A DNA stretch of 64,000 nucleotides from Fistulifera solaris. Its lineage: Eukaryota. The stretch spans positions 1,922,001 through 1,986,000 of the forward strand of contig AP026124.1 of assembly GCA_030295235.1 (NCBI GenBank). Direction: 5' to 3'. A program made the position numbers and the translations under genes. Positions 1 through 64,000 of the stretch are shown here, piece by piece. The notes beneath the pieces were generated by a model. That model was not told where the DNA came from. It did not search any database and worked only from the letters and a program-made list of their open reading frames with translations. Each line of letters opens with the position of its first letter. Within the stretch, counting starts at the first letter, position 1.

Positions 1-1863
1 TAGTGTAGATGTATTGCCAGACGCAGGGGTCGACCTGGCTGCATCAGCCCTCGCTGTTAGTAGCAATTACGGCTTTGGTGGATATGGTAGTTCCGAGAAT
101 GCTGCAGGGTTGGTGACGGAGCATACTCAAGGAGTTAATGGGGATGATTTGGGGGCTTTGATGAGGCGACTGGAGACGCACGGAAGGAGTCGGCTGGTGA
201 ATTGGCCAAAGTGGCGCTTGCAAGTGATTTTGAGGTAACACAACAAGGCAATAACGATGAATTCGGGGAGTTTGATGAGACAATGGGAGAAGCCCCGAAG
301 GAGTCGTCGGCTGTTGAACCGGCTAAAATAGCGCTTGCACATGACTTTGAGGTTTCACAAGAAGACAATAACGATGAATTTGGGGAGTTTGATGAGACAA
401 TTGGAAAAGTAGCGGAAACACCAGGTGACGAGCAGACTGACCCAGGTCTTGTGGAAGATCTCTTATTAACAAGTACGCAAGACGACTATGGGGATGATTT
501 TGGGGACTTTGACGGGGCGGTTGGCGAAATGACCCGAGAGTCTAACGGTGAATCGGCTGAACCGGCTCTTCTGGACGATGCTGAGGGTCTTAGCGATGCT
601 TCACAAGACGACAATGACGATGATTTTGGGAATTTTAACGGGGTAACTGGAGCAAAGCCGCAACACTTCAATGGCGAACCTGCTGAACATGTGGACGGCG
701 CTGAAATCTTCTCAAAGACGAATCAAAGTGATGAAATTGCGGACTCGAACAGGGCACGCCGAGAAGCAGAGGAAACCGCACAGGATGCACAAGAACCGAC
801 TGTCGATGATGATGACGATTTTGGCGACTTTGGGGGCTTTGAAACTGCGGAGTTAGCAACAGAAGTCCAGAGTCAGATAAACGATGACGAAATCAACATT
901 GGCGACCTTGAGGAGGCGCGAAGTGATATTGCAGAAATATTAGCTGGGCAAGCTTCAGCCGACGACGATGATGACGACTTTGGCGAGTTTGGGAGCTTTG
1001 AAAACGCCGAGTTAACAACGGAAAGTTCAAAACCCAAGCAAGAAATCGATGATGAGTTTGATGAATTTGGCGACTTTGGTGAGGCAAACGCTGGCGCGGA
1101 AGTTGAGAAGGTTGAAGGAACGCAAGCAGAAGCGACAAAAGTGGCCTTGCAGACGAACCAAGAGGCTTGCGGAGCCAGAGCGTTTGCAGAGAGGGCGGAG
1201 TCAACATTTCATACTCTATTTGGACGATTCTCTCGCGAACACGAATTACCGCCAGAAATATCCGAGAAACCGATCACTGGCACTGACATTGTTCCAATCA
1301 GCTCGCTCTTGGTAAGCCCTTGAAATCTTTACTGACTCAATCCTGCACAATCCATTACTCATCTTGTCTTTCAGGAACAGGCGTTGAAAGACAAACCAAG
1401 TTCGCGTGCTCCGATTAATTTGTTTGATTTGCTTCGCGGACCGCAAGAGGCGAATAGCGAACCACCCTTAGCCTTTATCAATCCCAAATCCGTGAATCAA
1501 TCACCGCACCTAAGATATCAAAGCTGGATTTCTAAGTTCAAGCCTACGAACGGTGGATCCTCACCAAAAAATCCATTCCTCCCTACTGATCAAACTTTAC
1601 AAGCAATGCAAGCAGAAGATAAACACGAAAAACAAGGGGATCGCAAGGATGAAACGACTCAACATACACCGATATCCGAAACCAAGCCTGAAGAGGCCTT
1701 TGTCAAGGAGCCGCCATCATCACTGAGGGAAACCATTGTAGAGCTTCCTCCACTGCCAGCCAAAGCAAGCGATTCCCAATCCGAGCAAGTCGCCGAGTTT
1801 CTCAAACAGATTCCCGACCTATCTTACATGCTTTCATCCACGCTTTCACCTCCTAGCTCCTAA
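1..1863 (+). CDS. Aftiphilin/gamma-synergin-like acidic AP-1/clathrin accessory protein (5'-partial)
   Basis: About 10 D/E-FG-x-F motifs (gamma-ear binding type). C-terminal 'FLKQIPDLSYML' resembles the aftiphilin end. Phase-0 intron 1312..1374 (GTAAGC..TTTCAG) joins ORFs 202..1323 and 1384..1863. 1-nt deletion in the T-run at ~148-150. Confidence 0.6.
211..420 (+). repeat. Imperfect ~120-bp (40-aa) coding tandem repeat, two clear copies
   Basis: KVALASDFEVTQQGNNDEFGEFDETMG vs KIALAHDFEVSQEDNNDEFGEFDETIG, offset by 120 nt and near-identical at DNA level. Confidence 0.8.
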
Positions 1864-1889
1864 ATCATAAAAATGTATTATTATTGCTC

Positions 1890-2738
1890 TTAAATACCTT
1901 CAAACACTCCGTATTCCTCATGAACATTGACGGCCCTGATTCTGGCCAGATCAAATTGAAAATCTCCGTTCTCGCCATCCATTAGCGCAAGGCCCACTGA
2001 TTCTATACAAACATTATCATCCAACTCTCGAAAAACTTCTCGTTCCCGTCCCCTAGATGTTAATGATAAATGAGAGAAAGGCAAGACGAATCTTTCAAAC
2101 GGAGAAACGGACCCATCGTCGGACCCATTCGGCTTGGACCGTGATTGAATCTGCCCTTGATAAATGTCGTTGGGGATGGAAGTAGAAACTTTCAAGTTAA
2201 ACGTATATCTCCGGCCATCTGTCCGACAGGTAACTTCCAGCGCATTGTAAAGTCCTTGCAAATTGGCACCGCTGAAGGGAAATTCGGGAGATTGAAGTGC
2301 CGCAAATCCGGAACGCTGTGCCATGCTTTGCAAGCCAACGGTCGTATCCAACGTCCCTTGCCATCTTAGAAAAGGGACAAAATCGTCTTCTATGTCGGTT
2401 CTTGCGGTGTGCGAAATAGTTTCATCCTTCGATTCATTAATATCTTCGCCTTCCGCATCATATTGAATGACCTCTTCCGGTGTTCGCAATAAGATGGCCT
2501 GTGCTTTGGAAAAGCCCCCAATGACACGATCATCCGATATTCTCCAGGCATCCGTATCATATTCACAGACCCGAGATGCATCTACCGCATCGTCATGTCG
2601 CGAAAAGTCAAAGAGAGTCAAGGGAGGACACGGATAGCGATCCTTGGTCAACCAACTGGTGCGTAAGATACTTCGGCGGAATGCTAGATATCGTCGGGCC
2701 CATCCGCCGCCGCGAGAAGGGAACATCCACAGTATCAT
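1890..2738 (-). CDS. NDUFAF1: Complex I intermediate-associated protein 30 (CIA30/NDUFAF1)
   Basis: LFDF, W..SDDRVIGGFS, RSGFA, DGRRYTFNL, G.F.F.L..I.A motifs of the CIA30 family. Exact start uncertain. Confidence 0.85.
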   Translation of the reverse strand: MILWMFPSRGGGWARRYLAFRRSILRTSWLTKDRYPCPPLTLFDFSRHDDAVDASRVCEYDTDAWRISDDRVIGGFSKAQAILLRTPEEVIQYDAEGEDINESKDETISHTARTDIEDDFVPFLRWQGTLDTTVGLQSMAQRSGFAALQSPEFPFSGANLQGLYNALEVTCRTDGRRYTFNLKVSTSIPNDIYQGQIQSRSKPNGSDDGSVSPFERFVLPFSHLSLTSRGREREVFRELDDNVCIESVGLALMDGENGDFQFDLARIRAVNVHEEYGVFEGI

Positions 2739-3226
2739 GCTTCTATTGTGGTTGGAGTAGCTTTAAGTCGGAATACGAGGTTGGATTACGTAGTATGAAA
2801 AGGATCCATTACCAGGTACACTTACACCGGCTGTATTACAATGAATGATGGTGCTTTGTCTTTAAGGTTCAGGGTTAAGACTTTATCTTCTGGACACAGG
2901 TTTCCTACGTTGACTTAAGTCTTTCGATGATTCGATTCATTGCCATTCTAGACATTTTGACTTCGATTTCCATTATTGTTTAAGACATGTTAATGGATTA
3001 TAGTCTAAGTTAAAAGTCTGCTGTAGATAGACTAATAGGGGACTGCTGTCGAGAGTAGCTATTATATCCGGGTTCGTAGGCTTCAGCACGAAATAGGTGA
3101 AGAGAATCATCTTTCATCAAAATTAAACATTCTAGCTTCTATCTTGGTATCCTCGACTCATTCAAACCCAAAAAAAGGCCAGTAAAGAAGTAAACGATCT
3201 TAGTAAGGCCTCCATTGCTACAAAAG

Positions 3227-3308
3227 TGCGTGAAGTGGGATTTGAACCCACGCCTCCGAAGAGAACAGATCCTGATTCTGCCGCCATAGACCACTCGGCC
3301 ATTCACAC
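3227..3308 (-). tRNA. tRNA-Leu(CAG)
   Basis: Reverse complement folds into a cloverleaf: acceptor GTGTGAA/TTCACGC, A-box TGGCCGAGTGG, anticodon arm GCAGA-ATCAGGA-TCTGT, long variable arm, B-box GGTTCAAATCC, discriminator A, then a TTTT Pol III terminator. Confidence 0.93.
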
Positions 3309-3869
3309 TGCGACACCCAATCTGGATTTTGCTGTTAATTATAAACTCTTAATTTTGTCACTAACCAATTTTCAGTACGTAGTCGTTTTGGAGCGCGTAA
3401 ATTTACACCGGCCTTTTTAGGCAGCGGTGATCACAATTATGAAGACAATAATGTTGCTTGTTAGAGAAGTGGCTTGATGGGTCTATGGTGATAAATACTC
3501 CTAGGTGTTTGGCACCGCCTGTTGAAGCCTTTTCGACACCCACATTGGCAATAATTTACTGGGCCACATACCTGGTACTATACGAAAGAGCAGGACATTC
3601 AGCTGAGCACAAAGAGTTCTTACGACTGATCAAGTTAAACTGTTACAATTTACAACTTAGATTAATAAAATGACAATAAAAATGCTCCCTTTTGTTTCAA
3701 GGCTCGAAACTGGCTTTCGTTAGCTGGAATGGCTACTGATCAGAGGACTGCGGACTACTGCTGCTCGTCACAGATGTTGCATTCGCCTGAATTTCGTCTT
3801 ATATGATTAACAGGTCGTATGAAGCATCCTTATCTCGCTGGAAAGAAATGGCTCAATACAAGGTAAGAA

Positions 3870-4601
3870 TCAATCAGATGGCGCATCCGAACCAAACTCA
3901 TAAAGATAGTGTCGCACTCCACCATGCAAGCCGTCATCAATGGCAACAGGATCCCAACCGTGAATACGAAACATGTAGGAAACGATGCGTATCTTCCTTC
4001 CTTTCGTTCCGTCATGTTCCATCCTTTGATCGACGAGGGAATCCAAAAAGTCGGCTTTCAATCGCGCCAAGCCCTTGGGCAACAAGTACAGATAAATGGC
4101 CGTGGCATCCTCGCGAATAGTCAAATCGGAACACGCATGTAGGACTTGCTCGTTGTCTTCTTTTTCACAAAGTGGTTCATTGTTGTCATAAAGTAGAACA
4201 TTTCCGTGTCGAATTTGTACGCGCTGTTGCACCTCGTGTGGCAGTTTCGCTAAAGCCGTTCGACCCCGCCACACAAAGATAGGATCCAATTCGATCCCCA
4301 CACACCGCACCCCTTCTACTTGTGAGGCAGCTGTCAAGAGCAATCTACCATCTCCGCAGCCGAGATCGAAAAGAACATCGTCGCTGGTCAACGAGAAGAG
4401 ACGGAGGGCATGGTCTTGTGCGGATCGCGAAGATGGGTTGAATGGAGCGATACTGTAAGGTTGTTCGGTGTTGCACTCAATCGTCTTTGAGTCGTCGTCC
4501 TCGTCACTTGACGTCATCTCGGTTCGTGGCTCGATGCGTGGTTCTTGAGCTGCTGACGGCTCTCGAGAATTCATTGTTGATGATGGTTTGTCATTACTCA
4601 T
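3870..4601 (-). CDS. Class I SAM-dependent methyltransferase (FAM173/ATPSCKMT-like)
   Basis: APF.PS, FDLGCGDGRL motif I, VGIELDP, IYLYLLP and RIVSYMFRI.GW. Confidence 0.8.
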   Translation of the reverse strand: MSNDKPSSTMNSREPSAAQEPRIEPRTEMTSSDEDDDSKTIECNTEQPYSIAPFNPSSRSAQDHALRLFSLTSDDVLFDLGCGDGRLLLTAASQVEGVRCVGIELDPIFVWRGRTALAKLPHEVQQRVQIRHGNVLLYDNNEPLCEKEDNEQVLHACSDLTIREDATAIYLYLLPKGLARLKADFLDSLVDQRMEHDGTKGRKIRIVSYMFRIHGWDPVAIDDGLHGGVRHYLYEFGSDAPSD

Positions 4602-4752
4602 TGTTTCGTTCTTCCCACTTTCACAACGAGCGCGAAAACTGGTTAGATCTTCATTTCTCGCTTGAGATTGACAATAATACCAGTGATGCAGCGGTCCTCT
4701 ATTATATCATTAAATTAAAACGTTTAGCGGCTTGTTGCATTGCTCTCGGAAA

Positions 4753-4769
4753 GACGACTCATGACTGAA
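4753..4769 (+). promoter_or_regulatory. Candidate cis-element GACGACTCATGACTGAA (copy 1)
   Basis: Identical 17-mer at 14355..14371 (minus strand) and 14-mer at 61505..61518, all in divergent intergenic regions. Confidence 0.5.
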
Positions 4770-4903
4770 TTGCATTCGTGGTCGTCAATTCACGAAAAAA
4801 AAATCCTTCAATTTCATCAATGATTATTGCCTCATTAATGCTCTATTAGTCCTCTTTACTGTTGCGAATGTCTTCATTACTTCTTTCGTTGAAAATAAAC
4901 AAG

Positions 4904-6040
4904 ATGTCACCAACCACGTGTTTATCGGTTCTCCGCTTCGCATCTCCCACCACCATCGAGGGCGGTGGTCTTCCTCCGTCAGCATTGCCCTTTCAACGAC
5001 TGACGGATCGAATCATTCAACACTTTTCCGCTTCCAATGAAACGAATGATCCGCCATCGATGAATGTCATTCAGATCTCGAATCGCTACTTTACGGCGCA
5101 AGTCGCCTTACTCTCCGAAGAAGCCACGCAACAATCCACGCTGCACAAAGAAGACGGCATTGTTCTCGTTTGGGACGATGATCACGCGATTGCCGACTGG
5201 ATACAGCTCTTGAATGCGGCGCACGAACAACTGGAAGCTGCCGGAGGAGGGGATTTGTTGCGACTTTGTGTGGGTATATCGACGACGACGACGACGACAA
5301 CGACAACAACAACTCGATCCCAACGAACGCCCAAAGAAATTGAAGAGACATATTCGCAGCGAGTATTGTGGTGTCTGGATCGTGGTTACGAATATATTCC
5401 GGCGTGTGATTTATCGGATGAAGGCGTTTCCCGCGGACACGGAGAACGTGATAAGGAAGGATTCGCTCGGCTCGTGGAAGCCATTCAAGGGACGGTTTGG
5501 TCTTCGGCAGTTATGGCGACGAGCACGCAACATAAATTAAAATCGGCATATCAAGAAACCCTAGCAGCTGTTGAACAGTTGGATCAAAAAATTGAGAATA
5601 ACAACGATGACATTGATGAGGATAGAATGAATCAATATGTACCGCCAGATCCATCCATGCTTCTCGTGTCGATCAACAAGGAAGACGAAGAACGAGAAAA
5701 GAAAGCACAAGAGGCTTTGATGAAAGATGTCAATGAAGAAACAACCGATCAATCAACAGTAAGCGGAGTACAAGAAAGTACTCAAACCGCATCACACGAG
5801 GAAGGTCGGGTAAATGAGCGACTGTTCAATCAATTTGAAGGTGCGATACAAGAGGCATCTCGCATCCGTGACCTATCACGATCTGGGCAATTATCGGACG
5901 AGGAACGTCGACAGCGTGCCGGAGATGCTGCAATGATGCTAGTTAATCTATTGGATCAGATGGGATATGATGATGACGATGAGGACGACGGAAATTCTTC
6001 CATTGGGGGTGAAGAAGAAAAAGAAGAGAAGGTAGACTGA
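4904..6040 (+). CDS. AAGAB: Alpha- and gamma-adaptin-binding protein p34
   Basis: ISNRYFTAQV, WCLDRGYEYI, GFARLVEAIQGTVWS and C-terminal LSDEERRQRA match p34/AAGAB. First ATG used is 4904. Confidence 0.8.
   Translation: MSPTTCLSVLRFASPTTIEGGGLPPSALPFQRLTDRIIQHFSASNETNDPPSMNVIQISNRYFTAQVALLSEEATQQSTLHKEDGIVLVWDDDHAIADWIQLLNAAHEQLEAAGGGDLLRLCVGISTTTTTTTTTTTRSQRTPKEIEETYSQRVLWCLDRGYEYIPACDLSDEGVSRGHGERDKEGFARLVEAIQGTVWSSAVMATSTQHKLKSAYQETLAAVEQLDQKIENNNDDIDEDRMNQYVPPDPSMLLVSINKEDEEREKKAQEALMKDVNEETTDQSTVSGVQESTQTASHEEGRVNERLFNQFEGAIQEASRIRDLSRSGQLSDEERRQRAGDAAMMLVNLLDQMGYDDDDEDDGNSSIGGEEEKEEKVD
5282..5313 (+). repeat. (ACG/ACA)n trinucleotide tract encoding poly-Thr
   Basis: acgacgacgacgacgacaacgacaacaacaac within the AAGAB reading frame. 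Confidence 0.8.
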
Positions 6041-6083
6041 ATTGCGTTTTTACGATAATTGAGTAACTTGCGATCCTTTGGAT

Positions 6084-6400
6084 TTATTGATGAGTATTGA
6101 CGTAGTCGATCCAGTAGATCCAAATAAGAAAATAAGGCACCAAAATGTAAGGATTGCCGATAGGATTCAAAAAATTCTGCCATTTGAAAGCAGACACCTT
6201 CTTTTCAGGAACTACCGGTTCTTGGGGTTTGTTCTTTTGAAAATATTGAGCTGTGTAACGCTGCTGGAATGTGTCGATTCTCGAGAAATATCGACTTTTG
6301 TGAAGACAGAATGGATGGAAGGAGTGATAAAAGCAGATGCCTGCCCGGCAAGCAAGAGAACTACGCACATCGCAATGGGTGCAATGTTTTGACGGGCCAT
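6084..6400 (-). CDS. Small plastid-targeted membrane protein of unknown function (frameshifted in assembly)
   Basis: Signal peptide ending GQASA-FITP. Adding one A to the A4 run at 6235-6238 joins it to the frame ending in hydrophobic PYILVPYFLIWIYWIDYV. Confidence 0.65.
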
Positions 6401-6883
6401 ATTTGTACTTGTATCGTTCTCAAAAGTTAACTATGATTTAATTCGAGGTGTTCAGTTCGACAGAATAACCATTTATGCTTTCTCTTTCTCGGTTGTGTTT
6501 CATTATCATTCGTCGTCTGCATGCGTGCGCAATATTCTATGACGTCACTCGTGAAGTGCTAGCGTCAAATCAATCAGGTCAAATCATCGGCCTAGCTAAA
6601 TTTCGCATCTTGTGTCACTCTCCCTCGACTAAAAAAAGCTTGACTTGAAAAACAGAACTATAGGCAGATCAAAACGGGAAAAGGTCACGCCTTTTTTCGT
6701 ACGGACGAAGATTGCCGTAATACAAAACAAGGCTTGCTTACTATTATGTGAAGAGAAACGCTGTCGTCTCGGATTTAATCTCCGTCTTAAGATTGATCAT
6801 CTTTACAACTTCCCTACCGTGCAATTTTCGGCAGCACATCAATTAGGGACATTGTACGTTCCAAAGTCAACCACATGACTTTT

Positions 6884-7306
6884 TTAACGATAGCGGAAAG
6901 TAATACGACCTCGTGTGAGATCGTACGGACTCAGTTCAATCAATACTTTGTCTCCCACCAGAATCTTGACGAAATTCTTGCGAATTTTCCCGCTAATTGT
7001 TGCCAAGATGGGTTCTTGCGATTCGGGGGCCCCATCTATGGCACATCGGAACATGGCATTCGGTAGGCCTTCGACCACCACAGCTTCGACTTCGATAACA
7101 TCATCCTTCGTCTTTCGCACTCTCTCGGTCTTGTTTTTTCTTTCATTTCCTTGTGCTCTCGCTTCTTTCTTCCCGTAAATTGCTGACGACTGTCGAAGTG
7201 TGGCCGATGGAATGGAAGAAACATGGATGGAAGGAGGGGCCAAAAGGAAACCCTCCACCATTCCCAGTATAAGTGATATAAGAAGAACAATTCTTGTTGA
7301 CAGCAT
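6884..7306 (-). CDS. infA: Translation initiation factor IF-1, nucleus-encoded, probably plastid-targeted
   Basis: [54 protein letters not shown]-terminal signal peptide (VEG-FLL) plus transit-like region. Confidence 0.92.
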
Positions 7307-8945
7307 GTTGAATTAGAGGTATTGTCGTAGAAGCAAAGAGAGAAGGTATTTGAAATCACGCCGAAGGATGGTTTCATTTGGATGATGGACGAGCGACTTT
7401 CGGTCCAACGTTGTCAGCCACAAACGTGTAAACGTCAACGCCACATCAAACAAACCAACAAACGCTGAAAGGAAAAAGTCGTATCCCGTGTAAGGTGATA
7501 GTACAGTCTATGTTGGTGTGCTGCTTTCCATTCTGTAAGTCACGAGTCTGGAAGAGTGTCCAGTCTGTCCATGCGTCCTAAAAGACATTTAGCAGCCACG
7601 CTGCGACATAGTCTAACAACCCGAGTACCGTTCCGGACTTCCCGCTACTGCTACTGGTGCTTCTAAAACGTGCTTTTCGGCCAAAAATGCAAGGCCAATC
7701 AATCATGAGCGTACAAGATACAACTTAACTGATCCTCCGGCATTAACAAGTAGGAAAAGTTTCAAAAAAATAGCACATAGCACAAGATTTTTTTGGCCGA
7801 TTGCTTAACACCCATTTTCATGCCATTGAGCGACCCTTTGAAGCAACATAACGATATCCTTTCCAAATTCCCCGCATTTCATGATCCCTTTACGAGTTCG
7901 AATACGTCAATGAAGTTAGCGCCTGAAAATTTGTCTCAGTAAGGGCTTTATTGCTTCGTAAGAGGATGGATTTGCTCAGTGACTTTGGTCGCCGCGGAGC
8001 GTGATCTTACCAGCAGCTCGACGGTGGATTGGTTTTGGTCGTAGCGGGCCATTAACATGTAGGAATAGCAACAAAAACAAGGCGAGTGAATGATAGTCGA
8101 TACGAAGTTCAAGCTCGTGATTACGTGTCATGGCGAATAGATGACTGCTGCAACAATCAATTCACTGCATCTAAGGCGATGTCTTCAATGCCATTTCTGT
8201 GGATTTCGCACCATCAAATTTTGATATTACTTGCTATTCAAACAAATGCTTCTCAATCCACCCTTCTGGTTGGCTCGTCGGGATGCAGCGCGGATTGTGA
8301 AAGCACGAACCAAGTATCTAATAAGATCTCGGTGCAACGTATCGCTTCACGCCAACAAGATGACGACTATTCCTTTGCCATTCATAGTCTGCTTACGCAC
8401 ATGTAGCGACAGGAGCGGTGGGAAGTTTCAAATGTATTTGATAGAGTCAAGGATATCATCCTATCGAATCAGCTTTAACAGATGACCGACAAACTGGTCA
8501 ATTTATCCTCTGTCCAGTTTCACTTCACAAAATCGAGAATTAAATTCGGTAGTGGGGCACAAATTCCCCGCTCATGGTTCCAAATAGAGGATAACAAGAG
8601 CGAGACGAGTTGAATCTGGTAGGAGGACACATTCAAGCCCACCCCGATCACTACCAACACCTAAGAAAATCTTGGTAATCATTATAGAATATTCAATGTC
8701 TCCGAGAGCATGACGCACAGTGTGCTCGCCGATTATCCGGTTCAAATGCTGATGCTTTAATATCAATCTGAGGTGCCGTTGGCTCCTCAAAAAGCTACTA
8801 CGGAGACGAGGCGTTGGTGCTAATCACGGGTTTCATCGTTTGAATGCGTTCAAGCTCCACTAATTACTGCTCATAAGGCTATGTGCATCAATTAAACGGC
8901 GTTCTAAGAGCTTAAATTGTTTTGCTGAAGTCCGCCAAACGCATT

Positions 8946-10266
8946 TTACACAACATAGGACGCAACGACGTCACCTTCTAGTTTTTGCCGCTTGGCACTA
9001 TTATCATTGGAGTCTTCTTGTACCAGCCTTTTCTCTCTGTCGGCAAGAGCATCTTGCGCGTGTTGATCTTGCTTCAAAACCTCGTTAAGTGGCTCGGAGG
9101 GAATCACATGAGTCTGCCTGAGGTTGACACCGTTCTTTTCAATTTGTTGGAGGCTGGCTATCCCTCCCACATTTTGTTGCATCGCCAATAACATGTTCAT
9201 CTGATTCCCTCCGTCTTGTAGTGATGCCATGTTCTGGTGCTGCTGTAAAAGTAGCTGTTGCTGCTGGAGGTGTTGTTGTTGGTAAATGTTCATCATAAGC
9301 GTCGTTTCTTGAATTTCGTTTAATAGATTCATATGGTGGAGCTTCAACATTTGATAATGTCTGACGAAGAAGGTTAGTACATGTTTGCCTCTCATCACTT
9401 TCTCGTTTCAACACGAAAGTACTTACTCGTTGGGGTTTGTTGCTGTAGAATTGGAAAGGTTGATCGAAGGAACACTAGCGTTCCCGACTCCATTAGAATT
9501 CTCTGCATTGGTGTTAGAGCCGTTACCTTGTTCTGAAGGCTGTTGACGATAGAAATCGTCTCTGTATGCATTATAGGCAGCAGCGGCTCCTCCGCCCACA
9601 AGTTCGCGAAAAGCCGGCTTTCCGATGAGATCGATGCCCGCGTTATTGATTGAAGGCTGCGTCGAACTTCCAAAAGAACTGGTTTTACCAAAGTCGTTAG
9701 AAAGGAGAGATAGACCAAGTGATGAACTCCGACGGGCTTGTTTTAAACTATTTTGGGTTTCTTGTTGATTCCATACATTCTGCATCATGGCCTGTTGCAT
9801 ACCAGCCTGCCCGTTAGTTTGCGCATTCGCACCCATCCCCATAAACACCATATTAGGGTGAGACCCCTGGGCTACGGTGCTAGCTAATATTCCATCGTCT
9901 TCGCCTTTTCGACTCGTACGTCCTCCGCTGACCACCCTGATTCCAAGTCTTTCGAGTTCGTTGATGACCCAATCACGTGTCGGTTTGGGGTTCATGCTTG
10001 ATCTCCAGGCTCTAGTAAGCGCCTTTGCCTTGGCACACTTCTCTTCTGCTTCTGTCGAAGGAAAGGTACCCAAGGCAATTGTCTTTCCTGCCACTGCCGA
10101 AAAGGTAGTTGATGATGATGAGTATTGTATGGTCTGACGAGTTGGCGAACGAATAAATCTCACGATCCTCATAATTGCAGCGACTCTTACAGCTCGACTC
10201 CCTTACCTTTACATGTACCGCTCTTTTACCAGCATTGGCCCCAACGTCATCGACTGGATTTGACAT
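8946..10266 (-). CDS. Gln-rich hypothetical protein, possible transcription factor with degenerate AP2-like segment; 3 exons
   Basis: Exons 10266..10207, 10133..9427 and 9360..8946 joined by GT-AG introns that keep the frame. TIALGTFPSTEAEEKC resembles the AP2 LGTF motif. Poly-Q and a C-terminal AKRQKL NLS-like stretch. Confidence 0.55.
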
Positions 10267-11104
10267 TGCTATTGAGATCTAAAAAAATGTGGAAAAAGGA
10301 GGCTAAATTTTCGATGTCTGGGTAAAGGGCCTTGTCTCTGCAGTCGATGCTGCAAGGGTCGCTAAAGCGATCGTCGGTCGGAAGCAAGAAAAGACGGTTG
10401 TTTTCGCTTTGCTGGTCTATCGGATCTGCTGATCTGCTGCCAATTGAATGTCGAATGGATCCGAGTGTCGATCTCGTCGTTCCTTCGTTGTGTCGCTTTT
10501 GCCTTTTTTTATTGTTGTTCGGTTTTTTGTTGCTTGGATTGGAGGCTTGGAGGTCATTATCGCCAAGGAAATATAAGTAATCTGGCTCAGAGTGTAGCAT
10601 TGGCATATCGAAACTGGCATTTTGGCGTCGGGTCTTCATCATCAGTTGATAGGGACTTTTGACATTTTGCAAAAATAGCATGTACAATTTGGTTCACACT
10701 TTGAAGAATCGCTGCTATAACTTTTTCGACATTTAGACATGAAACATCCTATTTATCCAGTACCGCTTTAGGTTAGTGATATTAGCTATGAGGTCTATTT
10801 ACTACAAACTGCTAAACTACCAGTCAATCCGCGTTTTGTTTTCCGCGTTCTGTGGAAAAGTCACAAGAACACACTTGATGGTATACTACTACGTAGCATC
10901 GATCACCAATACGACTTTATCCAATAAGACCGAAGACCCGACAGAAGGTCTGACGACATCAGCGACCATCAACCATGAAAATTTGCGCTCACCGCGGTGC
11001 AGCTTTTGAAAATCGATCAATAACATCGTAAACAATTTGTTGACCAAATTGAAAACCGAAATCAATTATTCCGTAAAGATAACCCTTTTGCGCTTAAGTT
11101 CAGG

Positions 11105-12021
11105 ATGGGACGAGTTGCTCGTTACAAAAAAATCAAAGCATGCGATCCCTATTCGAAACAAAACGGGGGTAGGGTCCAACTCGACAAAGTGGGTGTGTGG
11201 GGATTGGGGGACAACGGTCGGAAACCGAAGAAGCGCAGCAAAACTGCGGAGAGACTTCGGGCCCACAAAAGGAAAAAGGCAGGTTGACGAAGGGGACCCT
11301 TTCGATTTACCTTTCGAAGGCGAGGACGAGTTTGATATGGCTGACTTAGTAGGTAGTGTAAAGAGAGAAAAGAAAACGACGGAAGAAACTGAAGTTGTTT
11401 CAAATGTTGTCAAGACTGTCACAATATCTTCTGTAAAGCCAGAAAAGTCACTTAAAGATGAGAATTTACAAAGTTCAAAGCTTCTGAAACTTGACAAGCA
11501 AATAGAAAAGAAGCTACATGAGGCACCAGAAGTAAAACGCATGCCAGGTGAAAGTAAGAAGGCCTTTGACCATCGAATAAAGGCAGAAACACGAATGATT
11601 ATCAAAGAGCAACGGGTAAACAATAGAAATCCTGAAAAGAAGCAGCGAAAGAAACAGTTTCTGACCAACAAGAAAAAGAAAAAAGAATGGGGAAGTTTTG
11701 GCTAACTCCTCCTTGGGGAAATATGCGGACGACAGTGATGCTGATGCGGATGATGACTTTATTACTGGGGAACAAGCAGCGGCCCATCGAGATAGAGAAA
11801 GCACTGTACCGTTTGGCGTTCAAGCAGAACGTCCGCCGTCGTTCAAGCAACTTCCTCGAGGTGCAGTCGAAAAGAAACGTCCGAATGGGCAATCTAAACT
11901 GTTGGATGATGCTGATATTGAAGCGGAGAAAAAGACAATGGAACTGATGAGGCGGAAAATTCAAGCCCAGTATGCCGCGATCAAAGTACAGCGACGTCAA
12001 AGGGGAGATTTTCATCTGTGA
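11105..12021 (+). CDS. CCDC137-like basic nucleolar protein (two frameshifts)
   Basis: MGRVARYKKIK.CDP, KRMPGESKKAF, VPFGVQAERPP and ELMRRKIQAQY. Frame changes in A-runs near 11265-11280 and 11680-11690. Confidence 0.6.
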
Positions 12022-12497
12022 ATCTCTTCGTTGCATCAACTGGCAGATAATAACTTAGCTATAATTCGTGAAACTATTTTAACAGGGGTCTGCTCTCAAC
12101 TGTGAATAGTAGAGATTAAATGCATGAAGTGGCAGTGGTGTGACTCCCGCTAAACCTGTCACTCACTGTACATGAAAGTACCGGTAACTGGGTCACGTCA
12201 CAAATATGGACATGCAAAAGAAAAATCGGGAGTAGTGCTTGCCAAAACAATATCGCCTCAAGTTTCAATGTGAAACGAAAACACTGCATAGATCGCAAAT
12301 GATGGCTTGCGTGTTGTCGTAATCGATGCTCTACATCATGCCATAAGTTTGGCAGTCGATTGTGAGCGACGGTTTCCATAGTTGGACAAAATAGCTTCAT
12401 GATACTGGTAGAGTCGTCACAATTGTCGAGGAGCACGTCTTCCGGAAGCATAACTGTCAGCGCGAAAAGCGCGCGCTTCCTTGTCTTGAAGAAAAGA

Positions 12498-14077
12498 CTA
12501 TGATAGATGTCCATGATAAGCTGATGAGCCATGCTCGTCATTGGGATCAAATCGCGGACTCACTGGTTCTTCTTCAGAGTCTTCATTCGTAGTGTCCATG
12601 CCAAGACCTCTCGTTTCAGGGAGTCTCGAGGAGCACGCGGCAGTGATAAGATGAACTAATAGCATCACAATTGCGACGACATGTAATGGGGTGTTCCCTA
12701 CCACTAGAAAGGGGCAGAAGAAAGCCCCCAGACGGGCCATCGCATTCGATGTGCTATGTCCTGTTCCTCGAACTTCGGTGGTAAGAATTTCAGCGGTCGA
12801 AACCCATGTGATACACGTAGCCGACATTTCGAACACCCGAGCCAAAAAGCTAAGTCCCAATAGCATGATGTGATGTGATCCGGTCGACGCCAACATACAA
12901 AAGGCAGAAATAGAGAAGCCCGCAATCAGATAGGAGACGACTTGCGACGGAATCCGACCGACGCGATCAACGGCCCAAATAGCCAATGTCGTTCCTACCA
13001 TTTCGGCTGCGCTGCTCATAAAAATGGCTGTATAGTCAAAGTGGTACGTTCTGTCTGTTTGGTGGTTTTTGTCCGAGTGGGCAAATACGTTCGTGATCGC
13101 CATGACCGTTCCGTAGTAACCAAAAGCAAACAAGCCCCAAGTCCCCCACAACGACAAAGTAATGTCTCTCCACTGGGGACTCAGCAGTTCCGCAATGGTC
13201 GCCTCTCTATGTTGGCGCTCGGGTGCTAAAGTCATCGAAGGGGGAAATACTACATCAGGATCCAGACCGTTTTGCGTGGCAGAGCGGCGGAGCACCGTCA
13301 TGGCCTCTTTTAGATGTCCTTTTGTCACTAACCATCGCGCACTTTCCGGGACAAAAAGAAACCCACGAATAGAGAAATAAGGCAAGGTATCGAGCAAAAG
13401 ACTACGAATAACCGCCAGTGGCCTCCATGCAGGCTGAAATAGGCGACCGCCACAACATACAATGAACCCACCGTCCAAAAGTACTCAATTAACAACAGAC
13501 TGGTTCCCCTCTTTGTTCTCGGCAGGAATTCCGCCAGAATATCAAATGGCACCGTCAAACCCCCAACTCCGAGACCGACCATGAATATCGTGGCTGCCAA
13601 AAACTGCACATTCGGAGCCAGAGAGGCCAAAAGACCAAAAACGGAAATATCCAAGGCGGTGATGAGAAATACCGGTCGGCGTCCAATCGAATCCGCGAGA
13701 GGTCCTAATAGTAAAGTTCCGACCATGGCTCCCGCAAACACCGCCGAGGCCATCGCTTCCGTGGCCTGCGGCGACAGGTTCCATTCGTCTTTCAACACAA
13801 CCGAGAGAAACGACAAGAGCATCAATTGCATGGCATCAGCTGCAAAACACACACCTGCGGCAGCGCAGAGAAGATACTGGAATGCACCGTATCCGAGTCG
13901 TTCCATCGCGTCATCGATAGTTATAACTTCATTTATGGCACTTGTTGTGTCATCGATTGAACAATCATCGGTGGAGTTATTGTCCGATGACGGGTATTGT
14001 TCTGATACGACAAATGTCTCTTCGGCCAGTGGTTCGTCTTCGCTGCGCGGAATGTGTTGATATTCTACCGCATTCAT
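12498..14077 (-). CDS. MFS transporter, SV2-related/organic cation family
   Basis: GPLADSIGRRP, LAEFLP..RG, VPESARWL, AVDRVGR, AEILTTEVRGTG and LPETRG. One missing base in the run at 13353-13357 joins the two ORFs. Confidence 0.88.
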
Positions 14078-14354
14078 GATTGAATTCTGTGTTATCGAAT
14101 GGCGTGTGTTGGGAGGTCAATGAATGGTAATTCATTGAGTTTTTGGAGTGACATTATTATTTGGAAACGGAACAAATCTCCGCGTCCTTCGGATTTCCAT
14201 CGTGAGAAGATCTGTTTTTCGCAATAGAAGTTTCGGGTGCCGATCGACAACAGCAGTACTGAGTTGTTAACGAGCGTTGAATGCCGGTTACAACGCTTTC
14301 GATTACTATCACTCAGTAGTAAAAAGTGTTGTTCGTTTTTCGCCGTGATTGGGC

Positions 14355-14371
14355 TTCAGTCATGAGTCGTC
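14355..14371 (-). promoter_or_regulatory. Candidate cis-element GACGACTCATGACTGAA (copy 2)
   Basis: Exact reverse complement of 4753..4769. Confidence 0.5.
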
Positions 14372-14681
14372 CTGGAATTTTGATCACACATCACACCATT
14401 CATATTGCGGCTTTACTTTTTGAGCCCAAATTGTAATTCCTCTCACACCGACGCAGATCCATCGGTTCCATAAGCGAAGATGAAACGGTTCCATTGTCTA
14501 CGCGATTTTCACGTACCAGGTACGTACCGGTGGTACCGAGAGGCCTCATGGAATTATTTTATCGTTAAAGGGTTTTACACTTACCGTATTTGGTACCGGT
14601 ACGTCAGCACTCCATGAGAAGTAAAGTAAATCATCGACCATGAAAGCCATTCTACGGTAGCGTCTTTTCTTCATTCTTGCA

Positions 14682-16247
14682 ATGTTACGCAAACGAGCAC
14701 GACAAACTACTTCCTTTCTGCCCATCTTATCACGTTCTAGCGCAAGAAAGGGCAGCAAGCGCACCCCGTATAGATTACTCGTTGCAGCAACCACCGCAAT
14801 TGCGGCAGTGTTCTTATTTTTTCGTTCGCTTCGATCGGACGCCAAAAATGTTCACCGCTCCAGATTACTTCACTCGACTACCAGTACACCTCCACATCCC
14901 GATGGGACCTATGATGTGATTATTTTAGGTTCTGGTCCCGCTGGCTTATCGGCAGCGGTGTTTGCCGCGCGGTCGACGCTTTCCGTTTTGGTGTTGGGTA
15001 GTTTGCACGGTGGTTTGTTGAGCGAAGCCACGTCGTTGGAGAATTTTCCGGGATACACTTCCACCGACTCGTTGCAATGGCTGCAATCCACTCAAAAACA
15101 AGCGCAAGACTGGGGAGCCACCATGGCTTTGCCGGGCCTGACGGCACAATCGATCACACAATCCAATCACACCTTCCAAATCAAGACCGAACTGAAAGTC
15201 TACCAGAGCCGAGCATTGATTGTTGCGACGGGTGCTACGCCGCGACGCTTGCATTTGCCAAAAGAAGATGATTTTTGGGGTACTTTCATTCACTCTTGTG
15301 CCATTTGTGACGCCAGTGCGTACGGGCCCCACGATACGGTTCTCGTGGTGGGCGGTGGAGATGCTGCCGTGGCCGCGGCGTTGTATTTGTCACGAATTGT
15401 TGGGCAAGTCATTGTGGTACATCGACAAACTGATTTTACGCGACCTAAGAATTATGCGGCCGTCGAGCAAATGAAATCGTCACCCAAAGTTCGTGTCCTA
15501 ACTCCGTATGTAGTGACGTCTTGGATGCTAGATCCATCTCAGACCTTGTTGGTGGGAGCACAACTGGAACATGCTTCCTCGAAGAAGCGAATGGAAGTCA
15601 AGGTACATGGAGCCTTTCTTTTGATTGGTGCAATACCCAACACAGGCTTTCTTCGTGGTCTTGTAGCTCTCAATGAAGAAGGATTCATTGCCGTGTCTCG
15701 CGATAATCAAGGAACATCCATACCCGGGTTATTTGCAGCGGGTGAAGTTGTTTTGGATCGTGGTGGTTATCGACAAGCCATTACGGCAGCCGCACAAGGC
15801 GCTCAAGCTGCCATGGATGCAGAACGGTGGCTGGCACAGAGAGGTCGGCTTGAGGCGGGTCCACGGAATGATGGAGCGATCCAGCGCCGTGTGATGCGAA
15901 CCGATCCACCTCGACCGGCTGAGGGCTGTGACTTGACCCAAATCGAATGTTTGAAAGATGTAGTACACAAGTATCCTCTTGTGGTGTTTTCTAAATTTTC
16001 ATGTCCTTATTGCGGAATGGCCCTGGAAGCGCTAGGGATAATAGGTGCCAATCCGCATGTCATCGATCTAACCTATTACGGTCCAAAAGCGCACCTCGTT
16101 CAAACGGCACTTGCTCAATTGACTGGTCGGAGAACTGTGCCGAACGTGTTTATTGGTGGAGAAAGTATCGGTGGAGGTCAAGAAACGGTGCAGTTTCAGC
16201 GGTCGGGGCAGCTCAAAGAGAAGCTTCTACTTGCGGGTGCTCTCTAA
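14682..16247 (+). CDS. Low-MW thioredoxin reductase fused to a C-terminal glutaredoxin, with an N-terminal hydrophobic anchor
   Basis: YDVIILGSGPAGLSAA, IVATGA, CAICD, VVGGGDAA, TSIPGLFAAG, YRQAITAA. Then VVFSKFSCPYC, TVPNVFIGG..IGG (Grx). Single uninterrupted ORF. Confidence 0.88.
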   Translation: MLRKRARQTTSFLPILSRSSARKGSKRTPYRLLVAATTAIAAVFLFFRSLRSDAKNVHRSRLLHSTTSTPPHPDGTYDVIILGSGPAGLSAAVFAARSTLSVLVLGSLHGGLLSEATSLENFPGYTSTDSLQWLQSTQKQAQDWGATMALPGLTAQSITQSNHTFQIKTELKVYQSRALIVATGATPRRLHLPKEDDFWGTFIHSCAICDASAYGPHDTVLVVGGGDAAVAAALYLSRIVGQVIVVHRQTDFTRPKNYAAVEQMKSSPKVRVLTPYVVTSWMLDPSQTLLVGAQLEHASSKKRMEVKVHGAFLLIGAIPNTGFLRGLVALNEEGFIAVSRDNQGTSIPGLFAAGEVVLDRGGYRQAITAAAQGAQAAMDAERWLAQRGRLEAGPRNDGAIQRRVMRTDPPRPAEGCDLTQIECLKDVVHKYPLVVFSKFSCPYCGMALEALGIIGANPHVIDLTYYGPKAHLVQTALAQLTGRRTVPNVFIGGESIGGGQETVQFQRSGQLKEKLLLAGAL

Positions 16248-16322
16248 GTTATGAAACAACGAGATATGTTTGTTAATGAATACTTCATACTTTGCAAGAG
16301 AAAAAGTTTCCTGGAGGACTAG

Positions 16323-18483
16323 TTACCTTGTGCCTGTTGCTCCGATGAGCTTCATCTTTTCAACAAGAGAGTCGATGACGCGAAACTGTCGAGTCCATTG
16401 TACATTGTACAAAAATTGCCGCAGATCAAAACGATTGTCATCTGGTGAGTATCCCTCTGCATGATATGCTGGAGTGATTGTGCACATTTTGTGTCGGTTC
16501 ACTGAGTAAAAGAAGAAGAACTTTTTCACCTTGGCTGCCACTTGAATAGGTTCTAAATGATTCCAATACACACAAAGCTTTCGGTACATGGAAACAGGAC
16601 CGCATCTCGAAATTTTTCTGAGCTTACCAAACCAGCCGAGCTCTTCATATGTCATTCCCATTTCCTCCTCATCGAGTTGCGAATGCTCTATATCTTCCGA
16701 AGGACCCTCTATTTCTGCGCGTGGTCGTAATTCTGCTGTCGGTGGGGCACCAGCGATTTCCTTTAGTACGTTCCAACCGTACTTTTCGGCAACCCAGATT
16801 AACATCTTCTTCAAATCATGTTTAGAAATAGCTCCAATCGGATTCAAATCTGCCGAAGAGCAGTCATATTTTGTCATATAGCCTCGCAAGCCTTCATCCA
16901 CATTAGCGCTTCCTAAAACAAGTAAAAACCCACTGCGACCACGCACCCACGGAAGCAGCTGAGCATAGAGATAGGCAGTCACCATCCGCAATCGTGCCTG
17001 GATATTTTGCAAAGCCAAATCTTCCGACATTTGACCCCCTTGCGAAGAATACCGCGGGGTCTTTCCTGTCGTCATGGAAAACACCTGGATAACAGCTTCG
17101 ACCATTCGATCTATGGTAATGGAGAGATGATACGAACCGATGGTTTCCCCCAACCGTTTGGCGCGAGAAGCCGTCTTTTCGGAAGAATTTTGGGTACCCA
17201 TGTACGTGGTATGTAATACGTGATGGGCTAATTCCTGTGGCGTCTGTGGTACCCACGGAGCTTCTTTGCGGCAAATCGATCGACAATCGTGAGCGGTCGA
17301 ACCTTCTGGGTCGGCTTGAGCCGCTTCGGTTACCATGACACACATTGCACCGACAATGGCAGCCACCGAAGACGAGTCTGCCCCACCCGAAAGCGGCAAA
17401 AAGAATCCGGTAGCACCAGATCGTCTTAAATAATCCCAGAGCCAGCAGGCGGGGCCCAAGCAGCATTCTTCTTCGGGTCGGTGGGAAACGAGATCTCTCG
17501 GCAAGCTAGGAATAGCCAAAGACTGTGAAGAAACACGGAATTCCCTACAATTCAGAAGAGGCGGATTATTATCGGTGCCCGCCGCCTGTACTCCAAACGA
17601 AGGAATGGAGGCACGGTACGATCGAACATCGTCTAAATCTATTGTCGCTGCAATGACTTCGACTTCATCGTCCACAGCGAATTGTTGCGCTTGCGCCAGC
17701 ACTTGCCCGTTACAAACAATCAAGGCACCCCCATCAAAATAAAGACGCCCCCGTCACACCCACGTTGATTCGCGTACAGATACACACCACCACATTTTCG
17801 TGTGGCGGCGACAATGAGCTCCAGCCGTTGATTCAATTTGCGCAATTCGTGATGACTGCCAGATCCATTGCCAATAATTTCGACACCTTGCATGGCGTGC
17901 GCAATGTGCGTGGATTGGGGTGTCCATAATTCTTCACAACTTTCAACTCCAATGGTGACACCATCGGCCAGTTGCAACGATTGGATCCCGAAGGGTGCCG
18001 TTGTCTGGTGAAATTTTGTGGCAAAGGATTCGGGCAGTAGGAGGGCTGATGGAGAATTCTGGGTTGGTCGGTAAGCCGTAAAGTAACGCGACTCGCGATA
18101 ATTTCCATTGTCGGCCATGGCAATTTTGGGTCGAATGAGTAGAATTTTGCGATTGCAAGCGAGGATGCGACAATTGTAACGAACGCCCTGATAGAGAACG
18201 GGCATACCAAAATCACACAACAAATCATCCGTTGCTCCTCTTTCTAATAATTCTTCCAAACTCTCCCAACAATGCGCAAAAGTGTCTTGCTCTAAAAATG
18301 ATCTTCACAGCCGTATCCAGAAATTTCCAATTCCGGTCCGAGTCGATAAAAGGCACCCAATTCTTTGGCTCGTTGACAACTTGTTAGAATCCGTTCAAGA
18401 TTGCCATCAAAATCTAATGCCCATTGATTGAGATTGCATGTCGCCACGGTCACTAGATTGCCTTTTCCGTAGGTGCCTGTCAT
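16323..18483 (-). CDS. NADSYN1: Glutamine-dependent NAD+ synthetase (QNS1/NADSYN1)
   Basis: [76 protein letters not shown]. Frameshifts at homopolymers 18294-18298 and 17748-17752. Confidence 0.95.
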
Positions 18484-19249
18484 TCTTGTACTATTTGTAA
18501 ATGCAATGAATGATTGGATGAAAAGCTTATTGAAAATAATAATAGGTTTGTTGTCGCGCACATCTTTTTGTCGTGCACTTCAGAGGCAAAAACCAGCGAC
18601 GAACGAAATGGCTTTATCGAATTATCGACTGACTAGTCTTTACAAATTCCGACTCAACTTTATTCGAGTCCCGAACAGTGACTACCAAGGCAAATTCAGT
18701 GAAAGGCGACATCCTAATCACTGTTTTAGGTTTTAAAGCAATGAATGTAACAAATCGACTGTTGTAACGTGGTTTGCTAATGTTAATTCTGTTATAGGCA
18801 TGAACAAGCGTCAACTTCGTTTCATGGAGTCAAACCAAAATCCGACTCTTCTTAGGACACGGATTTCGAAAACGAAACACAAGAGTTTCACAGATACCAG
18901 GTACCAGGTACATAGATGTCGCCGGAACTGTTCTACCTTTGGCTTTGGTGCTTGTGATTAAGAGTGCCCGGTTCCGGTACCGTAAATAGATTCTGTTGCT
19001 ATCCCTTTGTGTACTTTGTACGTACAAAGTAGTTGCTGCGTTTCAGCATCACAACAACATAACGTCGCACCGTTTTTCACGAGGCCCCACGCAAAATGCC
19101 GCCCAAAACAAGGACGACTTGTTTTCGTGTTGAGAAGAACATATTTTATTTCCCGTCGAACGAACGAATATCATCGCTGGCAATAACGTTCCTTGTAGTC
19201 TTTTTTCATTCATTCATTCTTGAAACGTTTCTAGATTGTATTGTATCGT

Positions 19250-21522
19250 ATGGCACTTCGAACATTTCACGCGAACCCGTCATTGGGCGGATTCGGTAAT
19301 GAATCATCGAATGCGCAACTTTGGCTCAATCGAACGGGAACTACTACTACCACTACTCAAAGTAAGAACGACGAACCCGTCGATGGAGATGCATTTGCAC
19401 AAATTATCAAAGAACTCGTCGACAATGCCGTCGATGCGTGTCTTTCTTCCGACCATGAAGATACATCCCCCAAACGAGTCCGTGTCGACATTCAACCCAC
19501 CAAAGAAGATGATCATTTACTCCGTGTCACCGTGACCGACAATGGTTGCGGAATGCTCGACATTCAAGCCTGTGTCGATCCCTTTCGAACGAGTAAACAA
19601 GATACGGAAAGCAATACGGCCGGACGATACGGGATCGGTCTCACGCTGTGTTTACTGCACGCCCAGCGGTTGGTTCGCGGGTCCTGTGCCGTCATTCGTT
19701 CCGCGACGGCGCAACAAACCGAATGGACGACCTTGCAATGTGTCGTCGATGCTGATCAAGACAAAATTCAGTGTACGACACGGATCAGTGGCCATCAACC
19801 TAAAGATTTTGTTCAGGAGAGTGGGACTTGTGTCAGTCTACTTGTGCGGGTACGTAATTGAGTGCAACCGCCGTGGGTCTTGATGGCTCTGTTACTTTGG
19901 CATTCTCATATATTCTCATCTCTATTCTTCAGGGAGGTGCCTGTGCTACCATGGCGTGGCCACGACTTGCCGAATATTTGCAACGATTTCAATTGAGTAT
20001 CGGTTTGGGTTGTAGTTTAGAAGTGTTGGCTCCGACACTTTCTTCGGTTCCTTTATGCATACGGAGTCTTCGATCCGTCACGAATGACTTGGAGCAAGAA
20101 GATGCTAAGGATGAAGAGTGGACGGATGGCTTCACGGATTCAGGGCTTTTTCGTACCGACAAGATGGCGAAGCATAATCGCCCCGAAGTGCCCACCACCA
20201 AGAAGAAATGGGAAGGAGAAGAAGCGAAACGTCAAAAGTGGATGTGTACGGCGGCACAGCATTACTTGGGTCGAACCGTCAACGAATGCAATGTGGCTCA
20301 TTCCATCGTACCCATTCGTGGCATTGCCATTCCTAGTGGTCGTACCACGAAACAGAAAACCTCAAAACGTAAGGCTGCTGATGACATTCCTATGTTAGAA
20401 GTGGACTTGATTGTCTGCGGGGGTGCTGAATCGGAGGAAGATGTTGAAATTTCGAATCAATGCTCTTTTACAGAAACCGAATCCACTCCCGAAGTCTCGG
20501 CCATGATTACTTTAGTTCGCATGGTAAATCGTATTCCGTTACTCGATAGCGCAGAGGCGGAAGCATGTGGTATTGCACAATCCATCTCCTCCAAGAAACG
20601 AATTTGGCATTCCTTTGGTTTAGAAGTCAACCGCATTACTCCGGAACCGGGTACCAACTGCGCCAAGCGTCTCCGATTTGCCGTACGAGACAGTGATCAG
20701 GTGGCTCCATTCTTTCAGAAAAGTAACCACAGTCGTGTGCATATTGCCGAAGACGAAACGGATGATGATGATGATAATGGAAGCGTGGGTGATGAGCCAG
20801 AATTGGGACCCAACCATGCATTCCGTCGTCGCAAAAAAGGACCTGTAGTTCTACTTCCCGCCGCCCAGCGTTTGGGCAGCATACTCGCGGTGATCCAAAT
20901 TCACGCAAAGCCTTCCACCTTACCCCTACCAACGTTGTCGAAAGGACGACTCCCGTCCGACCATGTAGCTATCGACAACGCCATCGAGGTGGCTCTGACA
21001 GAGTGTTTACGCAAGCTGCAAGCTTCGAATCCGGCGCTTTTATTGACTGCTGGTGAACTCCGCGTAGCCGAACGCGATGCAAGGTACATTCCGGCAGTAT
21101 CAGAAGCGCTTTCTTCCATTCTTTTGCGATCGACAAAAGCCGCTGAAGTGGATAATCTCTTGTACGACAAAGTTCAAAAGTGGGATTTGAATGGGAGCGT
21201 TGACCGAAACTTGAGAGATCATCCTGATGCCGATAAGGTGCTAACGAGACTTCTGGATACTCAGATCCGAACCAGTTTCGCGTCGAATGCCGAGCTCAAA
21301 GAAGCGCGTACGAAACGTCCTACCAAGAAATCAAAGAAGGTTGCCTGTGTAACACCGGTGGAGTACGAAAATGATATTAGCAATTTGGATCGTCTCTTCG
21401 GCTATTCACCAGAATCACAGGATACTTTCACGTCTTTTCCGAAATCCATCCGGGAAATGGGGAATGAGACTCACGACGATTTTGCATCTTATGGTCAAGA
21501 GGATGACTTTTTCGATTTCTAG
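19250..21522 (+). CDS. Topoisomerase VI subunit B-like GHKL ATPase (TOP6B/MTOPVIB-like)
   Basis: FHANPSLGGF, IIKELVDNAVDAC (N-box), VTDNGCGM (G1), AGRYGIGL (G2), transducer LVRMVNRIPLL. Phase-0 intron 19850..19932. Confidence 0.75.
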
Positions 21523-21551
21523 CACAGCCCAACTGTCATGGTAGCTCTTTA

Positions 21552-22799
21552 CTAGATCAATCCTCTCTCAATATCCCAAACATCACCCAACGGACCTTTT
21601 CGTTTGGCCACCACCTGGTCAATTGCTGCTTTTTCTTCTGCTTTGAGTCGGAACGAATGTGTTTTCACGTTTTCATCCAAATGTTCCAGATTGCGAACCC
21701 CAATCAAGACCGATACAACGGCGGGTGTTTCCAATACGTAACGTTGAGCAATATTGGAAATATTCGCCGTACTGCAACGTCCATCGAGCCGCACTTGCTT
21801 GGCAATTTCATCCATGGTCCCCAATAGTTCTTGCACGAGTTTCCAATCCCCGAACCGTGCCGCAGTTCGACTGTACATGCGCATACTAGCGGTTTCGTTC
21901 ATTTCTTCGGGCGTCGGTGCCCGTCGATTTAAATATTCGTTGCTCAATATACCACTCCCGACCGTTCCAAAACCAATCAATCCAATGTTGTGGTCGACGC
22001 ACCAATTGGCCATGCCGCTTTGCACCGCGCGTCGGTCCAGGGCCGACAGCTGTACTTGGTGCGATACAAGGGGCACACCGGCCTCATACAGTTCCTGTAA
22101 GCGTATTAGATCAAAGTTGGTGGCTCCAATTTCCTGTATCAATCCTTGTTCTTTCAATTCGGTGAGATACAATGCGACATCGACGTATCGTTTGACATTG
22201 TAGTCGGACCAAAAGAACTGCACCAGGGGGAGTTTGTCGACTTGCAATCTTTCTCGTGCTTTTTCGATGCGCCGTTTGACTTCCGCTCGATCAATATCTT
22301 CTAAATAACGAAAACAACAGAATTTAGTGAGGGGAACAGCATTTGGTTGCAGCTTGACGAACCGACCGACAATTAGTCTAGGTAATAATGATAGAAAAGA
22401 AGTGAGACGCGGATCGAAGAATGGCGTTGTCGAAGAAAGCACTTACTCAGAGATTCCGTAAATGTCGGCAGTATCCAAGGTGGTAATGCCGGCATCGAAA
22501 TGTTCTTTCATGTTGGTCAGAACATCCGATTCACGGAAACTACCGTGTCCACCCGCCAACTGCCAATGACCTTGAATCGTTCGAGAAATTTCCAAACTCC
22601 CCAATCGAACTGTTGGGACTTTAAAAGTCGTCGCGGCTGATGATGCTGAACGGGATGCAATGAGGCCGCTGACGACGGTAGCTCCCTGGAGCGCCTGACG
22701 TCGTGAGAAGAGGCCAGAAGGAGTTGCCGGTGTCGGTGAGTAAGCCAATCCTTCCGCGGTAACGGCAAACGTCAACAGAAGAGTTGCGTAGAAGCGCAT
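21552..22799 (-). CDS. Aldo/keto reductase with N-terminal targeting sequence
   Basis: GHWQLAGGHG, GITTLDTADIYG, IGATNF, QVQLSALDRR, LIGVR..HL.EN. Intron 22378..22446 restores the frame. Confidence 0.88.
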
Positions 22800-23322
22800 C
22801 GTATCAATATTTTTGTGATCCTTCCATGAGAATGTCAATGCTAGTAGAATAATAATGGCAACTGTTGCCGACAAATAAAAGGAGTTGGCTGATGTGGTGA
22901 ATGCGCGTGCGAGAATACTGGTACCAGTGTGAGTGTGAGAGCGACCAGTCGACAAAGATAATGGTACCGGAGCGATTCATATATTCTATGACCAAAACTA
23001 CATTGTAAACGAAGTTCCGGTCGTTTCGACGCCAATGACTCCAAGACTCAAAACGCACAAAACACAACGAAGAAGAAAAACCGGCTCGTATCTCGTATAC
23101 GGTCCTCGTTTCAACAAAATCCATTCCAGTCGAACGAATCATTCTTTCGGTGCACGCTTTTGTGTGAAAGCGTGCACGATACAAAAGTGGCTTCACGTCT
23201 GAATGAATCTCATATCCGAGCGGGTAGGATGGATTCGTCTCATATTTTTTAAAACGAACTGAAAGAAAGAGAGGAGTCATCGGCATCCAACAAAGAACCA
23301 ACACTTCATAAATACTACTAGC

Positions 23323-25451
23323 ATGGGATCCGAAGACGACACAAACGAGTATTTCAGCGGAGGACTGCACAGTTTTGGCATACTCAATGCCCTACGAACC
23401 GGAGATCCGACTGTAGATATGATCATGGCCATGTGTTTGCCTTTAATTCTAAGATTCTTGGTCCAAATGATGTACGAACTCCGCGCTCAGATGGAACGAT
23501 GGTACTGTTATAAGGTCACACGAATGCACGAACGCGTCATCGAACAAGCCACGACACGGAATTCGTGGGGTCACACCAACTCGACGGATGAGGATTGTCA
23601 AAACTCGGTACTCATGAAGGCCATCGTCTTGTATCTTCACAAAGTCGTGCAACTCGATATGAAAGAAGCGGTTGTCAATCTGACTTCGACGGAAGACAAG
23701 ACTTCCTCTTTGGGTCACAATCACTACTACCATGATGATATGATGGACGACGATGGGGAAGACGATCATTCTCGAACGGTGGCGGGAGCCCTTTCCAAGT
23801 ACAGTATTGTCCAGCGACCACGACCCAATCAATGGTTCACTATTGGCAAATACGGCAAACTTGAACCGTCCGAAGTCCGTCTGATCATTGAACAACACGA
23901 AGATGAAAACCAAGGTGGCAAGGAGAACGCGCAAACGAAAATTACCAAACGATTTCGATTTCAAGGAGAATCAGGTGACGCTATTGATTGCTTTGTTGCC
24001 AAGGCCTATCAGTGGTACTTGGACGAATTGAAAAGATGGACGATCATGCGCGATATTTATACGAATTGAAGTCTACTTCGGGAGTGCCGACGGAAGACGG
24101 CGAATCGAGTAGCGGTATTGTCTATACGCGATACCCTCTTTCCGATGAGAAGACATTCAATTCTCTCTTCTTTCGTCAAAAGGAGTCGCTGTTGAAGATG
24201 GTGGATCATTTCTTGAATCGATCTGGGAAATATTCCGTCGAGGGTTACCCACATAAACTCGGGATTTTGTTACACGGACCCCCGGGGTCCGGTAAAACAA
24301 GTCTAATCAAGGCGCTCGCGCATCAAACAAGACGATCGATTGTGAATGTCCCGCTCGCTCGGATTTCGACTAACGAAGAACTCATGTCCATGTTCTTTGA
24401 TCGCCGGAAATTTGTGGAAGGTCAAGGAATTCCCGTGAAACTTGGATTTAAGGACGTCATTTTTGTCATGGAGGATGTGGATGCGGCCTCCCACATTGTC
24501 CGACGTCGTGATGGGAAGACAACCGACGCTCTCGTCGCTCCGGTGAGTGTTGACATCCCCGCACCGACTGCGCTGTGGCACATGTTGTTGGAAAGTAACG
24601 AAGGCGACTGCAAAGATCTTGTTCGATTTCTCATGGATTCATCGGAAGTACTAAAGGAAGCCGCCATGAAAACAGACTTGCCTGCCCGAGTGGCTCGTCG
24701 TATCAATTCGCTTCGTGGGTTAGGGATGACTGGGGAGGCTTTTGAGGATCCGGCAATTGATGAATATTGCCAGGAGGCGATCGATAATGCTAGAAGAATC
24801 ATCGACAACCAATCGACGGTGGATGCCTATCTTGCCAAGCAAGCTCGAGTAATGTTAAACATGCTCGAGAATGGAACTCCTGTGGATGACATGTTTGTTG
24901 ACGAGCTTCTCGGAAAGTCACCCCCACGCACTGTAGCGCGATTCTCTTCACCGATTTCCCGCAGGGGCTCAATGGAACACACGGAGGAAGACCTTTCGGA
25001 ATTAGCGAAAGAGCTAGCGGACGTTGCCACCAATTCTACGGGAACGGAAGCGGGTCCACAGCCACGGTGCAAGCCCAAAAAGGATCAGCTCAATCTTTCT
25101 GGTTTGTTGAATGTACTGGATGGTGTTGTTGATTCGCCTGGACGCATTGTGATCATGACAACGAATCACGTCGAACAGCTTGATCCTGCATTGATCCGTC
25201 CCGGTCGTATCGATAAGAAGCTACTTCTTGGGTTTATGGAATCAGTGGATGTGATTGCCATGGTGGAGCATTATTTTCAAATAATGATGACGGACAGCCA
25301 AGCCGAGCGAGTTAAAGCTGCTGTCGAAGGCATAAAAATGACGCCGGCACAAATCGAACAACTCACAGCGGAATATGATGAAGTGGACGACATGATAGCT
25401 TCTCTCGAAGAGACGAGATGCAACTTTGAGAAGACTTTTTGTTACTATTAA
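23323..25451 (+). CDS. BCS1-like AAA ATPase
   Basis: N-terminal [16 protein letters not shown] (Walker A), VMEDVD (Walker B), [27 protein letters not shown]. 1-nt deletion in the A4 run at 24031-24034. Confidence 0.88.
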
Positions 25452-25959
25452 AATTTAGACTAAGCCAACTATACCTGGTAGTAAAGTCGGGGGTTTGATT
25501 TCTTGCTGCGGCTCTACTATAGCTTGCAATCGTTGTCCTTGGCACGAAATACGAGTTCGGATAGTGGGCTTTCGTACCGCGTTTGATTGGATTATATATC
25601 GAACGTGAAAAAATGACCGTTGAACTTGGAGAAAGGTCGTTACAATGACTTTACACTTTTAGATATAATACAAGTACCGCCGAAGTGCCGGTTCATTGTC
25701 CTGCGTACATAATGTATGTAGACTCATTTTGACAGTCTGATCAAAAATGTTCCTCAATCCCGTTGAGAACCACCAGTGCGACAGGCTCGGATCTCGGATG
25801 TTGGGTTGCTCTCTGTCGCGCTGATGATGATGACCTGTTGCAAACTTGTTCAGCAAAACAAACGTCCCTTTCATCGCTGGAATACAACTTTGTCCTTTCC
25901 TGCTGCAAGCGCGTGCTAATTTATTTCGCTTCGATTTGCGACATTGCACTTGAATTACA

Positions 25960-26684
25960 ATGTTCCTGTTAGACTGGTGGTACAGCGCTCTGGCGAGCTT
26001 GGGTAAGTCCTACCCTGCAATGACTGTCAAACGGGGTTTAGCGACACAATGAGGCGCGTTTGTAGAGGATACATTAGCTGAGAATACCAATGAGAAGGAA
26101 AGCAATTTCTTGTGTGTTTTATCTAACAACGGTGCTTACTTGGCGCAGGTCTTTACCACAAAAATGCCAAAATTTTGTTTCTAGGGCTAGATAACGCCGG
26201 AAAGACAACCTTGTTGCACATGCTCAAGGAGAATCGTGTGCAGGTGCATCAACCCACGTTACACCCCAACACGGATGAGTTGATTATCGGAAACATCAAA
26301 TTTAAGACTTTTGATTTGGGTGGACACGAGACAGCTCGTCGATTGTGGCAAGATTACTTCACGACCGTCGACGGGGTCGTCTACTTGGTCGACTCGATTG
26401 ACCGTGAGCGTTTTCCAGAGGCCAAGGCCGAGCTAGACGCTCTTCTCACCAGTGAGGAGTTGCAAGATGTACCTTTCCTTGTTTTGGGTAATAAGATTGA
26501 CGTCCCTACTGCGGCCTCTGAGGAAGAACTTAAATATGCGTTAGGATTGATGGATACTTACGGAAAGGATAAGGGACCTGACGCAAACGGAACGGTTCGT
26601 CCTATTGAACTCTACATGTGCTCTGTGTTGCGAAAAATGGGCTATGCAGATGGATTCAAGTGGCTGTCTCAGTTCTTGAGTTAG
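25960..26684 (+). CDS. SAR1: Small GTPase SAR1 (COPII)
   Basis: Exon 1 25960..26002 ([14 protein letters not shown]), intron 26003..26148, then [28 protein letters not shown]. Confidence 0.96.
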
Positions 26685-26861
26685 ATCATTGGCAATGTTA
26701 TCTGAAGGCTGCCATCGTGAATCTGGAGAACCGTCACGATCAAGCATTGATAATTTATGATCATAAATAATGCACGAGATATAATTGATGGACATTGGTG
26801 AGCTAACAACAGTCTTGAATGAGTATGTTTACATGATATGTCTTTAGCGTGACGCGAAAAT

Positions 26862-29800
26862 TTATCGTCGTCTCGACCCTTGCGTAGTTGCCATTTTTTC
26901 GTTCTTGTTGGTGCACGAAAGTGTCACCATGTCGAACCGATCGTCAACTTTGCTGTAAAGGAGAATTGTGACGAGTGCAGAGCTTTCAAAGTTGGACTGG
27001 TCGGATCCAGGACCATGGCCCCACAGTCCGTGACGTCGCATGAAATTGTCAATGGCAAGTCCAAGGGTTTTCAAAGATCGCTTGTGCTTGGCCCCGTGAC
27101 GCTCTATTATTTCATTACAAGCACCTACAGCAGATTGTTCTTTTCGTTCCCGTCGCATCAGCGCAGTCCCAAAGTCACGAAGTACCCAAAAGGACACGTC
27201 AGCAAGAGCAAAGACGGGGATAGTTGGTACCCCCATCGCCGCAAGTCTTGATGAATCTTGCATGCCCTTGATAAAAGACTCCGCTGACAACGCGATGGTT
27301 TTCATTATTTTCAAGCAAGATTTTGGTGTTTCGGTTTTGGAGATCTCTCTCAACTCCGTAATATGTATCATTGTCAATGTAGATACATTTTACGGAGGCT
27401 GTTTGGATTGGACGAGTTCGTGATTCGCGACTTTTGTATGGTGTAAAATTCAAAGCAGTATCTTCCGGGCTATCACTATTCATCACCGCACCGAGGATAA
27501 GTGGCGCCAGTTCGTCGAGAGCCACCAATCGTTCATTTATGTTATTTGCTTGGCCAGGGTCTATTGTGACCTGTCTGAGCCTTACCGAACCCTTGTCTCG
27601 GAGGAGATGCGGTTGAACGACAACTATGAAAGGTATTTTCAGTAAAGCGCATACTCCATGTAACTCGGTCAATGACCAGTCACTTTCGCCGCTATCTTCA
27701 GAGCTACTGCCAACCCGCCGAACGAGACTAAGCATAACAGAGCTTTGAGAAAGATACTCTGCAGAAACGCTTTCAGCCCAAAGCCGGGCTGCTACGATGG
27801 CTCGCTCGTGTTGGCCACCTGAATCTGTCAATGGACTTGGTAAGTTGTACACAGCGCTTCGTTGAGTCTGAATGGCAAACAAACATACCTAATCCATGTA
27901 CACTTGCTACGACACAGTGGACAGATCTCGAAAAATTGAGCGGATGACCAAGACTTCGTCTAAGCAAGTCGAAATTTTGATTGTCTGCATCACCGTTCCT
28001 ATTTTCGTTGCTAGATTGATTTCCATCTTGTCTCCCAAGCATTGTTGCATCAATGTAAATGAATTCAACAAATTTCCCAACGAAAAAACGAACACCAACA
28101 CACACAGGGATGGGAGCAGACGTGTAGTGAGATACCGTGCCGGATGCAAAGTTTCCAGGGGGGCGGAAGCGCCTGACTAAATCTGAGTAATGTCCTCCTT
28201 CAGCCACTCGAGTGCCGAGATTGTCATGGTGTTCTTCTGGATCGCATGGAGATGAAAAGTAGTTTTCGGGCAAAATTATCGCTTGGAATATAGACCCACC
28301 GTGATAATACTTTCTCCGTTGCCTCAATCCCAGGTCGAAAGCAATAAACAGTGGGCGGCGAATTGACGAATGGCCGCCTTCAGCCTTCTTCCGAATAAAA
28401 GTGGACCAATGTGCATTTTTTCCAGCGATTCCACGAGATTTTTCACGCTTTTTAAACTCTTGGCCGCGTCTTCGAAGCGTTTCAATCGTTTTGGGTCGGC
28501 AACTTTCGGTTCAATTTTTCGTAGTTCAGACAGACCCTGTTTGAGCATTTCAATGCTAGTGTTGATATCGAGATGGAAAGGAACGCATTTGGACACAAAC
28601 GTAAGGAATCTGTCGGCGCTAGTCTTTGGCATCCCTTGTCGCTTGACAAGTTCGTCAAGCGTGGAGGAGATTCGCTCGATTCGATTTCTCCTTTCGTCCT
28701 GCTTTTCAATGTGGGTGAGCAACAAGAGCCTCGGAGTGGGGGATGTGAATTTCGTAAGAATGTGCAAACAGGATCGTCGAATGTTATCTTTCAAGGGAAT
28801 CTGGCACAAATCCAGAATGCAGTCCGCAAGCCTTGTGTGATTAAGTCGAAGATACCATGGTATCGGAGCTTCCGGCTCCTTATCAATTGGTACGGTAGTG
28901 ATGCGGTACGACGGAAGAAAAGCAATTGCTTGAGCAATGACCATAATGACCTCTGACTCCAAAAGGTCACTATCGATGTTTTCATGAATTATGTCAAAAG
29001 ACGCTTCGAGCGACTCTCGAGGATGACCACCAGCAATTGATTTATGATAGACGCGGTCAATATCGTAGCGTTTTAGATTACTAGTTGCCGAACCACCACG
29101 ACTCACGGCACGAGCTGTAGACACCGGCATGAGGTCCAAAATAACAAGAAATCGAAACAGCACAATCGACGTACCAAAAGAAACAGTCAGGTCTTCCGGC
29201 AAAGATAGAACGGCACCTCTGCTATTCAATACCTCAGCTGGGCCTCCAGTTGAATTGATTCCGGAAGAATGATTTGCTCGGGGGCGAAGCAAGGGATTTT
29301 GGAGACGCGAGGCCCCGTGCATATGAAAGACCGCTTTCAGCTTTTCGCATACCGTTTCAACTACAAATGGGTCGGATCCTAATACTCCGTCTATAGTACC
29401 AGCAATCGCAGCCGACGTAGCGGCACGCATCGAAAAAAATCCCAGCTGTCCGTTGAGTAGAGCGTTTCATGCCACTGTCACGTCAGGTCAAGAGTGAGCA
29501 ACCAAATCATGGACAACTAGACCTGTCGGTGAATCTGCACTTACATTCCTTTTCCGAAGCCGCCAACTTTGCCGGCTTGTCTTGAGCGTTTTAACTTGGG
29601 GAACATGAGTGGATGGATAGTTGATGCATTATGCATTTATCAATATCTTACCGAGTATGTGGCCGCCAAGAAGGAGCACGGATTCATGGCAAGCGTACGA
29701 AGCGATGCAATTTCAACCGCACCCATCCGAATATCGCTGATGGCCCGCATTAGATCTTCTGTTAGGTCTGTACGTGTACTAGCTTGAACTGCAACATCTG

Positions 29801-32800
29801 TGTCGAACGTCTTTAAATATGTCAGTATACTCAATGATGGAAAAGGAAAGGCAATAGATCAAACTTACGGCATCGACAACATCGGCTTGATGCCTAGCGA
29901 AGAGAGCATCAATTATCTGTAGATAACTCTCGGACTTATACGATGAAAAAGTGTATCAGCTGTAGTCTCGAGTAACTCATCTTTTCGGTTTGATCTTATT
30001 TACCTGGGAAGTCGTTAGCAGTTCCAATGCCTCCTCGAGATATCTTCGTTCAAGCTCAATTTTTCTCGGAAGTAACTCACTTGCAAGTAAATCTTCAGCT
30101 AAGGTAGAGTCTGGATGAGAGAATATGCTCGGATCAAATGGCATCCATAGAGTTTGAACGTACCACTTGGCCTATTTTTCGGTTCTCTCTCCAGGCACCA
30201 CAGAATAATTCTGGAGAGTTTCGTTAGATAATGCAAAACATGCCACCAAGCCGAAACCTGTGACTTACCGCTGACACTGCTCAGTAGTTGAGGAAAGGAA
30301 AAGTGGGGAAAACGATCCTCTGCTAGTGCACGAAAATCCGAAGAGGCCATTGTCCGTGGGCTTCCACTTGAAAGTCGAGAAGCATGGTCACCACGGAGCT
30401 TTGTAAGAGTCTCGGCCCGTTCCATATAAGTCTGAAAAGGTGGATGGAACATCTCGAACAAAATGATGCCAAAGCTAAAAATGTCCGCCTGGACAGTGTA
30501 CGAAGCCTCTCCCTTACCGCTCGACAAAACGCGCTCTTGCTCAGCTAAAAGAGAGATGAGGAACTCGTGAGTTCATGGTAATCAAACGTAAATTTTTGTC
30601 AAATGATATTTGTACTCACGCTATGCGGCAATCGGTTAGATCATTCGAAGTGATACAGGTGGCTAGGAGAATAGACAGACTACTTACTGCACGATAAAAT
30701 GTTGTCCCCACCCCACTGGGGTTATCCAGAAATTGACATCAACACATGAGAAAGCAAAAGGCATAAACGCAATTACGAGTGATTGTCTTACCCCGTCATC
30801 GACTCCTCAATCGAAAAACCAGATGTCCCTCCAGATGGTACCATGGGATCACCAATGAGTCTTGATATGTCCTCAATATCATCATAGATATTGTCGCTAT
30901 CGAGTTGTTTTGATTCATCTCCACCGCCCTTATCGCGATGTTTCGTGGCGAGACCAAAATCACCCAAACGTATATTTTGGTCGTGATCAAGAAAAACGTT
31001 TCCTGGCTTTAGGTCACGATGAATGATGTTTTGTCCATGGATGTAAATAAGGGCCTCGAGCATTTGGCGCGCAAGTCTCCATACGCCGTTCTCTTCCATG
31101 CTAAGAACATCTCCATCATCGATCAATTTCCTCAAAGTAGTTGAGCAAAACTCCATCTGAATGTAGAGAATCGTTTGGCCATCACCAGCACCGACTTTTA
31201 CCGACGAGTGATCCCACCCTTCACTATCAGATTCGCTCCAATTCTTCTTCTTGCTCGTTTGATGGAGCAATGTGTCGTATGCATTGTTTTGAGAAAACCG
31301 AGTCCGCTTAGAAGCGGACTGTTAATGCCATGATCGATTTCATTCTCTAATAAATTCACCATAGAGTCAGAATGTTTGTCAAGTGCGCTTTTCTCCAGAC
31401 TCAGTTTTCTCTCCTGGGAATCTATACTGTTGTCACTCTCTAAGCCATCACTATCGTTTGATCTAGAACCCATGACCAATGGAGGCTTTCCCAGATGTCG
31501 CAACAGGTGATTCTCTACGGGAGAATTTGTCCACCAGCCGCTAGATGATCCATTGCTGCTGTCGTCGTCGCTCTCCTCCTCCGCGGATTTCACCGGCTCG
31601 CCCACAGTCTCTTCGGGGGTTGCTTTGCTACCTTCCATCCAAGCTTGATAGTAACGCACAATATGTTTGTGTGTCATCCGACTAATGGTCGTCACTTCGC
31701 GGCGTAGCTTTCGATTCTGCAATGCAGCATGATTCGCAAAACGACCACTTTCTGATTCCAAAATAATCTTTTTGATTGCATATATTCTTCGATCAAGTCT
31801 ATTGCGAACTTTCACAACTTCCCCGCCGCCCCCCTCGACCAAGAATACCAAGTTCAACAAAATCAGATTGATATCTAGATGCCGAAGGTGCAACGTAACC
31901 GTCATCATCGTCAAATTCAAGCTCATCCTCATCATCATAAACAACGACTTCCTCCTCGTTTGACGATATCGACATTGCCCGTTGCCCTCTCCGTTGCTTC
32001 AATGCTGCATCCAGTGCCTCTTTTGTCGTAACAATTCTTTTTCTACATCAGATGACACCAATGGCTTAGCAAACGAGACTTTGTTGGTCTTAGAGTTGCT
32101 TGGCGAAAAAGTCTCCATTGCATGGCGAGCAGTTTCATTCATCAAACGATTTATTTCTTCACGCTCCTTCTCTTCTTTTTCTTTCTCCAAAGCCTCTCTA
32201 GCTTTCATCTGTTCCCAAGCCGACATTGTTGGATCACGATTATGGAGAACTAAGAAATCTTCAGCTACCTGGACCAGTTCGATCATCATGACGGACCCCG
32301 TTTCTGCTAATTCGGTAGCTCGAGCCTGGAGCTGGGACATGAGCTCTGCTTGTTCTTCTTTTGATAAACCTTTGATATTTCGACATTCAATGGCAGGGGC
32401 GACGTAAGGGTATTGCTTGCCCAGCTGAATCGACAGACTAGAAACAAAAAGACGAAATCGTTTAGCGGCAAGTAAAAGTCGGACAAGATATAAAGACAGA
32501 CCAGTCTGCGTACCATATTTTGCAGCCAATTTGTGCAGCTGGAACATCAGGCGGACTGACGTCGACTTCCAACCGTTTACATCCCCAAACTCCTTCGACG
32601 CATCGGAATTCTTCCCCGTAAACCGCCTCGAGCACAGTGATTTCATCCGCTCGAGATACCGACAAATCTTCATGCGACGGGATATGTAAATTAGTTTTAC
32701 TCGTCGGACCAGGCATATGCACTGTCGATGACATGCCAGAACCGGAGACGATCTTCGAAGAAGACAATTGCGACGTTGGCTTTTGTAGATGCTCCTCGGT

Positions 32801-32866
32801 CGAATGACGACTCAAAGAATCATCATCAGTGTCGCTATCCTGCAGAACCCCGAAGAAGCCGGACAT
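26862..32866 (-). CDS. GCN2: eIF2-alpha kinase GCN2 (RWD, kinase, HisRS-like and anticodon-binding domains), many introns
   Basis: RWD (E...LEAVY, YPYVAP), [37 protein letters not shown], spliced [14 protein letters not shown], HisRS-like LPEDLTVSF and VAEGGHY. Introns include 32438..32513, 30716..30791, 30621..30687, 30545..30619, 30211..30268, 30099..30163, 29935..30003, 29811..29868, 29595..29651 and 29115..29174. Several homopolymer frameshifts. Confidence 0.93.
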
Positions 32867-33455
32867 GTTCGCTCTCCTCTCCAGATCAGCTTTTCATGCG
32901 TTGAAGAGTAGACTGGTTTTTATTTTGGATTTATTTTGGATCCTATCTAAAAACTTGAAGGTTATCAATAGTATTTCATTGACGACTTGGTGCTATGAAA
33001 AACGATAAGAACATGCTGTCTGTCATCTCGTCTTTCAAATCGCGACTGCGTGTCTTACAGCCGAAAGATTCAGTAATAGCGTCAAACCTCGAGTACCGGT
33101 AAGATCTTGGCCTCATTCACGCGACACGCGGAATAATTCGTCGACAAGAATTGCTTCCAACATTTTCTTTTCAAACAACAAGGTAATGCGATGATTCTCG
33201 ATCAATGAAGATGACAGATTGCTTGGATGATGTAATGATCTAGCAAGACAAAAGCTTAGGAACAACATTTGAGAATAATTGGAAGTGAACGAGAAGAAAC
33301 AACGCCGAAAATGAACTTAAGCCCGAGAGATACGACGCCTAAGCCCCACTTTTTGGAAGCAACGAACCTCCAGTGTTGATGCATACCGTGATGCGACTGT
33401 CAATACCTGGTTTTCAGCAATTGGTCTGCTGAAACTGCGCGAATTTCTCATCACT

Positions 33456-34919
33456 GTGGACCACTTTTCGATATGGAAGCGGCATTTAGCTTGGGCCCTC
33501 GCAGATGGAAAGGAGTTGAGAGACTACATGACGCAAAGATATTCCAGTAGTATGGTTTTCCTGTCGTTGCTACTAAGCACAGAATTATCTGTTTTATTCA
33601 ATTCGGCCGTGGTAACGACTGACGTTCGTCATGCTCTCGAGGAAGAAAGCTACCACACAGTAGCCTTCTGGATCGGAATCTTTATCATCGTATCAGCGAT
33701 ACTTTCTCTGCTGGGTTTGGTGGCAACTTTTACAGCTTGGGGAATGGTTTCAGCAGTCAACGAAGTGAATGCTCATTGCGTACTCAGAAGCTCTATCGGA
33801 CAATACGTCGCCGAGCTCCCTGGGAATCTCATTGTAGGGTCTATTTACACGTTTTCGATCTGGTTGATCCTATTCTTTTTCCTCTTGTTGCCGGTCGGTT
33901 TTTCGTCATTGCTGCTCCTAGGAATTACTCTGGGCCTCTTCCTTCATATTATTACAGTATTCTCTGCTTTTGGTCGGATCATTATGCATTCGGGAGCCAT
34001 GGGATCGAATCGCATTTTCGCTTCCGGCTTTGAAAGCACATTGTCCCCTTGTTCGTTGCATGGAAATCTTTTGGCCAAAGCGCGCGACACCCTTTACAAT
34101 GGCTTCAGCATTCGACGTCAATATGCTGAGAAACACTCTATCGCCTCTGATCTAACTGTTTTAGACGAACTAAAACGGCACATTCGTCCCCCCAAAGATG
34201 ACCAGCCTGAACTCGCTTGCAGCGCCCCCAATGACACCGAGAATGGTTGTCTACCTTTGATACTAGCCGGATCGTGGACCAAATTTGAAGACAGCTTTGA
34301 CACGAGTGAACACGTCTGCAGCAAAACATTCCAAGACGAACCGCAATGCACCGCTTTCATGAATCAAGTGTCTTCCATCTTCAGGGCACCGATCGAAGTC
34401 GTACGAAGCCCACAAGTTCACCAAGCCACTGAAAACAACCAGCGCGCAGAAATCCCGGATGTTGATGCTTCGCAGAGCACTAGCTTGCAGTATTGTTTAC
34501 GCAACTCAATTAAGTTTCTTCATGACGTAGCTGATGCCCAGGTCCTTCCACCTGCAGTGTTCAACCGCAGTTCGAAGGAGAACACAAGTATCCAACGTTC
34601 CGACAAGTTGCTTTCCAGCGAAAGCAACGACTTGGAAGATGTCTTTGATGGTCCTTTAAGTCTCGCTGTGTTGGCCTCAAGTAACAGGAACCTCGGGTCT
34701 TGGTCCCTAGACAACGTTTCACCCAGCGATGTGGCATGCACAATCACGCCAACTCGACCCGGCGTCCGCCCAATTCCTGGTGCTGAAGGGCTAAGCAACT
34801 TGGACGTTGTTACTAGTGTTCAGACGAGTCGATTGTCGAAAGTTCAATCGCGAGACGACGAGCAAAATCACCTCTTGAGTGCTCCTGGCGACGAGGATTA
34901 CGGTTCGACTCGCGCGTGA
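33456..34919 (+). CDS. Hypothetical polytopic membrane protein with long soluble C-tail; true start probably further upstream
   Basis: 487-aa ORF with about 4 hydrophobic segments in the first ~180 aa. The frame stays open upstream to about 33321. Confidence 0.6.
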   Translation: MDHFSIWKRHLAWALADGKELRDYMTQRYSSSMVFLSLLLSTELSVLFNSAVVTTDVRHALEEESYHTVAFWIGIFIIVSAILSLLGLVATFTAWGMVSAVNEVNAHCVLRSSIGQYVAELPGNLIVGSIYTFSIWLILFFFLLLPVGFSSLLLLGITLGLFLHIITVFSAFGRIIMHSGAMGSNRIFASGFESTLSPCSLHGNLLAKARDTLYNGFSIRRQYAEKHSIASDLTVLDELKRHIRPPKDDQPELACSAPNDTENGCLPLILAGSWTKFEDSFDTSEHVCSKTFQDEPQCTAFMNQVSSIFRAPIEVVRSPQVHQATENNQRAEIPDVDASQSTSLQYCLRNSIKFLHDVADAQVLPPAVFNRSSKENTSIQRSDKLLSSESNDLEDVFDGPLSLAVLASSNRNLGSWSLDNVSPSDVACTITPTRPGVRPIPGAEGLSNLDVVTSVQTSRLSKVQSRDDEQNHLLSAPGDEDYGSTRA

Positions 34920-34992
34920 TGATGTATAATTAGAAGCAAGATAGAAGTCAGGCACAGCCTGCATATAGAAAATGAGTTTTATACTTGAACAA

Positions 34993-35880
34993 TTAATCTG
35001 AAGCAACCCGCGCTGATTCTCCAAAGAGTAGTGTATCTGGCTCCAGAGGCATATTCATCATGAGGCTAATGGTGAAGAAGAGCACAATAACAAGCCCGAT
35101 GGAAGTCCACAGCACCACATTGAAGTACTGAATTTGAAACATGGACTTGTAAGTTGATACCCAATTGTTGTTCTGATCGTAATATCCGAAGCCATAGTAT
35201 CCACTGTACTGATCGTTTCCGTTCGCATTTTGGTTTTGGTTGTCTTCCTGCAAACGGCGCGATTGACGACGAGGGCGTGCCGTTGAAGCTTCTTCTTCAA
35301 CGACGAGGTGAACGACAATAGTTCTTCCTGATTCATCTCCCATTGACTTCAAATTAGAAAGCACAGCTTTCATTTGCTTGTCCACGCCTTTTGCGGACGC
35401 AGTGTCGACAGTCACTTTGAAACCCGACAAACCAGCCTTTTCTCCTTGTGTCTTAACATAATCAGCAGCTGAAATTATGTCAATAGTTTCGTAGCCTTCT
35501 ACTTTCGACAACAGGGGGTTTAGCTGTTCACCTTCTACTTCAAGATGACCGACAACATTCTCCCGATGTTCCGAAAGTAAACTCGAAATGTACGGCATCA
35601 AGTCAAGATCGACACCGCTTCCGGAAAGTCCAATAACAACACCAGAATCCGATTTTTTGAAAAGATCGGGAACTAAAGGCATTCCAGAATGTTGGAGCTT
35701 TCGACGGTCGCCATGCAACGCTCCCCAGAAAGAGGCCACTCCAGCAACCGTTGTATCTACATTCGTCGATGTGGATTGATGGACGCTGCCTCCCGCACCA
35801 TATTCGAGGACGGCAATTCGAGTCGCGGCTTCTACGCCCGCAAGCGTAAGGAAGGACAACAATGCTCGTGCGATCATCAT
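34993..35880 (-). CDS. ATP6AP2/(pro)renin receptor-like V-ATPase accessory protein
   Basis: Signal peptide, basic RRQSRRL site, C-terminal YFNVVLWTSIGL..TM..MMNMPLEPDTLLF resembling the Renin_r tail. Confidence 0.6.
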   Translation of the reverse strand: MMIARALLSFLTLAGVEAATRIAVLEYGAGGSVHQSTSTNVDTTVAGVASFWGALHGDRRKLQHSGMPLVPDLFKKSDSGVVIGLSGSGVDLDLMPYISSLLSEHRENVVGHLEVEGEQLNPLLSKVEGYETIDIISAADYVKTQGEKAGLSGFKVTVDTASAKGVDKQMKAVLSNLKSMGDESGRTIVVHLVVEEEASTARPRRQSRRLQEDNQNQNANGNDQYSGYYGFGYYDQNNNWVSTYKSMFQIQYFNVVLWTSIGLVIVLFFTISLMMNMPLEPDTLLFGESARVASD

Positions 35881-36389
35881 TTTCCCATTTACAAAATCCC
35901 TATTGTTTGTCGTCGATTGCTGTTGCTGCTTGCTGCCTTCGCTTGTCGTCGCGGAGGACGGAGCAAGCGAGGCGGACGGACCATGTACGTTGTTGGCGAA
36001 CTCCTTTCACGTGTTCTACTTAGCGGCATTGGTATTGTTTCCTATTTAGAGCTTCACATTGTTCTTCATTTTACTCTGGAATTTGTACAATACAATTCCG
36101 CTGCCTTTGAGTGCCACTGCGAAATAAAGTGCCACCGAACATAAAAGAGAGAAGTGACTTTGTGTGACATCCTTTTAAAGATTATTTAGAAAACGTCTTT
36201 GATAAGTTTCAATTGAACTGTCTTGCTCTCACACCATATAAAAAAATCACTTCTGGCCGGCATGCGCGTGTTTTTAACAGAACGCTAAAGATTTTGATTT
36301 TTGCATCTTCGCATCACGAACACACGGCAGCGCTGCAACAAAAACAAAGCGTTGCTCAACACAGTTAATTCAAAGAGCGTTTGGTTACC

Positions 36390-38708
36390 ATGAGTTCTAT
36401 GGAGCATCTCATTCCTGTGGTTTCCAAGCTGCAAGATGTTCTTGGCGCTTTGGGACAAACCACACATTTGGACCTCCCACAAATTGTGGTCGTCGGTGGA
36501 CAGAGCTCGGGCAAATCGAGCGTTTTGGAAAACATTGTAGGACGAAGCTTTCTTCCCCGGGGGACAGGCATTGTTACTCGACGACCTTTGGTTCTCCAGC
36601 TGTTCAATACTCGCCAGGCACCGGCCGATGTCGACGAAATGCCAAACAAGAACAGAATTATCCCCCCTGGTGGCAGTGCCGAAGAATGGGGAGAATTTCT
36701 TCATCTTCCCGGAAAGAGAATGTACGATTTTGCCGATATCCGACGCGAAATTGCCGATGAAACGAATCGTATCACAGGGAATAATAAGGGTGTTGATAGC
36801 ACCCCGATCAATTTGAAGATTTTCTCTCCTCGAGTTGTGTCATTGACGTTAGTGGATCTCCCGGGCATTGCCAAGGTACCTGTGGGAGATCAGCCCGAAG
36901 ATATTGAACGACAGATCAACAGCATGTGCATGAGCTTCATTTCGAATCCCAATGCCATCATCCTTGCTGTGACCAGTGCCAATACTGACCTAGCAAACAG
37001 TGATGCACTTAAACTGGCACAAGCGGTTGACCCTGAAGGACTGCGTACGATCGGTGTTTTGACTAAAGTCGATTTGATGGACGAGGGCACTGACTGCACC
37101 GAGATTCTTTTAAACCAAGTCATTCCTCTTCGAAGGGGATACATTGCTGTGGTCAATCGTGGACAAAAGGACGTTGTGTCTGATGTAAGCATTCGCGACG
37201 GCCTCAAGAAAGAAGAGAACTTCTTCCGCAAACATCCTATCTACTCGCGCGACCGATCGATCCTCTCCAAATGCGGTACCGGTAGACTTTCGAAGAATCT
37301 CAACAGCATATTGATGCACCATATCCGGGACTGTCTTCCTGACCTGAAGACGCGCATTGCTCACATGATGGCCGATGTCCAGAAGGAGCTTGACACCCTT
37401 GGTACTGCCGCCGAAAGCTCTAACAAAACAAGTCGCGGGGGAACTTTACTGAGCCTACTTTCCAAGTTTGCCACCAACTTCACCAAAATTCTCGACGGTC
37501 ATGTCGGAGAAGACTTGGACACTCGCGAACGCGCAATCAATGGCTCGAAGAGTTCCGGAGGAAGAGGGTGCGTCGAGCTTTTGGGAGGTGCTCGTATCTC
37601 ATACATCTTCACTTCGGTCTTTGCAACCTCGTTGAATTCCGTTGGTGCTTTTGACGGACTTACGGATGAAGAGATCCGCACTATCATTGCCAATGCCAAC
37701 GGTACACGCCCAGCTCTTTTTGTCCCAGAGATCAGTTTCGACATCATTGTCCGCCGCCAACTTACGCGTCTTGAACAACCAGGAGTGGAATGCGTGGACT
37801 TGGTGTACGAAGAGCTTCAACGTATCGCCGGTCAAGCTGAACCTAGTGAGCTGACTCGCTTCCCTATCCTTCGTGATCGAATGGTAGAAGTCGTGTCATC
37901 TCTCTTGCGTCGTTGTGTCACTCCTACACAAATGATGGTGACCAACCTCGTGAAGATTGAACTCGCCTACATCAATACTAGTCATCCAGACTTTATTGGA
38001 GGCTCGAAGGCTGTTGCAAGACTCATGGATAAGACGGACAGCAAAGAGAATGAGCGCAAACGAGTGACAAATGGACGGGGAAGCGCGGGGCCTCTCTCAC
38101 CTAGCGGTGCTAACAACCTGAACTCCGACGGCGACGAATTCAAGGATGCCACAATGGGATCTCCTTCTGGTGACAAGGATCACTCTGGACTTATGAACTT
38201 TATCTTTGGCAGCGGTGAGAATGGCGCCAAACCGGGTCCTGTCGTTGAAGAAGCCGAGGACGGCCCACCGGTGATCGTGCACCTGCCTCAGATGCCGGTG
38301 ACCATGAAGCAAACTGACTTTCCTATTACCGATCGAGAAGCGGTGGAAATGGCGGTTATCAAGTCATTGGTTGACTCGTACTTTGGTATCGTCCGAAAGA
38401 ATTTTATTGATATGGTTCCTAAGGTACGTCATGCGAGCTACTTGTGTATGTACCCCATCGTCGTGTTACCTCAAGTTTGTGACTGTTTTGTCTCCTAGAC
38501 TATCATGTACTTTCTTGTCAATCACGTTCGGGATTCACTGCAAAATGAGCTTGTTGCTGAGTTATACCGTGAAGGGGAAATGGGACAACTCTTACAAGAA
38601 GCGGACGATATCGCATCGCGCCGTCAAACGTGCGTCGAAATGAAGGAGCTGTTGGGCAAGGCTCTGGAAATTGTAAACGAAGTGCGGGACTTTAGCACGT
38701 ACAAGTAG
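36390..38708 (+). CDS. Dynamin-related GTPase (DRP1/Dnm1/Vps1 class)
   Basis: LPQIVVVGGQSSGKSS, GIVTRRPL, DLPG, TKVDLMD, middle domain and GED. No PH domain. Intron 38424..38498. Confidence 0.93.
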
Positions 38709-39410
38709 ACACGGCATTCCACTTGAAACCACACGAAGCACAACAACCACAGTCCACGCCGTCGATTTTATAACATCAACTGAAAGTAAATCGATAACAC
38801 ATTCGTTACATACTCATAGACTTTGATACTAGTTTGATTTGATCGTAGTTCTTCGTGATGGCTGACTTTTGGTGATGATACACGACGCATATCCTTTATG
38901 AGCGCCTTGAGCCCTAGCCGCCACCATTCGTGATTCATTCATGCCTTATGCCTTCATGATCAAGAGTGCCACGTGGCACCTTCGTCGATCAAGTCGTGGA
39001 CAATTTTGGCTCGGTTTTGACTATAGATCTGAATGTAGGATCTTTTTTGCGTTGGCCAGACGCTGCCACCTGGCAGCCAGTCATTGCCTTTTTAGGCATG
39101 CATCGTCTGACCTCATCACGTTCAAAAAGTACCAGGAATCTACGTTTGCACCGAAATGCGTTGATGTAGTCATCGCCGTAGAAACTGTACTAGAAAATAC
39201 TGGCCATCTTTCCTTCCGGATCGCCGAGGTTCCTTGTTTCATTCCACTTCTACGTAGAAAATGTACTACACGGTTCCCGCCACACCGCGAAATAATAATC
39301 TTGGCCCCCTCTGCTTTGTTTCATTCGTTGTTTCATAGTTTCGTTTACCCGTCGAACTTAACCACTGTCTCGATTCAAACAACAACTTCCATCGCTTACT
39401 TTGCATCAAA

Positions 39411-41815
39411 ATGGTAAGTAAACTCCGAATTGTCGTCTTGCAGATCGCTGCTTAAGCGGCAACGAAAGCGGTCGAGGTGTTCTTCGGCTCTATGCGAAGT
39501 TATCTTGTCGACCCGAAGACTGTATGAACGCCTGTGTAGCTCATTCGCTTCTCGTGGCAATGGATCTCACATAATTGTTTGTCTTTCTCATTTCAGTCTG
39601 CCGAAGCTGAAAGCTATGCCTTCTCAGCTGATATCAATCAGCTCCTTTCGTTGAGTAAGTATCAAATACAACGACTCGCATTTGTCGGTCGTCGCACGAA
39701 TGGCTGCAAATCTTTCCTTCACATCTGATCTTTCTCACATATTCCCCTCTTTACTATAGTCATCAACACCTTCTACTCCAACAAGGAGATTTTCTTGCGT
39801 GAGTTGATTTCCAACGCGAGTGATGCCTTGGATAAGATCCGCTACCAGTCCTTGACCGACAGCTCGGTGTTGGATGCCGAGCCCGAACTCCAAATCAAGT
39901 TGATCCCTGACAAGGCCAACAACACTCTCACCATCGAAGATACCGGTATCGGTATGACCAAAGCCGATCTTGTGAACAACCTCGGTACCATTGCCAAATC
40001 CGGAACCAAAGCTTTCATGGAGGCCCTTTCGGCTGGTGCGGATATCTCCATGATTGGTCAGTTCGGTGTCGGTTTCTACTCGGCGTACTTGGTGGCTGAC
40101 CGCGTCGAAGTCGTGTCCAAAAACAACGATGATGAATGCTACATCTGGAGCTCCGAAGCCGGTGGATCGTTCACGGTCACCAAGTGCGAAGATTCTGGCA
40201 TTGGACGTGGTACTCGTCTCATTTTGCACATGAAGGAGGACATGTCGGAGTATTTGGAAGAGAAACGTATCACGGATTTAGTCAAGAAGCACTCCGAATT
40301 CATTGGTTTCCCCATCAAGCTCTACACGGAAAAGACCGAGGAGAAGGAGGTCACAGACGACGAGGATGAGGAGGAAGAAGGCGACGACGACAAGCCAAAG
40401 GTCGAAGAAGTCGACGACGAAGAGGATGCTAAGAAGGAGAAGAAGACCAAGAAGATCAAGGAGGTTACGCATGATTGGAAGCACTTGAACAACATGAAGC
40501 CCATCTGGATGCGCAAGCCGGACGATGTCACCCATGACGAGTACGTGTCCTTTACAAATCCATTTCCAACGACTGGGAGGAACACGCTGCCGTCAAGCAC
40601 TTCTCCGTCGAGGGTCAGCTCGAGTTCAAAGCCATCTTGTTCGCTCCTAAGCGTGCTCCGTTTGACATGTTCGAAGGTGGAGCCAAGAAGAAGTGGAACC
40701 ACATCAAGCTTTATGTCCGACGTGTGTTCATCATGGACAACTGCGAGGAGCTCATGCCCGAATGGTTGCAGTTTGTTAAGGGTGTAGTGGATTCCGAAGA
40801 TCTTCCTCTCAACATCTCTCGTGAGACGCTTCAACAGAACAAGATCCTTCGTGTCATTAAGAAGAACTTGGTTAAGAAGTGCATTGAGATGTTCACCGAT
40901 TTGACCGAGAACGAGGACTCGTACAAGAAGTTCTACGAAGCCTTTAGCAAGAACTTGAAGCTCGGTATTCATGAAGACTCGACCAACCGCGCCAAGATTG
41001 CTAAGCTTCTCCGATACTACTCTACCAAGAGTGGCGACGAGATGACGTCTCTTGACGATTACGTCAGCCGCATGGACGACAAGCAACCTGGCATCTATTA
41101 CATCACGGGTGAATCGAAGCGCGCTGTCGAGACTTCTCCTTTCTTGGAACGACTCAAGAAGAAGGGATACGAAGTTATTTTCATGACCGACCCCATCGAT
41201 GAGTACGCTGTTCAACAGCTCAAGGAGTACGAAGGAAAGAAGTTGCTCAGCGCCACCAAGGAGGGTCTCGAAATTGTTGACGACGAGGATGAGAAGAAGG
41301 CTTTCGAAGAAGCAAAGGCCAAGTGTGAGGGACTGTGCAAGCTCATTAAGGAAGTGCTTGACGACAAGGTTGAAAAGGTTGTTATCTCCTCGCGCCTCGC
41401 TGATTCTCCTTGCGTTCTCGTCACCGGCGAGTACGGATGGTCTGCCAACATGGAACGTATCATGAAGGCGCAGGCGCTTCGTGACGCTTCTCAGTCGGCT
41501 TACATGACTTCCAAGAAGACCATGGAAATCAACCCCCAGAACGCCATCATTGTTGCTCTTCGCGACAAGGCCGAAGCCGACCAAAGCGACAAGACGGTCA
41601 AGGATCTGATTTGGTTGTTATACGACACCTCTTTGCTCACCAGTGGTTTCTCGTTGGACGAACCGTCTACTTTTGCATCTCGCATCCACCGCCTTGTCAA
41701 GTTGGGCCTTTCGATCGACGATGCTGATGACGACGATGATGCCGAGTTGGACGACATGCCGGCCGCTGTCGAAGACGATGACAACGATGAGTCCGCCATG
41801 GAACAGGTCGATTAA
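39411..41815 (+). CDS. HSP90: Cytosolic heat shock protein 90
   Basis: ATG-only coding exon 39411..39413, introns 39414..39596 and 39655..39759, [34 protein letters not shown]-terminal MEQVD. Missing T at 40551-40553. Confidence 0.97.
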
Positions 41816-42704
41816 GGAGATATCGATTGTAGATAGAAAACATTGCAGGTTTAGCTAGGTCATATTACTTCTTTGCCTGTCTTTGTGCTGCAGTTGTTTT
41901 ATCATTCCCTACCAGGTAGGGTGCTTCGCTGGAGCATGTTAGTTGAATTTAAGATGCATGGTCGTTTGGCAGCTTTTGCATTGCGCGCCTTGATTGAGAT
42001 GAATCAAGGCGTAGAGCTTTCGAATACAGACATTTTTTTAATGATAGCGCGGGGCGTCCGTGTTCGTGACCCGTCGGTCCCGGGAAGTCGCCTTCGGAGT
42101 CTAGCCCCCTGCGGGAAACTTTTTCGTTCTCGCCCTTTCCACAAGCGGGGATCTCGTTCCCCAGGGACTAATTGAAATATGAGTCTAATCTAGACGAAGT
42201 AACGTCCATTCGCTCTGCGCCACAACGAACTTGAATCGCCCTTCCAGTAATAGATGAAGGAACGAGATGCCACATGCCAAGACGTAAAAGTTGTTCCACT
42301 TTTAAATTGAGAATATGATTTACTAGAAAATATTCGTCCTGTAAAGGATATGGCATATTATGTAACCTTGCTAGAGGCATGCCGATTGATTTAGAGCAAG
42401 AGGTGCACCAATTATCGTGTTTGTGGGTGTCGCCGAACTGCGCCTCCCGCCCTCAATGACAGAGTACATTACTTAGGCTTTACAGTACAATCCGAAACAC
42501 GTTCCTTGCTTAGCATCATCCGATTACAACGGATCTTACTTATGCACTCAAATTGGCACGATTCGTTAAGTATCCTTACGTATTCGGTTTGCGTTTTCGG
42601 AGCATTGTTCGTTGATAATAAAGACGTTGCATCGCAACCACAAGTTTGGCTTGTGCGTCTTTCTTCGATTTGCGGTACGTTTAAATTATCTAAATATCAA
42701 TCAC

Positions 42705-43754
42705 ATGCGGCGCTCTTGCACCATTATTATTTCCACCGTTGCCTTCGCGTTGCTCCTCGCAGTCAGCGGCGTGTTACTTTGGCAATACCTTCCAGAGGAG
42801 TCTCGAGCCAGTGTCGCCAGTACCTTTATCGAGACAGAAGAGCCGGACTATCAATTTTTTCAATGCCTACCGACAGATGTGGATTGCTGCAATGGGCTGA
42901 ACAATACTTGTGATTTGCGACTTGATGAGATTCTGTTTGCAGGGTTACACAATGCAATGGCGGCACGAGAAAATGGTTTCTTGTTGGGAGCGAACCATGA
43001 TCTCAGTATGGAGAAAGCCCTGAAATACGGTTATCGGGCGATTAATGTCGATTTCGGACTGTGCGGTGGCGTTCCTCAACTCTACCATGGTTCCTGTGAA
43101 CTTGGAACTAGAAACCCTGTCGACTTACTCTCCCACATCGTCAAGTTTGTGGGAGAAAATCCTACCGAGACAATTGTCATTACAGTCCAGTTCACAAAAA
43201 ATTCGGGTGAAACTGATCCATCAAACATAGCTACGCTAGATGATCTGGTGTCGGTTGTAAATGCTGTAGACGGACTTGTAGATAAGTTGTATGCGCATCC
43301 GGACCTCTCAGAGCCCTGGCCAACTCTTCGCGAACTACAGACCCTTGGAAAGCAAATTATTCTCTTCCACTACAACGTGGATATTTGCTATGAGAGCGGT
43401 TGTCCTTATGGTCTTCATGATTATTTTGTCTACGCAGAAGAGACCGAGTTTGAATTTGCAACGCTGCTAGAAGTAGAAGAGACGACAAGATCTTGCAATG
43501 TGACGCGAGGCAGCAATGTAGCCACTTTCTTTGGTATCAACTTGTTTTTGGCTTTACCTTCGCGGGATGTGGCAGCCGAAATCAATAGCCTTTCATTCTT
43601 ACAAAATCATGTGAGCGACTGCGAAGAGCGAAATGAAGGCAACTTGGCCAACATCGTATGGGTCGATTTTTGGACTCAGGGCGAACTTCCTGTTTTCGTC
43701 CAACGACGAAATCACAATCGCGGCGTAACTAGTCAACAACGGCACGATTTATGA
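42705..43754 (+). CDS. PI-PLC X-domain-like phosphodiesterase with type II membrane anchor
   Basis: N-terminal TM, Cys-rich CCNG..CDLRLDE, GLHNA, L.YGYRAINVD, LYHG.C, WPTLREL, ANIVWVDFW. Start uncertain. Confidence 0.75.
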   Translation: MRRSCTIIISTVAFALLLAVSGVLLWQYLPEESRASVASTFIETEEPDYQFFQCLPTDVDCCNGLNNTCDLRLDEILFAGLHNAMAARENGFLLGANHDLSMEKALKYGYRAINVDFGLCGGVPQLYHGSCELGTRNPVDLLSHIVKFVGENPTETIVITVQFTKNSGETDPSNIATLDDLVSVVNAVDGLVDKLYAHPDLSEPWPTLRELQTLGKQIILFHYNVDICYESGCPYGLHDYFVYAEETEFEFATLLEVEETTRSCNVTRGSNVATFFGINLFLALPSRDVAAEINSLSFLQNHVSDCEERNEGNLANIVWVDFWTQGELPVFVQRRNHNRGVTSQQRHDL

Positions 43755-43834
43755 ATTTTAATAAGCTATTAAAGACTCAGTATCTATAATAAACGGTTTC
43801 ATACAAACACTGTGCTTGGCTGACACTAATTCAA

Positions 43835-45856
43835 TTACTGATTTGAAAGCTCAGGGACTTTCACACGGGCTACATTCTTCACTTTTTCTGACCAATAATC
43901 TCCAACTTCTTTCATCTTTGATTGCCAGTAGTTTTCGTTTTCCATCATCAGCTTTGCGGATCGGTCTATTTCATCTTGAAGAGCTTTGACTTGACAAGCA
44001 CTTTCTACTTGGTACTCCAGCTGTAGAGCTTCTAATTCAGCGCACTGCCTCTGAAAGGCAGCAATTTGCTCCTCCAGAGCAATAGGATCACGTCGAGAGG
44101 CCACTTTGCTTTCCATCGCATCAACCTCGCGTTGTCGTACCGCCAATTTAGCTTTGTGCGTTTCCTCTTCCTCTTCCATCGTTTTCTCGCATTTTGCTGT
44201 CTTTTCTTTCACAATGTGAAGTTGAGCGTCAGCGGCCTTGCACTCGTCATGACTTCGCTGAACCTTATCGAGCATATCTTGATACTTTTCTTTGGTCTCG
44301 TCAATCGTAACCTTGATGGATGCAATGATTTCGTCCAGTTTGGGAGCAACTTCATCTTTAAATGCCACTCCCGTAATCACGGAGTCATTCTTTGCCAGTA
44401 GCTTGTCTTTCTTCAAGACTGCCTTTAGATTGACAAGCTCAGGTCCGTGGGTAGGAACGAGCTGGAGATCTGCAAGTTTGGAATTGTAGTCCACAATGGC
44501 AGCATCAAGAGCATTGCATGCTTCATCAAGGTCTCTCTGGCTGGCTGTCAGTGTCTCCTTCCGCTTATCACGAAGAGCACACGATCTATCCATAGCTTCA
44601 TTCAAACCTTTCAGTTCATTCTCCAGAGCTCGCAGATCGTCAACCGACATTTTCTGACTCGAAATCTCGTCTTTCAAGGATTGAATGTGCCCGTTCATCT
44701 TCTCCAATTGCTCATTCGTCTTCTCCAATTCAGATGTTCGTTCTTTGATTTTCTGCTCAAGGTTGCACTTGTGCTCATCCATTTGACGAACCAAATCATG
44801 GTACTGCTCAAGTTCCGTTGCGTATTCTTCTCTTTTTGCGTGTAAGATGAAAGACTAAACAAAAGCGAGTGCAGAGTCAGATATGGTGGGTGTCAAATCA
44901 CAAGTTGGTTTAACACCATGATTGAACTTACTCTTGAGAATCGTTCGTGAGATCCGCGATGCGCTCCACAATGGTTGCATTCAATTCGGTGACACGTTCA
45001 ACCTCCTGCATAAGAAACTGGTTGTCACGATCAATGCCTTCTGCCAACTGGAATTCGAGCTCTTCTCTGAGTTTTGAATCTCCGTTCATGTAGGCCTCGT
45101 ATCCGTGAAACAAGTACTCAAAGAACATTTTGGATGCTTTCGCATCCAGATCCTCATAGCTTTCGAAAGGCTTATCTTCCACATTTTCCTTGTTGGCAAG
45201 TTTGCACTGAATGTGTTCGACCAACCAAGCCAAAGCAGCGAGTAACGCGGGCCAAGTGTGCGGAGAACCCGCAGCGACGAGCGCAGTCTTGGACACGTTG
45301 AAGGGGTAACCGAGACACTTGAAACTGAGAAAGACTTCGTCCTCGAATTTGAGTTCGCCTCTCTGAAAGTTCGGATCAATGAGACGCAACATGAACGTGC
45401 AAATGTTTTTAAAGTCCTTGGCAGAGGGGCGCGTCAGCGTTTTCGTCGAGACCGGACTATCGTATCGGAAGTCGAGAAGGAAGGTGAGCAAGTCCTTGAT
45501 ACACTTTTGCTGAAACGCCTTTTCTGTAATAGGACGAGTGTCTACTTTGGCGGCTGCCGCAGGAGGAGGGATGAGAGACGGTCGGCCTCCAATACTCGCA
45601 CGGCCCCCCATGCTTTTGCGACGACTCGAAGCGGTGGTGGCGGTAACTCCAGGACTGGGCGGCACCATGTTCTCACGTCCGTCAATTCGAGGAAGCATTG
45701 ATTTGCGAGAGCGAGGGGTTTGGGGATTTTGTTCGCACTGGGCGAGGGTTGAGCAGAAGGCCCTCCTACTGACATTCGTCTGCGTTGATTGGCTGACCCC
45801 GTTGGAATGGGCCCCAGCGTCATGCGGCGGTTGGGCGTCTGAAACGATGAAGGCAT
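43835..45856 (-). CDS. NDC80: Kinetochore protein NDC80/HEC1
   Basis: Basic N-tail, DTRPI.EKAFQ, PSAKDF, LGYPF.VSKTAL.AAGSPHTWP.LLAAL.WL, long coiled coil. Intron 44855..44931. Frameshifts near 45720 and at 44833-44837. Confidence 0.92.
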
Positions 45857-46354
45857 GGCTAGATAGTTCGACGTTTGCCAGAGAATAAACTTTTCGAATT
45901 AAGACGGTTACTTCAGTTCAGTGCAACTGATGAGAACGAACGCGAAGATCGTCAAAATGCTATTGCAAATTGTATCTCTACTTCGTGTCACGCAATTTTT
46001 GTGAAACAATCTCGGTGTTACGAAGGAGCGGTCGGCGCGCAGATACTTAGCGTAGATTTCGATATAACATATCCTCACATGGATAGAACTAAAGTCGTAA
46101 ATAAACATGTCGCAGAGACGACGGGCGGGACTCTGACGTCAAAATGAATTAGAATTAGACGCCATCAAGGTTAAGAATAAGTTTATCGCACACGCGCGCG
46201 AAAATAATGAAAGGCGAGATCGGCGTCACCGCAAGATGCATTCTCGTCCGCGTTTTCATCTCGTCCAACCAAATCAGAATGCAATCACAATACAAACTAG
46301 CAAAGCCAGATCGCAAAGCCATAACTATCAACATCTTTCAGGTAATCCAACAAC

Positions 46355-47109
46355 ATGAGCAAGTTCATTGCATCGACGCTTCTCCGTTCACGTCTGTCTC
46401 AGCACTTGACGACGAAAAGTGCCATCCTTCCTCACCTGATGGTGAGAAGCGCTACTCGCACGGCGACTTTGTTGCCAAAGATGCCAACGCGGGCAATGTC
46501 CGGAGAAGCCCGACAGACCCTTGTGGATATCCTAGGACGAGAGCACGCCGAAGAGATCGAGAATGAAAGTACCACCATGCCGGAGGACTTGGGGTCCTTG
46601 AAGAAGACTCTAGAGAACGAGCACGGTTGGAAAATTGTCGACGATGGTGCCATGACCAAACTATACCGCACCATCGGCTCTTCGAAAGTTCAAGTTACTT
46701 TCCACTGTCAAGATGCGGTCGAAATGGATGACGAGGAAGATTTCGATGAGGAGGCCATCGAAGCCGCGGCTCCGGTACGATTCACCGTGACCGTCACAAA
46801 AGCTGGAAAGACTCTAGCCATGACTTGTATCACCACCGAAGATCTTTCCGTGTCAATTCAGAACATTGTTAACACGTCCGATCAGCAGGCTGAAACTATG
46901 CTCCGTGAAAATGTGATTCCATCCGATGTTTACCAAGGACCCGAGTTTGTGGAGCTTGCGGAAGATCTACAGGATGCATTCCACAACTATTTGATCGAAG
47001 ACGTGGGTATCGGATCAGACTTTGTTTCTTTCGTTTCGATGTACTGTGACTTTAAGGAGCAGACGGAGTATGTCAACTTTTGGAGGACACGAAAGCGATT
47101 TTGAGTTAA
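46355..47109 (+). CDS. Mitochondrial acidic glycoprotein, MAM33/C1QBP family
   Basis: Mitochondrial-type presequence, YQGPEF.EL.EDLQDAF..YL, KEQ.EYV.F. One extra T at 47078-47081 gives the natural end FLEDTKAILS*. Confidence 0.85.
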
Positions 47110-47411
47110 TTCAAAGATTGTATTTCAAATGAAATTAGGTTAGACAATAAAGCTGATAGTTATACACCAGAAGAAAAAAGCGTTATCATCACAACAAATC
47201 CTAGAATTGCAAGCATCAAACAAGTAAGCGCTCATAATAGTTGAAAAATGAACACGAACAAAACTATTGGACAACATAGACCCCTGACTGAAAGTCCAGT
47301 CACGAGGCAAGGTCGCTTACACTTTCACTTATAGTGGTTGGTTCCACTTTAAATAAGCAACAACAAAAAATGAAACGCATGTCGAAAAAAATTAACAATA
47401 AAAAGTGCACC

Positions 47412-48494
47412 ATGAGAATCCACCAACTGATCTCATCGACCGTGCGGCTCTGCATTGTCCTTTCGAGTCTGTTTGATCGTTCCTTATCCTTTACTGCAGC
47501 CGGCCGTCCAGCGCGAAGGCCAATGAGTGCATCGGCTTTTAACGACGAGCTCGCATCGACAACCTCACTCGGTTCGTTGCGCGATGAAGTTCTCGATCAA
47601 ATTCTGGAAGTTGCCATTGAAGCTTCAAAGAAAGCGGGTGCTATCATTTTAGGCAATGCGGGAGGTGCTGAAATCACGGAACGAAAAGCGAACAGTCGGG
47701 ATCTTTTAACATTGATCGATCCTCTATGTGAGAAGGTACGTTAACCGTTTCTCCTATTGTTCTTTTCTTTGCGGAACACACTTCAATAACTAATTCGGCA
47801 ACAAAACAAAATAGACAATCCGTGAGACAGTTTTGGAATCATTTCCTTACCACAGCTTTCTGGGTGAGGAAGATGTACCCCCGGACCCGAGGCCAGTGCC
47901 GCTGCTCTGGACGCTCGATTGGCGGACGATGCGAATTGGTTGTGGATTGTCGATCCCATTGATGGGACCACGAATTTCGCGCATGGTATGCCTCTTTGCA
48001 TGCCATCGGTGGCGGCTACCTATAAGGGAGAAGTTGTCGTGGGGGTCATTTACGATTGTCATCGCGACGAATTGTTTACCGCTGTAAAAGGGCGTGGAGC
48101 GTACATGAACAAAGAACGCATTTACGTAGGAAAACAATCTACTGTGGGAGACGCTATTGTTGCCATGGGATCACCACCCGGTGAAACGAGTATGGAAATG
48201 AGTCTGAAAGGAGTGAACGCCCTCATGCCGAAAGTGCGAACGATTCGAATGTTGGGAAGTGCCGCCATCATGCTAGCATGGGTTGCGAATGGCCGACTCA
48301 CGTGCTATTGGGAGTACGATCTCAGTTCATGGGATACTGCTGCCGGTGCTTTGTTGGTCGCAGAAGCTGGAGGTAAATTTACCGATCTTGCTGGCAATGA
48401 ATTTTCGCTGCGCAATCGGAAAATCTGCGCAAGCAATGGACTAGTACATGACGATATACTGAAGATACTACGAGACGATGCGGGTATTGTGTAA
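47412..48494 (+). CDS. Inositol monophosphatase family protein (IMPL-like), probably plastid-targeted
   Basis: [40 protein letters not shown]. Intron 47736..47814. Missing C in the run at 47878-47882. Signal peptide SLS-F. Confidence 0.9.
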
Positions 48495-48545
48495 AATATC
48501 AAAGTCGAAAGCAGTGCATAAGATTGAGTAATGTTAATTTCAAAG

Positions 48546-49622
48546 TCATTCATCGTCCACGAGCACACTTTCTTCTTCCTCAACATCCTCATCCTCGCCA
48601 CCCCCCTCTTCGACGACATCTTTTGCCTCGGTGGCAGCCTCATCATCTTCCTCTTCCATGACTTCTTCTTGAGAATCAGTAGCCTCCTCTTCTTCATTTT
48701 CATCCTCAACAACCTCTGCTTCTTCCTCTGTGTCCGTGACCGAGATTGTCTCTGTTTCCGGAACTTGACTTTCATGCATTCGCGTCAATGGAGACGGTGT
48801 TTTAAATGGCCGTTCGAGATTGCGCCCCAAGCCGTAGACTTGAAATAAGGGACTGTAAATGAGATTGGCAAGTCCAAGGATAGACTGAATAATCAATGGC
48901 TGCACCTGTCCCATTTTGAAATGCAATATCCACATGAAAAGCATATTGAAAATCATTCCACTTTGCATGGATCGAATTTGCTTCAAATCGTATTCAAGTA
49001 CTGTCGATTTGGACGAGAGAAACGAGGACGCCAACGACTTCATCATGGCGTTGCTCCCCGTTTCGTCTCCCAGTTGCGATTGCAAGACCGACGTCAAGGG
49101 GCTTTTCAGTTCGATCGGGGTTCGATCATTCTGTGAAACCGCTTGGATCCGTGCGTATAATAGAAATAGCTGATAACAAACCAAGAACGCCACAAAAGCA
49201 AATCGAGCCAATTTGACCACCATAGGACTGAACAAATCCACTTTCCGTGCCAGTAACATGACTCCAATACTCGCGTATAAGTTTAACATAGGAGATGGAA
49301 CCAATGGTTCATCATATTTCTCTACATTCATTTCGATTTGTACGCCGCTGTCGACGACATCCTCTTCGTCTTCCTCCTCATCTTCCGTGTCAGATTCCTC
49401 TTCTTCTTCCTCCTCCTCTGTAGAAGAAGAACCTCCACGGATATCCATTATTCTTCTGGCCAGAGAAATAGTTTGTTGTTGTCCCCAAAGATTTGATGAC
49501 ACCACAAATGAATGTCGCGAAGCAGAAACAGCATTCGTCGTCGATGCCCAGAAAAGAGTCAATGCGAGCAGTGCAAGAAATTTCCCCCAACATGAAGAAG
49601 AATGAATCCGCGATGCACCCAT
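48546..49622 (-). CDS. PHO88/SND3 family membrane protein with N-terminal signal/RGG extension
   Basis: TVLEYDL, FMWILHFKMGQVQPLIIQS, PLFQVY and LERPFK are Pho88-like. Acidic flanks. Confidence 0.75.
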   Translation of the reverse strand: MGASRIHSSSCWGKFLALLALTLFWASTTNAVSASRHSFVVSSNLWGQQQTISLARRIMDIRGGSSSTEEEEEEEESDTEDEEEDEEDVVDSGVQIEMNVEKYDEPLVPSPMLNLYASIGVMLLARKVDLFSPMVVKLARFAFVAFLVCYQLFLLYARIQAVSQNDRTPIELKSPLTSVLQSQLGDETGSNAMMKSLASSFLSSKSTVLEYDLKQIRSMQSGMIFNMLFMWILHFKMGQVQPLIIQSILGLANLIYSPLFQVYGLGRNLERPFKTPSPLTRMHESQVPETETISVTDTEEEAEVVEDENEEEEATDSQEEVMEEEDDEAATEAKDVVEEGGGEDEDVEEEESVLVDDE

Positions 49623-50133
49623 TCTTTTAATTGAAGCTTTTGGATTGTGTAGTAAAAACGAAGGGATGAAAAGGATTCTATTAAAGGTACGATTGTCGAA
49701 GCAGATGATGCTTGTTGTCGTTATCCACGACGAAATCTTTGGAAAGCCGCAGCCAGGACGAAAACGCAAATTTTTCCTGACAAAATCCCCTTGTAGAATC
49801 CGACGGATTTTACTTAATAGAACGAGAGAGTGTGACATGGATTTTGTTTATGGTTTTCTCTTAGACAGTTGAATAACCTTAAGTTTATGGGACATACCAT
49901 CTTCCCTTTATGGTTTTAGACCACATAATAATATTATTATTTGACAAGACTCCAAAAGTGGTTTTGGAAAATTAAATAAAATCCATGTAAATTGCTGTCG
50001 TTTTACTCAGTAGAATGAATCCGTGAAATTCTACAAGGGGATTTGATTGAAAAAATAATGAAGAATTGCGCGCTACACCTCTCATCCATTCATGCTTGTT
50101 GTTAATTCATCCATTCCGTTATCTTACAACATC

Positions 50134-50979
50134 ATGCCTTCCACAAGCAGTCTTCGACTCGTTTGTTTCTATCTCAGCTCCATCACAGTACACGGGTTAA
50201 GACCTTCTTTAGCTCAATCAAGTCATCTTATTCGCAACATGTCGAGCAACAATAGCAACGAAGCTTTCGGAGTCGGACAAATTGACATTGGTCAACAAGA
50301 AGACGACGACATCGACAACAATTGGGATCATGCTCCGCGAAAATCCTGGAGAGAATTGCTGGAAATTTCTAACAACCGATCTCGAAAAATTCGTGGTTCA
50401 AATTATGTACAAATTGCGACGGTCGATCCAGAAACGAAAACACCCCGCTGTCGTTGTGTCGTCTTTCGCGGCTTTCAAGATATGCCCACCGATCATCCCT
50501 TTGCTTCCTTTTCCGGTCCATCCTCTTGTATTTTACGCATGTGCACCGACAATCGATCCCAAAAAGTCCAACAAGCCGTCCAGGAACCGACGGCCGAAGT
50601 GGTTTGGTGGTTTCCGAAAACGAGTGAACAATATCGAATTCGGGGTGAATTACTCTTTGTGGGAGGAGAAGGAAAATTCCAGTACGATCACGACGAACAC
50701 TTGATAATAGCGAGAAAGCAATTGTGGGGGAATATGAGTGATGCCGCTCGTGAAAGTTTCTTGGAAGACGCCGTACCCGGACAAGCGTATCGTCCGGCCC
50801 AACAGGCTGTACCGATTGGTGGTCGCGATCAGGATGGCAAGGTCGTCCCTCCACCGAATCACTTCTTGCTCATGCTTCTGAAACCCTCCTATGTAGACTA
50901 TTTGAGACTGACAAATCAATACCGACAAGTGGATGTGTACGACAATGGCCACTGGTCTTCGGAACGGGTGAATCCGTAG
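50134..50979 (+). CDS. Pyridoxamine 5'-phosphate oxidase-like FMN-binding protein
   Basis: YVQIATVD, PRCRCVVFRGF, TDNRSQK, EVVWWFPKTSEQYRIRG, VDYLRL, W..ERVNP. N-terminal presequence. Confidence 0.85.
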   Translation: MPSTSSLRLVCFYLSSITVHGLRPSLAQSSHLIRNMSSNNSNEAFGVGQIDIGQQEDDDIDNNWDHAPRKSWRELLEISNNRSRKIRGSNYVQIATVDPETKTPRCRCVVFRGFQDMPTDHPFASFSGPSSCILRMCTDNRSQKVQQAVQEPTAEVVWWFPKTSEQYRIRGELLFVGGEGKFQYDHDEHLIIARKQLWGNMSDAARESFLEDAVPGQAYRPAQQAVPIGGRDQDGKVVPPPNHFLLMLLKPSYVDYLRLTNQYRQVDVYDNGHWSSERVNP

Positions 50980-51043
50980 TTCATTAATCTTAGGAATAAA
51001 GCCATAATTCTTGAAAAAAGGCTCTTGTATTCATTCTGATCCA

Positions 51044-54000
51044 CTAGGGCATGCACTTCCAAAACAGCGATGGCAAGCCAGTGCCCACGGGTACTTCCAT
51101 TCCCATAATGATGCACTCGCTGACACCCACAATGGCATCGGTGCGACCGTGTACGGCGGCGTCGAACAAATGGTCGGTGGTCTTTTCAAACGAAGCCAAC
51201 ATCAGAACACTCTCTCGCATTTTGGAGACACCAAATCGAGTAATCCCTAACACCTCTCCTTTAAAGGTCATGACATCTGATAAAAGTAGCAAATGACGTG
51301 TATCAATTCCGATACCATAGGCACTCATGATATTCCAGATTTCGGCCGAGATTTGAGTGCGGGCTGCCTCGACACCCAACACTGTTTCAACCTCAAGAAT
51401 GTGATTCGTTGTCGTGTTCAGGCCATCAATACCCGGACAACCGATCACTTCCGCCAGTCCATAGCCCTCCATCAGCAGATTGTAGCGAACGATTCCGTTC
51501 TTTTCACTTTCGTTGATCACGGCTCGATTCACGGATGGGATGCCTTGTACAATAACTTCCGGCAAAACGGTTTTTAGCATTTGCATCGTAAAGTACTCAG
51601 AAGTTGCTTTCTTCTCTGATCGCGATGTTCGGCCTGTGTGGCTCGGAACCATAACGCGTAGTTTCGCGTTCGACCCTTTCTTCACCAGCACGTGTTCGTC
51701 CTTGAGCTGACGCAAAGTGGCGTTGCGTGTGGTGCCCCGTGTGCCCTTCAAGATGGCATTTCGGACAGAAAACACATCAATATTTAACTTGAGTTGCTCG
51801 ATGGCATCCATATCGAGTTCGATGCTAATGTAGTTTCCTTTCGGTGAATACACTTCTTTCATGCGCTTGGATACTTCCCCCAAAGTCGTCTTCTCGATAC
51901 CAGCTTTGACGATGCGCGCAGCTACTTTGTTGTCCTCCCTTTCGAGTTTTGCCGTAATGATGGGGGTTGAAATGAGTTTGGCCGCATTGATAATCTCCTT
52001 CAGTCTTGGAACTCCCAATGTCACATTCATCGAGCTAATTCCACTAAAATGGAATGTCTACAGACAAAAATTACGGGTGAGTTCACGAAATCGACGGATG
52101 CAAGGCCATCATGAGGAACAAACCTTTAAAGTCATCTGGGTACCTGGCTCACTGATACTCTGGGCTCCGATTGCCCCGATTGCTTCGCCTGGTTCCACGT
52201 AGGCCACTACACACTTTTCCAGCGCGCTGTGCAACAGTATGTCTAGCTGTGTTTCTGTCACTCGGGAACTGTGCCACGTGCGGGAATTTATATCTTCATC
52301 CGACCCCGTTTCTTCGATTAGCTGTTTCTGCTTTGACGCCAGCTTGGCGAAATAGTCCCTGATTTCCTGCAGGAATACTTTGCCAGTCGGCAGTAGATCC
52401 TGAAAACGCTTCTCAAGTAGTATGTCTTCCACTCGATTTATCAAATCATCAGCACGAAGCGCCTCTTCATCGAAACAAGGGTAGGTCTCACGGATACGCA
52501 TTCTCAGTCTCTCAAAATCTACAGGTCGATCACTGTTTTCCATCTTGTCTGGATGTAAACCGTCATCGCCGTATGTGAATTGCACAACAGTGTTCTCACT
52601 ATTTCGAACTGAAGAATCGTACTGCAATGACAGATCTTCCAATGCCTATTGAAGGTGGTGAAAAAAACGCGTGAAAAAACAACAACAAAGAAGTTCATCT
52701 TTCTCTCGGCATTACAACTTACCTTCATCAGCCGTCTTGCCATGTAACCGGTTTCAGCGGTCTTCACAGCCGTATCGACCAAACCTGCAACAAGTAGAGT
52801 TGATCAGTGCCGCATAAACTCAGTGCCGTAGAATGCACTATGCAACTTACCTTCTCTACCTCCCTGCGCATGGAAGAAAAATTCAGTCGGATGCAAGCCG
52901 GAGTAGAACGAATTGGCAACAAAACCTTTGGCTGCCGGTGTTAAGCTATGGTACTCAAAATGCGGGAGCGTGCGATTTACAAATCCGTTTTGGATACGCA
53001 TTCCGCCTACAGCTTGCTGACCCACGCACGCGATCATTTGCGAAATGTTTAACGGACTTCCCTTACTACCACAATCAGCCATGATACGTGGTGTGTTCGA
53101 CCACGGCAACGCTTTCATTGCTTCTTGTCCAGCTGATTCACGCAAGCGACCAAGAATTCCGTTCAGAATCTCTTCTAACGACTGCAAAAGGTCGCATCCT
53201 GGTCGAAGTTCTAGCTCACCGCTTTCGTACTGTCGAATACTGCTTTCAGCCTTTCAGTAATGCGCAGCATCCGTTAGTTATCTTTCCAGGCATTTTAACA
53301 AGAAATAATCTACTTGGTGCTTACCTTTTGATAGCCAGCTTGCAAGATATCATGTTTGATTTGCTGCAGTTTGTCGGAAGGGGTGACATCTGAAATGCCT
53401 ATCGAAAGTCCACAATGCCCGCCCATGAATCTAGAACAAAAATGAGACCAACGATCCATGCATTTTGCGGCCGCATCAACACCAAAATCTCGCAATAGGA
53501 TGAAGACAAGACCTGTCTTGCTGCCATCTCCCAGCGTTTTCTTAGCAACGTTCCCGCTGATGAGCTCTCCGTCACGAAATGAGACCCAGCCATCATTCTT
53601 GCAAAAGTGCTCATTCGAGGCATAATTCTTCTCCCGCGTTTCAAGATTGACTCTAACTTTGGTTGCCCTATTAGGGCTTAGCATCGCCGTAAATACTTGT
53701 TTTCCGGTCCATAGCGCAATGGGTTTCAAAATGGTTGGAGGGGGTAGTTCAATGTCTTCTTCTGCATTGCTGTAGTAAGAAATTAGTTGACAGAACCTTT
53801 CTCTATCATAAAAGCGATTTTTCTGCGTCAGCATATAGGCTGCGGAAAGAAAGTCCTGGCTTGCGGCAACAAGAGGTTCACCATTTCGGGGTGTGATTAG
53901 ATTATTCTTGACGCCCATGAGCAAAGAAGCTTCCGTTCTCGCTTCCTCCGTTTGTGGAAGATGCATATTCATCTCATCACCATCGAAATCGGCATTGTAG

Positions 54001-55513
54001 GGTGCACAAGCGCATGTATTAAAGCGAAACGTCTTCCAATCCAGCACTTTCACCCGATGCGCCATAATGGAGACTTTGTGAAGGGACGGCTGTCGATTGA
54101 AAAGAACGATATCATCGTCTTCCATGTGGCGTTCGACGATATCTCCAATTTTGAGGTTTTTGGCCGCAGCCTCGCGATCACAGAAAGCCAGTGACTTAAC
54201 AAAGTTTCCATCTTTCAAACGAATCATATTCGCCCCAGGATGCACTTCTGGCCCATTTCGGACGAGCCCCCGCAACTTTTGAATATTGTATCGAGACACT
54301 CGTTCAGGATACGTCATGGTGATTGCCACCCGCTTGGGTACGCCAACCTGATCCACCCGCAAGTTGGGGTCGGGCGAAATAACCGTACGTGCCGAAAAAT
54401 CCACACGCTTCCCCGACAAGTTCCCACGAAATCGTCCTTGCTTTCCCTTGAGACGCTGACACAGACCGCGCATCGGCTTGGCTCCCATAGGACGCTGCAT
54501 ACCGGGCATTTCTCCATTGATGTATTGGGCCACTTGCGCTTGCAAAAGTCCCATTCTTCCATGATGGTCCGAGTTTGCGGGCCCTTTGCAGTGCCAGTTC
54601 CAAAGCCACATTGACATCAATAATTTCTTGTAACTTAACCGTCAAATCATCTTCATTACTACCTCCTCCAACGTCCATCGCTACCGACGGTCGAATCGGT
54701 ACAGGCGGAACCAACAAGTGTTTCAGAATCAGATTCTCCGGACGCCCAATCATGGGATCCATCCAGAGCACTTCACAATCCCTATCGGTGATTCTGGAAA
54801 AGAGTGACAACACTTTTGTCGGCAACAAATCTTCATGCGTCATTCCTTTGACAGCCGACTCAATATCGGGATTGTGTTCCATCGTATGCTCAAAATTGGC
54901 CAACAAATCCGCGTACTCATCTTCATCCTTCCATCGTTCGTGCACAATCCGCAACGTCGGCCCACCCGTCACTTTTTTTGACCGTCCCATTGTATTTTCC
55001 ACACGACGGACAAATTCTGACTTTTTTACAATTATCGACGAGTCGCTTAAAGAGTCCCGCCTTGCCCAAGGCATCGGTTTTGGGATTCCGCATCCGCTGC
55101 AAATGAATGTCACGTTCGGTATCGGCCAAAAGGACTCGCGCACACGATTTGCAAACACACTGCAACAAATGCAGTGTATGTCGGAAGAATCCAATATGAA
55201 AGACGGGCAATGCCAACTTAATGTAACCAAAATGTCCCGCACAATCGACCAATTTCTTTTTGCACGTCGCACAGGACGACAGTTTGTCCGAGACGCCCAA
55301 ACGGGGATCGAGACATCCCCCGGGGGCCGGGGTCCGACTGGGCATACGAAACAAATCGCGACTGGAGACTTGAAATTCCGCCAGTCGTTGCATTTCGCTG
55401 GGTGACAGTATACCGAATTGCAAGTGCGAGATTCGTTTGGGCATGATGTCACCTTTGACGAGTCCTTTGCTGCCCTCCGGGTCGTCGTGTTCTTTGACTT
55501 TTAATTGCATCAT
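51044..55513 (-). CDS. RPC1: RNA polymerase III largest subunit (RPC1/POLR3A)
   Basis: Zn motif C..C..C.GHFG, KGKQGRFRGNLSGKRVDFS, YNADFDGDEMN, DTAVKTAETGYM, GEVLGITRFG, LASFEKTTDHLFDAA. No CTD. Four introns between ~52058 and 53324, and frameshifts near 54975 and 54545-54590. Confidence 0.95.
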
Positions 55514-55961
55514 TTTGTTTGGTGTATCCAGAATAGTGTCTTTTACAGCAAGGAGTTATCTCAACTAGCATTCCTGGGAAATACATACATTACCGAAGAG
55601 CACTTTCTTGCGTGATGCATTTCATTTTTATTTGTTTCTTTGGCTGGCACGCCGGAAGCCGGAAGGATATGTTTTTGTGTGGTGATGGTATCGGCCGGGG
55701 TAAAACGTGATAATGCACTCTTTTGTATAGCTAAAGCAGTATCCGGTACCCATTTTGAAAGTGTCTCTGTAAATATGGTACAGGTACCCATTTAATAGAA
55801 CAAAACGTCTTGCTTGTTGCACCTCGGTTCGTTCGTTTGTTTGCGATGATACATTCATGATAAGGAGTAAACGCGTCCTATCGCATTTTGACAGGAAACA
55901 CAACACATTACAATACTAGTAAATAACCTTTCACTCATCCCATTCACTCATTTAATATACA

Positions 55962-56531
55962 ATGTCATCTTGGGAACGCTCTCGCTACATTCCTTGGGAT
56001 CGAATCCCCAAAGGCAACGATATTGACTTGGACTCGGCCAAAGAACGCGTCTTTCGCGAGTTGCAACGCGACAACATGGAAGAAGAACTACTCACACAAG
56101 ACACGTCCGCATCAATGGGAGAAATGACGCCAAAAATCACCTATTCGAATATGCAATTACTAAGACAAGTCGCGTTTGGATTGTCCATTGGTGGTATTAC
56201 GGGCGTCGTATTTGGTTTCATGGACAGTATGCGACAAGTGGGAGAATCATCGGTTCTCTCGAATGCGTCCAATTCGGCCAAGGCCAAGTACTTGTTTCAA
56301 GGGACGACCCGCTCTTCTTTATTATTTGGTGGATTCTTTGGAGGATTTCAGGCACTCAAATACGGTATCCGAGTGGCGGCGAATCCGGGAGAAGTTTCCG
56401 AAATTGTGGGGGCGGGAGCGGTTTCCATGGGGGCACTCTTTTCCAAGCCGGCGTATCGAGCGTCTGTGCCTTATTGTGGGATGCTTATTATGATGGATGC
56501 GGTACAGTTGTTTATGCGAAAAACGTCGTAA
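55962..56531 (+). CDS. Tim17/Tim22/Tim23 family membrane protein
   Basis: Gly-rich TM segments (GLSIGGITGVVFG; FGGFFGGFQALKYGIR). Confidence 0.65.
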   Translation: MSSWERSRYIPWDRIPKGNDIDLDSAKERVFRELQRDNMEEELLTQDTSASMGEMTPKITYSNMQLLRQVAFGLSIGGITGVVFGFMDSMRQVGESSVLSNASNSAKAKYLFQGTTRSSLLFGGFFGGFQALKYGIRVAANPGEVSEIVGAGAVSMGALFSKPAYRASVPYCGMLIMMDAVQLFMRKTS

Positions 56532-56575
56532 CGTGTATTTGTATGAATTGAGTCTATTTTTAGGAGCTTGCAAAA

Positions 56576-57769
56576 TTAAGCATGATCATGATTATCATCG
56601 TCGTCACCTTCGCCAACCGAATGCATGTCATGATCCTCGTCTTCGTCGTCATCATCATCATCATTACTTTCGTTCGTTGTGTCATCACTCATATCGTCCT
56701 CCTGGAGCATTTGTTGTACTTCTATTTCGGCTCTCAAGGGCTGCATATTCAAGCGCACGACGCGTCGTCGAGGATCGGCTGGCAAGAATTCCATCCCCAC
56801 TCCTACCAATAAATCACGAAAATCGTCCAAAAAACCACCATCTTCCGCGGACGGTGGTGCAGGTGGAACACTGGCTCCCTGTGTCGATGCTTGTTCTTCT
56901 GCTTCACATTGAATAATCTCTTCGACAGCCGCTAATGAATCTTCCGTTACTTCGATGCGATACATTTGAAAAAAAGCCACCAAAGGATTGTTCTCCAATC
57001 CAGCACTGACGACGCTATCCTCCTCTTCCTGCTTGCGACTCTTTCGTTTTTGTCGCTTGGCACGCAACGCCAATTCCAAGCGAATCGTCATGGACACGCG
57101 CAACAACAATTGCGGATAGAAGGATGAATGGGTTCGGGGCAATTCTGCTTCTGGATGTGCCGCAATCGCCCCCACCTCTTTGAGGATGATATAATTCCGC
57201 GAGAAATTCCCCGCTTCATCGTCAAAGAGTACCGTATGGATGCGTCCGTCCGATAACAGCAATTGATGTCCTCCACCACCTCCGACACGATACCACATTT
57301 GGTAGGTTTCACCCTCCATCGAACAGGTTGAGAAGGTCAATTTGCAGGCTTCTTCCTGATGCGGAGCCAAGGATGATACACAAACGACACGTCCTCCTTG
57401 AAACGGCCGAGAAAGATCGGCGGGGATTTGCCGAGATCGACCCACAATATAAATTTGACCCTTGTGGTGACCCCAACCTTGATCGCGCCAGCGAAACGTC
57501 ACCGTAATCGAATGTACTCTTCGACTCAAACAAGGAATACGGACCCAAGGGAGGATGTCATCTCCATTGGTAGCGGTCGGTACAAAGCGTTGTCGAGTAA
57601 ACAGTTGTCGCGAATCGCGCAACAGGCGCAAGGAAAGACTGGAATGCAGATTGCGACACGTTTCCGCCAAACGCAAGGCATCGTACGGACACAAGTAAGA
57701 TGCGGTACGCCGTTTTAGCTCCGCAGGTAAATGGATGATGGGAAAGTACGAATCATCATCATCATTCAT
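56576..57769 (-). CDS. F-box-like protein with acidic C-terminus
   Basis: N-terminal IHLPAELKRRTASYL.PYD.LRLAETCRNL (F-box pattern), then a beta-rich domain with WRDQGWG. Confidence 0.6.
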   Translation of the reverse strand: MNDDDDSYFPIIHLPAELKRRTASYLCPYDALRLAETCRNLHSSLSLRLLRDSRQLFTRQRFVPTATNGDDILPWVRIPCLSRRVHSITVTFRWRDQGWGHHKGQIYIVGRSRQIPADLSRPFQGGRVVCVSSLAPHQEEACKLTFSTCSMEGETYQMWYRVGGGGGHQLLLSDGRIHTVLFDDEAGNFSRNYIILKEVGAIAAHPEAELPRTHSSFYPQLLLRVSMTIRLELALRAKRQKRKSRKQEEEDSVVSAGLENNPLVAFFQMYRIEVTEDSLAAVEEIIQCEAEEQASTQGASVPPAPPSAEDGGFLDDFRDLLVGVGMEFLPADPRRRVVRLNMQPLRAEIEVQQMLQEDDMSDDTTNESNDDDDDDEDEDHDMHSVGEGDDDDNHDHA

Positions 57770-58613
57770 GTTTAATACAAAAATAAGAAGTGCAGGAAAA
57801 TGGGAACAAGCGTGTTTTCTGCCGTGATTTATGGCGAGTGCATTCGAATCAATCATCCATCACATTATTTACTGCGAGGTGCGAGGTGACGAAGAAGCAT
57901 GAAAAGGCGCACTGGTATTCAAACGACCAACATCCAAACCGCACTTCAAGTACCTGGTACACCTATTCGGTCCTTGTCGCTTCTTCCAACAATATCACAG
58001 GATTTGAGTTTTGTTTATAAAAATAGTGATGGATTACAAAATAGAACAAATGACAATCGAAAGATGTTGTTAATCAAGAATAAGATGGAATGTAGTATTC
58101 GTGACTGAAATACAGTCGTGGTAATATTGATGCAACACTTTGACCTATTGTCAATGCGACCGTCATCGATTTCGCAAAGACTTTGTTCGAATTCGATGCG
58201 TGCTTTGTATAAATTGCTTGTCCGCTGCGGAAGACTATTCATTATTTTTACAGAGTCAGCAGTCAGCAGAAAGGACGGAAAATGAAAAAGGAGCATGGGC
58301 TTATTTTTTTCGAGGATGGTCCTGCGTGTCGTGATGATTCACGATTGAACTCCAGTCGTGGTTCCTGGCTGCCTACACTTTGATTATAGAATGGCTGAAC
58401 GGGCGGCGGTCAGTAAGCATTTTGGCGCCGCGGCGCGGAGGAAATGAACGTGAACGTGTTGGTTGTTTGTTCGACACGTCGAACATCATCATCGTCTGCT
58501 CTTAGCTTAAAAGAGATATCGTTTTTTTCTTTCTCGATTGACTTCGCATTGCTAAGACTGCAGTACTAGAGTAGTGGCTGTGCTCGTCGTTTGGTCCGCG
58601 CTTGCGTACGATT

Positions 58614-59041
58614 ATGAAGTTGTCTACTTCGTCGGCTTTTCTTGATTGTGTTTTCCTTCCGTCAAACAGGATCGTGTGGTTTCATGACGCACGCCACTAC
58701 CGCTCCCACTCCCCCTGTCGGCGGCCACAAACAAAGAAGAAGAAGAAAAAGAAGAAGAATTATCATCGCAGATTCCTTTGTTACCGGAAGCAGATCCGAA
58801 TGCTAATATTCCTCGAATCAATTTGGGCGAGACGATACGATTTGAAGAGATGGGACCGATTATTCTCAATTTGGATGGTTCGACACGTCGTATCGCCAAT
58901 TGGGATCAAATGACAGAGCACGAGCGACAAGTCACCTGGCGTCGTATTAGTAAGCGCAATGAGGAAAGGAGACAGCTTCTATTGCAGCAGCAGCAGCAAC
59001 AAGAACAACAAGATGCAGCGGAAGCTGAAAATGAGCTTTAG
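58614..59041 (+). CDS. Small conserved hypothetical protein (N-terminus frameshifted)
   Basis: EEMGPIILNLDGSTRRIANWDQMTEHERQVTWRRISKRN resembles a widespread uncharacterised eukaryotic family. Poly-Q tail. Confidence 0.6.
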
Positions 59042-59107
59042 TCGCTACTTCGCGTTGACCGGCTTTTGTAGAAAAAAAACTAGTAGCAAATTAGGAAATC
59101 ATCAATG

Positions 59108-61245
59108 TTAGGAAGAAACGACTCTCATTGCTATTACGTGTGCACCTCCAGCGGCCACCCTCAGTCGTGATATGTCTTCGGGATAACCGGGAATGAGAGG
59201 GACAAGTGCACCCAAGGCTTGAGTGAGCTGATGCGCATCATCCGTAGAACCATTGGCCAAGTTCCCGTGTTCGTTCCAACCACAACCCCAGATGCGATCT
59301 TTCGCATCGACCAGTACTGTAGACTCCGAACCGCAATCCAGTGATTCAATCGCAGCGGAGTGATCCTGGAAGAGATACGTAGGCCGTGTGACACAACTTG
59401 TATCCGCCAGACCCAGTTGGCCTTTATCGTTTCGTCCCCACCCCCAAACTACTGTTTGATTGTCGTCATTTTGCGCTAACACAACGGTATGAGACCATCC
59501 GCAGTGAATCGTTTGCACTCTCCATGTGCTGCCCATTTCCACCAGTCCCGGACTTGGGTCTGCCTTGTTTCGAGTTTCTCGACCTAATTGACCATATTGA
59601 TTGTCGCCAAACGTCCACACTCGGCCTTTCTCATCCAAAGCTACTGTGTGTCTCCTTCCACATACTACTTGAAGGATGCTCGAGTCACTGGGCGTCCAAG
59701 AACTTCCCTCTAAACATTGACCAAACTTGCGGCATCCAAAGGTAATGAGTTGGCCGTCTTTGGTGACACATGCGGAGTGAAAGAGTCCAGCGGCTACCTC
59801 TTTAAACATATCATTTTTGTAAAGTGCGATTTCCTTTGCCTCAAATATAGACAGAGATTTCTTATCGATTTGTCCGTTCACTTGTCCCCGGCTGTTGTCG
59901 CCAAAGGCAAACAATTTTCCCGTCCCCCGTTCCAGGACCAGCGTATGAGAGAATCCCAGTGCCACTTTGTCGACCACTATTTGTGCGAGCGGCTGGATCG
60001 GGCGGATCGGTAACGGCGAGTCTGACACGCCGGGAGTCATTCCCAGTTGTCCATGTTCGTTCCATCCCCACAAATACAATCGACCTTCTTGGGTCAAAAG
60101 CGCACTGTGACCACCTCCTGCGTAAATTCCCGTAGATGGATCGGACCGTCGGGAGATGCACAACACGGATTCTGTCATGAAATAAACGTCTTCTCCCTGG
60201 TGCAGATCACCGACCGCATCTTTCAATAGCAATTGATTGTGTTGATTGGAACCCGCCGCAACGAAGAAGAACAACGTGGCATCGCGTTGAAACGTTTTGG
60301 TCATGGATGAGAGAATGTACGTATCATCAAAGAGTTGTTCCATTTGGGACGCCGCCGTGGATGATTCTAAAAAGGCATCCAATTGGTGTAAGTATTCATG
60401 ATTGGTGCCACTGGGACCGACGGCGACCGACAGGACGGCTTGGAATGGGTGAGCTGTTACAGGTTACAGTGCGAGCCACTGCACACCATCCACGTCCTAC
60501 TTACCCGCAGCAAACGGTAAATCACGTAACACTCGAGGCCATATGGCGGGATTGTCCAAAGTCCCTCGATACAACAAGGCTTGCAATACGTCACCCGTTT
60601 GATCGTCAATGACATCAATCACATCCCTGGCGTAACCCTTCCGAAATGAGTCAGTACACGTGGAGCTCCATCACTATTCAACAATGTTTGCACAACTTAC
60701 ACCCTTTTCTCGAAAATCCAATTCCGCCAAACATTCGTCCACGAGTTCCGACGGCACTTCGTACACCAGTCCTTCGGTAAAGGTCGGCGAGTCATAGTCC
60801 AACGATCGCAGTTGCCGCACTTCTTGATCTTTCAGCAAGGTACACACAATTCCTGGAAAGGACGGAACTCCTCGATGATCGGTACTTTTTGCGCCCAACA
60901 CCGACGGTATCCTCGTGCCTTCGCGGGACGATGGTGGACTGACGCATGCGCGAGGGCCCCCGCTCCTGGGTTCCAACACAATGATCCGTATCCAAAGAGA
61001 CGCAAACAACCTTGATTCTGTTCGATTAGCTCTTGAACGGCGGCATGTTCTGGTACAATTCCACCAACGTATATCTGTGCGACTGGATCCCAGACCGGTG
61101 TGCCTTCTTCTGTTGTGGGTTGCATCTGACGCGTGGTCGACAACGGATGATGATGATGATGATGATTCGTCCAGCAAAATATCAGCGCGGGGAGTGTAGC
61201 GACAATCAACACGAAGCGAGGAAACAGATATTGCGATGCAGGCAT
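59108..61245 (-). CDS. ChaC-family gamma-glutamylcyclotransferase fused to an RCC1-repeat beta-propeller
   Basis: LFGYGSLCW, STDHRG.P.FPG.V.TL, LDFREKGGY, GPSGTNHEYL. Introns 60638..60700 and 60439..60504 splice in frame into the ORF with repeated G.N..GQLG / V.CG..H motifs. Missing base at 60886-60890. Confidence 0.85.
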
Positions 61246-61495
61246 AAGAGAGAAACGCGTGTGTGTTTGTGTGATCGGACCCCTATTGTTGGAAGAATGG
61301 CCGTCATTATGGTCGAAAATAAAATGAAGCAAAATAGGCCGAAAAATCCTGGTTGGAACACACAACACAAAGTGTCAGAAAACTAAGTCTAAGCATAAAC
61401 AGTAGAGGGTATCTCGGAACGGTAGCCGATTGTTAGTCGATGTCGCAGTGTGTTTGCAAATTGCAGGGACAGACTGGACCCAGTTTGTGACTGCA

Positions 61496-61518
61496 ATGAC
61501 TCATGACGACTCATGACT
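61496..61518 (+). promoter_or_regulatory. Tandem TGACTCA-type element including copy 3 of GACGACTCATGACT
   Basis: ATGACTCAT followed by GACGACTCATGACT between the divergent ChaC-RCC1 and POLK genes. Confidence 0.5.
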
Positions 61519-61949
61519 AACTGATCATGAACCTCCTCACAGATTGCCGAGGCACCACAGTGACATACACTGTTGTATCAACTTACACGGGACACGGTCC
61601 TTTTGAAAAGATCGGCGCCAAGCACAAAAATAATTCGAGGAACAAAAACGCATGAACACCCGGTCTCGCATTTCATTTGGGGAGCGCACAACATCGAGGA
61701 CACAACAACAAAGTTCCATCCTTCCAAAGAGGAAGCCTTTTTTTATACTAGAGTAGAAAGAATCTGTCTACGTAGTAACACCGCACGATAGACGCAGTAC
61801 TCAAATAGTCATACAGAATAGTGTGGTGCCATCCGTGAAAAACTTGCCTCCACATTCCAGAAGGCGCGCACTGCTTTACTTTTCCCTGCCGGCCGTCATA
61901 ATAATGGACTTTGAATACATTCTACGTAGAGAGAAAAGAGAGGAAGTAA

Positions 61950-64000
61950 ATGCTGAATCCCTACAAACGAAAAAGATCGAGAGAAGAGCTTCCGGCGGAG
62001 GAAACAACGGCGGACGCATCCGCACTGGTCATCGCGGCAGCCGACAAGGCCGGCATGGACGGCATCGATCGTCGTCGCATCGATGCCATTATTTTACGCG
62101 AATCGGGAAATTCACTCTATATTCAACAACAAAAGAGAAGAGACGAGAAAGTCAATGAACGAATCGTTGCGATGAAGAAGAAACTACAGAATCAAAGGAC
62201 TCTCTACCCGCAGTGGCCCCACGAAAGTCTCCCCGCCATCGACCGCATGTTGACCGAATGCATTCGGAAACGACCAAATCGATCAACCTGTGTGGTCGTG
62301 GACATGGATATGTTTTACATGGCCTGCGAATTGTTAACTCGACCCGAATTGCACGACAAACCCGCTTGTGTCGGTGGTGGAATGATTCTTACAAGTAATT
62401 ACCCGGCACGCAAATACGGTGTCCGCAGTGCCATGGCGGGTTGGATTGGGGATGCTCTCGTCCGAGAATTGTCCAATGGCACGGAAGAATTGATTCATGT
62501 TCCGTCAAATCACCAAAAATACGCGCAACAATCGCAAGTGGTACGGTCCGTCTTGGCCGAATACGATCCACAGTTGCGAGCGTACAGTTTGGATGAAGCC
62601 TTTCTCAATTTGGGACCGTACTTGGCGTGTCATCTTCTGCATCCAGAATGGTCTCATGAACAAATCAGTAAGACATTAAGGGAAGGTCAAGAGGATGGGG
62701 ATGTGAAAGCTTCGTCCGAAAGCGAATACGATGACAATGGTCCCGACGACGATTCTATACAAAACGAGAGCCATGACAAATTGTCCTATCTAGAGACACT
62801 TGGTCAATTTTCCAACCATACTTGTTTGGAAGCAGCGGGAAAGATTCTTACAGATATGCGACAAAAAGTCTTTGAACGCACGGGTGGCTTGACGTGTTCC
62901 GCTGGTTTGGCGCCAAATTTTATGATGGCCAAGATTGCCAGTGATCGAAACAAACCCAATGGACAATGTCTCGTGGCCAGTGATCAAGATTCCATTCGGG
63001 AGTTCCTTTACCCAATGGCCACGCGCAAAGTATCCGGCATTGGTCGCGTGACGGAGAAACTATTGAGAGCGTTTGATATCCACACCGTCGAACACATGTA
63101 CGAGCAGCGTGCGTTGATTCAACAATTATTCACCCCCGTGCAAGCCAACTTTTTACTACAAGCATCGGTGGGATGCTCCAGTTCCGATAATTTTCTAGAA
63201 GATGAACAAGAGGAAAGCAAAGGAGGAGGTCAAAAGGGATCAGTCGCGAACGAACTTTCCGTCCCGGTCACTCATGGAACGAAATCAACGCTCGACTCGA
63301 AGATATAGGACGCCTACTATCGAGTGACATGCAACGGAAAAGCTTCTGGGCACACACCATCACTGTCAAGGTGAAGTTGCACACATTCGACGTCTTGTCA
63401 CGGGCACGGACTTTGCCGCGCGGTGTGTTTGTCCAGTCGCCCGAAGATCTGGTCCGGCATTCGACGGAACTGTTGGCGGAAGTGAGACACGAATTCATGG
63501 CCAGTCCGGAGCACCGTTCCAAACCCTTTTCCGTTCGCTTGTTGGGCATTCGCTGCAACAACTTTCGTCACGAGCAGGAAACGGAAAGTACCGGGTGGGA
63601 TCAGTTGAATCTAGATCAATTTCTTCTCCCCCGATCGACGTTGCCTGTTTTCCGTGCCGCCGCAGCCCAGGAAGGGATCATCGCACGTTGTGACACAAAC
63701 ATGAAAGAAATATTTCACGACAGCCCGACTTTCGAAGTGGAAGGAACGAACGATCACGACGACGCATACGATGCAACGACCATTATGCCAACCAATGACT
63801 GTGAAAAAATCACAGCTACCTGTCCCGTTTGTGGACTGTCTCTTCCACCCAATGACAACCTACTGGTCAATCAGCACATTGATACTTGTCTCAGTGGACG
63901 CGCGGTCCGAGAAGTTATCCGAGAGGCTTCCCTCCTTCCACACAAGGGCCATTCGAAAAAATCCCAACTCGACTACTATTTTGCCCGTCGAACAGAATAA
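61950..64000 (+). CDS. POLK: DNA polymerase kappa (Y-family, DinB)
   Basis: N-clasp DKAGMDG, VVVDMDMFY, SLDEAFL, AKIASDRNKPNGQ, little finger, C-terminal UBZ (CPVC..HIDTC) and PIP-like QLDYYF. Missing A at 63232-63235. Confidence 0.93.

Follow-up and report, generated by a model that had tools for sequence, protein, structure and literature searches.

One-nucleotide exons have been documented in a handful of genes, namely APC11 and VPS55 of land plants and CYP621A of Fusarium. In the available text of Guo & Liu (2015, PMC4674806), the 1-nt exon of Arabidopsis APC11 is described as constitutive. It is a single base flanked by AG and GT inside one annotated intron, it is present in the cDNA and required for the reading frame, and the annotation at the site was wrong; the diatom gene analyzed here is alike in these respects. 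On the other hand, the APC11 exon is an A located 333 nt into a 422-nt interval of a land plant gene, whereas the diatom base is a C between introns of 67 and 75 nt. Proof of the plant exon came from base-substitution minigenes and from re-sequencing of genomic DNA, whereas the diatom exon is known from contigs and sequence; and no catalytic-motif location is described for the APC11 exon in that text, whereas the diatom C lies within the A-P-E motif of a protein kinase (PMC4674806). The preliminary description of the locus had cited APC11 alone, which is outdated, since VPS55 (PMC8831610) and CYP621A (PMC12940212) have been described as well.

According to the available part of Yu et al. (2022, PMC8831610), the plant APC11 and VPS55 exons share with the diatom exon their absence from annotation, a conserved adjoining GTRAGT donor (GTGAGT in the diatom) and intron-free relatives. 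They differ in their ancient origin and their conservation from phylum to phylum; in the case of VPS55, intron retention gives rise to alternative forms. The CYP621A case of Fusarium is called the second example in the available text of its report (Nelson & Syed 2026, PMC12940212). There, an apparent intron had roughly double the usual length (139 nt, the median being 56 nt; in the diatom, 143 nt, the mean being 64 nt), contained an internal AG-N-GT, and placed the base inside a conserved motif of fixed spacing for which intron-free homologues served as a ruler. In both cases, the joint was confirmed in public run data and gene models fail at the site. However, the fungal base, G (AGGGT), agrees with both of the splice consensuses and the diatom C with neither of them, and the fungal exon is kept in 20–24 orthologues, whereas the diatom exon is known from one assembly (PMC12940212).

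The DNA analyzed here (the window) is a stretch of 64,000 nt from Fistulifera solaris (GCA_030295235.1, AP026124.1, positions 1,922,001–1,986,000), and all positions are given relative to it. An RWD domain (PF05773, E 5.2e-9) was found by Pfam in the ORF at 31999..32811, and Pfam Pkinase matches were found in the kinase exons described below. Both domains are also present in P0003, the product of a relative with 87% identity encoded on a 14.7-kb contig. The closest named proteins are diatom proteins called eIF-2-alpha kinase GCN2. In addition, the ORF at 28324..29466 matches residues 1066–1217 of human GCN2, in its post-kinase region (PDB 8t7t_A, E 5e-8). This stretch may be the HisRS-like part of GCN2; no HisRS family was detected by Pfam in P0003 or in the ORF at 28324..29466. 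As judged from its predicted RWD and kinase domains and from the match to human GCN2 downstream of the kinase, the minus-strand gene of the window is a GCN2-like eIF2-alpha kinase. The GCN2 proteins of animals and fungi have a pseudokinase domain between RWD and kinase. In P0003, no separate kinase-like domain was found by Pfam ahead of the active kinase. RWD occupies residues 3–58 of this protein and its glycine-rich loop is near residue 215; the roughly 150 residues in between are too few to accommodate a second kinase fold. The families listed for other diatom orthologues are RWD and kinase alone.

The features around the site, all on the minus strand, are as follows in the direction of transcription. 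The kinase-core exon (at least 30792..31291; Pfam Pkinase, E 2.3e-20) encodes the catalytic-loop motif HRDLKPGN and DFGLA and ends in ATG ACG GG. It is 88% identical to P0003 across 31180..30791 by tblastn, and a joint in a contig of run X4 lies at 30792; no intron was found upstream of it as far as 32424. The 76-nt intron that follows (30716..30791; GTAAGA...CCCCAG) was called by homology and precedes a 28-nt micro-exon (30688..30715), which contributes the final base of a Gly codon, followed by G-V-G-T-T-F-Y-R-A, and ends in TAT CGT GCA. Residues 548–556 of P0003 match this micro-exon at 100% identity (tblastn). Intron A (30621..30687, 67 nt) has a GTAAGT donor, a CATAG acceptor and a CTAAC at 30639..30635, whose branch A is 15 nt before the intron end, compared with 13 nt in one verified intron. 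It is followed by the single C at 30620, which opens the Pro codon CCT in A-P-E, a motif that is complete only with this base. Intron B (30545..30619, 75 nt) has a GTGAGT donor, a pyrimidine-rich 3′ end (...TCTCTCTTTTAG) with a TTTTAG acceptor, and branch-like CTCAC and CTCAT motifs 23 and 12 nt before its end. The downstream kinase exon (30269..30544; Pfam Pkinase) starts with CT GAG CAA, completing the P and continuing with E-Q-E-R-V, and its C run at 30305..30308 is mis-assembled by 1 nt, as a G behind 30304 on the plus strand is added in all of the X1 depth and in X4. A further homology-guided intron call lies 3′ of this exon (30268..30211).

Transcript-side evidence was provided by record 27 of X4, a 763-nt contig (depth, 12.6) whose intron-skipping joints are collinear along the GCN2-like gene. 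Runs X1, X3 and X4 are labelled 'RNA?' by guess; X1 was taken as DNA-like, as its contigs run through introns, whereas those of X3 and X4, which were taken as cDNA-like, skip them. Record 27 skips 30545..30687 with exactly one extra letter between 30544 and 30688, a G on the plus strand and thus a C in the sense direction, and the skipped interval ends in CT..AC on the plus strand, i.e., GT..AG in the sense direction. A 27-nt piece of the micro-exon is flanked by two joints, and at the joint from 30714 to 30792 the one variant letter in between is a synonymous GGT/GGA change at 30715; the piece of the downstream exon spans 30271..30544. The one extra C indicates that the mRNA reads R-A-P-E-Q. 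The source of this contig is a copy about 90–92% alike rather than the allele of the window itself, and the basis of the junction is one contig of one run with a 27-letter side, placed at a likeness cut-off of 88 in an error-prone setting. The C-included form was the only junction form seen in the X4 contig, and contigs are blind to minor isoforms.

Splice signals and intron sizes were then compared with those of the surrounding DNA. A search of the two strands of the window (128 kb) yielded AGCGTRAGT a single time, at the 30620 site, and AG-N-GT[AG]AGT four times, which corresponds to 0.0044 expected per 141 positions. Within the 143 nt of 30545..30687, no C other than that at 30620 is flanked by AG and GT, and the chance of AG-C-GTRAGT within a 143-nt intron is about 0.001. 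Of 12 homology-guided intron candidates, eight were verified, seven of which are also X3 or X4 joints. The other four (32164..31987, 31504..31427, 31388..31195 and 28356..28177) were dropped owing to GC or weak donors and only 15–17 of 23 residues matching; they sit at or near frameshift errors of the window or diverged stretches. The verified introns are 57–76 nt long (mean, 64.1; sd, 7.0). Therefore, introns A and B fit this range (z of 0.4 and 1.6, respectively), whereas a single 143-nt intron does not (z of 11.3). The spacing of the motif was also examined in a set of 149 proteins. The segment GT..Y.APE was 9 residues long in all 103 proteins that matched, although the pattern allowed 7–11; of the 46 unmatched proteins, the three inspected (P0001, P0002 and P0015) end before the motif. 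P0003 and two intron-free loci (L001 and L002) encode GGVGT..YRAPEQE.

On the genomic side, the window differs from all of the X1 depth, among the differences listed, by indels at 29433, 29981, 30304, 31291, 31829 and 32020. For at least four of the six, the GCN2 frame is broken in the window and spliced contigs carry the correction as well. Homopolymers of at least four bases, of which the stretch has 80, account for five of the six and a TCTC repeat for the other; none is in an AG|CTG-like context. No indel at 30544/5 was among the differences listed, though X1 and both X2 contigs (records 13 and 14) cover the site, and none was listed at the donor side, GCA|GT. P0150 (jgi, 100 aa), an ORF on a 13,237-nt genomic contig, is 96% identical to the window in the downstream exon. 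It starts V-LLISFLA-EQERV, i.e., it reads the last 8 codons of intron B, the acceptor and the exon in one frame. An extra C would put TAG directly before CCT, and the P0150 acceptor therefore has a single C. P0150 has the correct five-C run (FPPLF) and substitutions relative to the window, and is thus distinct from it and part of a more accurate assembly. With the six X1-supported corrections and the C at 30620, the frame stays open for 1,122 codons, at 85.1% identity to residues 1–1125 of P0003, whereas the corrected frame without the C has its first stop at codon 626.

Thus, a C is present in the mRNA of a close copy, a single-C acceptor is present in two independent genomic sequences, and the splice signals are present. 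We consider C30620 to be a genuine 1-nt exon of a diatom GCN2-type gene, with a probability of roughly 85%. The preliminary description had assigned these introns and the exon to a GCN2 gene from the letters alone. Its coordinates, donors, acceptors, branch point and strand were all found in the sequence, and the gene assignment agrees with the RWD and kinase domains (Pfam) and the match to PDB 8t7t. Its claim that both introns lie in the size range of the window is borne out by the eight verified introns. The role of C30620 in completing A-P-E is backed by the X4 junction, the P0150 acceptor, and the signals and sizes, and the C-containing junction that it predicted for transcripts was recovered in record 27, from the copy about 90–92% alike.

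An assembly artefact, in which the true sequence is TTTTAG|CCTGAG with one C dropped, one 143-nt intron is removed and the internal AG-C-GTGAGT is coincidental, appears very improbable. The window does carry indels at the six places given above, at least four of them frame-breaking, and an insertion at 30544/5 in X1 only, at a depth of about 17, could fall outside the differences listed; however, joint support from X1 and X2 would amount to about 36 and rank among them, and no such indel is listed. The known errors are in homopolymers or TCTC and none is in an AG|CTG-like context, the in-frame read of P0150 across the acceptor would be impossible with CC, and such an artefact would leave an intron 11 sd above the local mean containing a signal with a chance of about 0.001. 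It is somewhat less improbable, but still unlikely, that the window and P0150 copies are null alleles that truly lack the C and are frameshifted, the C-containing transcript being derived from a copy with a conventional acceptor. There are at least three to five close copies (the window, a second X1 form, two X2 contigs, P0001, P0002 and P0150), the X4 contig is only about 90–92% alike, and the P0003 gene is predicted through the site. However, after correction the frame 3′ of the site continues for about 560 more open codons at 85% identity to P0003, which is unexpected for a frameshifted pseudogene, and the single-C acceptor is common to two distinct copies. Null alleles would also leave the unlikely AG-C-GTGAGT, the branch motif and the two normal-sized halves unexplained.

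The claim in the preliminary description that only the C restores the frame held in part: only the C yields A-P-E at the 9-residue spacing, but the frame can also be maintained by single GT-AG introns. A donor at 30692 would give a 148-nt intron (30692..30545) and FY|PEQ, with an open frame 85.1% identical to P0003, and donors after 30684 and 30681 would give RAVTEQ and RAVSTEQ, respectively. That one of these conventional splices is used instead is extremely improbable, as they are unused in the X4 transcript contig and would change the length of the GT..Y.APE segment to 7, 10 or 11 residues, compared with 9 in 103 of 103 proteins. Their donors (GTGCAG, GTAGTC and GTCTGT) bear little resemblance to the GTAAGT/GTACGT of the eight verified introns, and the resulting introns would be 136–148 nt long.

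Public gene models of close copies, P0001 and P0002, both end in EESMTG, just 5′ of the structure, whereas the P0003 gene is predicted straight through RAPEQ and may have a conventional or intron-free structure at the site. AG-C-GT inside the interval is known from the window assembly alone. A scan of metagenomes for close relatives gave 40 loci with a best identity of 53%, and a scan of genome contigs gave no match. L001 and L002, from metagenome diatoms and about 52% identical, are intron-free at the site; the other loci are distant and apparently represent non-diatom GCN2. Because the introns are absent from L001 and L002, the structure looks young or lineage-specific.

The genuine 1-nt exon would be explained by two ordinary short spliceosomal introns of 67 and 75 nt, one base apart, each with a donor, a branch-like motif and an acceptor of its own and recognizable through intron definition. 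Removal of both would join GCA, C and CTGAG to give R-A-P-E-Q, with the A-P-E of the activation segment at its invariant spacing. The two introns are probably removed sequentially, because positions −3/−2 of the intron B donor are the AG of intron A, so that recognition by U1 and that of the 3′ splice site would overlap. The donor consensus is CAG|GTRAGT. Removal of intron A first would be the more attractive order, because it would change the context of the intron B donor from AGC|GTGAGT to CAC|GTGAGT, which is closer to this consensus. In recursive splicing, very long animal introns are removed stepwise at ratchet points, which act as zero-length exons, and no nucleotide is kept. The A-first order would resemble recursive splicing that keeps one nucleotide: a 3′ splice site is followed by a donor, and upstream removal improves the donor context. 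It differs in that a nucleotide is retained between two pieces that are each a short intron of normal size, in an order that is presumed.

Inclusion of the 1-nt exon is most likely constitutive. The preliminary description had suggested an on/off switch based on skipping of the exon; since skipping of the C inside A-P-E was unobserved and the APC11 exon is constitutive in the available text (PMC4674806), this idea is without support. Skipping of the C or retention of either intron would destroy the kinase frame, and a putative splicing gate can therefore be imagined, in which the efficiency or order of the two steps sets the level of active GCN2 and the structure arose from two intron gains 1 nt apart in an intron-gaining lineage; we regard this as unlikely. 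With respect to an origin by duplication or introners, introns A and B and the 76-nt intron showed no mutual similarity (z of 0.8–2.2) and no match elsewhere in the window.

No 1-nt exon of diatoms or other stramenopiles was found in a full-text literature search. Further cases may be sought where an invariant motif is interrupted by an out-of-phase gap, with an apparent intron of roughly double the usual length. Because P0001 and P0002 are cut off at the structure, GCN2 is mis-annotated in this diatom group. If real, the exon would extend 1-nt exons to a third, distant eukaryotic supergroup, and spliceosomes would be generally able to splice an exon without exonic context, at any rate if the introns are short and recognized as units.

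The open reading frames (ORFs) around the site gave Pfam matches to the RWD and protein kinase domains, and the nearest named proteins were 'eIF-2-alpha kinase GCN2' of raphid pennate diatoms. The ORF following the kinase domain matched residues 1066-1217 of human GCN2 (PDB 8t7t_A; E = 5e-8), and neither a HisRS family nor a pseudokinase domain was found by Pfam. On the basis of this domain content, the gene is predicted to encode a GCN2-type kinase with a reduced diatom architecture. Immediately downstream of the gene, on the opposite strand, there was a 185-aa open frame (26127-26684, plus strand) whose loop motif resembles that of a Sar1/Arf-type small GTPase.

Re-reading of the minus strand of the window showed that the coordinates in the preliminary description were all correct. 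The kinase-core exon ends at 30792 (...ATG ACG GG) and is followed by a 76-nt intron (30791..30716; GTAAGA...CCCCAG), a 28-nt exon (30715..30688) ending TAT CGT GCA, intron A of 67 nt (30687..30621; GTAAGT...CTAAC...CATAG), the single C at 30620, intron B of 75 nt (30619..30545; GTGAGT...TCTCTCTTTTAG), and a downstream exon that opens with CT GAG CAA from 30544. Three introns are thus crowded into 248 nt (30545-30791) of the kinase activation segment, and the exon preceding the 1-nt exon (30688-30715) is itself a micro-exon of 28 nt. The A of the branch-like CTAAC in intron A is located 15 nt from the 3' end, and CTAAC occurs at 13 nt in one verified intron of the same gene. In intron B, CTCAC lies 23 nt and CTCAT 12 nt from the 3' end, and there is a pyrimidine tract. 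C30620 is the sole C preceded by AG and followed by GT within the 143 nt, and AG-C-GT[AG]AGT occurs nowhere else on either strand of the 64-kb window. The more general AG-N-GT[AG]AGT occurs four times on both strands, which corresponds to 0.0044 expected per 141 positions.

Eight introns of the gene were verified by homology with P0003, a full-length relative with 87% identity in the kinase exon; seven of the eight were also confirmed by contigs of the sequencing runs X3 and X4. These introns were 57-76 nt long (mean 64.1, sd 7.0), against which the z values of intron A, intron B, and a single 143-nt intron were 0.4, 1.6, and 11.3, respectively. Introns of 67 and 75 nt are therefore typical for this gene, whereas one 143-nt intron is an outlier. 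The gene was then reconstructed with six indel corrections supported by the DNA-like run X1, and with the eight introns and introns A and B removed. The resulting frame from 32424 to 28400 was open for 1,122 codons and showed 85.1% identity to P0003 residues 1-1125. When introns A and B were replaced by one 143-nt intron, the first stop of the reconstruction was at codon 626.

Runs X3 and X4 carry no RNA label on record and were treated as derived from spliced RNA because their contigs skip introns. An X4 contig (record 27; 763 nt, depth 12.6) was collinear with the GCN2 gene over several joints. At the joint 30544->30688, it skipped 143 nt with the ends CT..AC on the plus strand, and the two sides were separated by a single letter, a G on the plus strand and hence a C in the gene sense, which is the junction foreseen in the preliminary description. 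The 28-nt exon was confirmed by the same contig. This transcript evidence consists of one contig from one run, with a middle piece of just 27 letters, and the contig is ~90-92% alike to the window and so represents a second copy (an allele, a homeologue, or a sister strain).

C30620 is most probably a real 1-nt exon (probability about 0.85). An alternative is that a base was dropped in the assembly. Compared with the full depth of the X1 DNA contigs, the window holds 1-2 nt indels at six sites (29433, 29981, 30304, 31291-31292, 31829, and 32020). The GCN2 frame is broken by at least four of these, which neither the spliced contigs nor the homologues share; both follow X1 instead. The window is clearly a draft assembly containing indel errors, and ORF breaks elsewhere in it are not to be trusted. 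However, five of the six errors fell in homopolymers of at least four bases (80 such runs in the stretch) and the other in a TCTC repeat, whereas the acceptor context AG|CTG belongs to neither type. Among the differences listed for X1 and the two X2 (wetland metagenome) contigs covering the site, there was no indel at 30544/5; this is not proof, since 16 indels fell outside the listing and one seen in X1 only (depth ~17) would have come next after the weakest entry. For the dropped C that the preliminary description had allowed for (an acceptor TTTTAG-CCTGAG), the decisive item is P0150, a 100-aa jgi protein called as a plain ORF on a 13,237-nt genomic contig (96% identity in the downstream exon). 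It opens V-LLISFLA-EQERV..., closes ...TTEQCQR, begins eight codons inside intron B, and, like the window, crosses the acceptor in the frame of the exon. A genomic TAG|CCTGAG would put a stop TAG ahead of CCT and P rather than A before E-Q, and no such ORF would be possible. Because P0150 shows substitutions relative to the window, three of them within the eight intron codons, and has the right five-C run (FPPLF) at a window error, it is an independent genomic sequence of greater accuracy, and its acceptor likewise has a single C. A dropped base is accordingly very improbable.

The claim that only the C keeps the frame is correct as regards the A-P-E motif, but the frame itself would also be kept by a few single GT-AG introns. 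With the donor at 30692, the product would read F-Y|P-E-Q; with those after 30684 and 30681, it would read RAVTEQ and RAVSTEQ, respectively. These splices would make the segment GT-x-x-Y-x-[A/S]-P-E 7, 10, or 11 residues long. When 7 to 11 residues were permitted, the pattern matched 103 of 149 fetched proteins, and the segment was exactly nine residues in all 103; three of the 46 non-matching proteins (P0001, P0002, and P0015) were inspected, and these stop ahead of the motif. Another conventional splice, without precedent among the 103 matches, is thus hardly credible. A null allele combined with coincidence is unlikely, because ~560 codons 3' of the site stay open in the frame given only by the extra base, which argues against a dead allele.

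In X1 (records 2, 5, and 7; 28300-32900), there were two gene forms, of which one matched the window exactly and the other was ~90% alike, and X2 (records 9-16; the same interval) contained another two, 90-92% alike. Further distinct sequences are P0001, P0002, and P0150. These observations point to diverged alleles, homeologues, or a close-species complex. At 32709-32815, X1 (depth 19.2) and X2 (9.6) contigs skip 105 nt; the CA..CA ends of the skipped segment indicate that this is not an intron, and the diverged copy probably differs from the window by an indel here, towards the 5' part of the gene. The public gene models P0001 (560 aa) and P0002 (553 aa), from close copies with 96% and 93% identity, align to window position 30792 and both terminate ...EESMTG, where read-through into the 76-nt intron hits TAA. 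In both models, annotation pipelines have dropped the two small exons (28 nt and 1 nt) and the remainder of the gene.

The mRNA of a close copy carries the C, the acceptor has a single C in two independent genomic sequences, and both introns are of normal size with full signals. Given their short length, introns A and B would probably each be recognised as a unit (intron definition), making exon-spanning contacts unnecessary. Their removal would be sequential, because the AG of intron A forms positions -3 and -2 of the intron B donor, so that simultaneous U1 binding and 3' splice-site use is unlikely. The donor consensus is CAG|GTRAGT; removal of intron A first would change the intron B donor context from AGC|GTGAGT to CAC|GTGAGT, with two more matches. 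This order would resemble a recursive splice site, except that one nucleotide is retained here, and either order would give the same product.

P0003 encodes ...GGVGT..YRAPEQE at this place, and in two more remote, diatom-like metagenome loci, L001 and L002 (~52% identity to P0003), the same segment lies within a single uninterrupted exon. None of the three cluster introns (76-nt, A, and B) is found in L001 or L002, indicating that the structure is lineage-specific; the three show no relationship to one another or to any other part of the window. Possible origins are two intron gains one base apart, or a cryptic AG-N-GT rescuing a lost base, as proposed for Fusarium CYP621A (PMC12940212). Two separate introns are favoured by the normal intron length of each half. 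L001 has an in-frame interruption with a stop (3118-3936) between HRDLK and PGN, where the window has no intron, and this is presumably an intron. Intron positions in diatom GCN2 genes thus appear poorly conserved.

Earlier reports describe a 1-nt exon in Arabidopsis APC11 (PMC4674806), 1-nt exons in the APC11 and VPS55 genes of land plants more widely, where the GTRAGT donors are conserved (PMC8831610), and one of CYP621A in 20-24 Fusarium genes, for which intron size was likewise argued (139 nt vs a median of 56; PMC12940212). A full-text search for further single- or one-nucleotide exons gave, among the matches listed, only one case, mitochondrial, in placozoans, and a search for diatom and microexon returned nothing relevant. 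The proposal that the exon serves as a splicing on/off switch is not supported, as nothing points to regulation through its splicing. As far as our literature search went, this would be the first 1-nt exon in a diatom or stramenopile, and it lies in the catalytic A-P-E motif of a kinase. The phenomenon itself is already known, and this case would be notable to specialists in splicing or genome annotation.

Follow-up and report, generated by a model that had tools for sequence, protein, structure and literature searches.

A three-exon gene for a two-domain protein

The window analysed here is a stretch of 64,000 nucleotides of Fistulifera solaris (contig AP026124.1, positions 1,922,001 to 1,986,000). 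On its minus strand lies a gene in which a ChaC domain, the hallmark of a family of glutathione-degrading enzymes, is joined in frame to an RCC1-like propeller. The features of the gene are as follows, in positions of the window:

61245-59108, minus strand: whole coding region of the ChaC-RCC1 fusion gene, three exons, 669 aa, corresponding to F. solaris FisN_12Hh233
61245, minus strand: start ATG, the first in-frame ATG past an upstream stop
61245-60701, minus strand: exon 1, with the presequence, a conserved N-terminal hairpin and the first part of the ChaC domain (FGYGSL, STDHRG, LDFREKG)
60700-60638, minus strand: intron 1, 63 nt, GTAAGT..AG, splitting REKG from GY
60637-60505, minus strand: exon 2, middle part of the ChaC domain, residues 183-226
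60504-60439, minus strand: intron 2, 66 nt, GTAAGT..AG
60438-59108, minus strand: exon 3, with the end of the ChaC domain (GPSG.N..YL), a linker helix, the entire RCC1-like propeller and the TAA stop
60329..60999, minus strand: ChaC domain, residues 83-263, a genomic span that takes in both introns
59129..60259, minus strand: RCC1-like seven-blade propeller, residues 287-663
61126..61245, minus strand: presequence, residues 1-40
61164-61147, minus strand: (CAT)6 repeat encoding HHHHHH, a trinucleotide repeat not conserved in orthologues
61123..61125, minus strand: second in-frame ATG (Met41), the position where short orthologue forms begin
60886-60890, minus strand: A5 homopolymer (T5 on the plus strand), one base short in the window and therefore an apparent frameshift

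An earlier note on this DNA, made from the sequence alone, had proposed two canonical introns; both are indeed of the GTAAGT..AG type, and the junction figures it gave (60505/60438) are exact. Intron 1 is found spliced in a contig of run X2, where positions 60635-60699 are skipped with 2 letters in between, a net removal of 63 nt; this contig, which also has a poly(A) end, derives from a second copy that is about 93% identical to the window. The intron-1 site is matched by the relative P0180, whose gene call reads through an intron there, and the intron-2 site by P0176 and P0177, both of which run off into the intron after ..AAG. Spliced intron 2 was not found in any read-derived contig of the runs examined, and the contigs of run X1 pass both introns unchanged, so that X1 behaves like DNA.

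Exon 3 lies within a single open frame (59108-60463, 451 codons), in which the ChaC domain passes into the RCC1 repeats without a stop or an intron, and is 100% identical over its length to FisN_12Hh233 (P0001), named glutathione-specific gamma-glutamylcyclotransferase in UniRef. The in-frame fusion described before thus stands, with one frame spanning exon 3 and both Pfam domains above their cut-offs. In the runs examined, no F. solaris read or contig crosses the ChaC-propeller boundary as RNA; we infer the continuity of the F. solaris transcript across both domains from the single exon and from transcript-derived orthologues.

The frameshift mentioned in the earlier note is really present in the window, in the A5 run of exon 1 (plus-strand T-run 60886-60890), but the base is missing from a homopolymer of the assembly and not from the gene. 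The six-A version of the run reads WAQKSTDHRG and is the form found in FisN_12Hh233; with one A added to the A5 run, the spliced model gives the exact translation of the annotated protein. An extra T behind position 60885 is carried by 2 contigs of run X1 (depth 56/83.7), one of them otherwise identical to the window, and by 4/4 contigs of run X3 (depth 26.5/26.5), which stem from a related organism in a metagenome. Beside the site, Q119, S121 and D123 are invariant among the fusion proteins, and 113/113 orthologues are in frame there. Because the extra base occurs in independent read-built contigs and the orthologues are all in frame, the frameshift is an assembly error, and the gene is a real, intact and conserved two-domain gene of diatoms.

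The ChaC domain and the propeller

On the whole protein, the Pfam ChaC profile (PF04752) scores 103.7 bits (cut-off 21) over residues 83-263, covering profile positions 3-167 of 176. When pieces of the window were searched, the second half of exon 1 reached 35.5 bits (cut-off 21), the first half stayed below the cut-off of 21 with 16.5 bits, and the 48-aa exon 2 piece alone gave no match. By sequence, the protein matches human ChaC2 (6k95, E 1.1e-17) and yeast GCG1 (5hwi, E 1.8e-17). The human ChaC2 study names the YGSL motif of the GGCT fold and the residues Y6, G7, S8, H39, R40, E83, Y87, Y109 and Y144 (PMC7022552). These nine residues align to Y86, G87, S88, H124, R125, E180, Y184, Y205 and Y242 of the diatom protein, and each is kept in 113/113 fusion proteins. 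The YGSL motif is present as FGYGSL (residues 84-89). The catalytic Glu is E180 in LDFREKGGY, which aligns to Glu83 of human ChaC2 and is likewise found in 113/113, bearing out the ChaC motifs and the catalytic-type Glu that had been read from the letters. A second Glu, E171 (ChaC2 Glu74), is Glu in just 61/113 fusion proteins. In addition, the Arg of the PGRV motif in human ChaC2 and yeast GCG1 is replaced by Ile, Leu or Val in 113/113, and substrate handling may therefore differ. In our reading, the domain most probably functions as a glutathione-specific gamma-glutamylcyclotransferase.

The likeness to human CHAC2/CHAC1 and yeast GCG1 (6k95, 6ky0, 5hwi) extends over YGSL, STDHRG, the Glu of REKGGY and three pocket tyrosines. 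The earlier note held that ChaC enzymes are normally small single-domain proteins, and the solved chains of these enzymes do have one domain and 181-240 residues. In contrast, the diatom protein departs from the usual small, single-domain, cytosolic form with its 669 aa, its fused propeller and its presequence, and further differs from the human and yeast enzymes in an extra conserved hairpin and in the Ile, Leu or Val at the PGRV Arg. This hairpin (residues 50-66, ahead of the ChaC domain) is specific to the family, with a conservation of 0.68; we considered it as a closing strand of the propeller and did not adopt this, since seven of each repeat motif are already present in residues 280-669. 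Among photosynthetic eukaryotes, Arabidopsis has members of the same enzyme family in GGCT2;1 to 2;3, ChaC-like enzymes for glutathione turnover and cysteine recycling, which to our knowledge are single-domain, cytosolic and without a propeller.

For the second domain, the Pfam WD40_RLD profile (PF25390) scores 237.7 bits (cut-off 150) on the whole protein, over residues 287-663, and 239.4 bits (cut-off 150) on the exon 3 piece; seven motifs of the GxNxxGQLG type and seven of the VxxGxxH type are legible in the sequence, and phmmer finds RCC1-like domains with E-values down to 4e-35. Structure prediction, which the earlier note had listed as a check, agrees with this assignment: the AlphaFold2 model (mean pLDDT 89.9, pTM 0.89 for the whole chain) has a seven-blade propeller with about 28 strands past residue 280, and its disorder is confined to residues 1-39 (pLDDT below 50). 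A single-sequence model of the same protein from the ESM Atlas is less confident (pTM 0.66, pLDDT 0.73). In Foldseek comparisons, the propeller resembles the seven-blade propellers of RPGR (RLD, 4jhn), UVR8 (4dnw/6xzl), HERC2 (RLDs, 7q40/3kci) and RCC1 (1a12/1i2m), with TM-scores by target of 0.75-0.81 and E-values down to 9e-28; these propellers all occur without a ChaC domain, and the best TM-score by query was 0.47, meaning that no solved chain covers both domains. The RCC1-repeat subunit of Tetrahymena mitochondrial complex IV (7w5z, 8b6h, 8gym) is a weaker match (E 1e-12, TM-score by target 0.65) and is not fused to an enzyme, but as a structural binding propeller of an organelle it offers a precedent for a propeller behind a targeting sequence. 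In the diatom protein the C-terminal helix of the ChaC domain continues directly into the propeller, which is predicted to be fixed in position against the ChaC domain, with the pTM as the sole measure of this placement.

The N-terminus, and the fusion in other diatoms

We defined a presequence as more than 30 residues ahead of a conserved Trp and called an N-terminus signal-like when its Kyte-Doolittle 11-mer mean reached 2.0. By these definitions 71/113 orthologues have a presequence and 42/113 have none, many of the N-termini being automatic gene calls extended to the most upstream start codon; 43/71 long forms are signal-like, and in 29/43 of these an [ASGC]-Phe pair follows soon after the hydrophobic stretch. 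Plastid presequences of diatoms consist of a signal peptide and, after its cleavage site, a Phe, Trp, Tyr or Leu (the 'ASAFAP' motif). In F. solaris, the best 11-residue mean is 2.74 by this crude test (residues 12-22); the small-residue-Phe pair is absent, the nearest candidate being Cys24/Trp25, with Ala20/Leu21 also possible. The remainder of the presequence is an acid-free stretch of His, Ser, Thr and Arg, and across the orthologues Asp and Glu make up 3% of the presequences vs 13-15% past the second Met. The hydrophobic, signal-like stretch followed by HHHHHH that the earlier note pointed out is present in both its parts, but the His6 is a local (CAT)6 repeat, and the other 70 long orthologue N-termini have no His run; a metal-binding feature was accordingly rejected. 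Column conservation in the presequence is 0.14.

Of the long forms, 56/71 have an internal Met 5-28 residues ahead of the Trp, against 30% expected from the background Met frequency, a comparison that treats related sequences as independent. At the Met41 site of F. solaris the DNA similarity of relatives ends, and read contigs show loose ends and a joint at 61125. In these 56 long forms the second Met stands where the 42 short forms begin, which suggests two isoforms. This presequence, often signal-like and with an Ala/Ser-Phe motif, together with the conserved second Met, is a new finding of the present analysis; from such sequence features, a plastid or secretory localisation of the long form is plausible.

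The fusion is not peculiar to this locus. A search for long ChaC proteins yielded 136, and among the 120 listed, 115 have RCC1 Pfam domains; the remaining 5/120 belong to the same gene, their gene calls being truncated or running through an intron. Separate ChaC and RCC1 genes, named in advance as evidence against the fusion, were not seen among the fusion orthologues. All organism-named matches come from diatoms, pennate or centric (17 organisms and 2 more, taxids checked), and seven transcript-derived sequences are full fusions (P0027, P0077, P0132, P0175, P0111, P0140 and P0152). A tree of 19 named sequences places 11 raphid pennates and 8 centrics on either side of one branch (support 100/99), a split that fits vertical descent; the fused form has apparently persisted since a time before the pennate-centric divergence. 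Among the clusters shown by the ESM Atlas, one has ChaC with RCC1, with 79 members and Bacillariophyta as the commonest phylum. A profile search of 1.84 billion representatives, in which the 150 listed were mostly swamped by giant multi-RCC1 proteins, had about 21 full-length single-stretch fusions among those 150; four fusion representatives were new, and 4/4 have ChaC and RCC1 by Pfam. In a search for free-standing ChaC relatives, the best 120 matches were all exon-1 pieces of the fusion gene.

The earlier note knew of no described fusion of this kind. This holds for the literature, as full-text searches found no paper on the architecture, but not for the databases, where the protein is annotated as FisN_12Hh233 and the architecture recurs across diatoms. 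The ChaC-RCC1 architecture can thus be found in public databases, where it has stood without a dedicated study. It does not amount to a new kind of system, each of its domains being unremarkable within a well-known family.

Proposed role and alternative readings

We propose that in this intact two-domain gene the ChaC domain is active and would split glutathione into 5-oxoproline and Cys-Gly. The propeller, in our proposal not a Ran exchange factor, would instead be a binding platform, tethering or gating the breakdown of glutathione by way of a partner, either a protein or a ligand. The presequence would probably direct the long form to the secretory or plastid route, and the conserved second start codon would probably also give a cytosolic form. 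We assign a probability of about 0.7 to this reading. A more specific version, in which diatoms as a group use two conserved start codons and both the long form (imported into the plastid or the surrounding ER lumen) and the short cytosolic form are switched on or off by a partner binding to the rigidly attached propeller, is speculative and on balance doubtful. If true, it would mean post-translational, compartment-specific control of the diatom glutathione pool, unlike other eukaryotes, in which ChaC is regulated mainly by transcription.

One alternative is an artefact or pseudogene: an error of assembly or annotation could have merged two neighbouring genes, or the frameshift could have killed the gene. 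The frameshift does exist in exon 1 of the window, and many database matches resemble separate 'ChaC-only' or 'RCC1-only' proteins. However, contigs built from the reads of two runs do have the missing base, and the domain boundary falls inside one exon without a stop. Of the 47 'RCC1-only' matches among the 120 listed, 40 begin with the ChaC end motif GPSG.N and the other 7 in the family-specific linker, while the 'ChaC-only' matches, which span 57-81% of the query and often come from a contig equal in length to that of an 'RCC1-only' match, are gene calls of prokaryotic style that were cut off at introns. Full fusions are also what the seven transcript-derived orthologues show, and we consider an artefact or pseudogene extremely improbable.

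The remaining two readings accept the fusion and differ from our proposal in what the domains do. The ChaC domain could act not on free glutathione but on a gamma-glutamyl protein or peptide held by the propeller, such as a glutathionylated protein or phytochelatin. This would suit a propeller predicted to be fixed on the enzyme (pTM 0.89), and the PGRV Arg replaced in 113/113 may point to a substrate pocket that has changed; a precedent has reportedly been claimed for mammalian CHAC1, said to act on Notch as 'Botch'. As all residues named for the glutathione pocket of ChaC2 are invariant, we regard this as unlikely. Less probable again, in our estimate, is genuine guanine-nucleotide exchange by the propeller on a small GTPase, with the ChaC domain coupling signalling to the glutathione level: the propeller does resemble RCC1 itself in sequence and fold, but those of RPGR, UVR8 and HERC, none of which acts on Ran as an exchange factor, match equally well or better, and the invariant residues of the propeller are the structural Gly, His and Gln of the RCC1 repeat.

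Glutathione sets the redox state of each cell compartment, and the glutathione state of the diatom chloroplast has reportedly been linked to cell fate under stress. ChaC enzymes are the known route by which glutathione is broken down in the cytosol, and outside diatoms they are small and free-standing. In diatoms, a ChaC domain is welded to a propeller of the protein-binding type, often behind a putative targeting sequence, which points to a lineage-specific placing or control of glutathione turnover and provides a concrete, testable gene for studies of sulfur recycling, metal stress and redox signalling in diatoms.

Gene model and reading frame

Stop-to-stop frames were read on the minus strand between 61800 and 58600. 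The first ATG in frame after an upstream stop, at 61245, opens a frame containing a hydrophobic N-terminus, six His residues and the first ChaC motif, FGYGSL, while STDHRG and LDFREKG lie in a second frame, one base offset from the first. Downstream of this second frame are two short GT..AG introns, and a 451-codon open frame (59108-60463) runs from the last ChaC motif, GPSG.N..YL, into the RCC1 repeats with no stop between them. The gene ends with TAA at 59110-59108.

Features of the ChaC-RCC1 gene
61245-60701, minus strand, exon 1 (scripted gene model)
60700-60638, minus strand, intron 1 (63 nt)
60637-60505, minus strand, exon 2 (scripted gene model)
60504-60439, minus strand, intron 2 (66 nt)
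60438-59108, minus strand, exon 3 (stop included)

With one extra A in an A5 run, the spliced model translates exactly into the 669-aa protein P0001, which the exon 3 search also retrieved at 100% identity and which is named hypothetical protein FisN_12Hh233 (Fistulifera solaris) at NCBI and glutathione-specific gamma-glutamylcyclotransferase in UniRef. The fusion is a gene model already annotated in this oil-rich pennate diatom. In Pfam searches of window pieces, the RCC1-like profile reached 239.4 bits (cut-off 150) and ChaC 35.5 bits on one exon-1 piece (cut-off 21); the other exon-1 piece, at 16.5 bits, fell below the cut-off, and the 48-aa exon 2 piece had no Pfam match. On the whole protein, both domains are above cut-off, with 103.7 bits for ChaC (residues 83-263) and 237.7 bits for the RCC1-like domain (residues 287-663). 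The in-frame join, the two canonical introns and the hydrophobic N-terminus with its His run, which the earlier note had read from the DNA, all hold in this model.

The single frameshift lies in exon 1, where P0001 reads WAQKSTDHRG: six A are needed, and the window has five (plus-strand T-run, 60886-60890). Logan contigs of four public runs were aligned to the locus. X1 is a run that may be the assembly's own source sample and is not independent of the organism, though its contigs were rebuilt from reads; two of them carry one base inserted behind 60885 (depth 56 of 83.7). One equals the window at all other letters; the other, with 13 differences over 172 letters, presumably represents the second subgenome copy. 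In X3, a wetland metagenome containing a relative ~92% identical, the same base is inserted in 4 of 4 covering contigs (depth 26.5 of 26.5). Q119, S121 and D123, which flank the insertion site, are invariant in the 113 aligned full-length orthologues. Pyrosequencing is prone to homopolymer miscounts. Because the base is present in the X1 and X3 contigs, the flanking residues are invariant, and pyrosequencing was, according to bioRxiv 10.1101/2021.11.10.468027, the method of the genome's first analysis, the frameshift is an assembly error.

Transcription and introns

The public runs were not recorded as RNA; X2 was classed as RNA-like from the behaviour of its contigs, one of which terminates in a run of A while another lacks an intron. 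One X2 contig skips 60635-60699 with two letters between, a net 63 nt that equals intron 1 exactly and confirms it. This contig stems from a copy ~93% identical to the window, and another matches the window at 59498-59698 with zero differences, so both gene copies seem to be transcribed. Among the runs compared, no RNA-like contig crosses intron 2 or the ChaC-propeller boundary, which falls within a single exon. Both domains occur together in seven transcript-derived orthologues. Four of these have an assigned organism with a checked taxid (Entomoneis paludosa, Pseudo-nitzschia pungens, Attheya septentrionalis and Dactyliosolen fragilissimus), and the other three are MMETSP rows labelled 'complete'. 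In the relatives P0176, P0177 and P0180, which are mis-called metagenome proteins, introns are entered or read through at both F. solaris positions, after REKG and after ..AA(A/G), so these positions seem to be conserved among diatoms.

In the stretch 59050-59118 on the plus strand, a further X2 contig has a loose end of 20 A at 59118. The likely source is polyadenylation of a convergent neighbour, an open frame at 58688-59041 on the plus strand (117 aa, no Pfam match), whose transcript would then extend over the final 11 bases of the ChaC-RCC1 coding region (59108-59118).

Distribution of the fusion

When the ChaC part alone was searched among proteins of 367-1171 residues, 136 matches were found, of which 120 were listed. 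The earlier note had proposed a ChaC + RCC1 architecture search across stramenopile proteomes; in the search made here, RCC1 Pfam domains accompany ChaC in 115 of the 120. The remaining five are gene calls cut short. The first propeller motif survives in two, and one of this pair continues through an intron at the position of intron 1; the other three extend into introns, in two cases where F. solaris has intron 2. All organisms named among the matches listed (17 from this search, and two from the exon 3 search) are diatoms, covering raphid pennates, Thalassiosirales, Attheya and a rhizosolenioid; no Phaeodactylum or non-diatom entry was seen among them. Among the clusters shown by the ESM Atlas, one combines both domains; it has 79 members, 40 of them of known phylum, with Bacillariophyta the commonest.

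Separate genes in orthologues, raised beforehand as an observation that would speak against a fusion, could be suspected from the 47 of 120 listed exon 3 matches that have no ChaC Pfam domain. Of these, however, 40 begin at the motif that closes ChaC and the remaining seven in the family-specific linker. The 'ChaC-only' matches, in turn, span 57-81% of the query and repeatedly come from contigs equally long as that of an 'RCC1-only' match. Since prokaryote-style gene callers split genes at introns in this way, the apparent free-standing halves are artefacts. In a maximum-likelihood tree built from the 19 named sequences, a single branch (support 100/99) separates 11 pennates from 8 centrics, and Bacillariaceae and Thalassiosirales are also recovered, which fits inheritance of the fusion from an early diatom.

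P0170, a 571-aa Thalassiosira pseudonana model, jumps from ..DLTYAAG directly to SNEHNQLLL; it looks mis-spliced, because the GPSG.N..YL end and the linker helix, both present in 113/113 aligned fusion proteins, are missing. The fusion protein P0324 (1248 aa) has ~500 additional residues before ChaC (558-749; propeller 799-1244), with no further Pfam domain at E up to 0.001; it could be either a variant of greater length or a gene model in which two genes are merged.

Enzyme, propeller and N-terminus

Alignments of the ChaC part to human ChaC2 (6k95, E 1.1e-17) and yeast GCG1 (5hwi, E 1.8e-17) extend across the entire domain. The ChaC2 pocket residues given in the available part of PMC7022552 (Tyr6-Gly7-Ser8, His39, Arg40, Tyr87, Tyr109 and Tyr144) align to Y86, G87, S88, H124, R125, Y184, Y205 and Y242, and its conserved catalytic Glu83 and second Glu, Glu74, align to E180 and E171. 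All of these but E171 are kept in 113/113 fusion proteins, including E180, which the earlier note had recognised as a catalytic-type Glu; at position 171, 61 proteins have Glu, 20 have Asp and 32 have another residue. Unlike ChaC2 and GCG1, the fusion proteins replace the PGRV Arg with Ile (81), Leu (24) or Val (8), and no stated role for this Arg was found in the available part of PMC7022552. They also have a hairpin without counterpart in either enzyme. Conservation is highest in the ChaC core.

Mean column conservation
ChaC core: 0.72
Hairpin directly before the ChaC core (residues 50-66): 0.68
Propeller: 0.56
Linker: 0.29

AlphaFold2, run with the 113-sequence alignment, gave a mean pLDDT of 89.9 and a pTM of 0.89, with disorder confined to residues 1-39. 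So high a pTM for a two-domain chain suggests that the relative placement of ChaC and propeller is predicted with confidence; the single-sequence ESM Atlas model is weaker (pTM 0.66). In a Foldseek search of the PDB, the propeller resembled those of RPGR, UVR8, RCC1 and HERC2 (TM by target 0.75-0.81), and no chain spanned both domains (best TM by query 0.47). Within the propeller, the invariant positions are structural ones of the repeat (Gly, His and Gln) and are uninformative on a partner. The propeller would serve as a rigid platform for binding, by which the enzyme is placed or gated.

N-terminal lengths were counted from a conserved Trp, W52. More than 30 residues precede it in 71/113 fusion proteins, and 30 or fewer in 42/113. 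A strongly hydrophobic 11-residue window occurs within the first 45 residues in 43 of the 71 long forms, shortly followed in 29 of the 43 by a small residue and then Phe, a pattern that resembles diatom plastid presequences. Asp and Glu together make up 3% of the presequences versus 13-15% of the stretch after. The presequences of close relatives are alike in frame, a sign of their translation, though automatic gene calls are the source of many of these N-termini. An internal Met lies 5-28 residues ahead of W52 in 56/71 long forms, against 30% expected from Met frequency in the rest of the protein (binomial p ~1e-17, overstated as the sequences are related), and the starts of the 42 short forms occupy the same range. 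We infer that many species may make two forms, a long one that is targeted and a short one that is cytosolic.

In F. solaris, the second Met codon is at 61125-61123, and the DNA similarity of related copies stops exactly at 61125, the A of this ATG, in a joint and loose ends. Because the contigs of both the second copy (X1) and the metagenome relative (X3) end their match there, the presequence DNA has diverged beyond 90% matching, with the mature protein conserved. The hydrophobic stretch is present in the F. solaris N-terminus; the small-residue-Phe pair was not found in it. HHHHHH is encoded by a (CAT)6 microsatellite (61147-61164) within the presequence and is unique to F. solaris, being absent from every other N-terminus compared. 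Reads are cut at a skipped repeat (61136-61176) around it.

Full-text literature searches, with subscription journals and supplements outside their scope, found no paper on the ChaC-RCC1 architecture. The fusion gene is real, intact and conserved across diatoms, and it joins a ChaC domain with a complete active site to a seven-blade propeller. Its product would degrade glutathione, and we consider the fusion worth an experiment, if not a first-rank surprise.
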